Shown: positions 1 through 64,000 of the stretch, piece by piece
How the letters are laid out: each line of letters begins with the position of its first letter
Numbering within the stretch: the stretch's first letter is position 1
Assembly: GCA_021151625.1 (NCBI GenBank)
Contig: JAGKWY010000007.1
Span: 1,095-65,094 of the forward strand
DNA from: Gammaproteobacteria bacterium
Lineage (GTDB): Bacteria > Pseudomonadota > Gammaproteobacteria > Pseudomonadales > Cellvibrionaceae
Length of the DNA stretch: 64,000 bases
Reading direction: 5' to 3'
Notes under the pieces: generated by a model
Told to the model about the DNA's origin: nothing
Seen by the model: the letters and a program-made list of their open reading frames with translations, nothing else
The model's database searches: none
Translations under genes and position numbers: made by a program

Positions 1-118
1 AATAACTATTTACTTGCAACAAAATCGCGCCGATTACCAACAACAAACTGCAAAAAATTGCTGTCAATAACACCCACAATTTCACCGAGGCAACGGCCTG
101 CCCCAAAAAACGCACCAT
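1..118 (-). CDS. 5' end of a membrane-protein gene running off the left edge (partial)
   Basis: ATG at 116-118 (minus) with GGAGG about 8 nt upstream. Reads MVRFLGQAVASVKLWVLLTAIFCSLLLVIGAILLQ..., a TM-like N-terminus. Too short for the ORF track. Confidence 0.35.
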   Translation of the reverse strand, partial: MVRFLGQAVASVKLWVLLTAIFCSLLLVIGAILLQVNSY

Positions 119-370
119 CACAAAACCTCCAACCGGTTTAAGTAAAAATCAACCAGTAAAATCACGCACAAGTTCGGTGCAACCAAAAAACCACAGGACT
201 AATCAGGCGGCAAAAAGGTGCACATGTGATTGGCGTTTATTTGTTTTTACTCTCTCACCATATGCCAATCAACATTCATGCCACAGAATAGACAAACTAA
301 AACCGTCAAAAACACGGAACAATTATCAATAAAAACCACTTAATTACAGAAAGTGACAGTTTATTGTCCC

Positions 371-403
371 AAAAAGAAAAAGCCCGGCGTTATGCCGGGC
401 TTT
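371..403 (-). terminator. Rho-independent terminator downstream of pepN
   Basis: Hairpin agcccggc-gtta-tgccgggct (381-403) followed on the minus strand by a T-run (371-380), 28 nt after the pepN stop. Confidence 0.7.
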
Positions 404-430
404 AGTGGAAAAATAGTGCTGAGCAACTAA

Positions 431-3130
431 TCAGACGAGGCTTTTGCTGACCACCTCAAATACATCTTTTGATAAATCCGGTTCATCCATAATTCGTTCC
501 AATTGCGCTTTCATTAATGCCTGGCGCTGCGGGTTATATTTTTTCCATTTGGTTAACGGGGTTAACAGACGCGACGCAATTGACGGGTTTTGCGCATTAA
601 GCTTGATAATTTGATCAGCGAGGAATTGATAACCAGCACCAGCATCGGCATGGAAATTAATGGGATTATTTGCACAAAAGCCGGCGATAAGAGCGCGAAT
701 CTTGTTAGGATTTTTGCCATCAAACGCAGCGTGTGTTTGCAGTGCCTTTACCTTTTGTAAAGTACCCGGCAATACACACATCGCCTGCACACTGAGCCAT
801 TGGTTAACCACCAATGATTCGTGTTGCCAGCGCTGGTAAAAATCCGCAAGTGCATTAGCCGCAAGCTGTTGGGCCAGCGGCGTTTCACTATTTACCAACT
901 GCGTTAAGGCCGCCATCACATCAGTCATGTTATTAGCTGTGCGATATTGCTGCTCACATTGTTTAATCAAGGCTTCATCACCTAGCAACATCAAATAACC
1001 CAGGGCAACATTTTTTAAGCTGCGCGCTGCGATTGCATCGGCAGTTGCCGCATAGCTTTGTTGATGATCATAAGCGCGATAAATAGTTTCCAGCTCAGCA
1101 CGCAGCGCAAGTGCCAATGCTTTACGCACAGCAGCGCGACCATAATGAATTGCTTCCACATCGACAACCTCGGCCAGCTCACTAAGGTAAGCTTCTGAAG
1201 GCAAGCTGAGCATATAGGCAACCATGGCCTTATCCAGGCTTTCGTCTTGCAACACACTGCGATAGGCGTCAACCAATTCGGCATCCACCAACCAATTCAC
1301 CAATGATTGACCTTCCTGATAGGCGGCCATCGCCACTTGTATTGCCTGCAAACCCAATTGCTGGCTGGCTTCCCAGCGATTAAATCCATCGCTGTCGCGA
1401 CTCATCAACAAGATTAAATCTGCACGTGAATAGTCGTAATGCCATTTCACCGGTGCAGAAAAACCGCGCAATAAGCTGGGCACCGGTTTTTCCTGCACAC
1501 GTTCAAACACAAATGTTTGTTCGGCCTCGGTTAGTTCCAATACTTTGTAGGTGTTATCGCTGGTTTCAAAATCCGGTGCGGCATTTTTTAACACCAGTGG
1601 CAAATCCCCCGCGCTGCCAATCAAGCCAACAGCAACAGGAATATGGAATGGCAATTTGTTGGTGCACTCAGGTGTTGGTGGGCAGGATTGTTTAATCGTG
1701 AGCGAATATTCCTGCGCATCTTCATCGTAGGAATCGGTAATCTGCAAGCGCGGCGTGCCCGCTTGTGAATACCAGCGTTTGAACTGGGTGAGATCAAGGC
1801 CAGAGGCATCTTCAAGGGCTTTGATAAAATCTTCAGTGGTAACTGCCTGACCATCGTGGCGATCAAAATACAAATCTGTGCCTTTGCGGAAATTTTCCTT
1901 GCCTAACAGCGTAGCTAGCATGCGAATTACTTCCGCACCTTTTTCATACACTGTCATAGTGTAGAAGTTGGAAATTTCGATATAGGACTCCGGACGAATC
2001 GGGTGCGCCATGGGGCCTGCATCTTCTGCAAACTGGGCGGTGCGCAATAGCGTTACATCCTCTACTCGCTTGACCGTACGTGAACCCATGTCGGCCGAAA
2101 ACTCCGAATCGCGATAAACCGTAAAACCTTCTTTCAAACTCAATTGGAACCAATCGCGACAGGTAACGCGATTGCCGCTCCAGTTGTGAAAATATTCATG
2201 GGCTACAACTCCTTCAACGCGCTGGAAACCGGCATCGGTTGTTGTTTCCGGTTTTGCCAGGACGCAGGAAGTGTTAAAAATATTAAGGCCCTTGTTTTCC
2301 ATCGCGCCCATATTGAAATCATCAACGGCGACAATCATAAAAATATTCAAGTCGTATTCACGCCCGTACACTTTCTCATCCCAACGCATGGAATTTTTTA
2401 GTGAAGTCATGGCGTGATCACACTTATCCAAATCCTTTGGTTCTACAAAAATTTTCAAGGTCACTTCACGCCCGGAGCAGGTAGTAAATTTATCCTCAAT
2501 GTGCGCAAGCTCACCGGCTACCAACGCGAACAGATAAGCGGGCTTTTTAAAGGGATCATGCCATGTAGCGTAGTGGCGATTGCTCTCCAACTCACCCTGA
2601 TCAATTAGATTGCCATTGGATAAAAGCACCGGGTATTTTTTATCCGCAACCACGGTAGTGGTGAATTCACTCATCACATCCGGGCGATCCAGGTAATAGG
2701 TTATCTTGCGGAAACCTTCTGCTTCACACTGGGTGCAGTACATAGTGCGCGAGCGATACAAACCTTCCAGCGAGGTATTTTGCTCGGGTTTTATTTTGGT
2801 AATAGTGATAAGGGTAAATTCTTCCGGTGTATTAAGAATGGTGATGGATTCTTCACCGAATTGATAATCGCCCTCGCCTAAAATTTTTCCATTTAATGCA
2901 ATGGATACCAATTCCAGATTAGCGCCGTGCAAGGTCAATTGCGTTGCAGGCTGTGCCGCCGCCGGGTTGCGATACAACTGCAACATTGCACTAACAACCG
3001 TTTCACCGTCATAAATTTCAAACCGCAGATCAGTGGTTTTGATTAAATAATCCGGCACTGAATAATCTTTCAGATAAATGGTTTTGGGCGCTTGCTCTGT
3101 GGTGGGCAGATTTTGTTCTACGGCAGTCAT
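431..3130 (-). CDS. pepN: Aminopeptidase N (M1 zinc metallopeptidase)
   Basis: GAMENKGLNIF exopeptidase motif and HEYFHNWSGNRVTCRDWFQLSLKEGFTVYRD (HExxH-x18-E). The size fits PepN. ATG at 3130 with AGGA 7 nt upstream is preferred over the GTG at 3148 used by the track. Confidence 0.95.
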   Translation of the reverse strand: MTAVEQNLPTTEQAPKTIYLKDYSVPDYLIKTTDLRFEIYDGETVVSAMLQLYRNPAAAQPATQLTLHGANLELVSIALNGKILGEGDYQFGEESITILNTPEEFTLITITKIKPEQNTSLEGLYRSRTMYCTQCEAEGFRKITYYLDRPDVMSEFTTTVVADKKYPVLLSNGNLIDQGELESNRHYATWHDPFKKPAYLFALVAGELAHIEDKFTTCSGREVTLKIFVEPKDLDKCDHAMTSLKNSMRWDEKVYGREYDLNIFMIVAVDDFNMGAMENKGLNIFNTSCVLAKPETTTDAGFQRVEGVVAHEYFHNWSGNRVTCRDWFQLSLKEGFTVYRDSEFSADMGSRTVKRVEDVTLLRTAQFAEDAGPMAHPIRPESYIEISNFYTMTVYEKGAEVIRMLATLLGKENFRKGTDLYFDRHDGQAVTTEDFIKALEDASGLDLTQFKRWYSQAGTPRLQITDSYDEDAQEYSLTIKQSCPPTPECTNKLPFHIPVAVGLIGSAGDLPLVLKNAAPDFETSDNTYKVLELTEAEQTFVFERVQEKPVPSLLRGFSAPVKWHYDYSRADLILLMSRDSDGFNRWEASQQLGLQAIQVAMAAYQEGQSLVNWLVDAELVDAYRSVLQDESLDKAMVAYMLSLPSEAYLSELAEVVDVEAIHYGRAAVRKALALALRAELETIYRAYDHQQSYAATADAIAARSLKNVALGYLMLLGDEALIKQCEQQYRTANNMTDVMAALTQLVNSETPLAQQLAANALADFYQRWQHESLVVNQWLSVQAMCVLPGTLQKVKALQTHAAFDGKNPNKIRALIAGFCANNPINFHADAGAGYQFLADQIIKLNAQNPSIASRLLTPLTKWKKYNPQRQALMKAQLERIMDEPDLSKDVFEVVSKSLV

Positions 3131-3182
3131 GGCAACATCCTGATTCACTTACGGGGCTTAAGTAAAAAGCAACAATAGAAAA

Positions 3183-3455
3183 CTACTCAACCCACTTGAT
3201 GGGTTTATCGGTATGGGCATGATCATGGTCGTGATCATCATCACCACAAAAAGTATGCGGCTCAGGCGGAATGTAACCTGTGTGCTGGTCAGGTGGCAGG
3301 TTCTTGTGCTCATAGGCAATGACGGCTTGCATACACAACTGGCGCTGCTCGCTGGATAGGCGGTTGCCATCAGGCCATTTGCCCAACTCTACCGCGCGTT
3401 TTAAATTTTGGTAAATTTCCGGCGTAAGGCTGGAAAGCAGTTGCTGTATATCCAT
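3183..3455 (-). CDS. YeaC/DUF1315-like small protein with His/Asp-rich tail
   Basis: 90 aa, N-terminus MDIQQLLSSLTPEIYQNLKRAVELGKWPDG resembles the YeaC family. Position next to pepN matches Pseudomonas-type synteny. The family name is from memory. Confidence 0.65.
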   Translation of the reverse strand: MDIQQLLSSLTPEIYQNLKRAVELGKWPDGNRLSSEQRQLCMQAVIAYEHKNLPPDQHTGYIPPEPHTFCGDDDHDHDHAHTDKPIKWVE

Positions 3456-3479
3456 TGAATTACTCGCAAATCAAAAAAA

Positions 3480-4325
3480 TTAACGACGAAAAAACTGTGT
3501 TGTTGCCAGCGCATACAAGGCACCGGCAATTAAACCACCCAGATGCGCGGCATTGGCGACTGAGCCAGAAATAAAATAATCAACCACTCCAGTCATACAC
3601 AGCACTAACCAGAACAACATAAAACCAATTAACGCTGGTGACACAGCTATCAGAGGATGAGGGACAAGTCGCTGACGAACAGCAATAAAACCTACCAACG
3701 CATAAACTACACCGGACATCCCGCCAAATGCAGGCGATTCACTCCAGAGATATTGCGCAACATTGGAAGCCACACCACTAATCACCACGAAGAGTAAAAA
3801 TGACCAGGCGCCCATCAGGTATTCCAATCGTCGCCCTAAATCCCACATCCACAAACTATTAAAGAGCACGTGGAAAATTCCAAAATGTAAAAATATCGGC
3901 GTTAGCAAACGCCAGACTTCACCAGCGGCCAGTGAGTCAGCAAGCGGAACAATGAGCGTGGTTGTAAACTTCTGAAAACTGAACCAGTACACCAGTTGGC
4001 TGTTCGACTCAACTAAAAACGCGCCCAGTGCACTCAAGGCTATTAGCAAAATAACAACCGGAACTTGCATGGCTTGCTGGGCGAGCGACGGTGACGAATA
4101 TGCAGGGGCTTCTGCAACCGGAGCTGATTCCAAACGAATATCGCCCTGCGAATACTGGGTTAGAAATTCCTGCAACGCAGGAACCACCCTCTCATCCAAC
4201 ACCCAGAGGCACTGTTGCCCCTGCTCTTCGGTAATACGATGCTGCAGGCCACGCGTGCGCAAATAATCGCTTAATTCCTGCAAATCCTGCTCGAGTGAAA
4301 AATATTTAACCGCTATCCAGTTCAA
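3480..4325 (-). CDS. Rhomboid family intramembrane serine protease (GlpG-like)
   Basis: Cytoplasmic N-domain plus a multi-TM core. Catalytic GGMSGVVYAL (GxSG) and downstream HLGGLIAG histidine. TTG start. Confidence 0.85.
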   Translation of the reverse strand: MNWIAVKYFSLEQDLQELSDYLRTRGLQHRITEEQGQQCLWVLDERVVPALQEFLTQYSQGDIRLESAPVAEAPAYSSPSLAQQAMQVPVVILLIALSALGAFLVESNSQLVYWFSFQKFTTTLIVPLADSLAAGEVWRLLTPIFLHFGIFHVLFNSLWMWDLGRRLEYLMGAWSFLLFVVISGVASNVAQYLWSESPAFGGMSGVVYALVGFIAVRQRLVPHPLIAVSPALIGFMLFWLVLCMTGVVDYFISGSVANAAHLGGLIAGALYALATTQFFRR

Positions 4326-4363
4326 AATAGAAAGACCACCTGACGCTTACGAATTCAAATAGA

Positions 4364-5374
4364 TTAGGGATCTACATAGACCCACACGAATTTGTCCGAC
4401 TGCAATTGTGCCTCACCGTCCATGCGATAAGCCACCAATCGCCCAAATTTAACCGCACTATAATCCAGGCATGCGAGATTGTTAGCCAATGGCCGGGGTG
4501 TCCCTTTTAGCCAATAGTGTCCAATAAACAGCGGTGGCTGGGACGCATCGTAATAGACCATCTGCGCGCGATGCTCGGCACTGATAGCCGCGCAGGCGAC
4601 ATGCTCGGGCAAGGGATCAGGCTGGAAGAGCAGCTGACCATAGGTCTCCGCCGTGTGCCCCCAAAACTTGGTGCGAAAGGCACGGCGCTGGTAGCCGTCA
4701 GCAGACACCATTACCTCACCTTCCGGTAACGGCAAATCCACCCCACCAGTGAGCCGCTGTTTGGTAATCGCCTCCAGACTGCCCTTTTGTGCAGACTTGA
4801 TAACAAATGGCCAATCGATATGTCCATCGCCATAATGTTGACGATGCTTATCTATCAAAGCGTGATCCCAGCAAGCGTGCACTGCACGAAACACCTGATG
4901 AGTTTGCGGATGCTCTATTTCCAGAAACAGCGGCAACTCCACAAACCAGCGCACAAAGGCCAGCCACTCCTGGGTGTGTTCGGCAAATTGCTCCAGGGTT
5001 TCCGCCACCTGGCGAGCACTGGCAATGGTATGGGGACGCAAGTATTCGCTGGAGCCAGGCCCGGTCGGGGTACTGTAGGTGATTGCATTGAATTCGTGGT
5101 TGCCGAGAACCATCAGGGCGCTGCGCGCCTCCACCATATCGCGCACCAGATGCAGAGCTTCGCGGATACGCGGGCCGCGATCTACCACATCGCCCAAAAA
5201 AATGACCTGTCGCTGTGCATGGCGATAAACACCGCGCTGCTTCTTGTAACCCATCTGCTGTAACAAGCGCTCCAGCGTATGGGCACAACCGTGGATATCG
5301 CCAATTAAATCGTACCCATAAGCCTCGCCCATGCGCGGTTGAAGGATTGATTTAATGGGCGATGCTTCAGTCAT
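4364..5374 (-). CDS. Metallophosphoesterase (PrpA/ApaH-like Ser/Thr phosphatase family)
   Basis: Motifs GDIHGC, GDVVDRGP and GNHE in canonical order. Confidence 0.85.
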   Translation of the reverse strand: MTEASPIKSILQPRMGEAYGYDLIGDIHGCAHTLERLLQQMGYKKQRGVYRHAQRQVIFLGDVVDRGPRIREALHLVRDMVEARSALMVLGNHEFNAITYSTPTGPGSSEYLRPHTIASARQVAETLEQFAEHTQEWLAFVRWFVELPLFLEIEHPQTHQVFRAVHACWDHALIDKHRQHYGDGHIDWPFVIKSAQKGSLEAITKQRLTGGVDLPLPEGEVMVSADGYQRRAFRTKFWGHTAETYGQLLFQPDPLPEHVACAAISAEHRAQMVYYDASQPPLFIGHYWLKGTPRPLANNLACLDYSAVKFGRLVAYRMDGEAQLQSDKFVWVYVDP

Positions 5375-5375
5375 A

Positions 5376-6275
5376 TCATTCCTTTAGCAGATGACCGCCC
5401 CACCCCAGTTTGGAGCGGCAGCGCTCATAGAAGTTGTAATCATTGGGATGAAGCAGCTGCAGTAGCTGCGGTTTTTTGCGGATACGAATTTCATCGCCAG
5501 TTTGTACATCCACATGGGAATGTCCATCGCAAGTGACCATGGGCTCTGCGCGATTATGCTCGCCCACAACAACAGTGATTTCGCTGCTGCCCGCAACTAC
5601 TATCGGCCGGCTACTCAGGGTATGGGGATTCATGGGCACCACAACTATGGCATCTAACGTGGGGTGCAATAAGGGGCCACCGCCACTGAGGGAATAAGCT
5701 GTTGAACCGGTGGGCGTAGAGACAATCACCCCATCAGAGCGCTGACTGGTGACGAAGACGCCATCCACGCTGATTTCAAATTGCAGCATATGAATGAATT
5801 GGCCGGGGTGAAGTACCACATCATTGAACGCATCGGCAGTGGCGATTAGTTGGCCATTACGAATCACTTCCATATCCAGCAAAAAGCGCATTTCCGAAAT
5901 GTAATCACCCGACAGAACTTCATCGACCTTGTTTTCAATATCTTCTGGCGTGATATCCGTTAAAAACCCGAGACGCCCGCGGTTAACCCCCAATAAGGGC
6001 ACATTATATTTCGCCAGCGCACGTGCACCGCGCAACAGGCTGCCATCGCCCCCCACCACTATCACCAGGTCACACACTTGCCCCATGGCTTCCATGTCCA
6101 TAATGCGTTGGGCAGCCTTAACTATACCGGCATCGCAAACCAGGGCAGCAGTTTCCGCTTCCAACACAAAATTCCTGCCGCGTTTTTGCAGAAAGCGAAT
6201 TAACCGTTTTATGGAGTAAACCGCGCGCTCGTTATTGAGATGGCCAATCAGGCCTATCGTTGAAAATTGAGTCAT
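5376..6275 (-). CDS. nadK: NAD+ kinase
   Basis: VVGGDGSLL and NRGRLGFLTD motifs, about 299 aa. Its stop is 1 nt from the downstream start. Confidence 0.95.
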   Translation of the reverse strand: MTQFSTIGLIGHLNNERAVYSIKRLIRFLQKRGRNFVLEAETAALVCDAGIVKAAQRIMDMEAMGQVCDLVIVVGGDGSLLRGARALAKYNVPLLGVNRGRLGFLTDITPEDIENKVDEVLSGDYISEMRFLLDMEVIRNGQLIATADAFNDVVLHPGQFIHMLQFEISVDGVFVTSQRSDGVIVSTPTGSTAYSLSGGGPLLHPTLDAIVVVPMNPHTLSSRPIVVAGSSEITVVVGEHNRAEPMVTCDGHSHVDVQTGDEIRIRKKPQLLQLLHPNDYNFYERCRSKLGWGGHLLKE

Positions 6276-6382
6276 AAATCATCCACTGCGTCAGCGGTTA
6301 TAGTGAGCCGGCTAGCTCAGGTAAGATCACCAGGTATTTCAGGCTATTATAGCCAGCGAAACCCTCACCGGGATGTAACTTT

Positions 6383-7390
6383 ATGCAGCCACCTTACACC
6401 AAACCCAGCAACAGCTCCCCCAGCAGCGCTAATCCCGACAACACCAATCGCACAAACCTGCACAGGCTGCAACAGCAATCTGTGCGCGATCTGGCCTGGT
6501 GTTGTTTTAGCGCCCCCATGATGCAAGAGCTACCCGGTTGTAATGCACACATACTGCCGCTTGACAACCAATCGCTGTGGCCATGGCTGCAGGCACTGGA
6601 CCAACAACCCAAACCCTTGCTCGATCATTTAGCCCAGCTTAAAAGCACACGGCTGGGTATCTATTACGAAGCCCTTTGGCACTTCTATTTTGCCAATCAC
6701 CCGCAATGGAAGTTGTTGCAGCACAACCTGCAAATTGATCGCGCTGGCATCACCCTGGGAGCCTTCGATTTTTTATGTCAGCACGGCGATGAATACTGGC
6801 ACATTGAGACAGCGGTAAAATTTTATTTATGCAGCACCCGCAACCCGCTGGAAGCTTACGAATGGAAATACTGGATAGGTCCGGAGGGAAAAGATCGGTT
6901 GGATTTAAAACTTAATCATCTGCGTCAACACCAATTGCCCTTGCACCAGACTGCCGAAGCAAGAGAGCCACTAGCAACCCTCTATCCCACTGTGAATCAC
7001 TGGAACACTGGGCTGTGCCTGCAAGGATATTTATTTTCGCCTGCGCAGCATCCAAGCCAACCTGCATTCAGCCACACTTCCCACGCCCATGGCGCCTGGT
7101 GGTACGCCAGCCAATTCCTTGCGCAACTTGCAGAAAAAGAAACCGGACACTGGCTGGTGCTGGAGCGTAAACGCTGGTTATCACCAGCACAAACAGAAGG
7201 CGTTGAGCAACTGCTAGGCAATGATCAACTTGCAGAAAAAATCCGGGAGGAATTGATAAGCTCTGCACGCCCGCTCCTAATTGCAGCGATGGCAAAGCAG
7301 AGCGATACGAAAACTGAATGTTGGATCGAAACCGAACGTTTGTTTGTGGTTGCTGATGACTGGCCGACTAATCTGTCCGACCCGGCATAG
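6383..7390 (+). CDS. Conserved hypothetical protein (DUF1853-like)
   Basis: 335-aa ORF divergent from nadK, as in Pseudomonas synteny. Motif FDFLCQHGDEYWHIETAVKFYL. The family name is from memory only. Confidence 0.5.
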   Translation: MQPPYTKPSNSSPSSANPDNTNRTNLHRLQQQSVRDLAWCCFSAPMMQELPGCNAHILPLDNQSLWPWLQALDQQPKPLLDHLAQLKSTRLGIYYEALWHFYFANHPQWKLLQHNLQIDRAGITLGAFDFLCQHGDEYWHIETAVKFYLCSTRNPLEAYEWKYWIGPEGKDRLDLKLNHLRQHQLPLHQTAEAREPLATLYPTVNHWNTGLCLQGYLFSPAQHPSQPAFSHTSHAHGAWWYASQFLAQLAEKETGHWLVLERKRWLSPAQTEGVEQLLGNDQLAEKIREELISSARPLLIAAMAKQSDTKTECWIETERLFVVADDWPTNLSDPA

Positions 7391-8519
7391 CCTCACCAGC
7401 ACGCAGTACGTAATTGCGTCTGTCGCGTAGCATGGCTTTACCAGCATTACCAAACAACTGATTGCAATTATCTAGAGCCAGAGTTTTATAACCGTGCTCT
7501 GCCAGCAAATAAGCGGCGGCCCGGCTGCGACGTCCGGTATCACAATAGAAAATATACAGATTTTCTTTATTTAGCAGGCGCGATTTAATCGCCAGAAGAT
7601 TCAGCGGAATATTCACCGCCTTGGGTAAATGCGCTTCGCTGTACTCTTCTTCACTGCGTACATCCACAGTGACAACACCCTTGGCCAGCGACTCTTCCAA
7701 TTCATTAAATCCTAAGGTGGCAACGCTCGGCTCTTTTAACAAACGATAAAAATCTTGCTTTTCCAAACGCATTAACACACCGTCAGTGCGCATCATAACT
7801 GTTGCATTGCGTACAGTTTCATTTACCAATGCATCTTCGCCGAAGCAGCGGCCAACGCCAATTGTCGCCAGATGTTGACGTTTATTGTCAGAATGGCGAG
7901 CCACATCCGCCTCACCTTCCTTAATGAAATAACACTGCTCGCCCATTTCCCCCTGGCGAATAATCACATCGCCGGCATAGACGACTTGCGGGGTCAACCG
8001 TGAAAAAATTTGCTCTACATTGAGCGGCGGGACTTTGAAAAACAAATTGGATTTCAATACCGTCATCATCCAGTCGACATCTTCATCCAGATCGCGCTCG
8101 CGTGAAATAATCAACTGCAGATAATCGGCAACCTGGCTCCAGGTAAGCAACTTATCAAGTCGTTCGCTATCGATACGCAGCACACTGCAATCTGTCTCCG
8201 CCACTGCAGTTACGGCGCGCGGTTGTTGATGGGCAATTGGGAAAAGTGAACTGCGACCTTTTATAAGCGTGCGATTGCCGGCGTCATCAACCAGTGCAAC
8301 ATCGCCATACATTAAATACACATGCTGCGCATCGTAGCTTCCCGCCGTAAAGAGCGTTTGGCCAGCACAGACGACTTCCAGCAAGGCATCGTTAAGCAGG
8401 GCCATCAAATGGCTTTCACTCATCTCTTTTAACGGAACGAGCGTGCGCGTCAAATTCAAATCAAATTCAATCGGCGCGACCTGAACAGTTTTTTGAGCCT
8501 GCATAACCAATTCCTTCAA
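7368..8519 (-). CDS. Cyclic-nucleotide-binding domain protein with C-terminal rhodanese domain
   Basis: Two CAP/cNMP-like beta-barrels; the second is canonical (GEMGEQCYFIKEGEADV ... RNATV). C-terminal rhodanese with active-site loop CDTGRRS. Confidence 0.8.
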   Translation of the reverse strand: MKELVMQAQKTVQVAPIEFDLNLTRTLVPLKEMSESHLMALLNDALLEVVCAGQTLFTAGSYDAQHVYLMYGDVALVDDAGNRTLIKGRSSLFPIAHQQPRAVTAVAETDCSVLRIDSERLDKLLTWSQVADYLQLIISRERDLDEDVDWMMTVLKSNLFFKVPPLNVEQIFSRLTPQVVYAGDVIIRQGEMGEQCYFIKEGEADVARHSDNKRQHLATIGVGRCFGEDALVNETVRNATVMMRTDGVLMRLEKQDFYRLLKEPSVATLGFNELEESLAKGVVTVDVRSEEEYSEAHLPKAVNIPLNLLAIKSRLLNKENLYIFYCDTGRRSRAAAYLLAEHGYKTLALDNCNQLFGNAGKAMLRDRRNYVLRAGEAMPGRTD

Positions 8520-8610
8520 GAGGAGATAAATTCCGGTATCGGACCAACGTCATCCCAACACCAACTACTTATAATTTTCCACACTGCCTTTGCTGCCCAA
8601 AGCCGAATAA

Positions 8611-9591
8611 TCAGGGGCAAATAAACCCTCTCCTTCCCTGTAATCCACCACTGTGAATAGCAACTATGCGCGAACCGCGTGGCCAGTAACCCATTTGCGC
8701 CAAGCAATGAATACCCCAGATCAACTTCAAGGTATAAACCGGATCCAGTGGAATTCCCGTCTCCTGCTCAAATGACCGCCAGAACGCAAATAAATTCGGA
8801 GGATGCTTTTTGCCATAACCTCCCCCGTGAAATCCGGAAATCAATCGCCAATTAGCAGCAGGTAAAGACTCATTAGACCGATAAAAACCTTGAGTAATAC
8901 ACAGCTGCCTATAGGTCTCTGCAATCCCCGTACCTAAATCACCATCGCCCTTAAGGACAGAGAAGCCCAAGGCGAGTTTGTCATGCCGTCCGGCAGCAAC
9001 AAGACCAGCAGCTAAACCAGCAAGGCTAGTTCCAGTACCACAGGCGATACACACTGAAGTATAGTCACCCTTTAATTGTTCCTCTAAGGCGCGACCACTC
9101 AGGCTCATGCCACTTGCACCCAACAACCCGGCCCCACCTTCAGGAATTAAATAAAAATCCCCATATTGATTACGCCAGTCGATCAAAAGCTCATTAAAGG
9201 ATTTGCTTTGGTAAGCTTCGCGACTGATAAAAACCAGCTCCATCCCTGCCTCTTGTGCATCCTTAAGCGTTGGACTTAGTAGTTTTGGCCGCTCACCGCG
9301 CACAACCCCCAGAGTATTGAAACCAAACTTTGCGCCAGCCATGGCCAGCGCATACAAATGATTGGAATAGGCACCACCAAAACTCAGCACTCGGGAATAA
9401 CCTGCATCGCGCGCCGCACGCAGGTTATAAAACAACTTGTAAGCCTTATTACCCGACAAGCTCACATCAATTAAGTCATCGCGCCTTACAACTAACTCCA
9501 CTCCTGCAGCGCTCATCACTGGCGTAGTCGCAACTTGCAGCGGCACTGCACAGGCAAGTTTAAAAAAATCATCGTCCGAATCAATTACCAC
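8611..9591 (-). CDS. PLP-dependent ACC deaminase / D-cysteine desulfhydrase family protein
   Basis: SGNKAYKL lysine motif, Gly-rich CGTGTSLAG loop, about 326 aa. GTG start. Confidence 0.8.
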   Translation of the reverse strand: MVIDSDDDFFKLACAVPLQVATTPVMSAAGVELVVRRDDLIDVSLSGNKAYKLFYNLRAARDAGYSRVLSFGGAYSNHLYALAMAGAKFGFNTLGVVRGERPKLLSPTLKDAQEAGMELVFISREAYQSKSFNELLIDWRNQYGDFYLIPEGGAGLLGASGMSLSGRALEEQLKGDYTSVCIACGTGTSLAGLAAGLVAAGRHDKLALGFSVLKGDGDLGTGIAETYRQLCITQGFYRSNESLPAANWRLISGFHGGGYGKKHPPNLFAFWRSFEQETGIPLDPVYTLKLIWGIHCLAQMGYWPRGSRIVAIHSGGLQGRRGFICP

Positions 9592-9649
9592 TGCTTACAT
9601 CAACCTATTGAACCACTCGATACACCAATTCTTAACAACACACTAATTC

Positions 9650-11011
9650 TTAACGACGTTCAGCCACTTTTGAATAAACCACCGTCTGGTGCTGGCTGCA
9701 GCGATCACTTTCCCCCGGATGAAATTCAAACGGCGTTTCAATCATAGTAATACTGCGCCCACAGCTATGCCCACGTGGATCTACCGCATTGCAGCAGGGC
9801 GACTGGTGATGCTCAAGCCAAGACAGATAAATTGCCTCACTCACCCCCGCCTTCTCAGCAGCATATGCCTGGGCATCTTCCAGATAAACACCTATATCAT
9901 CCAGAGGGATTGCCATTTCACCCAAGCCAGGCAAGAAGGTCACTAAATTAATACCGGCTTTAGTTAAGCGCTCCAACAACTGATCACCGCTATTTTTCAG
10001 CAGCTGCTGTTGTTCGCGCTTTAAATTAACAATTTCTTCTTTTAACGCCGTTTCATTCTGGTGGCGATAAAATAATTCCACTTCACGCATATCCAGCATT
10101 TCACGCAATTCTGCAGTTGCGGCACTAATTTTGGCTTCCATTTCCAACGCAAAATTTTCTTGCAACAACTGAACTTGATTGAACTCACCCGCCTGCGCTG
10201 CTTTTAATTTATGCGCAAAATATTCGCGCATACCTTCAATCTTATTAACCTGCGCATCCAGATTTTCCTTAAGTGCGCTATTGCGCTCGGTTAAATCGCG
10301 ACTTTGTTGCTCATACTCGTGAAACTTTTGTTGATATGCCAGGGCGCGTTCCTGATGCTCCAACTGCATACTATGCACTTTGGCCTGGTGCTGGTTCATT
10401 AATGTCGCTATGCGCAGGCGCTGCTCCTTGATCAGCATGGCCATTTTATCGCGCAACTCCTGGGCGTAATGATCGTGAAGTTTTTGCTCGAGCACTTCCT
10501 GCTCGCGCGCATTATCAACCACAGGCTTTACCGCTGGAGCAGCCTTGGCTTTTTCCCGTTTGGTCGGTTTTACCACCATACCCAGGCGATTGCTTTTCAC
10601 CGCTTTACGTATGGCAACAAAACTGTTGTTACCCGTATCCATCAGCGGATCCCACAAATTTTTCTGGTGCCAGGCAATCGGGCATTGGCTATAGCAGGCC
10701 AGGCGAATAGCACCCGCCCCCATATCCGGGCCAGTACCCGTGGCATCGATCAACTGGCGCAGAGGAACATTCCAGCGGCGATCCACCATGCCACTGGCAT
10801 CAAACGAAATCAGGAAAAACACAAGACCCGTTACACACAGGGACGAATCTATCTGGATGTAGGCGGCCTTGGCGGTGGTATTAGCAAAATCTGGAAATGG
10901 GATAAACCCATCCAAAATGGCCTCGAACTCGGGGTAGAGTAACTCGCGGGAAATCTGTTCATCCTGATACAGAAAAACCGCTTCGAGTAATTCTGCGGAA
11001 GGGGTAGACAT
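9650..11011 (-). CDS. Conserved hypothetical protein with long central coiled coil and Cys/His-rich C-terminus
   Basis: Long ORF with an N-terminal globular part. The central roughly 200 aa is heptad-like and Q/E/K/L-rich. The tail is HHQSPCCNAVDPRGHSCGRS...SDRCSQH. ATG at 11011 is preferred over TTG at 11026. Confidence 0.65.
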   Translation of the reverse strand: MSTPSAELLEAVFLYQDEQISRELLYPEFEAILDGFIPFPDFANTTAKAAYIQIDSSLCVTGLVFFLISFDASGMVDRRWNVPLRQLIDATGTGPDMGAGAIRLACYSQCPIAWHQKNLWDPLMDTGNNSFVAIRKAVKSNRLGMVVKPTKREKAKAAPAVKPVVDNAREQEVLEQKLHDHYAQELRDKMAMLIKEQRLRIATLMNQHQAKVHSMQLEHQERALAYQQKFHEYEQQSRDLTERNSALKENLDAQVNKIEGMREYFAHKLKAAQAGEFNQVQLLQENFALEMEAKISAATAELREMLDMREVELFYRHQNETALKEEIVNLKREQQQLLKNSGDQLLERLTKAGINLVTFLPGLGEMAIPLDDIGVYLEDAQAYAAEKAGVSEAIYLSWLEHHQSPCCNAVDPRGHSCGRSITMIETPFEFHPGESDRCSQHQTVVYSKVAERR

Positions 11012-11106
11012 AGGCAGTCGTCTCAAAACATGCAGGAGTTATGAAGGAGAGGGATCAGAAAGCAGAGGCACCGCGAGCCTGCAGCAAATTGCTGCATAAG
11101 CCCGGG

Positions 11107-11190
11107 TTAGATATCTGAATAATCTTCTGTAGCTTCGTCATCGACGTCGTCGTAAAGATCATCCAGCAGGTCTTCAATATAGTCTTGCAT
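11107..11190 (-). CDS. Candidate 27-aa acidic micro-protein (MQDYIEDLLDDLYDDVDDEATEDYSDI)
   Basis: ATG at 11188-11190 (minus) preceded by AAGGAG 8 nt upstream. 13 of 27 residues are D/E and none are basic. Same strand as, and just upstream of, the coiled-coil gene. Below the ORF-track cutoff. Confidence 0.3.
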   Translation of the reverse strand: MQDYIEDLLDDLYDDVDDEATEDYSDI

Positions 11191-11391
11191 GGTTTCTACT
11201 CCTTTAAAGTGAATTGACAGAGGGAGCTCATCCCTTCTGACCGACTACCAAATCTGGTGTCGTTCTGGAACTTTACTCCCTGATTCCTAAATTACCAATT
11301 GCAGATGACAATTTTATGTATACCGATTTTTTATTAGCCCACTATCAAATGGCTATAAAAACCGGGGAGCACCTGCAAAATGACAGCAAAT

Positions 11392-11422
11392 AAAAAAACC
11401 CGCACTTAAAACTAAGTGCGGG
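11392..11422 (-). terminator. Rho-independent terminator after tRNA-Asp
   Basis: Stem cccgcactta / taagtgcggg followed on the minus strand by TTTTTTT (11392-11398). Confidence 0.75.
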
Positions 11423-11434
11423 CTTTTAGTATAG

Positions 11435-11511
11435 TGGCGGACCGGACGGGGCTCGAACCCGCGACCTCCGGCGTGACAGGCCGGCATTCTAACCGACTGA
11501 ACTACCGGTCC
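11435..11511 (-). tRNA. tRNA-Asp (GTC)
   Basis: The reverse complement GGACCGGTAGTTCAGTCGGTTAGAATGCCGGCCTGTCACGCCGGAGGTCGCGGGTTCGAGCCCCGTCCGGTCCGCCA is 77 nt and folds as a cloverleaf. It is near-identical in architecture to E. coli tRNA-Asp, with an encoded CCA. Confidence 0.95.
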
Positions 11512-11547
11512 GCGAATGCTTCTCAAACGAGCCTCCCTGACGGGATT

Positions 11548-11623
11548 TGGTGGGCGGTACAAGACTCGAACTTGTGACCCATGCCTTGTAAGGGCATTGC
11601 TCTACCAACTGAGCTAACCGCCC
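11548..11623 (-). tRNA. tRNA-Val (TAC)
   Basis: The reverse complement GGGCGGTTAGCTCAGTTGGTAGAGCAATGCCCTTACAAGGCATGGGTCACAAGTTCGAGTCTTGTACCGCCCACCA is 76 nt. Anticodon loop CTTACAA, encoded CCA. Confidence 0.95.
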
Positions 11624-11640
11624 CTCGTTGAGAGGTGCGC

Positions 11641-11668
11641 ATTCTAACGAATCTGGCTTGAGTGTCAA
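11641..11668 (-). promoter_or_regulatory. Sigma70-type promoter for the tRNA-Val/tRNA-Asp operon
   Basis: On the minus strand: TTGACA, 16 nt spacer, TAGAAT, then the GC-rich discriminator GCGCACC, about 17 nt before the tRNA-Val 5' end. An A-rich tract lies upstream of the -35. Confidence 0.55.
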
Positions 11669-11857
11669 ACGTTTTTTCACAAGAAATTTAAACTTTTACG
11701 AAATCGCTTAAACCTTCAGCAATAGTGGATAAAAAGCCAACAGAAAACCCTGTAGTCGACTAAAAAAATACCTGCATCTTCCAGCAATCGATATATTAAG
11801 GTCTAACCAACAAGCTGCTAGATTTAATAACCTGCTATTACCTCAAGTCATTACACA

Positions 11858-13273
11858 ATGAGCCAGACTTCCGTTGCTGAAACACTAAGCACTACCCTGC
11901 CCGCCAGCGAGCCGAGCTCCTGGATGGGATTGCTAGTAATATTCCTGCTCATCCTGCAGACGCTGCTGATCATTGGTTTGCAACGCAGCCGCTTGAGTAA
12001 TAAACGCGCACGCAAAGCGCTCAAAGAATCGCAAAAAGCGCTGGAAGATAAAATTCAGGATCGCACCAAAAGCCTCCATCGTATTAATGACTTGTTAATA
12101 GATGAAGTCGCTCGCCACGAGCAGACCGGTCGTCAATTGCGCGAAACAAAGCTTTACCTGCAAAGCATGATCAACTCCATGCCCTCAATTATTATTGGCG
12201 TTACTGCTTACGGTGAGGTCACGCACTGGAATGCCGCTGCCGAAAATGCGTTTGAAATTTTTTCCAATGAAGCCCTGGGCCGAAATATCACCGATCTGTT
12301 ACCGCTATTTCCAGTCACCATCAATGTAATTCGCGGTTCAATTCGCGGTGGAGAGCCCTACTCCATTCAACACACGCAACACCAGGAACATGAAAAAAAG
12401 CGTTACTTCGAAATTACTATTTACCCCCTCATATCCAGCAGCGAACAAGGGGCAGTAATTCGTGTTGACGATGTCACTATGAAAGTGACTATTGAAAACC
12501 TGATGATTCAAAATGAAAAAATGTATTCATTGGGTGAAGTTGCTGCCGGCATAGCTCATGAAATAAATAATCCGCTCAGTGTGATATTGCAAAACGTACA
12601 AAATATTGTGCGTCGCACCGATATTCATTTCGGCACCAACACTGAGCGCGCCAATGAGCTGGGAATAAATATTGATGCGGTAGACCATTATTTAAAAGCG
12701 CGCGAAATTCCGCTGATGCTGGATTCAATCCGTGAAGCAGGCGAACGCTCGGCAACCATAGTACGCAATATGCTGGAGTTTTCGCACAACTCCCAACGCA
12801 AAACCAGCCTGATAGATATCAAGCACCTACTCGAGCAAACCATTGCACTTAACCAAAGCAGTACACCAAAAGCACCAGGCACACAGGGCATTCAACTCAT
12901 TACGGAATTTAGCGATTACCTACCTGCAATTAATGCTTCTGCCCCTGAATTACAGCAAGTACTGTTGAATTTATTGCGTAATGCCAAACAGGCATTGCTC
13001 AGCCAGGAAATTGATAATCCTTGCATATGGGTACGTGCTTACCCTCAGGAACACCAACTTGTGATAGAGATACAGGACAATGGCCCCGGCATGACCGATA
13101 CTGTTCGCCAACATATCTTCGAGCCATTTTTTACCACTAAGGAAGTTGGCTCAGGCACAGGTTTGGGACTTTCGGTTTCTTATTTCATTATTACCGAGCG
13201 CCACCAGGGAACGATTGATGTAAAAACCAGCCCGGGTAAAGGGAGCAGCTTTATTATCAGATTGCCGCTCTAA
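11858..13273 (+). CDS. PAS-domain sensor histidine kinase (no adjacent response regulator)
   Basis: N-terminal TM segment, coiled coil and PAS-like region. H-box AHEINNPLS, N-box LLNLLRNA, G-boxes DNGPGM and GTGLGLS. Confidence 0.85.
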   Translation: MSQTSVAETLSTTLPASEPSSWMGLLVIFLLILQTLLIIGLQRSRLSNKRARKALKESQKALEDKIQDRTKSLHRINDLLIDEVARHEQTGRQLRETKLYLQSMINSMPSIIIGVTAYGEVTHWNAAAENAFEIFSNEALGRNITDLLPLFPVTINVIRGSIRGGEPYSIQHTQHQEHEKKRYFEITIYPLISSSEQGAVIRVDDVTMKVTIENLMIQNEKMYSLGEVAAGIAHEINNPLSVILQNVQNIVRRTDIHFGTNTERANELGINIDAVDHYLKAREIPLMLDSIREAGERSATIVRNMLEFSHNSQRKTSLIDIKHLLEQTIALNQSSTPKAPGTQGIQLITEFSDYLPAINASAPELQQVLLNLLRNAKQALLSQEIDNPCIWVRAYPQEHQLVIEIQDNGPGMTDTVRQHIFEPFFTTKEVGSGTGLGLSVSYFIITERHQGTIDVKTSPGKGSSFIIRLPL

Positions 13274-13326
13274 TACATTGGGGATAACAATCAACCACCC
13301 TATCGTTCAGCACAGGATAAGAATAA

Positions 13327-14061
13327 ATGAATCGCAAACTGTTTCTGCCTACCGCCACACTAAGTGCTTTGTTATTGCAAGCCTGCGCAGCACCACCGGT
13401 GGCACCGCCAAGCCCTGATTCCCTGGCGCAAGCTGCCACTTCGGTGTTAGAAGAGGCCGTTTATTACTCCACGCTATTTTCAAGTTGCGCTTCATTAGGT
13501 GGTGAAATAGAAGTTGATGCTATTAGCAAACAGCAGGATTGGCTTAACACTAACAATCAATTGTTGTTGTCGGCAGACCAGCTTTACAGCAAACAACAAG
13601 CTGCCAATACCTTCGAGTACCAAAGCAAAACACTGGCCCCCGCCGCCATCAAATTAGCGCGTGAGGCAAAGCAGCGCGCAATTAAAGAGTTGGCGCTCAG
13701 CCAACGCACGCCGCTAAACCAGATTAAAACCTGCGAATTTCGCTTGAACAAAATTAACTCTGCATCGAATAACCTGGCAAAACTCCCTAACATTGCGCCC
13801 TACACCGCTGAATTGTTAACTCATTTGCCATTGGACCAAGTGATTACCAATATCCCCAGCCTTGCTGGTGGCATCACTGAAGTAGCTCCCGGGCCAACCT
13901 ATTACAAACTGGTTAAAGAACATGAGGGAAAATGTCCTACCGGTTTTACCCTGAGCATAGTGAACCAATGGCCTATAGAGGCTTATGCTAATTTCTGTGG
14001 AGATGACTCAGTCGAAGTCCTCACCTGCGACTGGGGCAAATGCGAGTCGAAGACGTTATAA
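13327..14061 (+). CDS. Hypothetical lipoprotein with Cys-rich C-terminus
   Basis: Signal peptide with lipobox LLQAC. No recognised domain. C-terminal CPTGF...FCGDD...CDWGKC. Confidence 0.6.
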   Translation: MNRKLFLPTATLSALLLQACAAPPVAPPSPDSLAQAATSVLEEAVYYSTLFSSCASLGGEIEVDAISKQQDWLNTNNQLLLSADQLYSKQQAANTFEYQSKTLAPAAIKLAREAKQRAIKELALSQRTPLNQIKTCEFRLNKINSASNNLAKLPNIAPYTAELLTHLPLDQVITNIPSLAGGITEVAPGPTYYKLVKEHEGKCPTGFTLSIVNQWPIEAYANFCGDDSVEVLTCDWGKCESKTL

Positions 14062-14071
14062 TGGCGGCAAA

Positions 14072-14095
14072 CGGGCTGCGCACTTACGCAGCCCG
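14072..14095 (+). terminator. Possible weak terminator hairpin after the lipoprotein gene
   Basis: 9-bp stem cgggctgcg / cgcagcccg with a 6-nt loop. The T-run is poor. Confidence 0.35.
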
Positions 14096-14118
14096 CCTTG
14101 TTATGTATTGAGCCATTT

Positions 14119-15201
14119 ATGACCAACAGTGATTTTTCCCCAGCCTCCTACCAACAGCAACTAAATGCAAAGCTCACCAAGATCCAACTGGATTTTGCCG
14201 AGTTCGCTTTACCAGAAATACAGGTATTCCCCTCCGCAGAACAGCATTACCGCATGCGTGCCGAGTTTCGTGTATGGCATAAACAAGCGCTCACCGACTA
14301 TGTCATGTTTGATGAAGCCAAACGCCCCTACGCCATCTATGAATTTCCGGTTGGCTCAGCCTTAATGAACCAATTAATGCCTGTGCTATTAGCGGCCATT
14401 AACGCTGATGAGTTACTGCGCCATAAACTTTATCAAGTCGATTTTCTCACCACCCAAAGTGGCGAAGCGCTGATTACGCTGATTTATCATAAGCCGCTGA
14501 CTGAGGATTGGATTGCCAAAGCGAAAGCACTAAAACAGCAACTGGGTATTGATATTGTCGGTCGCAGCCGCAAGCAGCGTTTATTGGTAGAACGAGACCA
14601 CGTGATTGAACGTATGCAGGTATTGGGGCGCGATTATTTTTACCAGCAAGTGGAAGCGAGCTTTACCCAACCCAATGCCGGTGTATGCCAATCCATGTTG
14701 AGCTGGGCGGTAGAAAACAGCAAGGGATTTGGCGGGGACTTGCTAGAGCTTTATTGTGGTAATGGCAACTTCACCCTGCCACTGGCACAAAATTTTTCCA
14801 AGGTTTTGGCAACCGAGGTTTCAAAAACCTCCGTTGATTCTGCGCAATACAATATTGCACGCAACCAGATTGAAAATATCCAGATCGCACGCATGTCGAG
14901 TGAGGAATTTTCGCAAGCAATGGATGGTGTACGCGAGTTTAATCGCCTGCGCCATGTGAATTTGGCGGATTACAATTTTTCCAGCATTTTTGTCGACCCA
15001 CCTCGCGCAGGCCTTGACCCACACACTACCAGCATTACACAGCGCTTCGATAATATTATTTATATTTCCTGCAACCCGGATACGCTGCGCGATAATTTGC
15101 GCACCATTAGCCAAACACACCAGATCAAAGCCTTTGCCCTCTTCGATCAATTCCCTTACACCCATCACGCAGAGTGCGGTGTGATTTTGCAGAAAAAATA
15201 A
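14119..15201 (+). CDS. trmA: tRNA (uracil54-C5)-methyltransferase
   Basis: About 360 aa. SAM-binding LLELYCGNGNFTL and catalytic-region FVDPPRAG ... YISCNP motifs. ATG at 14119 is preferred over the upstream TTG. Confidence 0.9.
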   Translation: MTNSDFSPASYQQQLNAKLTKIQLDFAEFALPEIQVFPSAEQHYRMRAEFRVWHKQALTDYVMFDEAKRPYAIYEFPVGSALMNQLMPVLLAAINADELLRHKLYQVDFLTTQSGEALITLIYHKPLTEDWIAKAKALKQQLGIDIVGRSRKQRLLVERDHVIERMQVLGRDYFYQQVEASFTQPNAGVCQSMLSWAVENSKGFGGDLLELYCGNGNFTLPLAQNFSKVLATEVSKTSVDSAQYNIARNQIENIQIARMSSEEFSQAMDGVREFNRLRHVNLADYNFSSIFVDPPRAGLDPHTTSITQRFDNIIYISCNPDTLRDNLRTISQTHQIKAFALFDQFPYTHHAECGVILQKK

Positions 15202-15230
15202 TCTTGTCGATTTAGAAAACCCGCATCGAT

Positions 15231-15740
15231 TTACACAAAAACTTGTGTCATATAAAACGCAGGCCCAGTATAAGACTCCAAATGCTGTTGCTGGGTCGGT
15301 GTTAAATCCGCAAACTCGGTAAAGCCCATTTTTTGCCAGAACCTTCTGGAGTCTTGCACCGAAACCAAAGCAGCACCAGATAACTGCCGTAATTTTGCCT
15401 GCTGCAGTGAATGCTTAACCAACAGGGGTCCCAAGCCACAACCCGCCGCGGATTTACTGATTGCAAGGTCATGCAAATACAAATGATCTGCATCTGGCTT
15501 ATGCGAAAATTCACTGCCCCAAGGCGTTACTGAACCCGCATGGGATAAATAGCCCACCAAATAACCACACACACCTTGCTCACCTTCAACAACCCAGGAA
15601 GTATCAGGTACATTAGCCAGACGCGCAGCAAGTATCGCTTCGTCCTCCACCATTTCATCCACATAGGCTTCAAGCTGAATTCGCATAACATCATTCAGGT
15701 CACTGGCTTGCATAGCGCGACAAGCAAATAATGGTTGCAT
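15231..15740 (-). CDS. GNAT family N-acetyltransferase
   Basis: 169 aa with acetyl-CoA loop AAGCGLGPLLV. The start overlaps the upstream stop (TAATG). Confidence 0.8.
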   Translation of the reverse strand: MQPLFACRAMQASDLNDVMRIQLEAYVDEMVEDEAILAARLANVPDTSWVVEGEQGVCGYLVGYLSHAGSVTPWGSEFSHKPDADHLYLHDLAISKSAAGCGLGPLLVKHSLQQAKLRQLSGAALVSVQDSRRFWQKMGFTEFADLTPTQQQHLESYTGPAFYMTQVFV

Positions 15741-16213
15741 TAAAACGCCCTGCCCTGAATACGTTTTGCCGCATCCATTACAAAATCATTAAAAGTGGAT
15801 TCATGGCGCAAGCGCTCAATATCGAATTGATTTTGCTCGGCTTTGGATAACTGCTTCCAGGCTTCCAGATAGGGAATATGCGCCGTTTTGTCACGTAACT
15901 GATAGAACGCTGAAAATTCTTCTTTAACAGCAACCTGAACATTCAGGGAATCCAGGCAACCGGAAATACGAATGCATGCTTCCGTTAAACTCAACTCATC
16001 GTTGTGCAATGCCTGGGCGAGAATCTGGACACTTTTGTTTAACCATTCACGCTGTTCTTGTTGCGCTTTTTGATTGGCCTCTTCCAATGCCTTAAGTTTG
16101 GCTGCGCGTTCTTTTTGTTGACGATAGACTTTGTACACCAGCCGCGTAGCAATAGCCGCTAACACCACGATAATCAGCGCACCTAATACAATAAAACACC
16201 ACAACCAATTCAT
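15740..16213 (-). CDS. Membrane-anchored hypothetical protein (DUF2489-like)
   Basis: N-terminal TM helix followed by a helical, charged domain. Translationally coupled to the GNAT gene. The family name is from memory. Confidence 0.5.
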   Translation of the reverse strand: MNWLWCFIVLGALIIVVLAAIATRLVYKVYRQQKERAAKLKALEEANQKAQQEQREWLNKSVQILAQALHNDELSLTEACIRISGCLDSLNVQVAVKEEFSAFYQLRDKTAHIPYLEAWKQLSKAEQNQFDIERLRHESTFNDFVMDAAKRIQGRAF

Positions 16214-16322
16214 AACCTGTCTCTACATTTCACTAACAACTACACAACCGCAGTCGATTAACACTAACTGGTAAACAGTTACTGGCAGCAACTACTTACA
16301 AATAATGGCATTCAAACGATAA

Positions 16323-17852
16323 TCAGGTGTTTTCACCTGACTCTTCAGTTGCCTCTTCCAGCAACAAAGTCTCTGCGTCTACACCAGCGTCTTCCAGCAG
16401 TGCACCGGAAATACTGCGCTTGGTTTTGGCGCCCAGCCGGCGAATATCATCAACGCGTTTTACCAGATTGCCGCGACCAGTTTGCAAACGCTCGCGCGCC
16501 TTGGTGTAAGACTCCTGGGTTTTGTTAATTGCATTGCCGATGGCATCCAGCGATTCCAGCAAGAGCACAAATTGATCATGCAATGCACCCGCTTCTTTGG
16601 CGATACGCTCAGCGTTTTTATTTTGCTTTTCATAGCGCCAGATATTTTCGACAGTGCGCAGGGTGGCTAGCAAGGTAGTTGGGCTAACCAGCACTATGTG
16701 GCGATCATAAGCTTCACGATACAAGGCAGGTTCATGTTGCAAGGCAAGCATAAACGCCGCTTCAATCGGGATAAAAATAAATACGAAATCCAGTGCTTTA
16801 ATGCCGTCGATCTTTTCGTAATCTTTAATGCTCAAACCCTTGATATGACTACGCAGCGAATTGATATGGTTCGCGAGAAATTGCTTGCGCTCAAATTCAT
16901 CATCACTGCTGCAATATTTTTCGTAATCGACCAATGAACACTTGGCATCAATCACTATGTCTTTGTTTTCCGGCAAATGGATAATCACATCGGGCATTAA
17001 CCGGCTGCCGTCGGTGCCAGTGAAATTCACTTGTGTATCGTATTCGCGCCCTTTTGTTAAACCGGACTCTTCCAACAAACGCTCTAATACCACTTCGCCC
17101 CAGTTACCCTGGGCTTTGGTATTACCTTTTAAGGCTTGCGCGAGGTTGACGGCATCCTCGCCGATTTTTTGCGCCTGCTTTTGTAACTCCACTACCTGCC
17201 CCGCCAAACGGTTGCGCTCGGCGTTTTCTTTTTCGTAAACATCTTCCACTTTTTTACGGAACTCGCTGAGTTGCAATTTCAGCGGGTCCAGAGTGCTATC
17301 CAGCAGGGTTTTACTATTGCTGCTGAATTGCTGCTGCTTGTTTTCAAATATTTTATTGGCCAGGTTTTCAAACTCTTTGGCCAAATCTGCCCTGGCGTTC
17401 TGCAACAGCGCCAACTGCTCGGCAAAATGTTTGCGCTCCTGCTCGAGGCGGGTTTGCAGCTCGGTAGCATTTTTTTCCAACAGAGTCAGTTGCTCATCTT
17501 TACGTAGGGATTGCTGTTGCAATGCATCAAAGTGACGGGTTTTCTCGCGTAGCGCCGCAGCGTCCTGGCGACTATCACCCAGCTCTTGTTGCAACTGCTG
17601 TACTTGTTGCTGGGTTCCCTGAAGCTGGCCTTTAAGTTCTACCGACTGCTGTTTTAGTTGCGCAGACTCTTGCTGCAAACTGGCTTCACGCAGGGCATGG
17701 ATATGTTGAGCCTGTTGCTGGGCCGACTCCAACTCAAAGGTTTTCGCCAGTATTGCCTGTTCCTGGCGACGCCCCAGTAGCCAATACACCAGCAATGCAC
17801 CAGAAACCAATCCCGCCAAGGCGGCGAGGAGAAGAATAAGGGATGAACTCAC
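16323..17852 (-). CDS. rmuC: DNA recombination protein RmuC
   Basis: N-terminal TM, long Q-rich coiled coil and a C-terminal RmuC nuclease-like domain (PDVIIHLPENKDIVIDAKCSL). GTG start. Confidence 0.9.
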   Translation of the reverse strand: MSSSLILLLAALAGLVSGALLVYWLLGRRQEQAILAKTFELESAQQQAQHIHALREASLQQESAQLKQQSVELKGQLQGTQQQVQQLQQELGDSRQDAAALREKTRHFDALQQQSLRKDEQLTLLEKNATELQTRLEQERKHFAEQLALLQNARADLAKEFENLANKIFENKQQQFSSNSKTLLDSTLDPLKLQLSEFRKKVEDVYEKENAERNRLAGQVVELQKQAQKIGEDAVNLAQALKGNTKAQGNWGEVVLERLLEESGLTKGREYDTQVNFTGTDGSRLMPDVIIHLPENKDIVIDAKCSLVDYEKYCSSDDEFERKQFLANHINSLRSHIKGLSIKDYEKIDGIKALDFVFIFIPIEAAFMLALQHEPALYREAYDRHIVLVSPTTLLATLRTVENIWRYEKQNKNAERIAKEAGALHDQFVLLLESLDAIGNAINKTQESYTKARERLQTGRGNLVKRVDDIRRLGAKTKRSISGALLEDAGVDAETLLLEEATEESGENT

Positions 17853-17963
17853 AGGAAAACTCCAGAATGCAAACGCCGCTAGGCATTATTGGCCCCGGCC
17901 GTTAAAATCGGCTGCCATTTTAGCAATACTTGCCCACTTTCAGGCGATTTGATTAACCCGCAC

Positions 17964-18833
17964 ATGACCGATTCCCTAAGTAGCTCTACTCAACCCAGCA
18001 TAGATTCCGCCCCTGGACCGCGGGTTCTGGTATTCGACTCCGGCGTTGGCGGCCTGAGCGTGGCCCGTGAAATCCAGCAGCGCTTGCCCGGATTAGCGCT
18101 GGTTTACGCCTCGGATAACGGCTTTTTCCCCTATGGCACCAAGGGCGAAGCCGAGTTGATTACGCGGGTGGACAAGGTTATTAGCGCCCTGCTTGCGCAA
18201 TACCCGGTCGATATCCTGGTGATTGCCTGTAATACCGCCAGCACCCTCACCCTGCCTCACTTGCGCAGCAAACTGAGCTTGCCGATTGTCGGCGTGGTGC
18301 CTGCCATTAAGCCTGCTGCCCGGCAAACCCTGTCGGGGGTAATAGGCCTGCTCGCAACTCCCGCTACAGTCGCACGCCCTTACACCCATGAGCTAATTCG
18401 CGAATACGCGCCCCAATGTGAAGTAATTTCGCTTGGTAGTAGTGAATTGGTGCAGATTGCAGAACAAAAGCTGCGCGGTGAAACTATCGAGCAAGCAACA
18501 ATTGCGCAAATAATCCAGCCATTACTCGCGCACGAAAAATCTACGCAGATGGACAAGCTGGTATTAGCCTGTACTCATTTTCCATTGTTAAAAGAAGAAC
18601 TTGCTGCAGAGCTGCCGGCAACCATTCAAATGATTGATTCCGGTGAAGCTATTGCGCGCCGGGTTGAATATCTGCTGCAGGGTAAAGCAGGAGCTCACAC
18701 TACGCCCATGGATAATATTGCTGTGTTTACCAAGCAAACGCCGGAAGCTGAGCGACTAGCGCCTGCACTGAAAAACTTTTCCATTCACAAAACAAGCTAT
18801 TTGGATCTCAATAAAATATCAGGCTCTATATAA
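17964..18833 (+). CDS. murI: Glutamate racemase
   Basis: VFDSGVGGLSV, IACNTAS and LACTHFP catalytic Cys motifs. ATG at 17964 is preferred over the upstream alternative start. Confidence 0.92.
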   Translation: MTDSLSSSTQPSIDSAPGPRVLVFDSGVGGLSVAREIQQRLPGLALVYASDNGFFPYGTKGEAELITRVDKVISALLAQYPVDILVIACNTASTLTLPHLRSKLSLPIVGVVPAIKPAARQTLSGVIGLLATPATVARPYTHELIREYAPQCEVISLGSSELVQIAEQKLRGETIEQATIAQIIQPLLAHEKSTQMDKLVLACTHFPLLKEELAAELPATIQMIDSGEAIARRVEYLLQGKAGAHTTPMDNIAVFTKQTPEAERLAPALKNFSIHKTSYLDLNKISGSI

Positions 18834-18835
18834 AA

Positions 18836-18870
18836 ATAATGGGTTGCCTCACAAACAACCCATTATCTTT
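18836..18870 (+). terminator. Terminator-like hairpin after murI
   Basis: 11-bp stem ataatgggttg / caacccattat followed by cttt. Confidence 0.5.
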
Positions 18871-18965
18871 AATTAACTCTATCCCTTTAATCTCATCTGA
18901 TATTGAATGTTCTACCACACATTATCTATCGACGAGTTCCCTGATTATTTATCTGACCGTTTAGG

Positions 18966-19277
18966 TCACTTCACACGAATATCATTTTTCACTGATTTTA
19001 CTCCGTTCACCTCACTGGCAACTCGTTCCGCCTTACTGATATGTGAACGGTTGGCAACAAACCCACTCAGCTGTACAACGCCTTTAAACGTTTCCACCTG
19101 AATTTCCGTTGCTTTTAACTCATCATCTTCAACGAATGCAGCTTTAACCTTGGTAGTAATCACCGCATCATCAAAGTACTCCCCGGTACTTTTTTCTTTG
19201 GATGTCGATGAACACCCCGTAACAGCCAAAATAAAAGCCAGGAAAATTGCCGTAATGGAATAATGAATAGTTTTCAT
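18966..19277 (-). CDS. BON-domain lipoprotein (OsmY-like)
   Basis: Lipobox LAVTGC and a single BON-like domain (DDAVITTKVKAA...VETFKGVVQLSGFV...VKSVKNDI). Confidence 0.8.
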   Translation of the reverse strand: MKTIHYSITAIFLAFILAVTGCSSTSKEKSTGEYFDDAVITTKVKAAFVEDDELKATEIQVETFKGVVQLSGFVANRSHISKAERVASEVNGVKSVKNDIRVK

Positions 19278-19361
19278 AACAAACTCCTTGGTTCAAGGTT
19301 TAATTTGACATCACACAAACTTACACAAAAGCTAATGATTGCAAATTGATAAATAATTGGT

Positions 19362-20111
19362 TTAGTTGGCGATAACAATTTCCACCCGCCGGTTTAGCTG
19401 ACGGCCGGATACGGAATCATTACTGGCAACCGGGGCACTTTCACCCTGTCCAACTGCAGTAATGCGCGCAGAGGAAACTCCCTGTCCAATTAAAAATACT
19501 TTCACTGAGTCCGCGCGGCGTTGGGATAATTCCTGGTTGTAACTATCACTACCAACGCTATCGGTGTGCCCCTCAATTACCAACGAACGCTCGGGTTGCT
19601 GGTTAAGGAAAGCTACCAATTTGGAGAGGTTGGTATGCGCATTAGCTTTCAAATCAGATCGGCCTGTTTCAAACAATACATCGCCAAGAGTAACGATTAA
19701 CCCGCGTTCAGTTTGTTTTGCATTTAGCTCAGCAATCTGGCGGCGCAGGGCTTCTGTTTCCTGTGTACGCGCATCCAATTGCGCAGCTGTTGCCTGATTA
19801 CTCAAATCCTTACGTTCATCCTCCAAATAACGCGCTTGTGCCAGCGCAATTGCCGTATCCACTTTGCGCTCAGCCAAATACACGTAATGCTGACTGAGTG
19901 CTTTATCTTCTTGCGGCTCTTCTGCCAACCTCACTGCTGCTTCAGCTTCTTTAATAGCGACAGGTGCAAGGCTTGCCAGTTTTGAATCGGATTGTAGCTG
20001 TGTTAGTTTGCTACGTACTTGCGCCGCTTCGTCGGGAACTTTGGGGCCGGCACAGGCGGCCAACAACCCGGTAATTGCTAAAACAATTGCCACTGAATTA
20101 AAGGATTTCAT
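19362..20111 (-). CDS. OmpA-family peptidoglycan-binding lipoprotein
   Basis: Lipobox LLAAC, helical N-domain, and a C-terminal OmpA_C motif GHTDSVGSDSYNQELSQRRADSV. Confidence 0.85.
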   Translation of the reverse strand: MKSFNSVAIVLAITGLLAACAGPKVPDEAAQVRSKLTQLQSDSKLASLAPVAIKEAEAAVRLAEEPQEDKALSQHYVYLAERKVDTAIALAQARYLEDERKDLSNQATAAQLDARTQETEALRRQIAELNAKQTERGLIVTLGDVLFETGRSDLKANAHTNLSKLVAFLNQQPERSLVIEGHTDSVGSDSYNQELSQRRADSVKVFLIGQGVSSARITAVGQGESAPVASNDSVSGRQLNRRVEIVIAN

Positions 20112-20509
20112 AGCGAACCTCCAGAATTACGTTGCAGTTCCTGTTGCAGGGTATTGATATTTTTATCGAGCTGTTCGTTAACCTCTTGCGCTTTAGCCGC
20201 TTTGGCTTTTGCGCTGGCCAACTCAGCATCTACCCGCGCTTGCTCTGCCAATCTTGCTGCGCGAACCATTTCCTTTTCCACTACGGCGATACGCGCCGCC
20301 GTTAATTTATCGCGCGCCTCCCCCAACTCTGGCGACGCATAATCTGCAACGCGATCTTGCTCAGCATTTGCAATAGCCAGCTCTGCCGCTTGCAATGCTT
20401 CATTGGGTGCCTTGGGTGTAGAGGCACAACCAGCTAACACTGTGCAAATGGCACACACTGTTATCAACGGCATTAGCCCTGCTTTTTCTCGCATAGAAAT
20501 TTTGTTCAT
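20108..20509 (-). CDS. DUF4398-like helical lipoprotein
   Basis: Lipobox VLAGC and an Ala/Glu-rich helical body. ATG at 20509 has GAGGAA 8 nt upstream. The stop overlaps the OmpA-family gene start by 4 nt. Confidence 0.65.
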   Translation of the reverse strand: MNKISMREKAGLMPLITVCAICTVLAGCASTPKAPNEALQAAELAIANAEQDRVADYASPELGEARDKLTAARIAVVEKEMVRAARLAEQARVDAELASAKAKAAKAQEVNEQLDKNINTLQQELQRNSGGSL

Positions 20510-20722
20510 GACAGCATTCCTCGAATTATCATGCTCAGTAAAAATGACCATGACAAATTTGACGAGTTCCTGCAGATTTTTTAACGATGGGAATTACAAG
20601 AAATTATAAAAAATGCAAATTTCACACAATGAAATGGCAATATTTATTATTGGCAGGACAAATAACTGAATTGCGGTATTTTTTATTAATGTAATTTTTA
20701 CAACGAAAATTGCGCGACCCAT

Positions 20723-20756
20723 AAAAAAATCCCCACAACCGAAGTTTTGGGGATTT
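20723..20756 (-). terminator. Rho-independent terminator after the CBS-domain gene
   Basis: Stem aatcccca / tggggatt followed by a T-run on the minus strand (20723-20729). Confidence 0.65.
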
Positions 20757-20788
20757 CATCCTAATGATACTATTACAAAAAAATATAA

Positions 20789-21301
20789 CTAACTGACTAA
20801 GCGCAACTCATGCCCATCGGGTTGCAGGTGACGCAAAATATCCATACTGGTAATAACACCTACAGCAATTTTATGCTCGGTCACCACCACACGGTGAATG
20901 TTATTGCGCACCATTACCGCAGCTACTTCACCTACACTGGCATCCTGCCGCACGGTAATAATTTCTTTTTGCATAATTTGGTGCACGGTGCAGTTTTGTT
21001 CAGCACGGCCACTCCACTCGCGCAAACTGGTTTCATCCAGGTCAATTTCGCAACTTTCGCGATAATAATTACGCAGCGCTTCGCGCCGGCGACTCTCTTC
21101 CATATTGCTGAATTTGAAAATATCCGACACGGTTACCACACCTACCAATTCGTGGTCTGAGGCAATCACCGGCGCGCCGGAAATTCCGTGTTTGATAAAG
21201 AAATCGGCCAAGCGACGAATAGTCCAGCCTTCATAGGCGCTCAGCAGCGTTTTACTCATAATGGTCTTGGCAGTAGCAGAGTTATTATTGGTTGCAGACA
21301 T
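20789..21301 (-). CDS. CBS-domain pair protein
   Basis: 170 aa with two CBS-like repeats (GISGAPVI...LVGVVTVSDI and IHRVVVTE...VGVITSMDIL). Confidence 0.8.
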   Translation of the reverse strand: MSATNNNSATAKTIMSKTLLSAYEGWTIRRLADFFIKHGISGAPVIASDHELVGVVTVSDIFKFSNMEESRRREALRNYYRESCEIDLDETSLREWSGRAEQNCTVHQIMQKEIITVRQDASVGEVAAVMVRNNIHRVVVTEHKIAVGVITSMDILRHLQPDGHELRLVS

Positions 21302-21490
21302 ATCAGGTTCCTCATGCAGGTGTTTTCATGCGATCTGTTGATACAGAAATGGGAAACGCCTGATAAGTATTGACCGTTTGTTATGTTTAGCAGTGTATAA
21401 ATGCGTTAAATCCGGTCTAACGTTTAGACTTATTTGATATTAAATAATCATTAATAAAACCATTCTAACCATACATAAACCCATCACAAT

Positions 21491-21522
21491 AAAAAAACCG
21501 CCGGCAGTTAACTGGCGGCGGT
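21491..21522 (-). terminator. Rho-independent terminator after the MFS transporter gene
   Basis: Stem accgccgcc / ggcggcggt type hairpin (21497-21522) followed by a 7-nt T-run on the minus strand. Confidence 0.7.
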
Positions 21523-21560
21523 TTTCCAAAGTACAACAAACAGCTAATGCGAACGAGAAA

Positions 21561-22979
21561 TTACAAGTCGGTAATTGGCTTGTATTTAGGCACCAGCATG
21601 CGCATAACAAACCAGGCAATCAGATAAGCGGTTGCGCAGATCGCAAACATAATGGTGTAACCCATAGCGGTATTGCCTACTTTTTCAAAGTGGTCGAACA
21701 ATCCACCACCCAATTTATTCAGCAATACACCGCCCATACCACCGGCGAAACCACCAATCCCTACCACTGAACCCACTGCCTTTTTCGGGAACATGTCAGA
21801 CACAGTCGTGAAAATATTGGCTGACCAGGCTTGGTGAGCGGATGCACCCACCGCAATCAGCAGGATCGGAATCCACACAGAAATATGACCCAAGGGCTGA
21901 GCCAACAACACCACTAACGGGAAGAGTGCAATAACAAACATCGCCGTACGACGCGCATTAAACGCATCCATACCTTTTTTGATGAAGTAACTGGGGAAGG
22001 CACCGCCACCGATACTACCGAACATGGTCAGGGTATAGATAAGCGCGATAGGTAAAGCAATTTCGGTTTTTTCCATGCCGTACTGTTTGCCCAAATAAAT
22101 AGGCAACCAAAACAGGAAGAACCACCAGACGCCGTCGGTCATAAATTTACCAAAGGCAAATGCCCAGGTTTGGCGATAACTCAACAAGGAAACCCAGGAG
22201 GTTTTTACTTCTTCTTCAACGGCTTCACTTTCGGCAACGTCAGAGTTGATGTAAGCGCGCTCGGAAGCACTTAAACGTTTTTGCTCGCTCGGCTTGTCGT
22301 ACCACACCCACCAGAAGGCAATCCAGGCCAAACCGATAATGCCGACAATAATAAATGCCCACTGCCAGCCCCACATCACACCAATTACCGGCACAGTCAA
22401 AGGCGCGAGGATTGCACCTACGTTAGCACCCGAGTTGAAAATACCCGTCGCAAAGGAGCGTTCTTTCTTGGGGAAGTATTCAGCAGTTGCCTTAATGGCG
22501 GCCGGGAAGTTACCCGCTTCACCAAAGGCCAGTACCGCGCGGGCGATCATAAAACCGGCCACTGAATAGGCAGTGATAGCAGCAACACCATTCACTGTGC
22601 CACTGGCCTGGTCGATATCCGCCAACCCAATCCAGCTCAGGAAGGTGTAAAAACCAGCGCCCATTTCATAGGAAAACGCGTGGATTGCTGCACCTATAGA
22701 CCATATGGCAATGGCGATGATATAGCCGTTCTTGGTGCCGAACTTATCGATAAAGCGACCCGCAAAAATCATGGAGATCGCATACACAAAGGTAAACAGG
22801 GCTGTGATATTGCCGTAGTCGTTGTTATTCCAATGGTAGAGTTGCATCAACTCCGGGGATAGCAGGCTTAATACCTGACGATCGAGATAGTTAACCGTGG
22901 TAGCGAAAAACAACAGACCACAAATAGTCCAACGGTAATTGCCAACGGATTGCTGGCCAAGGGCGGTTTGCTGGTTCAT
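21561..22979 (-). CDS. MFS transporter, hexuronate/anionic-sugar (ExuT/ACS-like) type
   Basis: 12-TM profile. N-terminal YRWTICGLLFFATTVNYLDRQVLSLL is typical of the ACS/ExuT subgroup. Confidence 0.8.
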   Translation of the reverse strand: MNQQTALGQQSVGNYRWTICGLLFFATTVNYLDRQVLSLLSPELMQLYHWNNNDYGNITALFTFVYAISMIFAGRFIDKFGTKNGYIIAIAIWSIGAAIHAFSYEMGAGFYTFLSWIGLADIDQASGTVNGVAAITAYSVAGFMIARAVLAFGEAGNFPAAIKATAEYFPKKERSFATGIFNSGANVGAILAPLTVPVIGVMWGWQWAFIIVGIIGLAWIAFWWVWYDKPSEQKRLSASERAYINSDVAESEAVEEEVKTSWVSLLSYRQTWAFAFGKFMTDGVWWFFLFWLPIYLGKQYGMEKTEIALPIALIYTLTMFGSIGGGAFPSYFIKKGMDAFNARRTAMFVIALFPLVVLLAQPLGHISVWIPILLIAVGASAHQAWSANIFTTVSDMFPKKAVGSVVGIGGFAGGMGGVLLNKLGGGLFDHFEKVGNTAMGYTIMFAICATAYLIAWFVMRMLVPKYKPITDL

Positions 22980-23284
22980 AAGGTCACATGCTTATAGTTA
23001 TGGAATACAAAGGGAATCATAGCCGCATTAAGCAAGTTTGCTAAAAAGTCACGCTGGCTAATGAAACACTCACCTGTTTGTATTGACCTTAGGTGCCGGG
23101 GGTATCTGCATGAATTGCGATTACGCATCTGCAGATGAAGTATTTGGTGCTACTTATTATGGGGACGAAAATTAGCATGTTTCCCTTGGCCAAACAAGCC
23201 GCAAGGAGTGTAAAGTCTTTATCCAACAACTACTTATCTGCTGACTTATAACCAAATAACTGCCTCTCCATCAACAGCAGTTCT

Positions 23285-23366
23285 CCCTCCCTTTGCAAAA
23301 GGGAGGGTTGTGGAGGGATTCAAATAAGCGGGCCGGGATTTAATAATTAGGGAGGGATTCAAATAA
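23285..23366. repeat. Intergenic GGGAGGG-based repeat cluster upstream of the AddB-like gene
   Basis: Hairpin ccctcccttt-gca-aaagggaggg (23285-23307), plus two exact copies of GGAGGGATTCAAATAA (23312-23327 and 23351-23366). Confidence 0.6.
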
Positions 23367-23406
23367 AAGGCATAATTGCCCCACTCTAATAGCGCCAGAA
23401 AACATC

Positions 23407-26124
23407 ATGGTTGATACCTATTTCGATATTACTCCTTACCTGCCTGCCATTAATAACGGCGAATTAATCATCACCGCCAACAACCGTCTGCGTAACCACA
23501 TGCTGCGCGCTTACGGCAAACAGCAAGAACAAGGGGTATGGAGCAGCCCGCGAATTTACTCACTGAGCCAGTGGATCGACCTCAACTGGTCGCAATTGCA
23601 ACGCCGTGCCTATGCACCGGCAGCACGCCAGATCATTAATAACCTGCAACGTCAGGCGCTGTGGGAAAAAATTATCAGCCAATCGTCCCTGGCTGCCGCC
23701 CTCTTGCAACCTGAGCCGCTAGCCCAGGCTGCAGACAGTGCCTTGCGCAACCTGGAACTGTGGCAATTAACCGAAGAGGATGTTCGCACTGCCGAGCCAC
23801 AATTAAATGTGGCCAGCAATAGTTATTGCTGGCTCACCTGGCTGGGTGAATTCCGCGCAAAGCTTGCATCTCTGGGATTTATTACCCAGGAAAATGCCAT
23901 CACCATTTTGGCAGATACTTTTAAACAATTTGTCATTGCGCAAGAAGCGATTATCCATCTCACCGGTTTTGATGATATTCCCCCGCTCCACCAGGATTTA
24001 ATTAATAGCGCCTGCCAGCAGTTAAACAGCATCAAAGTGGAAAACCAATCCGCACAATTGCTGCGCACTGAAACCAATAGCAGTGAACAGGAAATTCGCA
24101 GTGCAGCGCTGTGGAGCAAACAGCAACTGGAACAAAACCCCGAGGCGATGATTGGCATAATCGTGCCCAACCTCGGCCAATGCCGCGACCAGGTGGAACG
24201 CATTTTTGTGGAAGTGTTTGAGCCGCTGGCGCTGCTACCGGACCAACCCCGCTACACACTGCCCTTTAACTTTTCCGCTGGCACACCGCTGGGGACAACA
24301 GCGATTATTGCTGCCACTCTGGATTTACTGGAGCTACAAAAAACCAGTTGGGATCTGGAAAGCATTTGTCATCTGTTGCTGTCACCATTTTTTGGTGATG
24401 CCGATAGTGAATTGGTATTGCGCACCCATTTAATTACCGCGTTGCGCAAGCAGGGAAAATTTACAATCAGCCTGAGCGATATCCGTTACTTCTGTAAAAA
24501 AATGTCTGATCAACTGGGCATTGCCGAAAACGATAGCAGTTTGAGCACACGCTTAATTCAACTGGAAAATTATCGCCGCCAAACCTATGGCAACCACAGC
24601 GCACAATACTGGAGTGATTTTTTCCAAACGCATTTGGATCTGCTCGGCTGGCCGGGCACACGCCGGTTAGATAGCCAGGAGCACCAGCAACTCAGCCAGT
24701 GGAATAGTTTGCTGGAAAATTTTATCCAACTGGACAATACCGGGATTCAATTTTCCTACCTCGCCGCCGTGCAACAATTGCGTACCATTGCCGGAAAAAC
24801 GCCCTTCCAGGCACAAACACCGCATTCACCGATTCAAATCCTCGGCGCGTTAGAAGGCGCCGGTTTGCAATTCAGCCACTGCTGGGTGATGGGCTTACAC
24901 CACCGCCAGTGGCCGCCAGTGCCTGCACCTAATCCGTTGTTGCCTACGAATTTGCAACGCACCCATAAAATGCCGCACGCCAGTGCAGAACGCGAATTGG
25001 AATTTGCGCGCGCGCTTACAGCGCATTATCGCCAGTGTGCCGCGCAGGTTATTTTTAGTTCGGCCCATAGCGACGAAGACAGCGAACTCAGCCCCAGTGC
25101 ATTAATTCGCAGTTGGCCGCTTACACCAATTCAGCAACTCGTTGTAAATGATACAAGCGCGAGCGCGTATAACTACCAGCAGATAGCCGCACAACAATCG
25201 CCGCAAACTATTCAGGTTGCGCAGGCCCCGGTATTACAAGTTGAACAAGAACCTGTGCGCGGTGGTGCTAACTTATTTAAAGAACAAGCCGCCTGCCCAT
25301 TTAATGCGTTTGCGCGTTTGCGCCTGGGCGCAACCCGAGTTGATGATCCCATCGCCGGTTTCTCACCCATTGAACGCGGAAATTTATTGCACGATGCACT
25401 GGCAGTTATCTGGCGTGAATTAAAAACCCAGGCAAATTTATTAGCACTGGATGATGCCGCGCTCACCAATCTGGTAAATAACACCACGCAAGCCTCTGTT
25501 GATGCCATCAAACAAAAGCGCGGCACCAATATTGGTGTTGTCTACGCACAGCTTGAACAAGAGCGCTTGCAACAATTGATATTGGAATGGCTCACATTGG
25601 AAAAAACACGCCCGACGTTTAGCGTGATAGCAATTGAGCAGGAAGTGGAAATTACTTTCGCTGGCTTACCATTGAAGTTGCGTATCGACCGTATCGATCA
25701 ACTTGAACACAGTGGCGAACTAATCCTGATCGATTACAAAACCGGTAGCCCCAGCGTTAAAAGTTGGCAAGGTAACCGTATGGATGAGCCGCAGTTACCG
25801 CTCTATGCTGTCACCGCCGACAACAAGGTAGCAGCCATCAGCTTTGCACAAATTAATGCCAAGGCAATGAAATGGCTGGGCACCGGCGAATTACACATAC
25901 AACACGCAGGTATTGATACTGGAAAAATCAGCTGGCAAGAACAGGTTGATACCTGGACGCAAGATTTACAACAACTCGCCCGAGCGTTTATTCAAGGCGA
26001 TGCACGCGTGGATATGAAAAATTCAACCACAGCGCAATATGCTGAAGATTTATTACCACTCAACCGTTTACTGGAACAGGATGCGATAGCAAATTTCCTG
26101 CGTACTAACGGAGGAGCCAACTAA
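23407..26124 (+). CDS. PD-(D/E)XK nuclease family DNA-repair protein (AddB-like partner, no Walker A)
   Basis: 905 aa. C-terminal RecB-type nuclease motifs (ACPFNAF ... GNLLHDAL ... IDRIDQL...LILIDYKTG). No P-loop is visible in the N-terminal half. The stop overlaps the next start (TAATG). Confidence 0.8.
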   Translation: MVDTYFDITPYLPAINNGELIITANNRLRNHMLRAYGKQQEQGVWSSPRIYSLSQWIDLNWSQLQRRAYAPAARQIINNLQRQALWEKIISQSSLAAALLQPEPLAQAADSALRNLELWQLTEEDVRTAEPQLNVASNSYCWLTWLGEFRAKLASLGFITQENAITILADTFKQFVIAQEAIIHLTGFDDIPPLHQDLINSACQQLNSIKVENQSAQLLRTETNSSEQEIRSAALWSKQQLEQNPEAMIGIIVPNLGQCRDQVERIFVEVFEPLALLPDQPRYTLPFNFSAGTPLGTTAIIAATLDLLELQKTSWDLESICHLLLSPFFGDADSELVLRTHLITALRKQGKFTISLSDIRYFCKKMSDQLGIAENDSSLSTRLIQLENYRRQTYGNHSAQYWSDFFQTHLDLLGWPGTRRLDSQEHQQLSQWNSLLENFIQLDNTGIQFSYLAAVQQLRTIAGKTPFQAQTPHSPIQILGALEGAGLQFSHCWVMGLHHRQWPPVPAPNPLLPTNLQRTHKMPHASAERELEFARALTAHYRQCAAQVIFSSAHSDEDSELSPSALIRSWPLTPIQQLVVNDTSASAYNYQQIAAQQSPQTIQVAQAPVLQVEQEPVRGGANLFKEQAACPFNAFARLRLGATRVDDPIAGFSPIERGNLLHDALAVIWRELKTQANLLALDDAALTNLVNNTTQASVDAIKQKRGTNIGVVYAQLEQERLQQLILEWLTLEKTRPTFSVIAIEQEVEITFAGLPLKLRIDRIDQLEHSGELILIDYKTGSPSVKSWQGNRMDEPQLPLYAVTADNKVAAISFAQINAKAMKWLGTGELHIQHAGIDTGKISWQEQVDTWTQDLQQLARAFIQGDARVDMKNSTTAQYAEDLLPLNRLLEQDAIANFLRTNGGAN

Positions 26125-29100
26125 TGTCGCAATCGAGTTTTGATTTTGAATCCCCCACCGATAATTCGCCGGCCGCAACAGGCAATCAATTCACGGACAG
26201 TCAATCCGCAAGCAGTCAACTAGCAAGCAGTCAACCAATAGACCAACAGGTTCGTTTTGATGCATTAAACCCGCACAAATCCTTTGCGGTATCTGCGCCC
26301 GCCGGTTCTGGTAAAACCGGATTGCTAACCCAGCGTGTGCTCACCTTGCTCGCCTGGTGCGAACAGCCGGAAGAAATTCTCGCGATTACCTTTACGCGCA
26401 AAGCCGCCGGCGAAATGCAGGACCGGATTATCCACGCCCTTTGGCAAGCGGCGGAGAATCCTCAACCGCAAGATCCCCATGCCCTTCGCACATGGCAACT
26501 CGCGCAAAAGGTACTGGAGCGCGACCGGGAATTGCAATGGAATTTATTGCAAAGCCCGCAGCGCTTGCGTGTGCAAACTATCGATAGCCTGTGCCGTTCC
26601 ATCACCAAACAATTGCCACTCGCCAGCGGTATAGGTGCGCAACCGGATACGCTGGAAGATGCCAACCAAGCCTATCGTTTAGCCGTGCGCGAATTGTTTA
26701 AATTGCTCGAGCAGGATTCGCCCTTCCGCGACGACTTAACTCGCCTGCTGCGCCATATGGATAACAACCTGAATGCGGTAGAAAATCTATTAACCAGCCT
26801 GCTCGCCAAACGCGAACAATGGTTAAGCGTGCTCTTGCAAGCTCGCCATGAAGATGCGCGCCGCTATCTGGAAAATGTATTGCAATTGGTGATTCGCGAA
26901 CATCTGGAGCTGGTTGAAGAAGCGCTGTTATTACACAGCAGCGAAATTTGCAGCATTGCCGATGCAGCAGCAACCAACTTGCAGCAAGAAGGCGAGCGTA
27001 AAAACCGTATCCACGAATTGCTGGGCATTAGCGGGTTACCACCTGCAGAACCAACGGTTATTCCGGTGTGGCTTGCCCTTGCCGATTTATTGCTAACCAA
27101 CAGCGGCACTTATCGCGCACGCCTGACCAAGGCGGAAGGTTTTCCCGCCGGTAAAGAAAATGCTGAATTAAAAACTCGCTTCAGTGATTTAACTGCAGCA
27201 ATTACCGATACCTCACCCGAGGCCGAACAATTGCTCAACGAAGTGCGTGCACTGCCCGCACCACATTACGCTGAACATCAATGGCAATTGCTGGATAGCC
27301 TCACCAGCATTCTGCCCATTTTAGCCGCGCAACTTACCCTGGTATTTAAGCAGCTCAGTGCAACGGACTACACCGCCATCAGCCAGGCCGCACTCATTGC
27401 GCTGGGCGATGAAGATTCCCCGAGTGATCTGGCCCTGCAACTGGATTATCGCATTCGCCATATTCTGGTGGATGAATTCCAGGATACCGCCAGTCCGCAG
27501 TTGGAACTGCTGAAAAAATTAACCAGCGGCTGGCAAGCTGACGACGGCCGCACTTTATTTATTGTGGGCGACGGCATGCAAAGCTGTTATGGCTTTCGCA
27601 ATGCCAACGTCGGTTTGTTTCTGGATGCGCGCCAACAAGGCATTGGCTCAGTCGCGCTGGACGCATTGGATTTGCGCGTAAACTTTCGCTCGCAAGCTGG
27701 TGTCGTTAATTGGGTAAATGAGGTATTTAAAAATGCATTTCCCGCACAGGATGATATCAGTCGCGGCGCGGTAAGCTATTCCCCTTCTGTTGCCTTCAAA
27801 CCGGAATTGGATCGCGCACAACACGGCAATGCGGTGCAATTTCATATCAGCCGTTATGAATCCCAGGATCAGTCCGCAGAAAAAAATGGCGATGACGAGG
27901 ATGAAAGCTTTTCCCGCTATTCCAACCCAAGGCAAGATGCGCAATGGCAGGAAGCAGAAAAAGTTGTCGAGTTAGTACAAGAAGCACGCAATAAAAATCC
28001 GGATGGCAGCATCGCTATACTGGTGCGTACACGCAATCACCTTCAAAAAATATTGCCCGCATTAAATGCAGCCGGGTTAAGTTATCAGGCCACCGAAATT
28101 GATCGTCTCGCCAGTCGCATGGCAATTATGGATTTACTGTCACTTACGCGCGCGCTGTTAAACCCGGCAGATCGCATTGCCTGGCTGGCAATTTTGCGCG
28201 CGCCCTGGTGTGGGCTGGACAATCATGATTTGCATCGTATTACCATCGCACAGCTTAACGAATTAAATCCGCGCACCAGTGAAACTGCGTTCGGGGTTAT
28301 CTGGCCGCAACTACAACATTACGCCAGTATTTCCGGTATTAGCCATGCCGGCCAACAAATACTCGCGCGTATTGTTCCGTTATTGCAACAAACCCTGGCA
28401 GAGCGCTACCGCAAACCCTTGCGACAATGGATTGAAGGCCTCTGGTTAGCCTTAGGTGGGCCGGCAACCTTATTGGATGAAAATGATCGCGATAATATCC
28501 AGAGTTTTTTTGCACTGCTGGACAAACACCAACAAGGTGGCAGCATTCGCGATTGGCAAGCTTTCCATCAAGCCATTGAACGTTTATTTGCCGCCCCGCA
28601 AGCAAACGCCGACGCGCGCTTGCAGGTGATGACCATCCATAAATCCAAAGGCCTGGAATTCGATACGGTAATTATTCCTGGCCTGGATCGCAGCGCCCGC
28701 AAAGACGACAAGCAATTATTGTTGTGGCAGGAACGTATTAACCATCACGGGGAAAAACAATTATTACTTGGTTCGCTCGCACCTACCGGTAAAGATGAAG
28801 ACAGCCTTTACACCTTTATGCGCCGCGAACAGGAAAAACAACAAGCCTTTGAATCCACGCGCTTGTTATATGTAGGCTGTACCCGTGCAATTAAACAATT
28901 GCATTTAATTGCCTGCATCAATAGCAAAGAGGAAGAACTGCAGGCACCAGCGAAAAACTCATTGCTGCATAGCATTTGGCCACTCGTTAAAGAGCAGGCC
29001 AACACTATTGCAGGTAGCAATACATCCGTATCAACCGTAGAACGGGATTCAATCATCACCGATCAACCCGGATTACAACATCTTTTACGCTTACCTCCGC

Positions 29101-29780
29101 AATGGCAATTTCCTGCATTGCAGGAAATCACGCTGTTAAAAAACTATCGCGGCCACGAATATGATTTAACTACAAATGAAGAATCGCCCACAGAGCACCA
29201 GCAAAACCCACTCAACCTGCCTGAGCTGGAAACGACTAGTGCACGCCTTGCTCGCCATACCGGCACAGTCATCCACTCTGCCCTGCAAGCCCTGGTGGAA
29301 AATAAACTAGTGACAGCAAGCGAATGCGTGTCGGCAGACGATTTTATTCATCAACAATATTCCTTCTGGAAAATCCAGTTGCAACAACTCGGTTGGAATG
29401 GTGATCATTTGCAACATGCCCTGAAAAAAATCAGTACGGTTATCAGCAATACACTGAACAGCGAAACGGGCCACTGGCTACTCAATTGTGAACACACACA
29501 AAGTGCCTGTGAATTATCATTGATGCAAAAGGACCAGCAGGACGTCAAAGAATCCATCATCGACCGCACCTTTGTAGAAAATGGGACTCGCTGGATTGTG
29601 GATTACAAAAGCAGCGAACCAGAGGCCAATGAAACCCTGGATGCTTTCTTTGCACGAGAAATGGAAACTTATAAAGGTCAGTTGTTGCGCTATAAGAAGC
29701 TTATTGCTGCAATGGAAACATTGCCGATTAAAACAGCGCTTTATTTAGTCAGTGTCGGAAAGCTGATCGAAGCCTTATAA
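26124..29780 (+). CDS. UvrD/Rep-type helicase with C-terminal RecB-like nuclease (AddA-like)
   Basis: Walker A SAPAGSGKTG, motif II ILVDEFQDTA, VMTIHKSKGLEF. C-terminal nuclease IIDRTF...RWIVDYKS. Confidence 0.85.
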   Translation: MSQSSFDFESPTDNSPAATGNQFTDSQSASSQLASSQPIDQQVRFDALNPHKSFAVSAPAGSGKTGLLTQRVLTLLAWCEQPEEILAITFTRKAAGEMQDRIIHALWQAAENPQPQDPHALRTWQLAQKVLERDRELQWNLLQSPQRLRVQTIDSLCRSITKQLPLASGIGAQPDTLEDANQAYRLAVRELFKLLEQDSPFRDDLTRLLRHMDNNLNAVENLLTSLLAKREQWLSVLLQARHEDARRYLENVLQLVIREHLELVEEALLLHSSEICSIADAAATNLQQEGERKNRIHELLGISGLPPAEPTVIPVWLALADLLLTNSGTYRARLTKAEGFPAGKENAELKTRFSDLTAAITDTSPEAEQLLNEVRALPAPHYAEHQWQLLDSLTSILPILAAQLTLVFKQLSATDYTAISQAALIALGDEDSPSDLALQLDYRIRHILVDEFQDTASPQLELLKKLTSGWQADDGRTLFIVGDGMQSCYGFRNANVGLFLDARQQGIGSVALDALDLRVNFRSQAGVVNWVNEVFKNAFPAQDDISRGAVSYSPSVAFKPELDRAQHGNAVQFHISRYESQDQSAEKNGDDEDESFSRYSNPRQDAQWQEAEKVVELVQEARNKNPDGSIAILVRTRNHLQKILPALNAAGLSYQATEIDRLASRMAIMDLLSLTRALLNPADRIAWLAILRAPWCGLDNHDLHRITIAQLNELNPRTSETAFGVIWPQLQHYASISGISHAGQQILARIVPLLQQTLAERYRKPLRQWIEGLWLALGGPATLLDENDRDNIQSFFALLDKHQQGGSIRDWQAFHQAIERLFAAPQANADARLQVMTIHKSKGLEFDTVIIPGLDRSARKDDKQLLLWQERINHHGEKQLLLGSLAPTGKDEDSLYTFMRREQEKQQAFESTRLLYVGCTRAIKQLHLIACINSKEEELQAPAKNSLLHSIWPLVKEQANTIAGSNTSVSTVERDSIITDQPGLQHLLRLPPQWQFPALQEITLLKNYRGHEYDLTTNEESPTEHQQNPLNLPELETTSARLARHTGTVIHSALQALVENKLVTASECVSADDFIHQQYSFWKIQLQQLGWNGDHLQHALKKISTVISNTLNSETGHWLLNCEHTQSACELSLMQKDQQDVKESIIDRTFVENGTRWIVDYKSSEPEANETLDAFFAREMETYKGQLLRYKKLIAAMETLPIKTALYLVSVGKLIEAL

Positions 29781-29793
29781 ATGAAAACCCGGG

Positions 29794-30390
29794 CTATGCC
29801 CGGGCTTGAGTTTCTTGTGTGTAAGGTTCTACATACTTTTGCAATTCTGCAAAAAACGCAGAAAATTCCGTTTCATAACTCGAGTAATACTGCTCCAATA
29901 TCCCCACTGCATCCCCGAGTTTGGCTGGTCGGCGCAACCTTGAATCTATACGTTGAAGCGCGATGCTTATTCCAGATATATCCTGATAAGTTTCAAATAT
30001 CTTGTGCTCAAACATTCTCTGAAACTTATAAAACACATCTCCCGGCAAGTTACTTTTTACTGTTTGCAAGTCTGCATAAAAACCATGGGAAAATTCGTTA
30101 AGACTGACAGATGAATATAGATCCCAATGTTTTGCAAGAAAGTGATCGTAAAACACATCCGTTAGAATACCGCCAAAACGCTTATAGTTTTGGGGCATAC
30201 GGCTAATACTGCCTTTTACAATGGGATGGGAATCGGTAAAGGCATCTATCGCCCTATGGCAATGAATACCTTCTTGATAAGAAGGTGAGAATTGCTTTAG
30301 TTCGGTAATGGAAACCAGATCCGGCAATATATTACCCACACGAAACTCAATATTCGGTTTGGATAAATAGGCGTGCGCCAGCCAGTTCAT
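29794..30390 (-). CDS. acpH: Acyl carrier protein phosphodiesterase
   Basis: N-terminus MNWLAHAYLS and roughly 198 aa length match the AcpH (DUF479) family. Confidence 0.8.
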   Translation of the reverse strand: MNWLAHAYLSKPNIEFRVGNILPDLVSITELKQFSPSYQEGIHCHRAIDAFTDSHPIVKGSISRMPQNYKRFGGILTDVFYDHFLAKHWDLYSSVSLNEFSHGFYADLQTVKSNLPGDVFYKFQRMFEHKIFETYQDISGISIALQRIDSRLRRPAKLGDAVGILEQYYSSYETEFSAFFAELQKYVEPYTQETQARA

Positions 30391-30393
30391 GGG

Positions 30394-30966
30394 TTAGGCA
30401 GCACCCTTTAAAAACGCGGGATACTCATTAATTTTTTGCAGCAGCCTATTTGCCAGCGCTTCATTACTTGCGCCTAGCTGATCCAGAATGTACTGCGCCT
30501 CTTTTTGATAGGACAGAATTTTTTCATCGCTCCAATAAAATGGCGGATGATAGAGATTGGTAATGCGATCCGCCAACTTCACCATCCAGATTTCTTTGGG
30601 CTGCAACTTTATGCGGGCGATAGAATCTTCCATCTGCGCTTGCTTGGTGGGCAGATTTTCATTTTTGGATAACGCCATAACCCCATCCGCAACTGGGCGA
30701 CCAAAAAGTTCGCACACCTCCGTATAGGTCGCGTCGGTATCTTCAATGGTATCGTGCAATAACGCGCATTGAATCGCTAAATTTGCGTCTACCACGTCCA
30801 GCGTTTTTGCTGTTGCCAGCGACACTTCCATCGCCACACTGGCAATGTGATTTATATAAGGAATTTGCTCGCCTTCATGCGTACCACCATAAGTTTGCCC
30901 GGAATGCTTGCGTGTAGCGAACGCCCAGGCTTTTTGATAAATATCCGCAGACCATAAATTAGACAT
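30394..30966 (-). CDS. HD-domain hydrolase of the RelA/SpoT hydrolase type (small alarmone hydrolase-like)
   Basis: RKHSGQTY...PYINHIASVA...LLHDTIEDT motif series. ATG at 30966 is preferred over the upstream TTG. Confidence 0.75.
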   Translation of the reverse strand: MSNLWSADIYQKAWAFATRKHSGQTYGGTHEGEQIPYINHIASVAMEVSLATAKTLDVVDANLAIQCALLHDTIEDTDATYTEVCELFGRPVADGVMALSKNENLPTKQAQMEDSIARIKLQPKEIWMVKLADRITNLYHPPFYWSDEKILSYQKEAQYILDQLGASNEALANRLLQKINEYPAFLKGAA

Positions 30967-30990
30967 GCTCACATTCTCACTCAAAAAAAC

Positions 30991-31434
30991 TTACAACCAA
31001 CGCCTGACATTACGCGCATAGTTTTGCCACTCTTCACCGTGTTTCTGCGCTAACCAGGGTTCTTCGGCGAGGGTAATACGCAGATGAAATGCTGCAATCA
31101 CAGTCAGCGCATAAATTGCTAATGCAGAGGAAAGGAATAACGCAGACCATCCCAACAAAATTAACGACACAGCAACATACATAGGGTTGCGGCTAAAACG
31201 ATAAAGCCCGACAGTGACCAATTTTTGCGGTGGTGCCCAGGGCGCCAGCGTGCCTTTGCCAGATACATAAAAGTCGCGCACACACCACAACAGGGCAATC
31301 GTACCTAAAGCCACAAAGATAAAACCCATGGGCCACACAATACTCACGCGTGTAACCCCAATAAACCCAAGCGGCAGACCGAAAGCAACCACACCGGGCA
31401 ATACCAGAAATGCAATTATTGCGCGTACCAGCAT
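30991..31434 (-). CDS. Isoprenylcysteine carboxyl methyltransferase (ICMT/PEMT-like) family membrane protein
   Basis: Multi-TM protein with the signature YRFSRNPMYV. The internal ATG at 31434, with GGGGAG upstream, gives the typical roughly 147-aa size. Confidence 0.7.
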   Translation of the reverse strand: MLVRAIIAFLVLPGVVAFGLPLGFIGVTRVSIVWPMGFIFVALGTIALLWCVRDFYVSGKGTLAPWAPPQKLVTVGLYRFSRNPMYVAVSLILLGWSALFLSSALAIYALTVIAAFHLRITLAEEPWLAQKHGEEWQNYARNVRRWL

Positions 31435-31653
31435 AGGTAACTCCCCGGGAAACGCGGCCTTCACACCGCCACTTTCTATCGCTCGATAATATAGCCCCGG
31501 CCTGCTCTTTTCACCTGCTTTCAGCTCCCAATCATTGCGGTTATAGCAGTAGCTGCTATTAGAAGCCACGCTGCACCTTAGTGGGCGCGACATTTTTACG
31601 ACATCCCTGCTTTACCCTGACTTAAATCCCCCCAACAAAATACCGATTGAATA

Positions 31654-32784
31654 ATGAGTGCAATAACACAGCGGAAAACGATATTGGCAGCGGTGATCAT
31701 GCTGCCGCTTGTGTTGGTATTGGTGCTGCTAATGCAAGCGCCTCAACCGCAAGCGGATGAAAGCCCTGCAGCCCCACTACTCACGGTGGTGACAACTCAA
31801 GCCCGGAGCGAGCAGCTTCCCCTGCAGGTGCCTGCCACTGGCAATGTCCATGCCTGGCAGGAGGCAAGTATCGGCGCGGAAAGCGATGGACTCACACTCA
31901 TTGAAGTGCTGGTCGATGTGGGTGATAAGGTCAAGCGCGGTCAACTATTAGCGCGTTTTAATAGCGATATTATTGCGGCCGAGCTTGAGGAAGCCCGCGC
32001 ATCAGTTGCGCAGGCAACGGCAGCGGCCGAGGAAGCAGAACTGAATTTTTCTCGTGCAAAAACACTGGCAATCTCCAGGGCAATTTCCACCCAACAACTC
32101 GACCAAACACGCATAGCCACCATGACAGCAAAGGCGCAACTGGATGCGGCGCACGCGTTTGAAAAAAAGCAGCGTCTGCGCCTGAAACAAACGCGCGTGC
32201 ATGCACCCAGCGATGGAATTATTAGCGCACGCTCCGCCACTATTGGCACTGTGGTGCCCTCGGCGCAGGAATTATTTCGCCTGATTGAAAATGGCCGCCT
32301 CGAATGGCGCGCGCAGGTATCTATGTCCGATATAGAAAAATTAGCGGAGGGACAAAACGCCGTTATTACCAACCAGCAACAGGCATTGATAAGAGGCAGC
32401 CTGCGCAGGCTTGCGCCGACAATTGACACCAACACCCACAGCGGTTTGGTGTATATCGATTTACCAGCCAGTGCCAACTTGCGCGCAGGCACGTTTATGC
32501 GCGGCTACATTGAAGTGGGTGATACCACAAGCTTAACCCTGCCGCAAAGCGCTGTGATATTGCGTGATGGCTTTCACTATGTCATGCAAGTTGGTGCACA
32601 GTCGGTTGTATCACTGAAAAAAATCGTTATTGGCCGGCAAGTGAATGATCGCGTCGAAATAATTACCGGGCTTTCACCCGCTGAAAATGTCATCACCTCT
32701 GGCCTCAGTTTTTTAAGTGCAGGCGATAAGGTGCGCGTAGTTGATAATCCCCTTTCCGTCACAGCTTCTATTGAGGAACAATAA
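31654..32784 (+). CDS. RND efflux periplasmic adaptor (membrane fusion protein)
   Basis: Signal/TM segment, lipoyl/hairpin-type coiled coil, and beta-barrel motifs (VHAPSDGIISARSATIG). Confidence 0.9.
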   Translation: MSAITQRKTILAAVIMLPLVLVLVLLMQAPQPQADESPAAPLLTVVTTQARSEQLPLQVPATGNVHAWQEASIGAESDGLTLIEVLVDVGDKVKRGQLLARFNSDIIAAELEEARASVAQATAAAEEAELNFSRAKTLAISRAISTQQLDQTRIATMTAKAQLDAAHAFEKKQRLRLKQTRVHAPSDGIISARSATIGTVVPSAQELFRLIENGRLEWRAQVSMSDIEKLAEGQNAVITNQQQALIRGSLRRLAPTIDTNTHSGLVYIDLPASANLRAGTFMRGYIEVGDTTSLTLPQSAVILRDGFHYVMQVGAQSVVSLKKIVIGRQVNDRVEIITGLSPAENVITSGLSFLSAGDKVRVVDNPLSVTASIEEQ

Positions 32785-32786
32785 TA

Positions 32787-35700
32787 ATGAACCTCAATAT
32801 TTCTTCCTGGGCGATTGCCAACCCTGTTGCAACTTCATTGGTATTTATTCTGCTCACACTCGCCGGGCTCTACGGTTTTCAGGCAATGAAAGTGCAAAAC
32901 TTTCCCGATATTGATTTCCCGATTATCACTGTCACCGCTGTTCTGCCCGGTGCCTCACCCCAACAGTTGGAAACTGATGTTGCACGCAAAATTGAAGATG
33001 CCCTGGCCAATACCCAGGGCATCAAACATATCAAGAGTTCATTGACCGATAGTGTTGCCAGCATCACCGCGGAATTCGGTATCGAAAAAAACGTACAGGA
33101 TGCAGTGGGCGATGTACGCGATGCTATTTCCAGTATTCGCGCTAATTTGCCCGCAGATATGCTCGACCCGGTGATCAAAAAAATGGAACTGGCAAGCTCG
33201 CCGGTGATGACTTACACAGTGACATCTTCAGGCTTGGATGTTGAAGCCCTGTCATGGTTTGTCGATAGCACTATCACCCGGCAGTTAATGTCGGTGACTG
33301 GTGTAGGTGCGGTTACGCGTATTGGTGGTGTAACACGCGAAATACGTGTTGAACTCGAAGCCGACAAATTAATGGCTTTAAATATCACCGCTGCCGAAAT
33401 TTCCCAACAACTCAGCCAACTGCAATTGGAAGCTTCCGGTGGCCGGATTGATATGGGTAACCGGGAGCAATCCATCCGCACCCTTGCCACGGCAAAATCT
33501 GCACAGGAAATTGCCCGGTTGGATATTGCACTGTCCGATGGCCGACGAATTCGCCTGGATCAAATCGCCAGAGTGCTGGACACCACTGCCGAACAACGCG
33601 CGCTGGCACTGATGAACGGCAAGCCAGCTGTGGCCTTTGACATACTGCGTTCACGCGGCGCTGGCGAACTGGAAGTTGCTGCCGCTACGCAATTAAAAAT
33701 CCGGCAATTACAAAGCGACTATCCAGATATTCACTTTGCACAAGCAGTTAATTTTAGCGAACCGGTACAGGAAAATTATTCCGGCTCCATGATGTTGTTA
33801 TACGAAGGTGCTTTGCTCGCGGTGCTGGTGGTGTTCTTTTTTTTGCGCGATTGGCGCGCTACGTTTATCGCCGCTGTAGCGCTGCCACTTTCTGTGATAC
33901 CCACCTTTATTGTTATCCATTTAATGGGCTTTAGTTTAAATACTGTGTCACTGTTATCCCTCTCTTTAGTAATTGGCGTACTGGTTGATGATGCGATTGT
34001 TGAAATAGAAAATATCGAACGGCATTTACTTATGGGCAAAGTGCCCTTCACTGCTGCGCGCGATGCCGCCACCGAAATTGGCCTGGCCGTGATTGCCACT
34101 AGCCTGACACTAATTGCGGTGTTTCTACCTACCTCGATGATGGGCGGCATTATCGGAAAATATTTTTTCCAATTCGGGTGGACTTGCGCCATCGCGGTAT
34201 TTTTCTCACTGATGGTTGCACGCATGCTTACACCCATGATGGCAGCGCACCTACTCAAAGCTCCCCACGAATCAACATTATCGCCGAAAAAAAATACCTC
34301 GCCGCGCTGGATTTCTTATTATCTGTATTACTTACGCCGTGCGATTAAACACAAAATGATAACTCTGGCGTTGGTACTGTTATTTGTTGTGTCAGGTTTT
34401 ATGGCTGCTGCGAATCTGCCCGGCGAATTTATCCCACAGGATGAAAGTAACCAAACACAAATCAGTTTATCGCTGCCGCCCGGCAGTAAACTGCAGGAGA
34501 CATTAGCACTAGCCGAACAGGCGCGTTATCTCCTGCAAAAAAATCCGTACATTGAATCGATTTACACTGCTATTGGTGTGAGCGCTACATCCGGTGATCC
34601 CGATGAAGCCAGCGCGCCAGCCGGTGTAACCAATGCCGTACTCACGGTAAACCTGGCTCCGCGCCATAAACGCCGCGGCGTTAGCCGGCAAATGCTTGAA
34701 CAGCAGATGCGCGATGCGTTGAACCTACTGCCCGGCACACGCATTAGTGTCGGTATGGGTGGCAACAGCGAAGGCTATGAAATTGTGCTCGCCGCAGAAG
34801 ATGGCCAATTGCTTGCACAACACGCGAGTCTGGTTGAGCGCGAACTACGCAGCATTCCCGGTATAGGTGCGGTGACTTCATCGGCCAGTTTGGTTCGGCC
34901 TGAATTGGTAGTGCGCCCCGATTTTGCTCGCGCTGCCGACCTGGGTGTAACCTCGGCCAGCATCGCCGAGACACTGCGTATTGCCACTGCGGGCGATTAT
35001 TATCAGGCGCTGGCGAAATTAAATCTTAGCGAGCGTCAAATTCCCATTGTTGTGCGCCTATCCGATGAAGGGCGCAATGATCTGGATAGCTTGCGCCGCT
35101 TGCCCGTGCCTGGCACTCATGGCGCAGTACCCTTGGAAAGTGTGGCGGAGCTACAGCTGCTCACCGGACCTGCGGAACTGACGCGCTATGATCGCCTGCG
35201 CAATATCAACATCAAGGTGGAACTTAATGGCCGCTCGCTGAGCGAAGTGGAAAATGCTGCAGCACTCTTGCCCAGCCTGCGCAAATTACCTCAAGGCGTA
35301 AGTGTGGCCGCGACTGGCGATGCAGAAATGATGGACGAACTGGTGCTGGGTTTTGCGATAGCTATGTTCGCCGGCGTGCTCTGTGTGTATTCGGTGCTGG
35401 TGTTATTGTTAAAAGATTTTGCGCAACCTCTTACTGTGTTAATCGCATTGGTGTTAGCGATTCCCGGTGCTTTTTTTGCGCTATGGATAAGTGGTTCAAG
35501 CTTGTCCATGCCCTCAATGATTGGGTTGATTATGTTGATGGGCATCACCACAAAAAATTCCATTTTGCTGGTGGATTACATCGTTATGGCGCGGCGGGAC
35601 CACGGCTATAGCCGGCAACGGGCCATTATCGATGCCTGTCGTAAACGCGCCCGCCCGATTGTAATGACCACCCTTGCAATGGGCGCCGGTATGCTGCCCA

Positions 35701-35921
35701 TTGCCATGGGAATGGGCGCCGACCCGAGCTTTCGCGCGCCTATGGCGATAGTGGTAATTGGCGGGCTGATCAGCTCAACAGTGTTGTGTTTGCTGGTCAT
35801 TCCCATTGTTTATAGCCAGATAGATGATCTGCTTGAAAATATTAAGGCTAGAATTAATCAGCAACAGAACACTATTAATCTGCACAGGTCTGAAACTCAC
35901 ACAATCCGTAATACTTTTTAA
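32787..35921 (+). CDS. RND efflux permease (AcrB/HAE family)
   Basis: 1044 aa with 12 TM and two large periplasmic loops. Conserved GVLVDDAIVEIENIERH motif. The start is 3 nt after the MFP stop. Confidence 0.95.
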   Translation: MNLNISSWAIANPVATSLVFILLTLAGLYGFQAMKVQNFPDIDFPIITVTAVLPGASPQQLETDVARKIEDALANTQGIKHIKSSLTDSVASITAEFGIEKNVQDAVGDVRDAISSIRANLPADMLDPVIKKMELASSPVMTYTVTSSGLDVEALSWFVDSTITRQLMSVTGVGAVTRIGGVTREIRVELEADKLMALNITAAEISQQLSQLQLEASGGRIDMGNREQSIRTLATAKSAQEIARLDIALSDGRRIRLDQIARVLDTTAEQRALALMNGKPAVAFDILRSRGAGELEVAAATQLKIRQLQSDYPDIHFAQAVNFSEPVQENYSGSMMLLYEGALLAVLVVFFFLRDWRATFIAAVALPLSVIPTFIVIHLMGFSLNTVSLLSLSLVIGVLVDDAIVEIENIERHLLMGKVPFTAARDAATEIGLAVIATSLTLIAVFLPTSMMGGIIGKYFFQFGWTCAIAVFFSLMVARMLTPMMAAHLLKAPHESTLSPKKNTSPRWISYYLYYLRRAIKHKMITLALVLLFVVSGFMAAANLPGEFIPQDESNQTQISLSLPPGSKLQETLALAEQARYLLQKNPYIESIYTAIGVSATSGDPDEASAPAGVTNAVLTVNLAPRHKRRGVSRQMLEQQMRDALNLLPGTRISVGMGGNSEGYEIVLAAEDGQLLAQHASLVERELRSIPGIGAVTSSASLVRPELVVRPDFARAADLGVTSASIAETLRIATAGDYYQALAKLNLSERQIPIVVRLSDEGRNDLDSLRRLPVPGTHGAVPLESVAELQLLTGPAELTRYDRLRNINIKVELNGRSLSEVENAAALLPSLRKLPQGVSVAATGDAEMMDELVLGFAIAMFAGVLCVYSVLVLLLKDFAQPLTVLIALVLAIPGAFFALWISGSSLSMPSMIGLIMLMGITTKNSILLVDYIVMARRDHGYSRQRAIIDACRKRARPIVMTTLAMGAGMLPIAMGMGADPSFRAPMAIVVIGGLISSTVLCLLVIPIVYSQIDDLLENIKARINQQQNTINLHRSETHTIRNTF

Positions 35922-36015
35922 TGGATGATACTTTTTAATTGATGGTAGATTTTAATTGACGATAGGTTTTGAATGGTGATGCATCTTGAATGGTGAAACA
36001 GTTTGAATAATGAAT
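35917..36015. repeat. Six degenerate tandem repeats, period 16-18 nt (TTT[TA/GA]AT[TG]G[AG]TG[AG]T...)
   Basis: AAT cores at 35921, 35938, 35955, 35973, 35990 and 36006. The array spans the RND stop to the response-regulator start. Confidence 0.75.
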
Positions 36016-36698
36016 CCTTGTCCATCCTGATTATTGAAGACAACGCGCAACTTGCGGCAAACCTCTACGATTATCTGGAGGCATGTGGTCATACACTCGA
36101 TGCTGCACCCGACGGCGTTTCCGGATTACACCTTGCCGCAGCCAATGATTACGATGCAATCCTGCTCGACTGGAATTTGCCGCGCATGGATGGCCTGACA
36201 CTGCTAAAAAAATTGCGCAGCGAATCCAGAAAAAAAGTGCCCGTTATTATGCTCACCGCACGCGATCAGCTAGCCGACAAAATGGATGGGTTTGAATCAG
36301 GGCTGGATGACTATTTGGTAAAGCCCGTTGCCCTGCCGGAAATTGAAATCCGCTTGCGCTCATTAGTCTTTCGCCGCAAACAATGCGCCGCACCGGATGA
36401 TGTATTACAAGTCAGCGACCTTCGCTTCCACTTAACCACCCTGGAGGTTCGTCGCGGCGAACGAAAAGTCGTGCTGAGTAAAACCGGCCGCCGCCTGTTG
36501 GAATTATTAATGCGCGAAAGCCCGCGTGTGGTCACACGTGCGCGTTTGGAACAAGCCGCCTGGGGCGACGCAACGCCCGGCACAGATTTGTTGCGTTCTC
36601 ACATGCACTTGTTGCGCAAAGCATTGGAGCAGGATGAGGAAAAGGCAATATTACATACAGTTCCAGGTTCTGGTTACAGGTTGGGTGATCTTGAATAA
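36003..36698 (+). CDS. OmpR-family response regulator
   Basis: Receiver domain (ILIIEDN ... DAILLDWNLP ... MLTA) plus a winged-helix C-terminus (LHTVPGSGYRL). TTG start, with no in-frame ATG nearby. Confidence 0.9.
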   Translation: MNNESLSILIIEDNAQLAANLYDYLEACGHTLDAAPDGVSGLHLAAANDYDAILLDWNLPRMDGLTLLKKLRSESRKKVPVIMLTARDQLADKMDGFESGLDDYLVKPVALPEIEIRLRSLVFRRKQCAAPDDVLQVSDLRFHLTTLEVRRGERKVVLSKTGRRLLELLMRESPRVVTRARLEQAAWGDATPGTDLLRSHMHLLRKALEQDEEKAILHTVPGSGYRLGDLE

Positions 36699-38034
36699 AT
36701 TATTTTTATCGCTGGAAAAACCAAAGAGTTTGTACTGGGCAATCAGTGCAACGCTTTTGCTTTTTGGCATTGTTATGTTGACAGTAATTTCCATTCAATC
36801 ATTTAGCAGCCAACGCTTGATTGAGCATAAGATATGGCGCGATTTACTGGAATCCATATCCGCACAACACGCAGCACAAATTCAACGAGACGACACCGTC
36901 CTATTACCAACAACTGGCGTTATAAAATCCTGGTATTTAAGTCACTCGTCCGCTGCGCAAGACACCTCCATACCTGCACATCTCTGGAATTTACCAGCCG
37001 GCTACTACTCCACGGAGGGAATATTAATGGATAATAATGAAATGAGTTATACGGAAGGCGAAAGCTTTCATGCACTCATTATTGATTTACCATCAGGCAA
37101 GTTGATTACAACTATTGATATAGGGGAAATGGAAAACCAACAAAATACTGATTCATTCATTAGTGGTGCGGTGGGTGCCCTGCTATTTTTATTGATAGCC
37201 ATAGTTATTATATGGCTGCGTGCCAATCTTGTACGCCCAGTCCAGGATCTCGCCAATCGATTACAAGCAATTTCACCTGGGCGTGAAAAATCCAGATTAC
37301 CAACAGATTATCAACGGGAAGAAATTCAAATTATTGCGCAAGCAACCAACTCACATCTTGAACGTGTAGAACAATTTATTGAACGTGAAAAAAGTCTACT
37401 TGATCAAGCCAGTCATGAATTCCGAACACCTATCGCCATTATTTCTGGTGCTGTAGATGTCCTGAAGCAAATGCCTTTACCTGATTATTCAAAGCCCGTG
37501 CTGAGCCGCATAGAAAATGCGACTAATGATTTATCGGAGACTATGGTGGCACTACTCTATCTTGCGCGCGAAGCTAACACTGAAACTAATGATATTACCG
37601 CTTTACATGAGGTGCTACCGCGTTTGATTAACGACCATAAACACCTACTGGATAATAAAGTTGTACAACTATCACTGTTGGAGCTTGACCCAATACTGGT
37701 CTCGGTACCGGAATCAATGGTACGTATTGCTGTGAGTAATTTAATCCGCAATGCTATTGAAAATACGGATGACGGCTTGATTGAAGTAAAACTTCACAAT
37801 GGTGTTATTTCTATAACCGATACCGGGGTCGGATTTGATCCTGTCGAAGCGGCGCGTCGATACCGCGAAAGCTTACGCCTTGCCTCCCCCGCACGCGGGC
37901 AAGGCATTGGGCTTTTTCTAATTGGTCGCATATGCGATCGCTTTGGCTGGGAGTTATTAATTGAAAACACACCCACAGGTGGTACCTGTGCAAAGTTAGA
38001 TCTAAATAAAAGTAAGACGCTAACCTTCTTTTAA
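36685..38034 (+). CDS. Sensor histidine kinase (cognate of the OmpR-family regulator)
   Basis: Two TM segments. H-box SHEFRTPIA, N-box NLIRNAIENT, G-box GQGIGLFL. The GTG at 36685 overlaps the regulator stop. The track extension back to 36526 lies inside the regulator gene. Confidence 0.85.
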   Translation: MILNKLFLSLEKPKSLYWAISATLLLFGIVMLTVISIQSFSSQRLIEHKIWRDLLESISAQHAAQIQRDDTVLLPTTGVIKSWYLSHSSAAQDTSIPAHLWNLPAGYYSTEGILMDNNEMSYTEGESFHALIIDLPSGKLITTIDIGEMENQQNTDSFISGAVGALLFLLIAIVIIWLRANLVRPVQDLANRLQAISPGREKSRLPTDYQREEIQIIAQATNSHLERVEQFIEREKSLLDQASHEFRTPIAIISGAVDVLKQMPLPDYSKPVLSRIENATNDLSETMVALLYLAREANTETNDITALHEVLPRLINDHKHLLDNKVVQLSLLELDPILVSVPESMVRIAVSNLIRNAIENTDDGLIEVKLHNGVISITDTGVGFDPVEAARRYRESLRLASPARGQGIGLFLIGRICDRFGWELLIENTPTGGTCAKLDLNKSKTLTFF

Positions 38035-38088
38035 TTTCCCTGGCTACGACATTTCTCCGACATCAGTCACTTATCCTCTCCTGGTAAT

Positions 38089-38130
38089 TTGCCGCTATAG
38101 GCACTGCTCGTAGCGGCAAACCAAATTTTT
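38089..38130 (+). terminator. Terminator-like hairpin after the histidine kinase gene
   Basis: Stem ttgccgcta / tagcggcaa, followed by accaaattttt. Confidence 0.5.
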
Positions 38131-38162
38131 CCCATTGGTAAATTTACTGAGGTTAAGTGTCA

Positions 38163-38960
38163 ATGAAATCATTATTTTTCCCCGCGCTCGTCTCCCTAAT
38201 TGCATTTAACGTGTCAGCCCAGGAAGGCGGACCTGGTGACGGTCCCCAAGGGGAACCACCACGCTGGGGGGTGGGCCTTGGCGCTATTCTGAATGACAGC
38301 CCCTATGCAGGTGAAGGCACACGTGTTCTGCCAATTCCACTACTAACCTACCAAGGCGAAAATTTTTATTTCCGTGGAATTACTGCTGGCTGGACCTTTA
38401 CCCGCAGTGAATCCTTCGAATTATCCGCCATTGCGAAATTCCGCTTTGATGGATTTTCAGTGGATGACTTGGGCAAAGAAGAGCTCGCCAGCAACGGAGT
38501 TTATTATCAATTGTTAGAAGACCGTGATTTTGGATTAGATGCAGGTATGAACCTGAAATGGAGTGGAAGTGCTGGCGAAATAGAAGTGGAATTACTTGCC
38601 GATATTACCGACACCAGCGGGGGTCAAGAGGCATCTATTCAATATGGCTACCCCATGCAATTGGGTGGCGGAATGCTTACACCGAATGCAGGCGTGACCT
38701 GGTTGTCAGAAGATATGGCTAATTATTATTACGGAACACTGGATGAAGAAGTTGCGCGAGGCGTAATTAATTATAAACCTGGCGCCGTTACCATTCCCCA
38801 TGTTGGAATTAATTACTTTCGCCCATTTGGCAATAACTGGTCGCTGATGACTACCGTGAAATACAGTATGTTACCAGACGAAATTCAGGATAGTCCTTTT
38901 GTTGAAGCCGATACAAGCGGATCAGCGTCAATTCTGATTGGCATTGCAAAAGGATTTTAG
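38163..38960 (+). CDS. MipA/OmpV family outer-membrane protein
   Basis: Signal peptide, then WGVGLGAILNDSPYAGEGTRVLPIPLLTYQGENFYFRG, typical of MipA beta-barrels. C-terminal aromatic residue. Confidence 0.85.
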   Translation: MKSLFFPALVSLIAFNVSAQEGGPGDGPQGEPPRWGVGLGAILNDSPYAGEGTRVLPIPLLTYQGENFYFRGITAGWTFTRSESFELSAIAKFRFDGFSVDDLGKEELASNGVYYQLLEDRDFGLDAGMNLKWSGSAGEIEVELLADITDTSGGQEASIQYGYPMQLGGGMLTPNAGVTWLSEDMANYYYGTLDEEVARGVINYKPGAVTIPHVGINYFRPFGNNWSLMTTVKYSMLPDEIQDSPFVEADTSGSASILIGIAKGF

Positions 38961-38962
38961 CA

Positions 38963-40480
38963 ATGAATATTTTTACCAGCATCGCGATTTTTTTTACCGT
39001 GTGTACTATAACGGCCTGCGGTAGCGACTCCAACTCTTCCAAGAGTAACAAGACGGAGATAAAAGCCGGTGAAAAACTTTTTCACCAGGCTTTTGCAAAA
39101 ACTAACGGAAGATCTTGCGCAAGCTGTCATGTGGCTGAAGATAATTTTGCACTTACACCAGCACACGTGATGCGATTGTGGAATACCAACCCCAATGATC
39201 CTCTATTTGCTGCGATAGATGCGGACGATCCCACCGCAGAAGTGCTCACATTTGAGCACTTGAAAAAGGGATTGGTGCGCGTTCCATTAACCTTACCTGC
39301 GAATATGGATGTGATTGATGACCAGGGCAATGTCATTACTCCGGGGGATCGCACAATCACAGTGTGGCGCTCAGTCCCATCGATTGCCGATGTTGCAATA
39401 ACAGCCCCCTATCAATTGGATGGTCGGGCAACCACTCTGGAGGAGCAGGCACAAGGGGCCGTTACTGGTCATAGCGAAGGCGGCGATATTACACAACAGG
39501 AGTTAACACAAATCGCCGCTTTTCAGCGCAGTATTTTCACATCCGATCGATCCTATGCTGTCGCTGACATGCTAAAACTTGGGCTAAGCAGCAACCTGAT
39601 TCCGGATGTAGAAAGTGAATTATCATTAACCGAAGAAGAGAGACGAGGTCGCACGGTATTTGACGCCGTATGCGCAGCCTGCCATGGCGGTGTGAACAAG
39701 GCCACTATTGTTGATCGTGAAGTTCATGCGCAATCCTTCCCTGCCCTAAAACCCGACGGCACGGTTATTTATCAAACACCAACAACCAATCCTCCAACGG
39801 CTGTTTTAGCACCGCAAACACAGAATGAATTTATCAATGTTGGTTCGGCGGTTGAGAATTATCTGGTTCAAATAGGTGCGACAGAGCACGAAAGTTTTAC
39901 CAGGGATGTAGAATTTCCTCAATATCGTTTCCGGTTTTACACCGATGCGACCCGCAATCAAATTGTTGCTGATTTACCGCCCGCACCAGATGCCACAGAC
40001 AATAATCCAGCTTGCGGCGGCAATGACAATCAAGGTGGGCCTGACGACAATCCAGATGGCAATCCAGACGGCAATCCAGACGGCAATCCAGACGGCAATG
40101 GCGACCCCAATAATGGGGCAGGTATTCTGACACCGGTGTTTGATGCTGATTGCAACCCCGTGCATGGTCCAAATTTCACACCACAATTATTTACCACCGA
40201 TCCCGGTCGCGCGGCAATTACCGGCAACCCTTATGACTTTGAAGCACTCGATATTCCAACGCTTCGCGGCATATCAAAAACCGCACCTTATTGGCATAAC
40301 AATATTTCCAATACTCTGGAAGAAGTTGTAGATCTCTACAGTGATCACTTATTAGCTAAATATCCATCACTCACTCTCGAAGGCGAAAAAGAAGAGGACG
40401 ATGATGGAGATACAGGCCCACAGGAATCGCTTACCGCTCAGCAAAAAAGTGACCTGGTTGCTTATCTCAAGCGACTTTAA
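38963..40480 (+). CDS. Di-haem cytochrome c peroxidase-family lipoprotein with PDGN low-complexity insert
   Basis: Lipobox ITAC and two CxxCH sites (CASCH, CAACH). Also a CCP/MauG-like C-terminal region (TAPYWHNN). Confidence 0.7.
   Translation: MNIFTSIAIFFTVCTITACGSDSNSSKSNKTEIKAGEKLFHQAFAKTNGRSCASCHVAEDNFALTPAHVMRLWNTNPNDPLFAAIDADDPTAEVLTFEHLKKGLVRVPLTLPANMDVIDDQGNVITPGDRTITVWRSVPSIADVAITAPYQLDGRATTLEEQAQGAVTGHSEGGDITQQELTQIAAFQRSIFTSDRSYAVADMLKLGLSSNLIPDVESELSLTEEERRGRTVFDAVCAACHGGVNKATIVDREVHAQSFPALKPDGTVIYQTPTTNPPTAVLAPQTQNEFINVGSAVENYLVQIGATEHESFTRDVEFPQYRFRFYTDATRNQIVADLPPAPDATDNNPACGGNDNQGGPDDNPDGNPDGNPDGNPDGNGDPNNGAGILTPVFDADCNPVHGPNFTPQLFTTDPGRAAITGNPYDFEALDIPTLRGISKTAPYWHNNISNTLEEVVDLYSDHLLAKYPSLTLEGEKEEDDDGDTGPQESLTAQQKSDLVAYLKRL
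40049..40096 (+). repeat. 4 x 12-nt tandem repeat (AATCCAGA[T/C]GGC) encoding (NPDG)4
   Basis: Four consecutive 12-mers, three of them identical, inside the peroxidase-like CDS. Confidence 0.9.
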
Positions 40481-40598
40481 ATAGTTATTAACGACTCAGT
40501 GGGATCAGCAGAAGGTGAAGCTTATGAAGTTGAATTCCTAATTCATATTGGCATTTCGCGCGGGTTTTGAATGCTACGAGCAATACCATGAAAAACAA

Positions 40599-40634
40599 AA
40601 AGCTGCTGACAGGTTTGTATCTGTCAGCAGCTTT
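40599..40634 (-). terminator. Perfect 14-bp hairpin, probable terminator at the distal end of the cassette array
   Basis: AAAGCTGCTGACAG-gtttgtat-CTGTCAGCAGCTTT, followed on the minus strand by TTTTGTTTTT. The GTTTGTA loop resembles the attC core motif of the array. Confidence 0.6.
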
Positions 40635-40698
40635 AGTGAAAGCGACTTAACTTATGTTCGTCACTATCCATTACACTGAATCAAGAAGGGAAGTCTTT

Positions 40699-41190
40699 TT
40701 ATATACGAATTTTACTGTAATGTAGTTCATTGAAAGCAGCACCGTTTTTATAAATAGCTTTTTCCAACACTGCGTCTAAACGATAACCGCATTTCTCCAA
40801 CACCTTTGCAGAGACCCTATTATCTTCTATCACGGAGGCATACAACCGGATGAAATTAGTATTTTCAAATATCAATTGAGTAAATTTCTCTAGCGCCTGG
40901 GACGCAATCCCCTTACCCCAATAAGGCCTTGCAACCCAATAGCCTATTTCTGCAGTTCTCTGCCGCTCAAATTCACCCGGAATAGCGCCAATTGTGCCGA
41001 CCAATATTCCATCGCTAACAATTGCATAAACAACACCAATTTTACTGCCTGTATTTACCCACCAACGTGCAGATTCATTAGTATATGGTTGAGGAATTCT
41101 TGCTGAGAGAAACCGTGTTAAAGATTCGTCATTCAAGTACGAAACCAACAATTCTTCATCCTTTTCTTCAAACTCTCTAAACTCTAACAT
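40699..41190 (-). CDS. GNAT N-acetyltransferase (RimJ/RimL-like)
   Basis: EFREFEEKD...YWVARPYWGKGIASQAL...N.VSAKVLEKCGY pattern. ATG at 41190 with GGAG 7 nt upstream. Confidence 0.8.
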   Translation of the reverse strand: MLEFREFEEKDEELLVSYLNDESLTRFLSARIPQPYTNESARWWVNTGSKIGVVYAIVSDGILVGTIGAIPGEFERQRTAEIGYWVARPYWGKGIASQALEKFTQLIFENTNFIRLYASVIEDNRVSAKVLEKCGYRLDAVLEKAIYKNGAAFNELHYSKIRI

Positions 41191-41294
41191 TATTACTCCA
41201 ATAAGATCCTTATATAACAACATACCTTATTCAGGATTAGCGGTAGTATTGTACATAAATCGCCAGTCTCTCTTCCCAACGCTGAACGTCAACA

Positions 41295-41753
41295 TCAGGT
41301 TGCTTGCACCACCGTAAATTTTAATTTAGGCAACATTCTTTTCTGGGGCTCGCTATATACCTCCCCTACTTTTAATGCTCCCTTTTTTAAATAAAAACCT
41401 TCTGCATCAGGATCAGAAATAATGTAAAACTCTGCTATCTCGAGCGTTTTGCATTCTGCGAGAATCTGCTCAAAAACCAAATTGCCGTAGCCTTTGCCAA
41501 TGGCTTTTGGCAATAACCAAAAATGATCAAGCTCATCAGTATCACCCTTAACTAACGCAAAGAACCCAATCACTTCTGATTCCGCCATAACCAGCTTGAC
41601 TGTGTTACGAGCAATATATTCATCTTCAAATGTTAAGTTAGCGCGCCATTGCTCAAGCTGTTCTTGAGAATAACCCCAGTAACCTTTTGATGCGATCAAT
41701 GTATCTCTGAGAAGCTCGGCATGCCTTGCTTCTGCATCTATAAAATGGAGCAT
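41295..41753 (-). CDS. GNAT N-acetyltransferase
   Basis: 152 aa with acetyl-CoA loop LPKAIGKGYGNLVF. Confidence 0.8.
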   Translation of the reverse strand: MLHFIDAEARHAELLRDTLIASKGYWGYSQEQLEQWRANLTFEDEYIARNTVKLVMAESEVIGFFALVKGDTDELDHFWLLPKAIGKGYGNLVFEQILAECKTLEIAEFYIISDPDAEGFYLKKGALKVGEVYSEPQKRMLPKLKFTVVQAT

Positions 41754-41899
41754 GTATTTACACCTGGCGAAGCCATTGCAGCGTTCAGCCGCAGTTTGTT
41801 AGCTGACATTTTGCGGAACACTTTTGCACAAAAACCCGCAGGATCACCCCTAGTTAAACAAAGGCACAAAAGCTGCAACAACATCAAAACAATTTGTTA
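41754..41899 (-). repeat. Degenerate attC-like spacer after the HD-domain cassette
   Basis: Ends in AATTTGTTA, with the ORF stop TAA inside it. Contains TTCAGCCGCAGTTTGTTAGC, which matches the 44804 site arm. The GTTA-side core is not recognisable. Confidence 0.35.
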
Positions 41900-42421
41900 T
41901 ACGCTTTCTAAAACCTTCATACTAGCCGCAAAACGGCTAACATATATTTTTTCCAGGTTTTCGTTTGCCACGAAACATTTAGATGCCACTTGATACGACC
42001 ATTCTAAATATTCAACAACTCTTGCTCTATCCCAATCAGGCGGAATACTTGCAACGTTACTGCAATGATCGGCAAGTTTTATTAGTTTTACCTCCATTGA
42101 CGCCGCAGAAATATGCCTTAACTGCGCCTCACGCCTTTCTGAAAGAGATAAGGTTTTATCATCCGTTACCGATTCAATATAAAACAAGACCACCTGGCCA
42201 AATTCCTCAAGCAGGGTTTCCTTTTGTATTGCTGTATCTTCGAGAACATCATGCAGGATTGCTGCTTCAAGCACTCGGCAGTCATTTATTTGAGCATACT
42301 CTGACAATAGGTAAGCAACTTCGATTAGATGATTAATATAAGGTGCACCACCATCTCCTTTACGCTTTTGATCTTTGTGGGCAATCGAAGCTATTGATAG
42401 CGCCTTCAGTAATTTATTCAT
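41897..42421 (-). CDS. HD-domain hydrolase, RelA/SpoT hydrolase type (cassette-borne)
   Basis: IAHKDQKRKG...PYINHLIEVA...ILHDVLEDT. 174 aa. Confidence 0.75.
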   Translation of the reverse strand: MNKLLKALSIASIAHKDQKRKGDGGAPYINHLIEVAYLLSEYAQINDCRVLEAAILHDVLEDTAIQKETLLEEFGQVVLFYIESVTDDKTLSLSERREAQLRHISAASMEVKLIKLADHCSNVASIPPDWDRARVVEYLEWSYQVASKCFVANENLEKIYVSRFAASMKVLESV

Positions 42422-42432
42422 ATACGATCTCT

Positions 42433-42537
42433 AATCAGAGCTTGGTGCGCAACACTACACTCAACTGCAACTTGTAAGCTGTGTATGCGATGAACTTTAC
42501 GTTGCAGACATTAATTTTTAACTACAGTCGCTTGTTA
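42433..42537 (-). repeat. attC-like site (decayed core: CTCTAAT instead of CTCTAAC)
   Basis: Ends in CGCTTGTTA. The internal pairing CTGCAAC-TTGTAAG / CTTTAC-GTTGCAG shares the TTGTAAG/GTTGCAG motifs of the clear sites. It lies 12 nt from the HD ORF start. Confidence 0.5.
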
Positions 42538-42613
42538 TGGCTTGGAGAGTTAAATTAGTGTGAGCACTATACAATCAAATATCAATACGAACACAGCTAG
42601 CATTTATAAAACT

Positions 42614-42871
42614 CTATTTTTTAGCATTTAATGCAATAACTATTATTGCTAGAAAACCCAAGGGAACTGTGATTATTGCCAAATAACCTAGTGATACCAT
42701 TACTTCTACAACTGAATTAAATGAAGAAAATGCGCAACCACGTATACCGGCCGCCCCACTACTACAACCTAGAGCTGCACTTAATATCGCTGCTATTACC
42801 ATGCTAATTAGTGGGCTAATTGCTAATAGCAAAATTATACCTATAGCACCTTTCCTTGAATCAGATCTCAC
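42614..42871 (-). CDS. Small membrane protein (cassette ORF)
   Basis: 85 aa with three hydrophobic segments. GTG start with AAGGAG 6 nt upstream. Confidence 0.5.
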   Translation of the reverse strand: MRSDSRKGAIGIILLLAISPLISMVIAAILSAALGCSSGAAGIRGCAFSSFNSVVEVMVSLGYLAIITVPLGFLAIIVIALNAKK

Positions 42872-42987
42872 TCTCTACTCCTTATTTAATTATCCATAAC
42901 GAATGATATGAACTCCCACTCTAAACACGCAGTACGGTGCTGGCGTAAAGTTATCGGTGCTATCACAACCACCGGAGGAGCAACTTC

Positions 42988-43262
42988 ATGAATCTTACAA
43001 CACTCAGTATTGATTTGGCGAAAACTTCCTTTAGCCTTGCCGGCAAGGATCAACACAGAAAAATTGTAGTGTGCACTACTATCAAGTGAAATTCGAGCTA
43101 TGGCCAATAAGCGAAACCGAGTGCAATTCAGTGCAGACCGGGATGAAGAAACCTTACAAGAAACTCGTCGAGCAGGGTAAGCACAGGAAAGTTGCACTTA
43201 CTGCCTGCATGCGAAAGATGATGACGATTTTGAATACCATGGTGCGGAATAATTGCGAGTGA
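42988..43262 (+). pseudogene. Internally deleted IS110-family transposase remnant
   Basis: GGAGG-ATG, then MNLTTLSIDLAKTSFSLAGKDQHRKIVV (IS110 N-terminal signature) and an early stop. Downstream, YKKLVEQGKHRKVALTACMRKMMTILNTMVRNN matches the IS110 C-terminal signature. The catalytic middle is missing. Confidence 0.7.
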
Positions 43263-43278
43263 TAAGCCAACTAAATTT

Positions 43279-43318
43279 GCGTTGCAGGTATTGATTTTTT
43301 TACCGCAGTCGCTTGTTA
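43279..43318 (-). repeat. Partial attC arm abutting the IS110 remnant
   Basis: GCGTTGCAGGTATTGATTTTTTTTACCGCAGTCGCTTGTTA is about 80% identical to 42498-42537. The ORF stop TAA lies inside the TTGTTA end. Confidence 0.5.
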
Positions 43319-44125
43319 GCTTTGCTCAGACTCCACTACAACTACTACATAGTTAACATTTACGGACTGTTCTGGATTCTGTTTATTTAGAATATCTCGA
43401 ACATATTGTGGCGGCTTGTCGCGCACACCCATGACTGGTTTTTCAATCTGATTTTCAGTCCTAGTGCGCCTTCTATGAGTGACTATACCCATACCTGAAG
43501 TTAATAACTTCCAAACGCGTTCAGGAAGCGTGTAACCGCCATAGCCAGAACAACAAACTAAACAATGCCAAGGGTATGCTCCTTGTATAACTGACGCCAG
43601 ATCATTTTTTCCATTTTTTTGAAGCAACTCAATATGAGCTAGAGAAGTTATTGAACAACCATAAGACTCTGACACATGTCCAAATGTACGACACCTCGAT
43701 ATTGAATTAAGGAACTTTGGCTGAGAATAAAGATAAAAACAATACAAAGGAACAAGACCATCTTTTTGACATTCTCTCTTAAGCTTACTCAATTGATAAG
43801 TTTTTGCTTTTCCAGATTTGTAGTGAAGATGAGAAAATGTGTTTGATCCAAGATGAAGAATTTTTGCCTGTACGCGAACACCAAGCCATTTTGATTTTGC
43901 TACATCAGTAAACCACCACTCCCAATCAGCGCCATTTATACCTTCTTGATGCTTGCTAAAATTATGGGAAAAAACCTCTGTGGAATGCCTATCTTTTAGC
44001 TCAAGAATATTTATGTCAGTGAAAGTTTCTTCAAGTGGCTGATGTCCAACACGACGAGCGCGTCCGATTTGATCAAAGGTTCGAAAAGCAAGCAATCTAA
44101 ATGTTTCACACAGTGTGTTATGCAT
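43316..44125 (-). CDS. Cassette ORF, hypothetical; possible Mrr/PD-(D/E)xK-like nuclease fold
   Basis: 269 aa, ATG start. EGINGADWEWWF followed about 20 aa later by LGVRVQAKIL (a D...QxK pattern as in Mrr-type catalytic domains). Cys-rich middle and basic tail. The fold call is inference only. Confidence 0.6.
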   Translation of the reverse strand: MHNTLCETFRLLAFRTFDQIGRARRVGHQPLEETFTDINILELKDRHSTEVFSHNFSKHQEGINGADWEWWFTDVAKSKWLGVRVQAKILHLGSNTFSHLHYKSGKAKTYQLSKLKRECQKDGLVPLYCFYLYSQPKFLNSISRCRTFGHVSESYGCSITSLAHIELLQKNGKNDLASVIQGAYPWHCLVCCSGYGGYTLPERVWKLLTSGMGIVTHRRRTRTENQIEKPVMGVRDKPPQYVRDILNKQNPEQSVNVNYVVVVVESEQS

Positions 44126-44148
44126 AATTAATACTTTATTTTAATAGC

Positions 44149-44273
44149 TAACGCCGTGCTCAACGGCAGTTTGTAAGCGCGGCTTAGTGAATTACTTTTG
44201 CGCAGCAAAACCACAAAGCCGCGACTTACAAACTGTCCAGCGCACGTAGTGCGCGAGTTGCAGCACTTTGTTA
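44149..44273 (-). repeat. attC recombination site (125 nt)
   Basis: TAACGCCGTGCTCAACGGCAGTTTGTAAGCGCGGCTT ... AAGCCGCGACTTACAAACTGTCC ... GAGTTGCAGCACTTTGTTA. Long imperfect palindrome with unpaired bases on the 3' arm. Confidence 0.85.
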
Positions 44274-44275
44274 CA

Positions 44276-44782
44276 TCATTCGTATTTCTTCGCAAGATAT
44301 TTCACAAGGTTATGCCAGCGATCTGCATTTGACTCAATAAGCTCATAAGATTTTGGATGAGAAACATTCAAGAATATTAGATATGTTTTACCCACTTCAT
44401 AAGCTCCATATGCATTACAGTCTCCAGCCAGCTCACCATTTCCAGCTAATGAGCTTGCCCAAAAATCGAGACTTTCATGAGCGGAGAAGTCTGAATCAGC
44501 TCTGGTTTTTTGAGAAAAACCAAGCAGGTTAAAATTTATTGGTTCTCTTTGTTCGCGGGCATAAGGATTTATATAAAAATTAATGATCTCGAACTCAAAC
44601 TCTTTTAATGAATCGAACCGTGCCTTTTCCTTAGGAATTCTCTCCTTTACCGCTTTGGCCAATACGACACCGTCTGAAAGAAAGAACATTCTATCGGGAT
44701 TCAAAAAATACCGCTCAGGAGGGGAATAGCAAGCGTAGCTACTATATGAAAGTAGCATGATCATTAATATTAAGTATCTCAT
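44276..44782 (-). CDS. Cassette ORF, secreted hypothetical protein
   Basis: 168 aa with signal peptide MRYLILMIMLLSYSSYA. No recognised domain. Confidence 0.6.
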   Translation of the reverse strand: MRYLILMIMLLSYSSYACYSPPERYFLNPDRMFFLSDGVVLAKAVKERIPKEKARFDSLKEFEFEIINFYINPYAREQREPINFNLLGFSQKTRADSDFSAHESLDFWASSLAGNGELAGDCNAYGAYEVGKTYLIFLNVSHPKSYELIESNADRWHNLVKYLAKKYE

Positions 44783-44803
44783 TTCGTCCTCTGACTGCTG
44801 ATG

Positions 44804-44937
44804 TAACGTTCGGTTCAGCCGCAGATTGTAAGCGGCGCATTTACGATAAACTTCGCGCAGCGATTCGCTAAATGCGCTGCTTACAATCTGTCGAGCGTAA
44901 GCGCGAAGCGCTGGAGCGGTGTTGCAACCGTTTGTTA
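44804..44937 (-). repeat. attC recombination site (134 nt)
   Basis: TAACGTTCGGTTCAGCCGCAGATTGTAAGCGGCGCATTTA ... TAAATGCGCTGCTTACAATCTGTC ... GTTGCAACCGTTTGTTA. The upstream ORF stop lies in the terminal TTA. Confidence 0.8.
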
Positions 44938-45270
44938 TGTGATTTTACATTTTTGAAGAGCCATTGAAAAAGCCTGATTGCTTGTCTGCACAATACTACC
45001 ACTCTTTTCCTCGCACGAAATCCAGTGCGAAACGCCTGATAGAGAAAAGCTCTTTTCAGATTGTAATTGCAGCTCAGTTAGTGCTTGAAACACACGATGT
45101 AATATTTCATTGGCGTCTCTCAATAGTCTGGGATTGGTAACGCCTGCCCCCTTAAATTCATACGATTCTCTAGACATTACCGTTAGTTGGTGCCCATAGC
45201 TAAGCAAAAGCAAAGCCTTCTGGTTCGGATTTCGCTTATCAAGTTCTATTTGTATTTCTTCATTTTTCAT
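44935..45270 (-). CDS. Cassette ORF, hypothetical protein (111 aa)
   Basis: The ATG at 45270 (MKNEEIQIELD...) lies 14 nt from the attC core. The longer track ORF runs into the attC site. Confidence 0.5.
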   Translation of the reverse strand: MKNEEIQIELDKRNPNQKALLLLSYGHQLTVMSRESYEFKGAGVTNPRLLRDANEILHRVFQALTELQLQSEKSFSLSGVSHWISCEEKSGSIVQTSNQAFSMALQKCKIT

Positions 45271-45283
45271 ACTTGATTTCACA

Positions 45284-45391
45284 TAACGCCGCGATAAACG
45301 GTGGTTTTTAAGTTGCACTTTTGCCGTAAAATGAAGCGAAGCGGAATGGCAAAAATGCAACTTAAAAACCATCCGGTTGATTGCTTTGTTA
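45284..45391 (-). repeat. attC recombination site (108 nt)
   Basis: TAACGCCGCGATAAACGGTGGTTTTTAAGTTGCACTTTTGCC ... GGCAAAAATGCAACTTAAAAACCATCCGGTTGATTGCTTTGTTA. Near-perfect long palindrome with extra T and G on the 3' arm. Confidence 0.85.
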
Positions 45392-45402
45392 GAGCACTTA
45401 CT

Positions 45403-45840
45403 TCACAAGGCCAAATATAAATATAGCTTTTCCATGGGTATTCCCTTAATTCTTTGGCAAGGTTCATTTTCAGAAAACCCAAAGGAAAGCCAAAATGGTT
45501 CAGATGTGTACGGCTCACACTCGACTTTGACTTTTTTTATGTTTCTGCTTATAGCGGAGTTTAAATAAAAGTCTACTAACAGTTTTCCCATTCCTTGCAA
45601 TCTATGTTTGGGGTGAATGGAAAGTATGTTTATTGTTTCATATGGCTCCCATCCATGCCACGCCAAAAAACCAAGCGCTTCAGCATTATATTCAATTACA
45701 TACAGTGAGTTTTCTTTGTGCGCATGAAGAATAACCTCCCAATTGCAAAAGAAACCTTGTCCTGTCGCTCTTTGTTCGGCTTCTAACCAAAGTAATAATT
45801 GATTTAAATGAGCTGCGTCAGGCGAAGTTATTATTTTCAT
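45403..45840 (-). CDS. GNAT-like acetyltransferase (cassette ORF)
   Basis: 145 aa from the ATG at 45840. SIHPKHRLQGMGKLLV acetyl-CoA loop. The track extension enters the attC site. Confidence 0.65.
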   Translation of the reverse strand: MKIITSPDAAHLNQLLLWLEAEQRATGQGFFCNWEVILHAHKENSLYVIEYNAEALGFLAWHGWEPYETINILSIHPKHRLQGMGKLLVDFYLNSAISRNIKKVKVECEPYTSEPFWLSFGFSENEPCQRIKGIPMEKLYLYLAL

Positions 45841-45852
45841 AAAAGGGAGCTC

Positions 45853-45978
45853 TAACGCCGTGCTCAACGGCAGTTTGTAAGTTGTGGTTTTGTGGATTAC
45901 TTTTGCGCAGCAAAACCACAAAGCCGCGACTTACAAACTGTCCAGCGCACGAAGTGCGCGAGTTGCAGCACCTTGTTA
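45853..45978 (-). repeat. attC recombination site (126 nt), near-duplicate of 44149-44273
   Basis: Identical ends and 3' arm to the 44149 site. One 5'-arm segment is replaced (GTTGTGGTTTTGTGG). Confidence 0.85.
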
Positions 45979-46019
45979 TGCTTTTTTATTTCCGATAAGC
46001 CAAAAATCGAATATTAAAA

Positions 46020-46367
46020 TTAAATATCAGGGTCTAACGGTAGTTCTTCAGCGATAAATTCACCATTTTCAGCTCTACCGAATGCCGAACCAATAGGCGC
46101 TGAAAGATATTTAATAATTTCTGGGTCATAGTTTGCGATAGTGTTAACGTCATAAATTTCTAGATTATTAGGCTCGTCTACATATTCTTGGCTCTCAAGC
46201 CCAGAAAAGAATCGCCATCCACTGTCGATTTCATTGTCTGGATTTTCTCGGTACATAAACCCAACTCTATTTCCATTAACGGTAATTTCATCCGTTGCGA
46301 TACACGAGCCGAAACCCAATGCAATATCTTTAAATTCATTCGGCTTTAGTAAATATTTTTTATTCAA
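46020..46367 (-). CDS. DUF2185-like small protein (cassette ORF)
   Basis: 115 aa. CIATDEITVNGNRVGFMYRENPDNEIDSGWRFFSG...IYDVNTIANYDPEI matches my recollection of DUF2185. TTG start 22 nt from a GTTATGC core. Confidence 0.65.
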   Translation of the reverse strand: MNKKYLLKPNEFKDIALGFGSCIATDEITVNGNRVGFMYRENPDNEIDSGWRFFSGLESQEYVDEPNNLEIYDVNTIANYDPEIIKYLSAPIGSAFGRAENGEFIAEELPLDPDI

Positions 46368-46388
46368 TTTGCGCTATCCTAGTGAGCA

Positions 46389-46521
46389 TAACATTTGTAT
46401 ACCGCGCATGCGCGTTATCTCTCCTAATAAAATCTCCTAGCACTTTTATCTAACCCTTTGAAAGCGATCAAATTGGTTGGCTCTTTTGGAGATTTTCCAG
46501 GGGGGAACAACGCGCATGCGC
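46389..46521 (-). repeat. attC-like imperfect palindrome built on CGCGCATGCGCG
   Basis: TAAC at 46389. CGCGCATGCGCGTT (46404-17) pairs with AACGCGCATGCGC (46509-21), and AAAATCTCC (46429-37) pairs with GGAGATTTT (46488-96). The TTGTTA-type end is not recognisable. Confidence 0.4.
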
Positions 46522-46680
46522 ATTAATATTCCAGAGCTTGCGCATTTTGCCGGGTGCTCTGGTACCTAAAGCGTTGAATATAGAAGGCTTTTGTGGCGAT
46601 TGGAAGAGGATACTGCGCAGTGTAAAGGAGATATACGCGCATGGGTGTTGGTTGAATGGCAATACACTGTATATCCAACC

Positions 46681-46703
46681 AAAAAAGGCGGCATTGCCGC
46701 CTT
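46681..46703 (-). terminator. Rho-independent terminator after the pectate lyase gene
   Basis: aaggcggc-att-gccgcctt hairpin followed by TTTTTT on the minus strand, 22 nt after the stop. Confidence 0.75.
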
Positions 46704-46724
46704 AAGTTGATTGCTGAAGATTAA

Positions 46725-48449
46725 TTACTGGAATATCGCCAGCTTACCTGCGCCTACATAGGTGGGCACCAGGGTTGGCAGGGAGGATGCGCTGTTGATG
46801 GTGTATTGGTAGTAGTCGCGCGGGTTAAAGGCTTGGCCATTATCTACGTGTAATATCCATTCAGCAGTTGGGCTAAATAATTTCACAATGTTGTCGTTGG
46901 TGAAAGTGACTTTTGCGCTTTGTTCACTGTCTTCACTGACTACGTAAAGCTCACCACTATCCACCAGAATATTATTCGCCTCCAGATACAACTCTGCCTC
47001 CGGACCCGCTAATGCGATATAAGAAATCTGACGCGCTGGGCCAGTGCGATCATTGAAAAAATAATTGTTATAGACATGTGCTTTACCGAAGCGCACGCGC
47101 GGGTGACGTTGATAGGTATTTTCAAAATAATTGTGATGGTAAGTCACATGCAAACGACCCGAGTCCTGCACTGCATTGCTATCCACATGCCCCAGCAACA
47201 TGGTTTTGTTGTAATGATAGAAATGGTTCCAGGAAACCGTTACCCAGTCGCCACCGCGTTTTACATCTACCGCACCATCAATACGACCGGCCAAACTGGA
47301 ATTGGGCGCACTGTAAATAAAAGTGTTGTGATCCACCCATACGTGATGAGAAAAACACTCAACGGTGATTGCGTCCGCATCGGGATTGGTGCCTGCATCA
47401 TATACATCGCGGAAGGTTAAATTGCGAATGATCACATTGGAAACATAATTATTATTCGCGTTGTAAGCATCCAGGCAACCGGTAGCACCGCCAATGCGGA
47501 AACCAATTTGACGCAGGTTTGCGCTATTACCTACACCCACAATCGTTTTGTTAGAAGCTACATTAAATTTTACGTAACCACTGGGAGGCTGAATATTGCC
47601 CTCCACCTGAATCACATAGGGCTCAACAGCCGTTACATAAGTTTGCAATTGTTCGAAGGTTGTTGCTCGCACTACTGCCCCACCCGCTCCACCGGTTGTT
47701 CCCGGAACCCCTAGCGCAGCAACAGTAGCAAAACCGGTTAATGAAAAATCCGGCTCTTCCGTAATGGGTACACTGGATGAAGAGCGACTGGAAATAAATT
47801 GTGTGGATGAACTCGCCAGCTGAATGGACGAACTACTGGAAGAGCTACTGAAAATACGACTGGAAGATTGTAGCGAAACAACAGAAGAGTTTATTGAAGA
47901 GCTGGAAGACTTGACTGAAGTACTCACAGATGAAACTACTGCCAGGCTACTGGATGTAGCCGCGCCGCATTGCGCAGCCACTGCATTGCCACTCACCGTG
48001 AGTGAATCGATATTAGCAATTTCTTGCGATCCGGTTGCACGCAAGCGCAATTGGTTAACACCCGCAGTAAAATTAATATTTTTAGTTACCGTACTCCAAC
48101 TAGCAAGCGACGCCGTGCGCGGAAAAGACAAGCTGCCTGATGAGCCATTTACCGTTAAGCCCGCACTGGTTGAACCTAGATTTGCATAACGAAAAGTTAC
48201 CGCATAACTTCCGGATGCAGGCACGCTTATTTGATAACTGATCCCCTGCCCGCCGGAATTATTGATATCGACATAACCCGCACCGGTATAGCCAGCATTT
48301 GCGCTACTGATAACACCGTCATAGCTGCAAAACCCTGGATCATTTTCCTGGATTGTAACGGCCGCATTGGCCAGCATCGGGATTGAAAGAGAAATCAGCG
48401 CCATAACAACCGCTGATGTATTTTTTATCTTCGCGATTTTTTTACACAT
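46725..48449 (-). CDS. Secreted pectate lyase (PL1) with N-terminal carbohydrate-binding module and Ser-rich linker
   Basis: Signal peptide, CBM6/35-like module and a poly-Ser linker. PL1 motifs HHVWVDHNTF, RIDGAVDVKRGGDWVTVSWNHF and RHPRVRFG. Confidence 0.9.
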   Translation of the reverse strand: MCKKIAKIKNTSAVVMALISLSIPMLANAAVTIQENDPGFCSYDGVISSANAGYTGAGYVDINNSGGQGISYQISVPASGSYAVTFRYANLGSTSAGLTVNGSSGSLSFPRTASLASWSTVTKNINFTAGVNQLRLRATGSQEIANIDSLTVSGNAVAAQCGAATSSSLAVVSSVSTSVKSSSSSINSSVVSLQSSSRIFSSSSSSSSIQLASSSTQFISSRSSSSVPITEEPDFSLTGFATVAALGVPGTTGGAGGAVVRATTFEQLQTYVTAVEPYVIQVEGNIQPPSGYVKFNVASNKTIVGVGNSANLRQIGFRIGGATGCLDAYNANNNYVSNVIIRNLTFRDVYDAGTNPDADAITVECFSHHVWVDHNTFIYSAPNSSLAGRIDGAVDVKRGGDWVTVSWNHFYHYNKTMLLGHVDSNAVQDSGRLHVTYHHNYFENTYQRHPRVRFGKAHVYNNYFFNDRTGPARQISYIALAGPEAELYLEANNILVDSGELYVVSEDSEQSAKVTFTNDNIVKLFSPTAEWILHVDNGQAFNPRDYYQYTINSASSLPTLVPTYVGAGKLAIFQ

Positions 48450-48677
48450 AAAAATTCCTCGGCAATGAGTTATTGATTATTGACCGAATATTTTTACGCT
48501 TATTATTAGAGTGCGACGCAAACTAAGCGTCAGACCAGATACTGTCAACGCTTGCGCTAATTAGTTATTGGAAACGGAAGAAATGTCTCAGTGAGAACGG
48601 AATTACTTTTTAGTGTAATTCATAAAACGATCACACAAGAAAAGATGAATAATCATTTTCTAATTAGCAAATAACCA

Positions 48678-49580
48678 TTAAATACTTTTCGCATCTATTC
48701 CGAAGGTCGCAATTGCAAAATCAATAAAACTGCGCAGCTTGGGCGTCATACGGCGATCCGGTGCGTGCAGCAAATGAAAGGCACGTGCCGGTACCGGAAA
48801 CTCCGGCAGGATTTCCACTAACCGCCCCGCCGCAATATCATCGCGCACCAACTCACTGGATTGCAGCAGGATACCCATGCCCGCGCGCGCCGCTACGAGT
48901 AAGGCCTCGCCATTATCCACCATTAATTTCCCACTCACAGGCACCGCAATAAACTCACCGTCTGAACCCATAAAGGTCCAGCGGCTGCGCAATTCCGTAT
49001 GGGAAAAGCCCAGACATTCATGCAGCGCAAGATCATTGGGATGGGAAATAACCGAATGCCTGGCGATATAGGAAGGTGCCGCGCACAATTGCAAACGATA
49101 AGGCGCAAGTGCCCGCGCAATTAAACCGCTGTCGGATAATTCACCCACCCGAAAAACCACATCGATGCCTTCATCCACCAGATCTACATAGCGATTGGAT
49201 AAGGACATATCGACCGACACTTCCGGAAAGGCCGCCAAATAGTGCGGCAGGTGTTTAGCCAGCGCATGCACACCAAAAGTGACCGGTGCGTTAACACGCA
49301 AGCGACCGCGCGGGGTGCCACTACTCATCGCCGCCATGCCCTCTGCTGCATCTACTTCGGCAAGAATAATCTTTACACGCTCGTAATACGCAAACCCGGC
49401 TTCCGTCACATGGTGGCGACGGGTGGTGCGATTGATCAGCCTAACTCCCAGGTACTGCTCCAAAACCTGGATATGTTTACCCACCAGTTGGGAAGACATA
49501 TTCAAGCTATCGCCCGCCGCCGAGAAAGACCCGGATTCCACCGCTTTGGCAAATACACCCATACTCAGTAATCGATCCAT
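48678..49580 (-). CDS. LysR-family transcriptional regulator
   Basis: N-terminal HTH MDRLLSMGVFAKAVESGSFSAAGDSLNMSSQLVGKHIQVLE, about 300 aa. Divergent from the oxidoreductase gene. Confidence 0.9.
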   Translation of the reverse strand: MDRLLSMGVFAKAVESGSFSAAGDSLNMSSQLVGKHIQVLEQYLGVRLINRTTRRHHVTEAGFAYYERVKIILAEVDAAEGMAAMSSGTPRGRLRVNAPVTFGVHALAKHLPHYLAAFPEVSVDMSLSNRYVDLVDEGIDVVFRVGELSDSGLIARALAPYRLQLCAAPSYIARHSVISHPNDLALHECLGFSHTELRSRWTFMGSDGEFIAVPVSGKLMVDNGEALLVAARAGMGILLQSSELVRDDIAAGRLVEILPEFPVPARAFHLLHAPDRRMTPKLRSFIDFAIATFGIDAKSI

Positions 49581-49681
49581 TACAAACACTCCGTTTCAAG
49601 TAATGAATCATTTTCACCATTTATCCCAATATGTTTCAAGTCATACAGTGGGCAGGTCAATTCATCCCACAGGAGAGCGTC

Positions 49682-50308
49682 ATGAAAGTCACAATTATTG
49701 GTACCGGAAATATGGGGAAAGGCCTGGCACAGGAACTGGTTAAGGCCGGCCATCAACTCAACATAGGTTCACGCGAACCAGAAAAAGCTATCGCATTGGC
49801 CGAACAACTCGGCCGCGGCACCCGTGGAGGTAGTATTGCCGAATCCGTCACTCACGCGGACCTGGTTATTCTCGCAGTGCCCTATGGTGCACTGGCAAAC
49901 ACCATTCAGGATGCAGGCAATTTGCAAGATAAAACGCTGATTGATATTTCCAACCCCATCAGCGCGGATTACAAAGAGCTGGTGATTGGCCACAGCACCT
50001 CGGCGGCAGAAGAAATTCAAAAACTTGCCCCCAATGCCCTGGTCGTAAAAGCATTCAATACCATTTTCGCACCGCTATTAAGCACTGAAGGACGCAATGG
50101 AAAAACCTTGCAAACCTTTATTGCCAGCGATGACGCAAATGCAAAAGCAACTGTTTCTGAATTAGTGAAATCGATTGGCTTTGAAGCGATAGATTCAGGT
50201 GCGCTTGCTAATAGCCGCTACCTTGAACCTGTGGGAGAAATGAATATCCATTTCGGATTTTTTCTGGGGCATGGCCCGGTAGTTGCCCCAGCCTGGGTTA
50301 AGGTGTAA
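49682..50308 (+). CDS. NADPH-dependent F420 reductase-like NAD(P)-binding oxidoreductase
   Basis: Rossmann N-terminus MKVTIIGTGNMGKGLA, about 208 aa. Confidence 0.7.
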   Translation: MKVTIIGTGNMGKGLAQELVKAGHQLNIGSREPEKAIALAEQLGRGTRGGSIAESVTHADLVILAVPYGALANTIQDAGNLQDKTLIDISNPISADYKELVIGHSTSAAEEIQKLAPNALVVKAFNTIFAPLLSTEGRNGKTLQTFIASDDANAKATVSELVKSIGFEAIDSGALANSRYLEPVGEMNIHFGFFLGHGPVVAPAWVKV

Positions 50309-50404
50309 CGACTATTTGAGGGAAAACTAATTTCTGATAATGGGGGCCACGCACATTTTCTCCCCATTATCGGAAAACAGTTCAGCATCAGGTGAGTAAT
50401 AAAG

Positions 50405-51082
50405 TTATTTAGCTGTAGCAAGTGTTGGTGCAGGTAAATACACCCATAACACTCCTTTTGAATAATCCACCCCGTTTTGCACAAACGGTTTGTCTTTGCA
50501 TTTGCCGACAATTTTTAAATTACACCGGCTATAACCAACAAGGCTCTCATGTGGAAGGGAACAGACACGGAACACATTTTCCAGGTGTTGTTTGCGCTCA
50601 TCCGTTTGTTCGCCGAGACAAACATAACTCACCGGATTGGCAACAAAATAGTTACCAAAAAAACCGGCTTCAAAGAATGGATAACCATCTCGTTCGTCTA
50701 TCGTTGTTTGAAATCCTTGCGGAGCAGCAGGATTATCACTGCGCAATGAAATACGCACAGTTTTTTGGAAAAAATTGGTGCGCGCGGCAATACAAGCAGA
50801 CAAAATGTGCTTTTCGTTATTCGTTAATGCACGCTCAACCCAGGCAGGAACTCCACCTAACATTCCCGGAAATACATACCTTTCCCCTTGCACACTAACT
50901 ACAACGCTATCTTCTGCAGGCAATGCGCAGCTAACCAGGTATTTGAGCAGCTGCCGCCCCTGCTCAGTTTGTGCAAGCGCCTCATTGCGCAATGGAAATT
51001 CCTTCGCCGCAACACTGGAGACACCGCATAAAATAAAAAAAACGCCGGCGATTAACTGCCGGCGATGAGTAGAAAAAATCAT
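50405..51082 (-). CDS. Secreted Cys-containing hypothetical protein, coupled to the repeat protein
   Basis: The ATG at 51082 gives signal peptide MIFSTHRRQLIAGVFFILCGVSSVAA. The start lies 4 nt after the upstream stop. No recognised family. Confidence 0.6.
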   Translation of the reverse strand: MIFSTHRRQLIAGVFFILCGVSSVAAKEFPLRNEALAQTEQGRQLLKYLVSCALPAEDSVVVSVQGERYVFPGMLGGVPAWVERALTNNEKHILSACIAARTNFFQKTVRISLRSDNPAAPQGFQTTIDERDGYPFFEAGFFGNYFVANPVSYVCLGEQTDERKQHLENVFRVCSLPHESLVGYSRCNLKIVGKCKDKPFVQNGVDYSKGVLWVYLPAPTLATAK

Positions 51083-51086
51083 AAAC

Positions 51087-51446
51087 TTATTTAGCCAATG
51101 GTTCATCAGCCAGATCCACCAGAGGATTGCTGGTAAGCGCCTCCAGCTCCAGTCCATTTAATGGTAGCCCATTAATCGTCAAACCATTTAGCGGAAGGCC
51201 ATTAATAGTCAAGCCGTTCAATGGCAAACCGTTAATCGTTAAACCATTCAGTGGTAAACCATTTATCGTCAGACCATTCAACGGCAACCCGTTAATCGTT
51301 AAACCATTCAACGGCAATCCGTTAATGGTTAGACCATTGGGCGGCAATCCATTAATTGCAATGCCATTCTCCGCAGTACCCGCGTAAACAGGCTGCATGG
51401 TTACTGCCAGCAGCGCGCTGGCAACCAACATCTTTTTCGACATCAT
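51087..51446 (-). CDS. Secreted pentad-repeat protein ((I/L)NGL(T/P))n
   Basis: Signal peptide [22 protein letters not shown], then about 14 five-residue units as seven 30-nt DNA units. Short C-terminal tail. Confidence 0.75.
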
Positions 51447-51576
51447 AAATTGATCCCTTTTTTCAATTAATTCATGAATTAAAACAGGTCACAAAAACCT
51501 GCGCCCGAAGTTTCTCACAGATCATCGCCTAATCCAATCCAGACAAGCCATCCGGACAAAAACAACTTGCCCACGG

Positions 51577-53424
51577 CTAAACTTTAACCCTGTTATACAA
51601 ACGATATTTTTCATCATCGATATGCATAAAAGGTTTAAACATTACTGTTTTACCTGCTGTGTTTATTTGCCACTCAGTTTCGGTTTTGCGTTTTACACCC
51701 ATTAGCTGCTCACGGGAATAGATATCGTCAGGGGAATTGACAGGGAACAGCACCAGGGGACCAAAGACCAATGCAGCCATTTCCGGATGCTTCGCGTTGA
51801 GCGCTTCAAGGCGCAGCCCCATATCAAATTGGATTTTGACTGAATCCTTATCCGCCCAGGTGCGAGTGATTTCCACAAAGCTACCGGCGCTAATTGGCTG
51901 ATTTATTCTTTTACCATTAACAAGAATACTTGTCGCTGCTCCGGCCCACGCAGGAATACGCAGATTAAGTGCAAAGGCAATGGGCTTACTGCTGTGGATA
52001 AGCAACTCGATCTGGGAATCTAATGGATAGCGGGTTATTTGCTGTACGGAAAAGGTGTGGTTGGCGATACGCATTTCCACCTGTGAGGGCACATATAAAT
52101 TAACAAATAGCTGTTTATCATCTTGCAGATAACTGCTAATGCCATAATCAGCGGCCAGTTGAATAAACGTCCCCGAACAGCAGGGCCATTGCTCACCGCG
52201 ATAAAATTTAGTTGCCGTGTGATTGTAATCCGCATAATAAAACGTACTGCCATCAGGCAGTGTGGGTTTTGCCCCAAGTACCGTGTTATAAAGCACGCGC
52301 TCCATACTATCGCCATACACACTCGCACGCGTAATTTGCAACAGGCTGCGCGCAATTTTGAAGTGGCCATAGACACCACAAGGCGTTTCAAATGAACGAT
52401 GGGTATCGCTGAGGGAATTAAACAGTGTTTCAGTATCATCAGCAGCAATTAATTCTTCATTGGGCCCCCAACCACCTGTTGCGAATGACTGAGCCACAAT
52501 GAAATCAAAACCATTTTTAGCCGCTTGCAAATATTTTTGTTCGCCCGTAGCCAGATAGGCTTGAATCACTGAGTTCAAGGCGTTCACGTGACTATAGGCG
52601 TGCTTACCTTTAAACGGACTTATCCCTTTAGCGAGGGGGTCAAACAATGCCTCATTTTGCATAAACCTGAGGGCAATGGTTTTGTATTGCTCACCCATAC
52701 CCAATTGCCAGGCAATAAATAAATTTTCGGGCAAGGTGTAAGGCTCATCCCAAATTTCAGCCTCCTGGGCGTAAGGTCGCTGACGACGCTCTTCGCGTGT
52801 TAAGGCTTTTTCCGGCAAGAATGGTAAAACCGCATCGGTTAATTTTTCTAACGCTGCTTTTGCTTCCGTTACACCGGCGTAACGATAGGCATCGATTAGC
52901 CCTATTGCCAACTTGTCATAGGTGTAAGCAGGCAGATAATAATTTTCAAAGAACTTTTTAGAGATTGTGGTGGCATAGGCTTTGATTAAACCATCCACTT
53001 TTTTAGCGATAGCAACATCACCAGTAATTGCATAGCTGCGCGCTAACCCGGACACATACTGGCCAAAACTGTGCCCCGGTATATAGCCATGCCAATTAGC
53101 AGTACTCCAGTCATTTGGGTCAATATGAAAATCGCGCGAGTCATCGTACCAGCCCCCCATATCATCCCCGGGTGCAGGCAAGCCAGCGCGCGACCGGAAG
53201 GGCTTTAACAATTTATTATCGTCAATGCCCATAAATAAACGCTGCTGATAAGTAAATTGCTCCAACAAACGACTTTCGCCCAGCTTTACCTGCGCATATT
53301 CCGGCACCTGCAATTTTTCCAGCTGCGCTTTTTTCGCTGCGAACGTAAGTTGTATAGGTGCGGAGCAACCGCAAGCAACAAGGCAAGATGAGTTTATAAA
53401 TTGACGACGGGAAATTGTGGGCAT
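51577..53424 (-). CDS. GH127/GH146-like (DUF1680) beta-L-arabinofuranosidase family protein
   Basis: Tat-like signal SRRQFI, GH..GQYVSG motif, FETPCG and WPCCSGT Cys motifs reminiscent of the GH127 Zn/Cys site. About 615 aa. Confidence 0.7.
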   Translation of the reverse strand: MPTISRRQFINSSCLVACGCSAPIQLTFAAKKAQLEKLQVPEYAQVKLGESRLLEQFTYQQRLFMGIDDNKLLKPFRSRAGLPAPGDDMGGWYDDSRDFHIDPNDWSTANWHGYIPGHSFGQYVSGLARSYAITGDVAIAKKVDGLIKAYATTISKKFFENYYLPAYTYDKLAIGLIDAYRYAGVTEAKAALEKLTDAVLPFLPEKALTREERRQRPYAQEAEIWDEPYTLPENLFIAWQLGMGEQYKTIALRFMQNEALFDPLAKGISPFKGKHAYSHVNALNSVIQAYLATGEQKYLQAAKNGFDFIVAQSFATGGWGPNEELIAADDTETLFNSLSDTHRSFETPCGVYGHFKIARSLLQITRASVYGDSMERVLYNTVLGAKPTLPDGSTFYYADYNHTATKFYRGEQWPCCSGTFIQLAADYGISSYLQDDKQLFVNLYVPSQVEMRIANHTFSVQQITRYPLDSQIELLIHSSKPIAFALNLRIPAWAGAATSILVNGKRINQPISAGSFVEITRTWADKDSVKIQFDMGLRLEALNAKHPEMAALVFGPLVLFPVNSPDDIYSREQLMGVKRKTETEWQINTAGKTVMFKPFMHIDDEKYRLYNRVKV

Positions 53425-53427
53425 AAT

Positions 53428-55125
53428 TTAAACCTCGGCAAGAGCCAGATAACGAAAATCACTAATTTGCACTTTGCCTTTACCGGCACAATAGATACCT
53501 ACTTTTAAACTGAGAAATCCGCCAAACACATTGTGATTAATACCCGACACTTCCATACGGGTGGGATGCAGTTTCCAGTTGCGCCCATTATCAAAAGAAT
53601 ACTGATAAGTAATCACGTTGCGCTGGTTAATTAAACGCACGCGCACTTGTGACGAATTCGAGGGCACACGTGCCCAGGGATGCTCTTCCGCATATTGGAA
53701 TGTTTTTACAAACTCTGCTGTAAATCCCAATCCGACAAATGCTTTGTGGTTGTAAAACAGCAATAAGCCAGCCTCGGCGCCCTGCACTACATTGAGCGAG
53801 ACTTCCACCTGATACGCCCTGTCCCCCACCCCACAAGTGATGGGCGAGCTGTCTGCAGGTGATTTTCCAGCTGCATTCAGTTCCAACATTTTGTTGCCAA
53901 AATGTAAACGCTGCAAATCGGCGCTACCGGGATTGTGGAAGGCCCATTGACTACCGAATTTATTGCGCGAAAAATCATCGGATAATGCCGCGCCGGAAAA
54001 AAGTGCAGCGCTGGAATTTACGCTTGCTGACTTATCTGGAGTAGCCTTAACCGGCTTTACTAGAGGAACAGAAAGGTCGCCACCCTTTGCGCGAAACCAT
54101 CCATCGTCGGTCCATTCAATAGGTTCGAGGATGGCTTGTCGGCCAAGTGTTCTAAAACCATTTTCATAGGCGTGATATACCATCCACCAATCACCTTCCT
54201 TGCCATTCACGTTTGGCCCTTGAACCAGCGTTGCGTGACCGCGCGACCACCAGGGCTCAGCTTCAGATAATGTGCGTACTAACGGGTTGTGCGGGCAATG
54301 CTCCCATGGGCCGTGAATAGAGCGCGAGCGCGCTGCAATAACCATATGGCCAGTGACCGGGCCAGCAGTGCCGCCAACCGCGGTAACTAAATAAAACCAC
54401 TCGCCACGCCGCATTAATTTCGGGCCTTCCGGCGCAAAATTTTCAACAATCCAATCCTCCGGGTAGCGCCAGGGGCTATAGGCATTTTCAAGTTGGCCAT
54501 CCGTTGCAAGACCATCATCTGTTAAGCGAATTTTGCGAATACCATTGACGAATAAATAGCGTTTTCCATCTTCACCAACGGCGTGCCCCGGGTCGATACA
54601 ACCTTCAATTTTTAAATCGATGGGATCACTCCAGGGCCCGTTGATGTCGTCGGCCCAAATTACAAAAATCGACCAGGGGCTGCCATCGGGTGCGGCGGGA
54701 ATATAAATGTAATAGCGATCTCCATGTTTGCATAAATCCAGCGCCCACACAGTGCCAATATTTTTATGCAACGCCGGACCAAGGGGCACCCAATTTACCA
54801 GATCGCGCGAATGCCAAATAATAATGCCCGGATAGGAATTGAAGGATGAAAACGTCATGTAATAATCATCGCCATCCTTGAGGATGGTGGGATCTGGATG
54901 ATCGCCGGCAATAATAGGATTCAGGTACGTGCCGTTACCCAAATCCGCGATGCGCTGCCCTTCTATACTGCGGCCCCAGCGCGGAATTGCTGGCACTATT
55001 GCAGTTTGTGTTGTAGCAGAGGTGGCGCAAGGTAAAGAAGATGCTGCGGCAAGTTTTGTCAAAGGTGCAGCCAAAGTGCCTGCTACACAGGCCTTAAACA
55101 AAGTTCTGCGGGAATTATCAACCAT
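53428..55125 (-). CDS. GH43 beta-xylosidase/alpha-L-arabinofuranosidase with C-terminal ConA-like domain
   Basis: Tat-like signal NSRRTLFKA. NPIIAGDHPDPTILKDGDDYYM and further five-bladed propeller motifs. ATG at 55125 is preferred over the upstream TTG. Confidence 0.9.
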   Translation of the reverse strand: MVDNSRRTLFKACVAGTLAAPLTKLAAASSLPCATSATTQTAIVPAIPRWGRSIEGQRIADLGNGTYLNPIIAGDHPDPTILKDGDDYYMTFSSFNSYPGIIIWHSRDLVNWVPLGPALHKNIGTVWALDLCKHGDRYYIYIPAAPDGSPWSIFVIWADDINGPWSDPIDLKIEGCIDPGHAVGEDGKRYLFVNGIRKIRLTDDGLATDGQLENAYSPWRYPEDWIVENFAPEGPKLMRRGEWFYLVTAVGGTAGPVTGHMVIAARSRSIHGPWEHCPHNPLVRTLSEAEPWWSRGHATLVQGPNVNGKEGDWWMVYHAYENGFRTLGRQAILEPIEWTDDGWFRAKGGDLSVPLVKPVKATPDKSASVNSSAALFSGAALSDDFSRNKFGSQWAFHNPGSADLQRLHFGNKMLELNAAGKSPADSSPITCGVGDRAYQVEVSLNVVQGAEAGLLLFYNHKAFVGLGFTAEFVKTFQYAEEHPWARVPSNSSQVRVRLINQRNVITYQYSFDNGRNWKLHPTRMEVSGINHNVFGGFLSLKVGIYCAGKGKVQISDFRYLALAEV

Positions 55126-55225
55126 ATAAAATACCTGCGACAAAGAAACAGAAGCTACTTTTTAAATTAATAAATAGAAACATTTAAGAGGGGTAATGCG
55201 GAAAATTGTAGTCTCTATTGGCAAT

Positions 55226-55293
55226 ATATGTTCTTGCGAATAGCAAGATATGTGCTTGCGAAGTTTTTATTTTTTATTACTTTTCGCAAGCAC
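55226..55293. promoter_or_regulatory. Operator-like repeat set between the GH39 and GH43 genes
   Basis: Direct repeats ATATGTTCTTGCGAA (55226-40) and ATATGTGCTTGCGAA (55248-62), plus the inverted copy TTCGCAAGCAC (55283-93). The last two form an 11-bp stem. Confidence 0.4.
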
Positions 55294-55306
55294 AACAATC
55301 AAAGCA

Positions 55307-56905
55307 TTATCGAAGGGGTGTTATCTCAACCAGATACACATCATTTTCACGCAGTGGCAAATCCAGCTGGTATTTACCATCACGAGCGATGCGAATAGTT
55401 TTTTCTACAAAAGGTTTACCGGTCGCCAGTGCTTTGAGTTCAGCGACTTGCGCGCGAGTTAATTGCGCCGGCGACCCCATACGAATGTAAGCCGTATAGG
55501 CATCATTTTTTTGGTAACCTACTTGAGAAAGCGCCAGTTTGTAGCTACCCTTTTTCAATCCACTCACGCGAATGGCCGCTTCACCCTTACTTGCGGGCGG
55601 CAAATCTTTAATGTAGTACTGCTGATTATTGATGCCTTCCGGCAAGGTAAAGGTAGAATCCCACAACAACACTTGCACACTGCCTTTACCATCTGTTGCT
55701 GCAATGGATTGGGCATCATTATTTTTTAATTCAGTTGCTGATAGTTTATTGAGGAATTGATAGGCAAAGTATGCCGGCTTTTTTATGCCCTGGGTATTCA
55801 TCAAACCAAAGCCGCCATGGAATGCCTCAAAGCGTGGCCCCGGCTCTTCAAAGATATCAGTAAAAACCCAATACGACATAGATTGCGCTGCACTGCCAAC
55901 TTGTTTTAATTTTTGCAGGATATAAGCCGGCTGATGGTAAGAGTCATGGGTTGGGTCTGCCGGTGTATAAGACGAACTCCATTCGGTGTAATGCAATTCC
56001 AGATCAGGCATGGCCGATGCCGCAATCTCAGCGCGATTTTTTAATACATCGCGCGCAACCGCCAGTTCATCTTTGGACAAGACTGTGCCCGTATTGCCAT
56101 ACTCATCCAGGAACCCCTGATTAACACCGTAAGAATGTGTACTTACAAAATCTAACGGCACTTTGTGTTGTGCGCAGTAGGCGATCATCTCTGGAATCCA
56201 TGCTGCACCAGCAGTCGCTGGCCCACCTACTTTATAATTCGGATTTACACTTTTGATTGCCCGTGCACTGTGAGCATAGAGTTTGAAATAATCTTGTTGG
56301 CTACCTGCCCAAAAGCCATCGAGATTAGGTTCATTCCAAACTTCAAAATACCAGCTCGCAACCTCTTCTGTACCATAACGCTGTGTCCAATGCTCGGTAA
56401 GTTTTTTTATCAACGCTTCCCATTTCTCATAGCTATGAGGCGGTGTGACGTTGCCACGCCACCAAAAAATAGTTTTATCGCCACTAGCCAGCGCCGAGGG
56501 CATAAAACCCAGCTCAACAAAAGGTTTCATACCAATGCTGAGAATATAATCGTAAAGCGCATCTATATATTGGAAGTTGTAATGCTCGCGCCCCTGGGCA
56601 TCAATTTTATATACGCCCATATCATCGGTAAGCAGACCGTGCATGCGAATATAACGAAAGCCGGCATCGCGTTTTATTTCAGCTAACTGCTGTTGCCAAT
56701 CGGCACGCAGACCTTCATTGGCACGCCCGGCTCCGATACTTACATCAAAAAAGCGATTTAATTCACCGTTAGTTTGAGACACATCTACTGCAATCACACG
56801 CTCCTGTGCGCATAAAGCCGCTGATGAGAAGAGCAAAAAAAACGCGCAGGCACTTTTAATGGATAGGCATTTAATGGATAGGCATTTAGTGACCAGGTTT
56901 TTCAT
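55307..56905 (-). CDS. GH39 beta-xylosidase
   Basis: Signal peptide. WYFEVWNEPNL (acid/base Glu) and HYTEWSS (nucleophile Glu) motifs. About 532 aa. Confidence 0.88.
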   Translation of the reverse strand: MKNLVTKCLSIKCLSIKSACAFFLLFSSAALCAQERVIAVDVSQTNGELNRFFDVSIGAGRANEGLRADWQQQLAEIKRDAGFRYIRMHGLLTDDMGVYKIDAQGREHYNFQYIDALYDYILSIGMKPFVELGFMPSALASGDKTIFWWRGNVTPPHSYEKWEALIKKLTEHWTQRYGTEEVASWYFEVWNEPNLDGFWAGSQQDYFKLYAHSARAIKSVNPNYKVGGPATAGAAWIPEMIAYCAQHKVPLDFVSTHSYGVNQGFLDEYGNTGTVLSKDELAVARDVLKNRAEIAASAMPDLELHYTEWSSSYTPADPTHDSYHQPAYILQKLKQVGSAAQSMSYWVFTDIFEEPGPRFEAFHGGFGLMNTQGIKKPAYFAYQFLNKLSATELKNNDAQSIAATDGKGSVQVLLWDSTFTLPEGINNQQYYIKDLPPASKGEAAIRVSGLKKGSYKLALSQVGYQKNDAYTAYIRMGSPAQLTRAQVAELKALATGKPFVEKTIRIARDGKYQLDLPLRENDVYLVEITPLR

Positions 56906-56907
56906 AA

Positions 56908-58248
56908 TTATTTTCCCGCTCCTTCCAATAACGCATCCAGGGTTTGTTGATCGGCAATGGTATTTTGTTTGCGATCGATAATGCCTGAACTGAAATTATC
57001 CAGCCCGCCATTATCCCAATAGAACGGCAACATGCCATTCGCCAAAGCCTGTTGCACCACATACTTGTGATAGTAGGCGCGCCCTGCCAGATGCAAAGTC
57101 AGTGCATCACCCGTCAGGTTGGTACGGCGCATTGCCCCGAACTCACCTAACAATACGGGAATGCCTTTATCGACAAACTGGGTTTTCATGGCTTTGAACC
57201 AGGTGTCTATATACTCCTCTTCACCCCAGGTGGGGTTATGCTCGGTATCCGTTGCAGAATGAAACCCCTTGCCCCAGTAGTAGGCCTGCTTACCCCAGGA
57301 TTCATCTTTACTCATCAGCACAAAATTGTAAGGGCTGTAAAAGTGCACCTCGCTCATCAAGCGGTTACTGACCGAATCCACCGGCATTTGCGGCCATAAC
57401 TTGTTGGTTTTCTCGATATCAGTTGAAGGTCCCTGCACTACCAATACGCGGTAGGCATTTTTGCCACCGGTAGCGCGTACGGTATCGACAAAGGTTTGGT
57501 GATAGCTGAGCAATACTTGCATCTGCTCCGCATTTTCCACATTGGGCTCATTGGCGCTGGCAAACATCACTCGCTCATCAAAATCGCGCAGCTCAGTGGC
57601 GATTTGCTCCCAAAAGGCTTTTTGTTTGGCATTGTTCTGCTCTTGCCTGGCAGGAACTACATTGTTTTCCAACCAACCACCATCCCAATGGATATTGATC
57701 AGCACATACATATCAGAATCTAGCGCGTATTGGACTACCTGCTTTACTCGCTCGAGCCAGGTAGCGCTGATTTCTGCCGTTTGCGGGTTGGCGTATTGAT
57801 CCCAGGCCAGGGGAATACGCACAGCATCAAACCCTTTTGCCTTCAGCAATTGAATCAGTTCTTTAGATACCTGAGGATTGCCCCAGGCAGTCTCGCCACC
57901 AATGGCTTCCATAGTGTTGCCAATATTCCAACCCAGTTTAATTTTACTGGCGAGCTGGGCGGCATTGCTTTGCATACCTGTTGCATCAGCGGGCAAAGGA
58001 TTTTTGTTGTAGTCAGGGAAAAATGCAGTCACCGAGCTAGTCGATGAGGCACTACTAATAGAGGCTGAGGAACTGGTTAGGGCGAGGACACTAGAAACTG
58101 AACTACTGCTCAAAACTGAGCTGCTGCTTGAAGGTGTGACCGATGCGTTGCCGGGAACACTTGAGCTACCTGCACTACCTCCACCACCACCACAGCCGGA
58201 GATTATTGCCAGAACACCTGATAAGAAAAGTAGGTTTATTATTTTCAT
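56908..58248 (-). CDS. GH5 endoglucanase-type lipoprotein with Ser-rich linker
   Basis: Lipobox IISGC and a Ser-rich linker. GH5 motifs GWNIGNTME, FASANEPN and LGEFGA. ATG at 58248 with GGAG 8 nt upstream. Confidence 0.85.
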   Translation of the reverse strand: MKIINLLFLSGVLAIISGCGGGGGSAGSSSVPGNASVTPSSSSSVLSSSSVSSVLALTSSSASISSASSTSSVTAFFPDYNKNPLPADATGMQSNAAQLASKIKLGWNIGNTMEAIGGETAWGNPQVSKELIQLLKAKGFDAVRIPLAWDQYANPQTAEISATWLERVKQVVQYALDSDMYVLINIHWDGGWLENNVVPARQEQNNAKQKAFWEQIATELRDFDERVMFASANEPNVENAEQMQVLLSYHQTFVDTVRATGGKNAYRVLVVQGPSTDIEKTNKLWPQMPVDSVSNRLMSEVHFYSPYNFVLMSKDESWGKQAYYWGKGFHSATDTEHNPTWGEEEYIDTWFKAMKTQFVDKGIPVLLGEFGAMRRTNLTGDALTLHLAGRAYYHKYVVQQALANGMLPFYWDNGGLDNFSSGIIDRKQNTIADQQTLDALLEGAGK

Positions 58249-58450
58249 TGTGAGTCTCCAAGCTAAAAACCCCACAGCCGGAGAACAGCCTAAGCTCCAG
58301 CAGCAGGGCGGGGAAAATAGAGCGCGAGTTTGCTAAAAATTGGCCAGGGGAAGCTAGTACTTGCCCTAAAAATTGTTCCAATTTGCAAATAGTTGAAGTT
58401 TTTTTAATTTAATTTGAAGTTGGAATGCCTGACGTTTACGAATTACCGGA

Positions 58451-59632
58451 TCAATCTGGTTTTTGCCGCTCACTAGCAGCTGTCTGAGCGGAAAGATTTT
58501 TGAAGGTTTTAGGTGTGCAGTTGTATTCCTCCTTGAACAACTTGTTGAAGTAGGAAACATTTTTATAACCCACCGAATAAGCAATCTCGGCAATATTGGC
58601 ATCTTCTGTCTCCGCCAACAGACGAGCAGCTTCCGTTAAACGCAACTTGTTCAGATAGCCGGTGAAGGTGAAGCCAAGCTCTGCCTTGAGGATATCGTTG
58701 ATCTTGGTGCGACTCACCCCTATTGCGGCCGCCATAGCATCCAGAGTGAGTTCGGAATTAGCGTATTGAGTAGCCATAAAGTGCAGTATTGCACTCTTGT
58801 CTTTGTCGCGATGTGGCTCAACCGATAACTGCTGATAGGCCAGTAGCGGCCGGTCACGTTGCAGCTTCTCTTTCAGGTCCTGAGTCAGCGCACGAGTATG
58901 CTGGCGAAACAACCAGACACCATAGATACTCCAGATTAACAACAACCCTGCTATCTGCAGATAGGTGTAAAACCAGTTACGCCCGCTGAGCCTGATTTCG
59001 CTAATCTGGACATTGGAATCCAGATTAAAGGGACTTTGGAAGCTACTGCCGAAACTCATTTTGAACACCTTGTTCAATTGATAATCCTTGCGCGACAACT
59101 CCACCTTGTACATGTCGTACCACCACTGTGGTGTTTCCAGATGAGTCAAATCCAGCTCTACAGGTGCCCAGGTATCATTACAGGAAAAAAAAGTTGCCGG
59201 GCTGCGATTACTTAAAAAATCACCAGCATCGGAAACCCGTTCATCAAAGGTAACTATGGAAAAGTTCAGTACATTGGCGGGGGCACATTTGACATCAAAA
59301 ACGATCTTGTCAAAATGCGCTAAATCAATGGGCTCCAAAACACCCGGCTTCTTGCCAAATGCAAGACTCATGGCGGCATAGGGATAACGCGCCTGGTGCG
59401 ATAGGTTCAGGGTAAAATTCAGGCTAAACCGGTCATCAGCCACAGTCACGGTAGATAAACCACCCTGCGGGGCATCATTATTTAACTCGCTATGCCAACC
59501 CCAATCGCTTTTACTCGCTGGCAGTAACCTTGCAGTTACCTGGCTATGCTGGGTACAAAAATAGCTAAACAGTCCCGAGACAGCGAGTAAGCATAAAAAA
59601 CTAATAAGAATTTTTTTATAAAAGGATTGCAT
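58451..59632 (-). CDS. AraC-family transcriptional regulator with N-terminal membrane-anchored sensor domain
   Basis: Signal/TM segment, roughly 200-aa extracytoplasmic domain, second TM, and a C-terminal AraC HTH (IAEIAYSVGYKNVSYFNKLFKEEY). Confidence 0.85.
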   Translation of the reverse strand: MQSFYKKILISFLCLLAVSGLFSYFCTQHSQVTARLLPASKSDWGWHSELNNDAPQGGLSTVTVADDRFSLNFTLNLSHQARYPYAAMSLAFGKKPGVLEPIDLAHFDKIVFDVKCAPANVLNFSIVTFDERVSDAGDFLSNRSPATFFSCNDTWAPVELDLTHLETPQWWYDMYKVELSRKDYQLNKVFKMSFGSSFQSPFNLDSNVQISEIRLSGRNWFYTYLQIAGLLLIWSIYGVWLFRQHTRALTQDLKEKLQRDRPLLAYQQLSVEPHRDKDKSAILHFMATQYANSELTLDAMAAAIGVSRTKINDILKAELGFTFTGYLNKLRLTEAARLLAETEDANIAEIAYSVGYKNVSYFNKLFKEEYNCTPKTFKNLSAQTAASERQKPD

Positions 59633-59738
59633 GCTTAACCTGAAGGACTGGTGGTAATTGCTTATTCTTGTCAGTAACCGGGCAAATGCAGCTAAATTTA
59701 CACAAATTTAATTACATACCCTGCACCAGCCTTAAACG

Positions 59739-60173
59739 CTAGGCAGTTCGCCGCCAAAGATAAAACCCCAACCACATAAAACCGGCGGAAAACAGCAAAC
59801 CTATGTAATGGGATTTTTTAACTCCGGTTACCAATACTGCATCCGTGTAATCATCCGGGTTTACATAAACCTTTACCGATTGACTGGATAACCGAATTTC
59901 ATCAGTTCGGCTTATACCATAACCAATTCGAGTTCCCTGATACTTTTTCCCATCAATTTCATAGGTGTATTTCAGCCAGTTGGTACGAAATAATGAATAG
60001 CCTTGGTTTCTCTGGTTTTCCATCACCCCGGAATAAGTTTGCCAGCTCTCTGCAGCTTGCGTTTTCAGAATATTCTTACTAGTAATAAGAAAAAAAAGCC
60101 CTGCTGCCAATATACACAAACCAAAAAAGAATGAGCGCAAGCGCTGGTATTTTTTCTCTATTTCCAGATTCAT
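59739..60173 (-). CDS. DUF3592-like two-TM membrane protein
   Basis: TM, roughly 90-aa beta-rich segment, then TM. The family name is from memory. Confidence 0.5.
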   Translation of the reverse strand: MNLEIEKKYQRLRSFFFGLCILAAGLFFLITSKNILKTQAAESWQTYSGVMENQRNQGYSLFRTNWLKYTYEIDGKKYQGTRIGYGISRTDEIRLSSQSVKVYVNPDDYTDAVLVTGVKKSHYIGLLFSAGFMWLGFYLWRRTA

Positions 60174-60201
60174 TGTCGCAAAGCCTCACAACAGAATTTT
60201 A

Positions 60202-60927
60202 TTACCAAAGGAATAAAAATATGCAGGTGTTCATCGTGATGTTAAACACCATATGCGACAAAATACCGATATAGATACTGCCACTTCTGGCTCTTAACCA
60301 GGCGAACATCCAGGCCACCAGAAACATCAACACAAACCAGAGTGCACCGGATACTGGCAAATAGGTTAACCCGGTTTCAGTTTTGATAATACCGTGATGC
60401 ACCTGATGAATAAGGGCAAACAGGGTGCACTCAATCACTGTACTAGTATTGATACTAAACTTTTGCTCCAGTGTTTTTTGCAATTGGCCACGATAGAAAA
60501 TCTCTTCGCCAACCGGGCTGAACAACATCGCCGGTATGGTAAAAATCAGGCTTAGCATCCAAAAAGACATGGTAGAGGTATCCATCATTGCCTTGTAGCT
60601 ATTGCCGATATTCACAAACCAGTTATCTACCGCCTTGCCAAACAGCAAATACCCCAGCACAAAACAAAACAGCGCTGCACCGAGCCCGGTAATTATGGCG
60701 AGCAAATAGCGCGAAGCTGTGTCTGGTCGCTGTAACCCAATCTGGCGACGACCATCAGTAGTCAGCAAAACCCAAGGCAATATCGCCATAAGGCAAAAAC
60801 TGAGCGGCAATACCCAGCGCAATGAAGATGGCCCCAGAACACCCAGGGCGCGAACTGCACTAAATCCAATCACCAATATGCTGATAATAATGAGTGACGC
60901 ACTGGGCGAGATAAATTTTTTATACAA
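60202..60927 (-). CDS. CPBP family intramembrane glutamic endopeptidase
   Basis: Multi-TM protein with EEIFYRG, FALIH..HH and LSHMVFN motifs. Confidence 0.8.
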   Translation of the reverse strand: MYKKFISPSASLIIISILVIGFSAVRALGVLGPSSLRWVLPLSFCLMAILPWVLLTTDGRRQIGLQRPDTASRYLLAIITGLGAALFCFVLGYLLFGKAVDNWFVNIGNSYKAMMDTSTMSFWMLSLIFTIPAMLFSPVGEEIFYRGQLQKTLEQKFSINTSTVIECTLFALIHQVHHGIIKTETGLTYLPVSGALWFVLMFLVAWMFAWLRARSGSIYIGILSHMVFNITMNTCIFLFLW

Positions 60928-61226
60928 GATAGAATCCCTTATTAATTGATGGGCAGCACAGCAACATCAGTTTGACGCAAATTATAAAATTTTGGATTCA
61001 ACCAGACACGTTCCAAGGCTATTGATATTCAGCACTAGAGACAAGAGCAGGAGAAGATTTTTATGCAGGACAGGAGAAAGGTTTGAGCGATATTTTTTTG
61101 GGGGGGAGGGAGAGAAGCGCGCTATGTGAATCTCACATAACGCGCGTAAATATCGAGCGGAAAACTGTTTATCAGCCAACCAAAAACCTTAGCCAGCAAT
61201 TCAGGGGCTGGCCAATAAATCAGACA

Positions 61227-62699
61227 CTAATCAATAAATAAAGTACCCAGGTAAAACAAACCGCCCGACAAACAAATAGTTGCTGGCAAGGTGAACAACC
61301 AGGCAAGCAAAATGGTTTTCACGGTACTGAATTGCAAACCGGATTTGTTCGCTACCATGGTACCGGCTACCGCCGAAGACAATACGTGCGTGGTAGACAC
61401 AGGCATACCCGTCACACTCGCCACACCAATCGCCGTGGCCGCAGTAATTTGTGCAGACATACCTTGCGAATAGGTCATGCTACTTTTACCAATTTTTTCA
61501 CCTACGGTCAGTACAATGCGCTTCCAGCCCATCATGGTACCCAGACCTAACGCTAAAGCAACCGCAATGATCACCCAGAAAGGCGCGTATTCGGTAGTGA
61601 CCGTCAGGTCTTTGCGCAGGCTATCCAAATCGGATTTTTCCTTACCGCTAAAACCATCAAGCTTGGATACTTTTTTCGCTGCATCATCAATACACAACAA
61701 CAAACGGCGAATTTTGCGACGCTCACTCAATTCCAGATCGCGGTATTGGGTCATGCCCTGCATTTCGGTGATTAGTGAGTTAATCACCAGCATGCTTTCT
61801 TTGGCATTACATTTAAAGGTTTCCGGCAAAACAGCATCAGCAGATGCTTTGACATCAATCACCGAGCTTACTTTTGCCTCATGCTCTTTATAGAAAGTTT
61901 GCAAATGCACAGCAGCATCGCGGGTGCGTTCAACTTGATATTTGCTACTGTCCAGATTCAGCACAAATTGCGCCGGCGCCAAACCAATCAGCACCAACAT
62001 AATCAAACCAATACCTTTTTGACCATCGTTGGAACCATGCACAAAACTTACACCCATGGCAGAGGCCACCAAGGTGACACGCGTCCAGAATGGCGGGTGT
62101 TTTTTGCCATCGATTTGCTCGCGCTCTTGCGGGGTTTTATGGATTTTGGGACCAGTGAAGATTTTTTTAAGCAGCAGTAATACCAACGCCGCCACACCAA
62201 AACCTACCAGCGGCGAGATCAGCAAAGACAGCATAATATCAATGGCTTTTTTAACGTTCACACCTTCGCTGATTGGAATATCGGAAATCAGCGCATTCGC
62301 CAGACACACACCTAACAAGGAACCAATCAATGTGTGTGAGCTGGATGCGGGAATACCGAAATACCAGGTGCCCAGGTTCCAGACAATGGCGGCAGCCAAC
62401 AGAGAAAACACCAGCACCATGCCACGCACCGAGGTGATGTTCAGCAACATATCTACCGGCAGCAGGTGCACTATCGCGTAGGCAACCCCTAACCCACCCA
62501 GCATCACACCCAGAAAGTTAAAAATACCCGAGGCAATTACTGCCAGGTGAGGATTCATCGCCTTGGTATAGATGACAGTAGCTACCGCGTTGGCGGTATC
62601 GTGAAAGCCATTAATGAATTCGTAGGCGAGAACGAAGGCGAGTGCCAAAAAAAGGCTGGCCCCCATGAAAAAACCGAGCCCGGTGAACATTTCTAACAT
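61227..62699 (-). CDS. Inorganic phosphate transporter, PiT family
   Basis: GFHDTANAVAT and the mirrored SNDGQKG / PVSTTHVLSSAV motifs, with a large central cytoplasmic loop. Confidence 0.9.
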   Translation of the reverse strand: MLEMFTGLGFFMGASLFLALAFVLAYEFINGFHDTANAVATVIYTKAMNPHLAVIASGIFNFLGVMLGGLGVAYAIVHLLPVDMLLNITSVRGMVLVFSLLAAAIVWNLGTWYFGIPASSSHTLIGSLLGVCLANALISDIPISEGVNVKKAIDIMLSLLISPLVGFGVAALVLLLLKKIFTGPKIHKTPQEREQIDGKKHPPFWTRVTLVASAMGVSFVHGSNDGQKGIGLIMLVLIGLAPAQFVLNLDSSKYQVERTRDAAVHLQTFYKEHEAKVSSVIDVKASADAVLPETFKCNAKESMLVINSLITEMQGMTQYRDLELSERRKIRRLLLCIDDAAKKVSKLDGFSGKEKSDLDSLRKDLTVTTEYAPFWVIIAVALALGLGTMMGWKRIVLTVGEKIGKSSMTYSQGMSAQITAATAIGVASVTGMPVSTTHVLSSAVAGTMVANKSGLQFSTVKTILLAWLFTLPATICLSGGLFYLGTLFID

Positions 62700-62793
62700 A
62701 GGTTATCCGCTTGACTGAGAAGATCGATCTGAATACCACCCTCTCCCTGTGGGCGGCTTTTTTGTAATCGCATCCGGAACGGATGGCTAGCAA

Positions 62794-63000
62794 TTACAGA
62801 CCAACAACGTTCTCAGCTTGTGGGCCTTTTTGGCCTGGCTTAACGTCGAACTCTACTTTTTGGCCTTCAACCAGGGTTTTGAAACCTGAGCCAGTGATAG
62901 CGCTGTAGTGAACGAATACGTCTTGACCTGCTTCACTTGCGATGAAACCGAAACCTTTAGACTCATTGAACCACTTAACGGTGCCAGTACTTCTAGCCAT
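62794..63000 (-). CDS. Cold-shock protein (CspA family)
   Basis: [20 protein letters not shown] ... [11 protein letters not shown]1/RNP2 motifs. 68 aa from the ATG at 63000. Confidence 0.95.
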
Positions 63001-63409
63001 GATAAACCTCGATGCTCTATACAAAATAATAAATTGAATACCCCAAGAGGAGCTTAGGCTGGCGAATTCAGATGTTACTTATGAAGAACAATACGAGGTA
63101 CTAATAGATTTACTGCTAGAACAACGGATAGGACTTACCATAAATAATGCTGCAGAAGGGCCAGCTGAACTGCACTATATTCCGCCCCTTTCATGATGTA
63201 AAGGTTTAATTTGGGCCATAAAAATCCACTTTTGGCTATAAGGCGCAAACCGCTGCGGCAATTTGTCACTCCCTCTATCACGGCATAAACCGTTAGTATT
63301 TTAACCATCGCCAGCCGCACTAAATACGACTGGCGACGCTCACTTTCACTTAACCGGAACCCCCGGTTAATCTCCCTGGGGCTGGAGTTCCAGCCCATTT
63401 TTCACAACA

Positions 63410-63967
63410 CTAACAACGCAACTCCAACGCCGCTAGCTTGACCCACTTTCCATGAAGTTCGTTGTAATAACTCCCCGATGTTTTTGCTTTCGCTAAAATT
63501 GCCTCAAAAACTTTCAAAGCACGCTCCATATGCCCTTGCTTCTGCAATAGCTTGGCAAAATGGTAACTTGCTTCAGCACCGGGGTAATACGAGTCCAGTA
63601 CCTCATATTCATGCAAAGCGCCCTGGTTATCACCCAAAGCCTCAAGCACTCTCGCATACAATAAATGAGCATCTGGATTTTTATAGTCCGGGTTTCTAGC
63701 AATTAATTCGTCCAGCAATCCTTTAACATTCGCATATTGCCCCAAACCAAACTCAGCCTGGGCCAAGCCATACATAAACAACGGGTCAAACTCATGGATT
63801 CCTTTTAAGCAATCCTTATACAGAATTGCAGCTTCCGAATACTGCTCTTTGGTTAGCAACTCCTGCGCAAGACGCAATGCATTTTCAGTAGTTTTTGCGA
63901 TTTGATAATCCTGCGCAGCGCTTTTTAAATCACGGTCTGGATTCACCAGATCCTGCACCTTTCTCAT
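63410..63967 (-). CDS. Tetratricopeptide-repeat protein
   Basis: 185 aa of TPR-like helical pairs (YSEAAILYKDCL, LGQYANVKGLLDELI, GDNQGALHEYEVL). Confidence 0.7.
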   Translation of the reverse strand: MRKVQDLVNPDRDLKSAAQDYQIAKTTENALRLAQELLTKEQYSEAAILYKDCLKGIHEFDPLFMYGLAQAEFGLGQYANVKGLLDELIARNPDYKNPDAHLLYARVLEALGDNQGALHEYEVLDSYYPGAEASYHFAKLLQKQGHMERALKVFEAILAKAKTSGSYYNELHGKWVKLAALELRC

Positions 63968-64000
63968 GGTCTTTCTTCCAGATCTGGTTCCAGCAAAATC
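63964..64000 (-). CDS. 3' end of an upstream gene (partial, 12 codons)
   Basis: The frame reads ...ILLEPDLEERP-TGA, with the stop overlapping the TPR ATG (ATGA). Too short to judge. Confidence 0.2.
   Translation of the reverse strand, partial: ILLEPDLEERP

Follow-up and report, generated by a model that had tools for sequence, protein, structure and literature searches.

Between a peroxidase gene and the pectate lyase gene pel1B, the 64-kb window (the whole stretch of DNA analysed) carries a block of small genes and palindromes (Table 1). GC content is 0.402 across 40489-46660 as compared to 0.476 in the remaining window (0.485 in the left and 0.468 in the right 10-kb flank); the initial annotation had described the block as AT-richer, and that contrast stands at a smaller size than the 38% versus 52% GC given there. 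Nine credible minus-strand ORFs encode three GNAT acetyltransferases, an HD-domain protein, an 85-aa membrane protein, a DUF6615 protein, products of 168 and 111 aa, and an Imm33 protein. The annotation had counted at least 10 short ORFs, all on the minus strand; the sole plus-strand exception is a fragment of an IS110-family transposase gene (43071-43262). The peroxidase on the left flank is not a core gene: its best homologues are myxobacterial and ~64% identical.

Promoter-like sites are scarce in the block (3 versus 15.1 +/- 3.7 expected) and its content is cassette-like: three ORFs have cassette-borne homologues in other loci; the Imm33 ORF, for example, has a 54% identical homologue between attC sites in L015. 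Known resistance or defence genes were absent among the cassettes. The array comprises five cassettes, each a promoterless minus-strand ORF followed by an attC site, with four sites intact and the fifth broken by an insertion-sequence remnant; beyond cassette 5, two more ORFs would each carry a decayed attC.

Table 1. Features of the cassette block and its surroundings, in window positions.
Feature	Position	Strand	Details
Peroxidase gene	38963-40480		
Intrinsic terminator ending the minus-strand gene row	40599..40634	-	Strong; 14 pairs, then T run; faces peroxidase 3' end
Two GNAT acetyltransferase genes without attC	40699..41753	-	41753-41295 and 41223-40699; Pfam GNAT
HD-domain ORF and site G	41774..42421	-	ORF 42421-41897, Pfam HD_4 E = 1.3e-11; site G 41899-41774
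85-aa hydrophobic ORF and site F	42450..42871	-	ORF 42871-42614 (GTG start); site F 42537-42450
Filler left of IS remnant	42872-43106		
IS110-family 3'-end remnant	43107..43275	+	Truncated at left; IS1111-attC-like by position
Site E	43318 to about 43276	-	attC half-site (5' arm only); abuts IS110-family remnant
Cassette 5	43276..44151	-	DUF6615 ORF 44125-43316, Pfam DUF6615 E = 4.5e-14; then only attC 5' arm (site E)
Cassette 4	44152..44806	-	168-aa ORF 44782-44276, signal-peptide-like N-terminus; site D
attC site D	44273-44149	-	127.6 bits, E = 1.1e-31; 94% identical to site A
Cassette 3	44807..45286	-	111-aa ORF 45270-44935, no Pfam match; stop TAA within TAAC core; site C
attC site C	44937-44804	-	95 bits, E = 6.5e-23
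Cassette 2	45287..45855	-	GNAT acetyltransferase ORF 45840-45403, Pfam Acetyltransf_10 E = 2.4e-9; site B
attC site B	45391-45284	-	105 bits, E = 1.3e-25
Cassette 1	45856..46391	-	Imm33 immunity-domain ORF 46367-46020 (TTG start), Pfam Imm33 E = 6e-35; site A
attC site A	45978-45853	-	145.5 bits, E = 1.6e-36; fold z = -7.8
Retained intI-attI intergenic region	46389..46681	-	~290 bp; homologous to related Cellvibrionaceae integrons
attI core	Terminal GTTA 46392-46389	-	Crossover G|TTA at 46392/46391
Long hairpin	Arms 46404-46437 and 46488-46521	-	Within attI region
Three GCGCATGC boxes	46650-46636, 46525-46511, 46417-46403	-	Within intI-attI region
Candidate cassette promoter Pc	46577..46605	-	-35 TTCCAA 46605-46600, 17-nt spacer, -10 TATATT 46582-46577; points into array
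Degenerate LexA-box-like element	46681-46667	-	Within intI-attI region
pel1B intrinsic terminator	46685..46703	-	8 pairs, 6 GC, then T run; left side of junction replacing intI
Pectate lyase gene pel1B	46725-48449		

Four intact attC sites of one family

Four palindromes of 108-134 nt (sites A-D) lie exactly where the initial annotation had placed four clear attC sites. We scored the window with a covariance model of structure and sequence trained only on 27 attC sites adjoining integron-integrase genes in other genomes; unlike IntegronFinder's general attC model, it is specific to one attC family. On the minus strand, sites A-D score 95-145 bits (E = 1e-23 to 1e-36), far above threshold, versus 38-58 bits on the plus strand. 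The full model, run with filters off, found no other site at E < 1 in the 64 kb besides site G. A pattern of the repeat occurs three times in the window versus 0.00 expected.

The recombining form of an attC site is its folded bottom strand, in which the TAAC/GTTA ends pair as the R box, followed by a short unpaired spacer and then a second stem, the L box; the integrase recognises the strand by single extra bases on the 3' arm. Single-stranded folds of sites A-D beat those of shuffled sequences (z = -5.9 to -7.8; 0/200 shuffles equal). In the minimum-energy folds of three sites (45853-45978, 44149-44273 and 45284-45391), 2-3 unpaired nt separate the terminal TAAC/GTTA stem from a second stem, and single extra bases lie on the plus-strand 3' arm, where they had been noted originally. 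For 44804-44937, the minimum-energy fold leaves the termini open, and the arms and extra base are taken from the alignment and the model. The bottom strand of these sites is the window's plus strand. ORF stop codons overlap or adjoin TAAC, in agreement with the claim that they fall in or beside the TAACAAA end, and start codons lie near the GTTA core as described, at 16-27 nt past its G (12-25 nt from the core in the initial annotation).

An exact pattern taken from the 3' arm matches 97 genome stretches, mostly from Cellvibrio and Cellvibrionaceae, and BLAST recovered 163 full-length copies (70-98% identity) in which similarity stops at the site borders. Among 27 copies from integrase-linked arrays, compensatory changes affect 17/34 base pairs, 95.4% of cells pair versus 35-45% with slid partners, and the observed covariation was reached by 0/500 shuffles. 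An intI homologue and an attC site share one 8-kb block in L005, L014, L016, L022/L089, L027, L029, L054, L058, L063, L066, L080 and L099; strands were compared in 11 of these loci, 10 of which show the canonical arrangement with intI divergent from the attC sites, and four intI tested against NCBIfam are TIGR02249 integron integrases (384-398 bits; cutoff 265). These integrase-linked arrays are dense and single-stranded, with 13 sites in 5.3 kb in L054.

Imperfect intergenic palindromes of ~100-130 nt could also be generic dispersed repeats, REP/BIME-like or MITE-like, that stand between small genes by chance. Against this, the window has no copy outside the block, the palindromes always occupy one strand directly 3' of an ORF, their relatives form same-strand arrays beside integron integrases, and the stems covary around an invariant TAAC/GTTA. 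As tested here the idea is unsupported and its probability negligible, and the palindromes are not scattered among the other genes of the window.

An interrupted fifth site and a decayed distal part

The fifth site had been listed as partial at 43279-43318, and partial it is: only the 5' arm of site E is present, interrupted by the IS remnant. This arm, TAACAAGCGACTG..., recurs beside the same IS end in L082, L090, L012 and L077. The remnant matches L082 6988-7184 over 198 nt at 86.9% identity, and the L082 ORFs next to this match carry PF01548 and PF02371. A metagenome contig of the same strain (L001) breaks at window position 43004.

Two decayed sites had been proposed further left. The one at 42433-42537 fails the model as site F (9.5 bits, E = 7) and has no stable fold (z = +1.27); TAAC stands at its start, its 3' arm is recognisable and GTTG replaces GTTA at its end, making it a hybrid or decayed attC. 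The 85-aa ORF next to it has a homologue in L079 (69% identical) that is followed by an attC. The other, given as 41754-41899, is marginal as 41774-41899 (18.6 bits, E = 0.026), with a fold no better than shuffles (z = -0.8); this site G is a decayed attC in which CAAT has taken the place of the GTTA core.

The two distal GNAT genes have a cassette-like GC content (0.39-0.41). Their closest homologues (77% in L064, 75% in L052) are without flanking attC sites, a cassette in L091 encodes a 64% homologue, and a generic YAAC...GTTR hairpin scan revealed no hidden attC near them. Because they are without a proper attC, they may lie outside the array and not be cassettes. With only four sites clearly intact and sites F and G not passing the model, the distal third (40.5-42.5 kb) is at best a decayed array.

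A retained attI platform and the probable loss of intI

At the other end of the array, the region 46389-46681 matches L022 3895-4189, directly upstream of the L022 intI start, over 303 nt at 73.6% identity, and aligns with the stretch from intI to the first cassette in both L022 and L054. The attI core (GA)TAACGCGCATGCGCGGTATACAAATGTTA lies ~290 nt upstream of intI in L022, L054, L027 and L029, and over 33 nt it matches the core of L027, an integron that keeps its intI, at 100% identity. Similarity of attI regions between loci stops exactly after GTTA. A decayed attC proposed at 46389-46521 was rejected, as it falls within this intI-attI homology and corresponds to a conserved hairpin of the attI region.

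The repeated GCGCATGC boxes are probably integrase-binding sites. The hexamers at 46577..46605 are invariant in a four-way alignment of attI regions, and the same place in L029, L059, L060 and L093 holds TATAGT or TATATT preceded by a TT-rich hexamer; the candidate falls below threshold in a strict consensus promoter scan. As a conserved motif only, it may represent the cassette promoter Pc, and transcription of the cassettes most likely continues from the promoter region that was kept.

In line with the initial annotation, tblastn searches of the 64-kb window found no tyrosine recombinase or integrase remnant; the queries were IntI1, XerD and a Cellvibrionaceae IntI, and a 100% match to L058 validated the first of these. 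The intI gene is missing within 17 kb on the attI side and 40 kb on the other side. Homology to intact relatives ends ~30 nt upstream of the expected intI start, where it is joined to the pel1B terminator. The array had been thought to abut this terminator directly; the ~290-bp attI region lies in between. The identical terminator-attI junction occurs in L105, a relative with 93% nucleotide identity over 2430 nt, so the loss of intI is old. Among the loci compared, the relatives' integrons have no flanking genes in common with one another or with the window, and no pel1B orthologue in the other Cellvibrio examined has an integron beside it. Since integron flanks differ among relatives and these orthologues lack an integron, none of these loci represents a direct ancestral state in which intI adjoins pel1B.

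Together, these data suggest, with a probability of roughly 0.85, that a Cellvibrio species once had a chromosomal integron here and that the locus is what remains of it, a CALIN (a cluster of attC sites lacking an integron integrase; Cury et al. 2016, PMC4889954) that arose when intI was deleted. The intI gene and its ribosome-binding region are gone, and we infer that they were deleted in place and not moved elsewhere by a rearrangement; the platform still has attI, the boxes and a promoter-like element directed into the array. The attC scores and the confinement of the palindromes to the block uphold the initial annotation's reading as a CALIN or a decayed integron. Of these two options, the relic of a decayed integron describes the sequence better, because the intI-attI intergenic region survives upstream and the integrase gene is cut away. 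Lacking an integrase in cis, the array is unable to shuffle on its own, and its cassettes stay substrates for any compatible integrase provided elsewhere in the cell.

Alternatively, an integron may have been split by a breakpoint between attI and intI that moved the array and attI beside pel1B, leaving an intact intI elsewhere in the genome and making this locus half of a working integron. The break does fall exactly between attI and the intI start, Cury et al. name rearrangement as one CALIN origin (PMC4889954), and NN19 (L054 and L060) and ARAG 10.3 (L029 and L059) each hold a complete integron and a second, intI-less attI platform. However, the complete integrons of both keep their own attI, so that the intI-less platform is a second copy and not a missing half; the event is old, its junction being shared with a lineage of 93% nucleotide identity, and no intI lies in the 17 kb on the attI side or the 40 kb on the other. 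We consider a split unlikely. Insertion of cassettes by an integrase at a secondary, non-att site, giving a CALIN that lacked a platform from the outset, is a described route (bioRxiv 10.1101/2022.09.11.507474; PMC4889954). Such an insertion would not bring in the intI-attI region, and homology to this whole region at the array start, including the part nearest intI, contradicts it and makes it highly improbable here.

Compatible with intI deletion, and differing only in present activity, is the view that the platform is an active satellite on which an integrase encoded elsewhere acts in trans, cassettes still being gained and lost. The window and L105 have the same junction yet diverge immediately after the attI GTTA, the attI core matches that of the intI-bearing L027, decay is restricted to the distal part and spares the four proximal attC sites, and two Cellvibrio genomes combine complete and intI-less platforms. 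But L105 covers only ~60 nt beyond attI and has a ~110-nt deletion and 5 core mismatches, so its difference from the window could be decay and not cassette exchange; moreover, no integrase is known for the source genome, and two metagenome scans returned no further copies of the junction or attI region. Continuing activity is thus possible, if doubtful.

Comparison with known systems

Insertion sequences of the IS110 family that target attC sites reportedly form an IS1111-attC group, said to have been described by Tetu and Holmes in 2008. Like these, the remnant places an IS110-family 3' end inside an attC, and the same combination of IS end and attC arm recurs in four other loci. Unlike these elements, it retains ~170 nt, and the likeness rests on its position and its relatives' Pfam domains.

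The attC of the blaIMP-1 cassette, from class 1 and class 3 integrons, belongs to the same family as the sites described here: it is 81% identical to site A over its full length and has the same extra side hairpin between the extrahelical bases. In experiments it was excised by IntI1, IntI3, IntI2*179E and SonIntIA despite this hairpin (PMC3053210). The blaIMP-1 cassette is mobile, clinical and encodes a carbapenemase; the cassettes here have no known resistance or defence genes.

In Xanthomonas, chromosomal integrons at ilvD have undergone lineage-specific inactivation of intI (Gillings et al. 2005, in the summary given by PMC12444791). Both systems are sedentary chromosomal arrays in plant-associated gammaproteobacteria in which intI was lost before related lineages split. 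They differ in genus and attC family; integron position is fixed at ilvD in Xanthomonas and varies among the sampled Cellvibrio genomes, and intI is wholly removed here as opposed to the intI pseudogenes of Xanthomonas.

The element type is already known, and the locus adds one more CALIN. It resembles surveyed CALINs in its mostly unknown or accessory cassette functions and its lack of resistance genes (PMC4889954). Loss of intI is one proposed origin of CALINs; in 95% of those surveyed the vicinity held no intI pseudogene that could be recognised, and the survey did not look for attI, which is unknown for most integrons (PMC4889954). Unlike them, this locus has kept attI and the region upstream of intI, its breakpoint is mapped and its origin can be read, and it clearly illustrates how orphan cassette arrays arise.

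The attC sites and their cassettes

The four clear palindromes that the initial annotation had placed between ORFs (sites A to D, see table) have the ends of attC sites, which in cassette orientation open with R'' (RYYYAAC) at the 5' side and close with R' (GTTRRRY) at the 3' side: the inverted core sites TAAC and GTTA terminate all four, and TAAC/GTTA is invariant in 27/27 integrase-linked relatives, with a single exception at one position. Folded as single-stranded DNA, A–D gave z = -5.9 to -7.8, and A, B and D adopted the attC architecture of a closed R box, an unpaired spacer of 2–3 nt and then an L box; in attC sites a variable terminal structure follows, and sequence is less conserved than structure. 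Extrahelical single bases had been described on the + strand 3' arm, and in the A, B and D folds they are confined to that arm, the one-sided placement by which the bottom strand of an attC can be told apart. The minimum-energy fold of C has open termini; its arms and extra base are visible in the alignment and the covariance model, and a 5'-arm extra G is evident from the alignment. A side hairpin lies between the extra bases in A, C and D, in which the second extra base is C; G is typical at this position of the best-studied attC sites.

Features of the cassette array and its borders (window positions)
Feature	Position	Strand	Evidence or description
attC site A	45853-45978	minus	covariance model, 145.5 bits
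attC site B	45284-45391	minus	covariance model, 105 bits
attC site C	44804-44937	minus	covariance model, 95 bits
attC site D	44149-44273	minus	covariance model, 127.6 bits
Site E	43318 to ~43276		attC 5' arm only
Site F	42448-42539 (model match)	minus	E = 7, fails model
Site G	41774-41890 (model match)	minus	E = 0.026, marginal
IS110-family remnant	43107-43275	+	last ~170 nt of the element
Array-closing terminator	40634-40599		strong
attI region	46389-46681		retained intI-attI intergenic region
attI hairpin	46404-46521 (arms 46404-46437, 46488-46521)		fold z = -6.5
Candidate cassette promoter	46605-46577		TTCCAA-17-TATATT
Degenerate LexA-box copy	46667-46681		TGGTTGGATATACAG
pel1B terminator	46685-46703		T run joined to the 46681 end
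Peroxidase gene	38963-40480		di-haem cytochrome c peroxidase
MipA gene	38157-38960		

We aligned 27 attC sites from outside the window by structure, all of them taken from integrase-linked arrays, and found compensatory changes in 17 of 34 predicted pairs; paired cells amounted to 95.4%, as compared to 35–45% with partners slid by 1–3 columns, and the observed covariation was reached by 0 of 500 shuffles. From these 27 foreign sites we built a covariance model (R1), specific to one attC family and distinct from IntegronFinder's general model, and ran it across the whole window with filters off. R1 matched A–D at E = 6.5e-23 to 1.6e-36, far above threshold, with 95–145 bits on the minus strand versus 38–58 bits on the plus strand; these matches to a family-specific model favour attC. 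Apart from A–D and G, nothing in the 64 kb scored below E = 1. A generic scan of 40481-46700 for YAAC...GTTR hairpins revealed no hidden attC of another family, an Rfam search of the whole window at gathering thresholds returned two tRNAs and no attC, and an Rfam E-value search of 46300-46760 returned only a chance microRNA match. Dispersed REP- or BIME-like palindromes, the reading against which the initial annotation had proposed to check the sites, are rejected on two counts: the window holds no copy outside 41.7–46.0 kb, even with filters off, and the copies in other genomes are clustered in arrays.

A degenerate 29-nt pattern of the 3' arm has three matches in the window (0.00 expected) and recurs in 97 stretches of a collection of species-representative genomes, mainly from Cellvibrio and other Cellvibrionaceae and also from Shewanella, Alishewanella, Rheinheimera, Aeromonas and Pseudomonas. 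BLAST recovered 163 full-length attC copies at 70–98% identity, with similarity ending at the site borders, as expected of recombination sites common to unrelated cassettes. Twelve attC-bearing loci have an integron-integrase homologue within the same 8-kb block. Strands were compared for 11 loci, and in 10 the integrase gene diverges from the attC strand, which is the canonical orientation; four of these integrases, tested against NCBIfam, matched TIGR02249 (integron integrase) at 384–398 bits (cutoff 265). The arrays of these other genomes are dense and same-stranded, as is expected downstream of attI.

The block has a GC content of 0.402 (40489-46660) against 0.476 in the remaining window, so that the dip originally estimated at 38% versus 52% exists with a smaller contrast. 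Its credible ORFs number nine, where at least 10 had been counted, and every one is on the minus strand as claimed. They encode three GNAT acetyltransferases, an HD-domain protein, an 85-aa hydrophobic protein, a DUF6615 protein, an Imm33 immunity-domain protein and two proteins of 168 and 111 aa without a family; PADLOC matched none of the cassette proteins to a defence system. Promoter-like sites are rarer in the block than expected (3, versus 15.1 +/- 3.7 in shuffles). Stop codons overlap or adjoin TAAC, much as first described, and start codons likewise lie close to GTTA, at a measured 16–27 nt past its G rather than 12–25 nt from the core.

The attI region and the missing integrase

At the upstream end of the array, the attI region is 73.6% identical over 303 nt to positions 3895-4189 of L022 (L-numbers denote genome stretches compared with the window), which lie directly upstream of the start codon of the L022 integrase gene, intI; the equivalent part of L054 also aligns. 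A number of features identify it as attI: firstly, its position, with the core (GA)TAACGCGCATGCGCGGTATACAAATGTTA of L022, L054, L027 and L029 falling in the space that separates intI from the first cassette, ~290 nt upstream of the gene, and the window core 100% identical to that of L027 over 33 nt; secondly, a sharp end, conservation stopping right after GTTA in every attI locus compared, which places the crossover at 46392/46391; thirdly, three repeated GCGCATGC boxes. By analogy with attI1, which carries direct repeats, these boxes are probably integrase-binding sites. We propose the conserved TTCCAA-17-TATATT element, which points into the array and falls below the promoter-scan threshold, as a candidate cassette promoter.

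The initial annotation had read 46389-46521 as a decayed attC. Instead, this segment contains a hairpin with 34-nt arms within the attI region, and a reading as attC or as an ORF-less cassette is ruled out, firstly because its ends run GTTR...YAAC and not YAAC...GTTR, and secondly by its conservation inside the attI region of integrase-bearing relatives. The hairpin stands between GCGCATGC boxes two and three; it is also found in L022 and L054, with some compensatory differences, and is deleted in L105, a metagenome contig. An alternative fold spans 46508-46650 with paired CAAC/GTTG ends.

A perfect LexA box (CTGT-N8-ACAG) stands at the intI-proximal edge of L027, L029 and the integrase-less L093, and a degenerate copy, TGGTTGGATATACAG, occurs in the window and in L022. 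These sequences suggest that the integrases concerned are under SOS control, relaxed in one sub-lineage.

The match to the intI-attI region of intact relatives ends at 46681, ~30 nt short of the expected intI start, where the sequence passes into the T run belonging to the terminator of pel1B, the pectate lyase gene to the right of the array. No intI adjoins attI and the array as it would in a complete integron. Moreover, none of three tblastn queries (IntI1, XerD and the L022 IntI, from Cellvibrionaceae) gave a match or a remnant in the 64-kb window, which extends for 17 kb to the attI side and 40 kb to the opposite side, in agreement with the earlier statement that the window has no tyrosine recombinase.

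The age of this loss can be gauged from L105, which is 2.5 kb long, has 93% identity with the window across 2430 nt and encodes a pel1B protein 97% identical to the window's. The terminator-attI junction is common to both, which indicates that intI was lost before the split of lineages now at 93% nucleotide identity. In L105, ~110 nt are missing between boxes two and three, and the sequence diverges from the window immediately past GTTA, where only ~60 nt can be compared. Two metagenome DNA scans, one with the junction and one with the attI promoter block, returned no match.

The same attI core revealed further platforms. In L093, L060, L059, L025 and L062 it occurs with no intI within 1.5 kb upstream, and in L098 the attI region abuts a flagellar gene and an intact IS110-family transposase is inserted. 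The attI-bearing loci without intI comprise the window, L105, L098, L093, L060, L059, L025 and L062, and those with intI comprise L022, L054, L027 and L029. Breakpoints all differ among L093, L060, L059, L025, L062 and L098, which marks these intI losses as independent. Because L060 and L054 come from one genome (Cellvibrio sp. NN19) and L059 and L029 from another (Cellvibrio sp. ARAG 10.3), each of which carries one complete and one integrase-less platform, the two kinds can coexist in one cell. A tentative and rather unlikely explanation is that integrase-less platforms with attI, promoter and intact proximal attC recur and are maintained in Cellvibrio genomes, as additional docking sites on which the integrase of another integron in the same cell acts in trans. 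If true, this would explain why the majority of attI loci are without intI, why two genomes have one platform of each kind, and why the window and L105 have a common junction yet differ past the attI crossover.

We also observed an intI fragment (about residues 13–107 only) adjoining a cassette and attC in a Cellvibrionaceae MAG (L064:6659-6852); a GNAT homologue, 77% identical to the product of window 41295-41753, is an ordinary gene 2 kb away in the direction of intI.

The distal part of the array and its flanks

Beyond the four strong sites the array is decayed. In site F, TAAC is preserved, the 3' arm can still be recognised and the 3' side ends in GTTG; GTTA is gone from site G, and single-strand DNA folding found no fold for either. 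Site E, 3' of the DUF6615 gene, is an attC 5' arm that abuts the end of an IS110-family element, 86.9% identical to an L082 element with PF01548 and PF02371 in its ORFs. An identical pairing of IS end and attC arm occurs in L082 (6186-7184), L090, L012 and L077, and the break of a same-strain metagenome contig at 43004 is what one would expect of a repeat. It looks as though attC- or attI-targeting insertion sequences are active in these arrays. The transposase at the attI of L098 (1631-2671) is a different, full-length member of the IS110 family.

Neither of the two GNAT genes at the end of the row has an attC. The homologues nearest to them (77% in L064, 75% in L052) are ordinary genes, and in L091 one at 64% is borne as a cassette; the pair may lie outside the array. 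Directly past the stop of the GNAT gene at 41295-41753, at 41277-41294, stands GTTGACGTTCAGCGTTGGG, which is similar to the family's attC 3' arm (L' + R'); this short sequence may be all that is left of the gene's attC. The minus-strand gene row is closed by a strong terminator.

The source organism is a Cellvibrio: the window pel1B shares 81–97% identity with pectate lyases of Cellvibrio, among them those of C. fibrivorans and C. japonicus (pel1B). The surroundings of pel1B are not conserved across Cellvibrio species. In the long Cellvibrio contigs L100–L103, and in L106 and L107, the pel1B orthologues (81–84%) are followed by unrelated downstream genes and no integron, and the other flank genes of the window have no clear counterpart there, a response regulator matching at the 29–34% level of a paralogue only. 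Genes beyond intI in ten integrase-bearing loci have nothing in common with one another or with the window. Exact-protein look-ups returned same-strain contigs only (L001, L002, L108), which are short or broken, and gave no match for pel1B or a 225-aa oxidoreductase.

On the left, the gene that the initial annotation called peroxidase-like encodes a di-haem cytochrome c peroxidase with five 12-nt tandem repeats, encoding PDGN, at 40028-40111. Its best homologues are ~64% identical and belong to Myxococcota, with no close Cellvibrio orthologue, and it is thus not a core gene. The peroxidase gene was itself probably acquired horizontally, together with the MipA gene.

Class, origin and kinship with known integrons

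CALINs are defined as at least two clustered attC sites with no integron-integrase gene or pseudogene nearby (Cury et al. 2016, PMC4889954). The window has four strong sites in 1.8 kb, with E, G and F further along, and across its 64 kb neither an intI nor a pseudogene, which bears out the CALIN designation first given to the array. An integron integrase recombines the folded bottom strand of attC with attI or another attC, and promoterless cassettes are expressed from the platform promoter (PMC4889954); the element would work, or would have worked, as such an integron, its cassettes driven by the platform promoter. Among the four origins listed for CALINs (PMC4889954), loss of intI is the one indicated by the attI region still present, which speaks against insertion at a secondary site. 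Together, these results provide good support for the locus being an integron relic, ordinary in kind.

Orphan cassette arrays are common and usually do not reveal how they arose, since attI is unknown for most chromosomal integrons. Here, comparison of relatives allows the Cellvibrio-type attI and promoter region to be defined, and the loss of intI is mapped to within a few bases and dated by the L105 split. The attI core sequence is a practical marker, having revealed more integrase-less platforms in 8-kb samples of other genomes. The general understanding of integrons is unchanged by the present locus; what is worth keeping is the mapped intI deletion, the Cellvibrio-type attI, the recurrent integrase-less platforms and a kinship with the attC of blaIMP-1, a carbapenemase cassette of clinical importance.

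This kinship came to light in a class 1 integron (L058:1545-2411; Pseudomonas sp. NY11955, NZ_JBLUPS010000013.1; IntI1 100% identical), of which blaIMP-1 is the first cassette (protein 554.8 bits, E = 2e-166, 246/246 residues versus PDB 7xhw). The blaIMP-1 attC is 81% identical to site A over its full length, with a side hairpin in both, a likeness that assigns it to the attC family dominating Cellvibrio arrays and hints that environmental gammaproteobacteria of the Cellvibrio group are the kind of host in which the recombination site of this cassette arose. In experiments the blaIMP-1 attC was excised by four integrases, its side hairpin being no bar (PMC3053210); by analogy, and indirectly through this homologue only, the window sites may be recombined by an integron integrase. 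For the platforms that have lost intI, the nearest described parallel, as set out in PMC12444791, is the repeated, lineage-specific inactivation of intI in the integrons of Xanthomonas.
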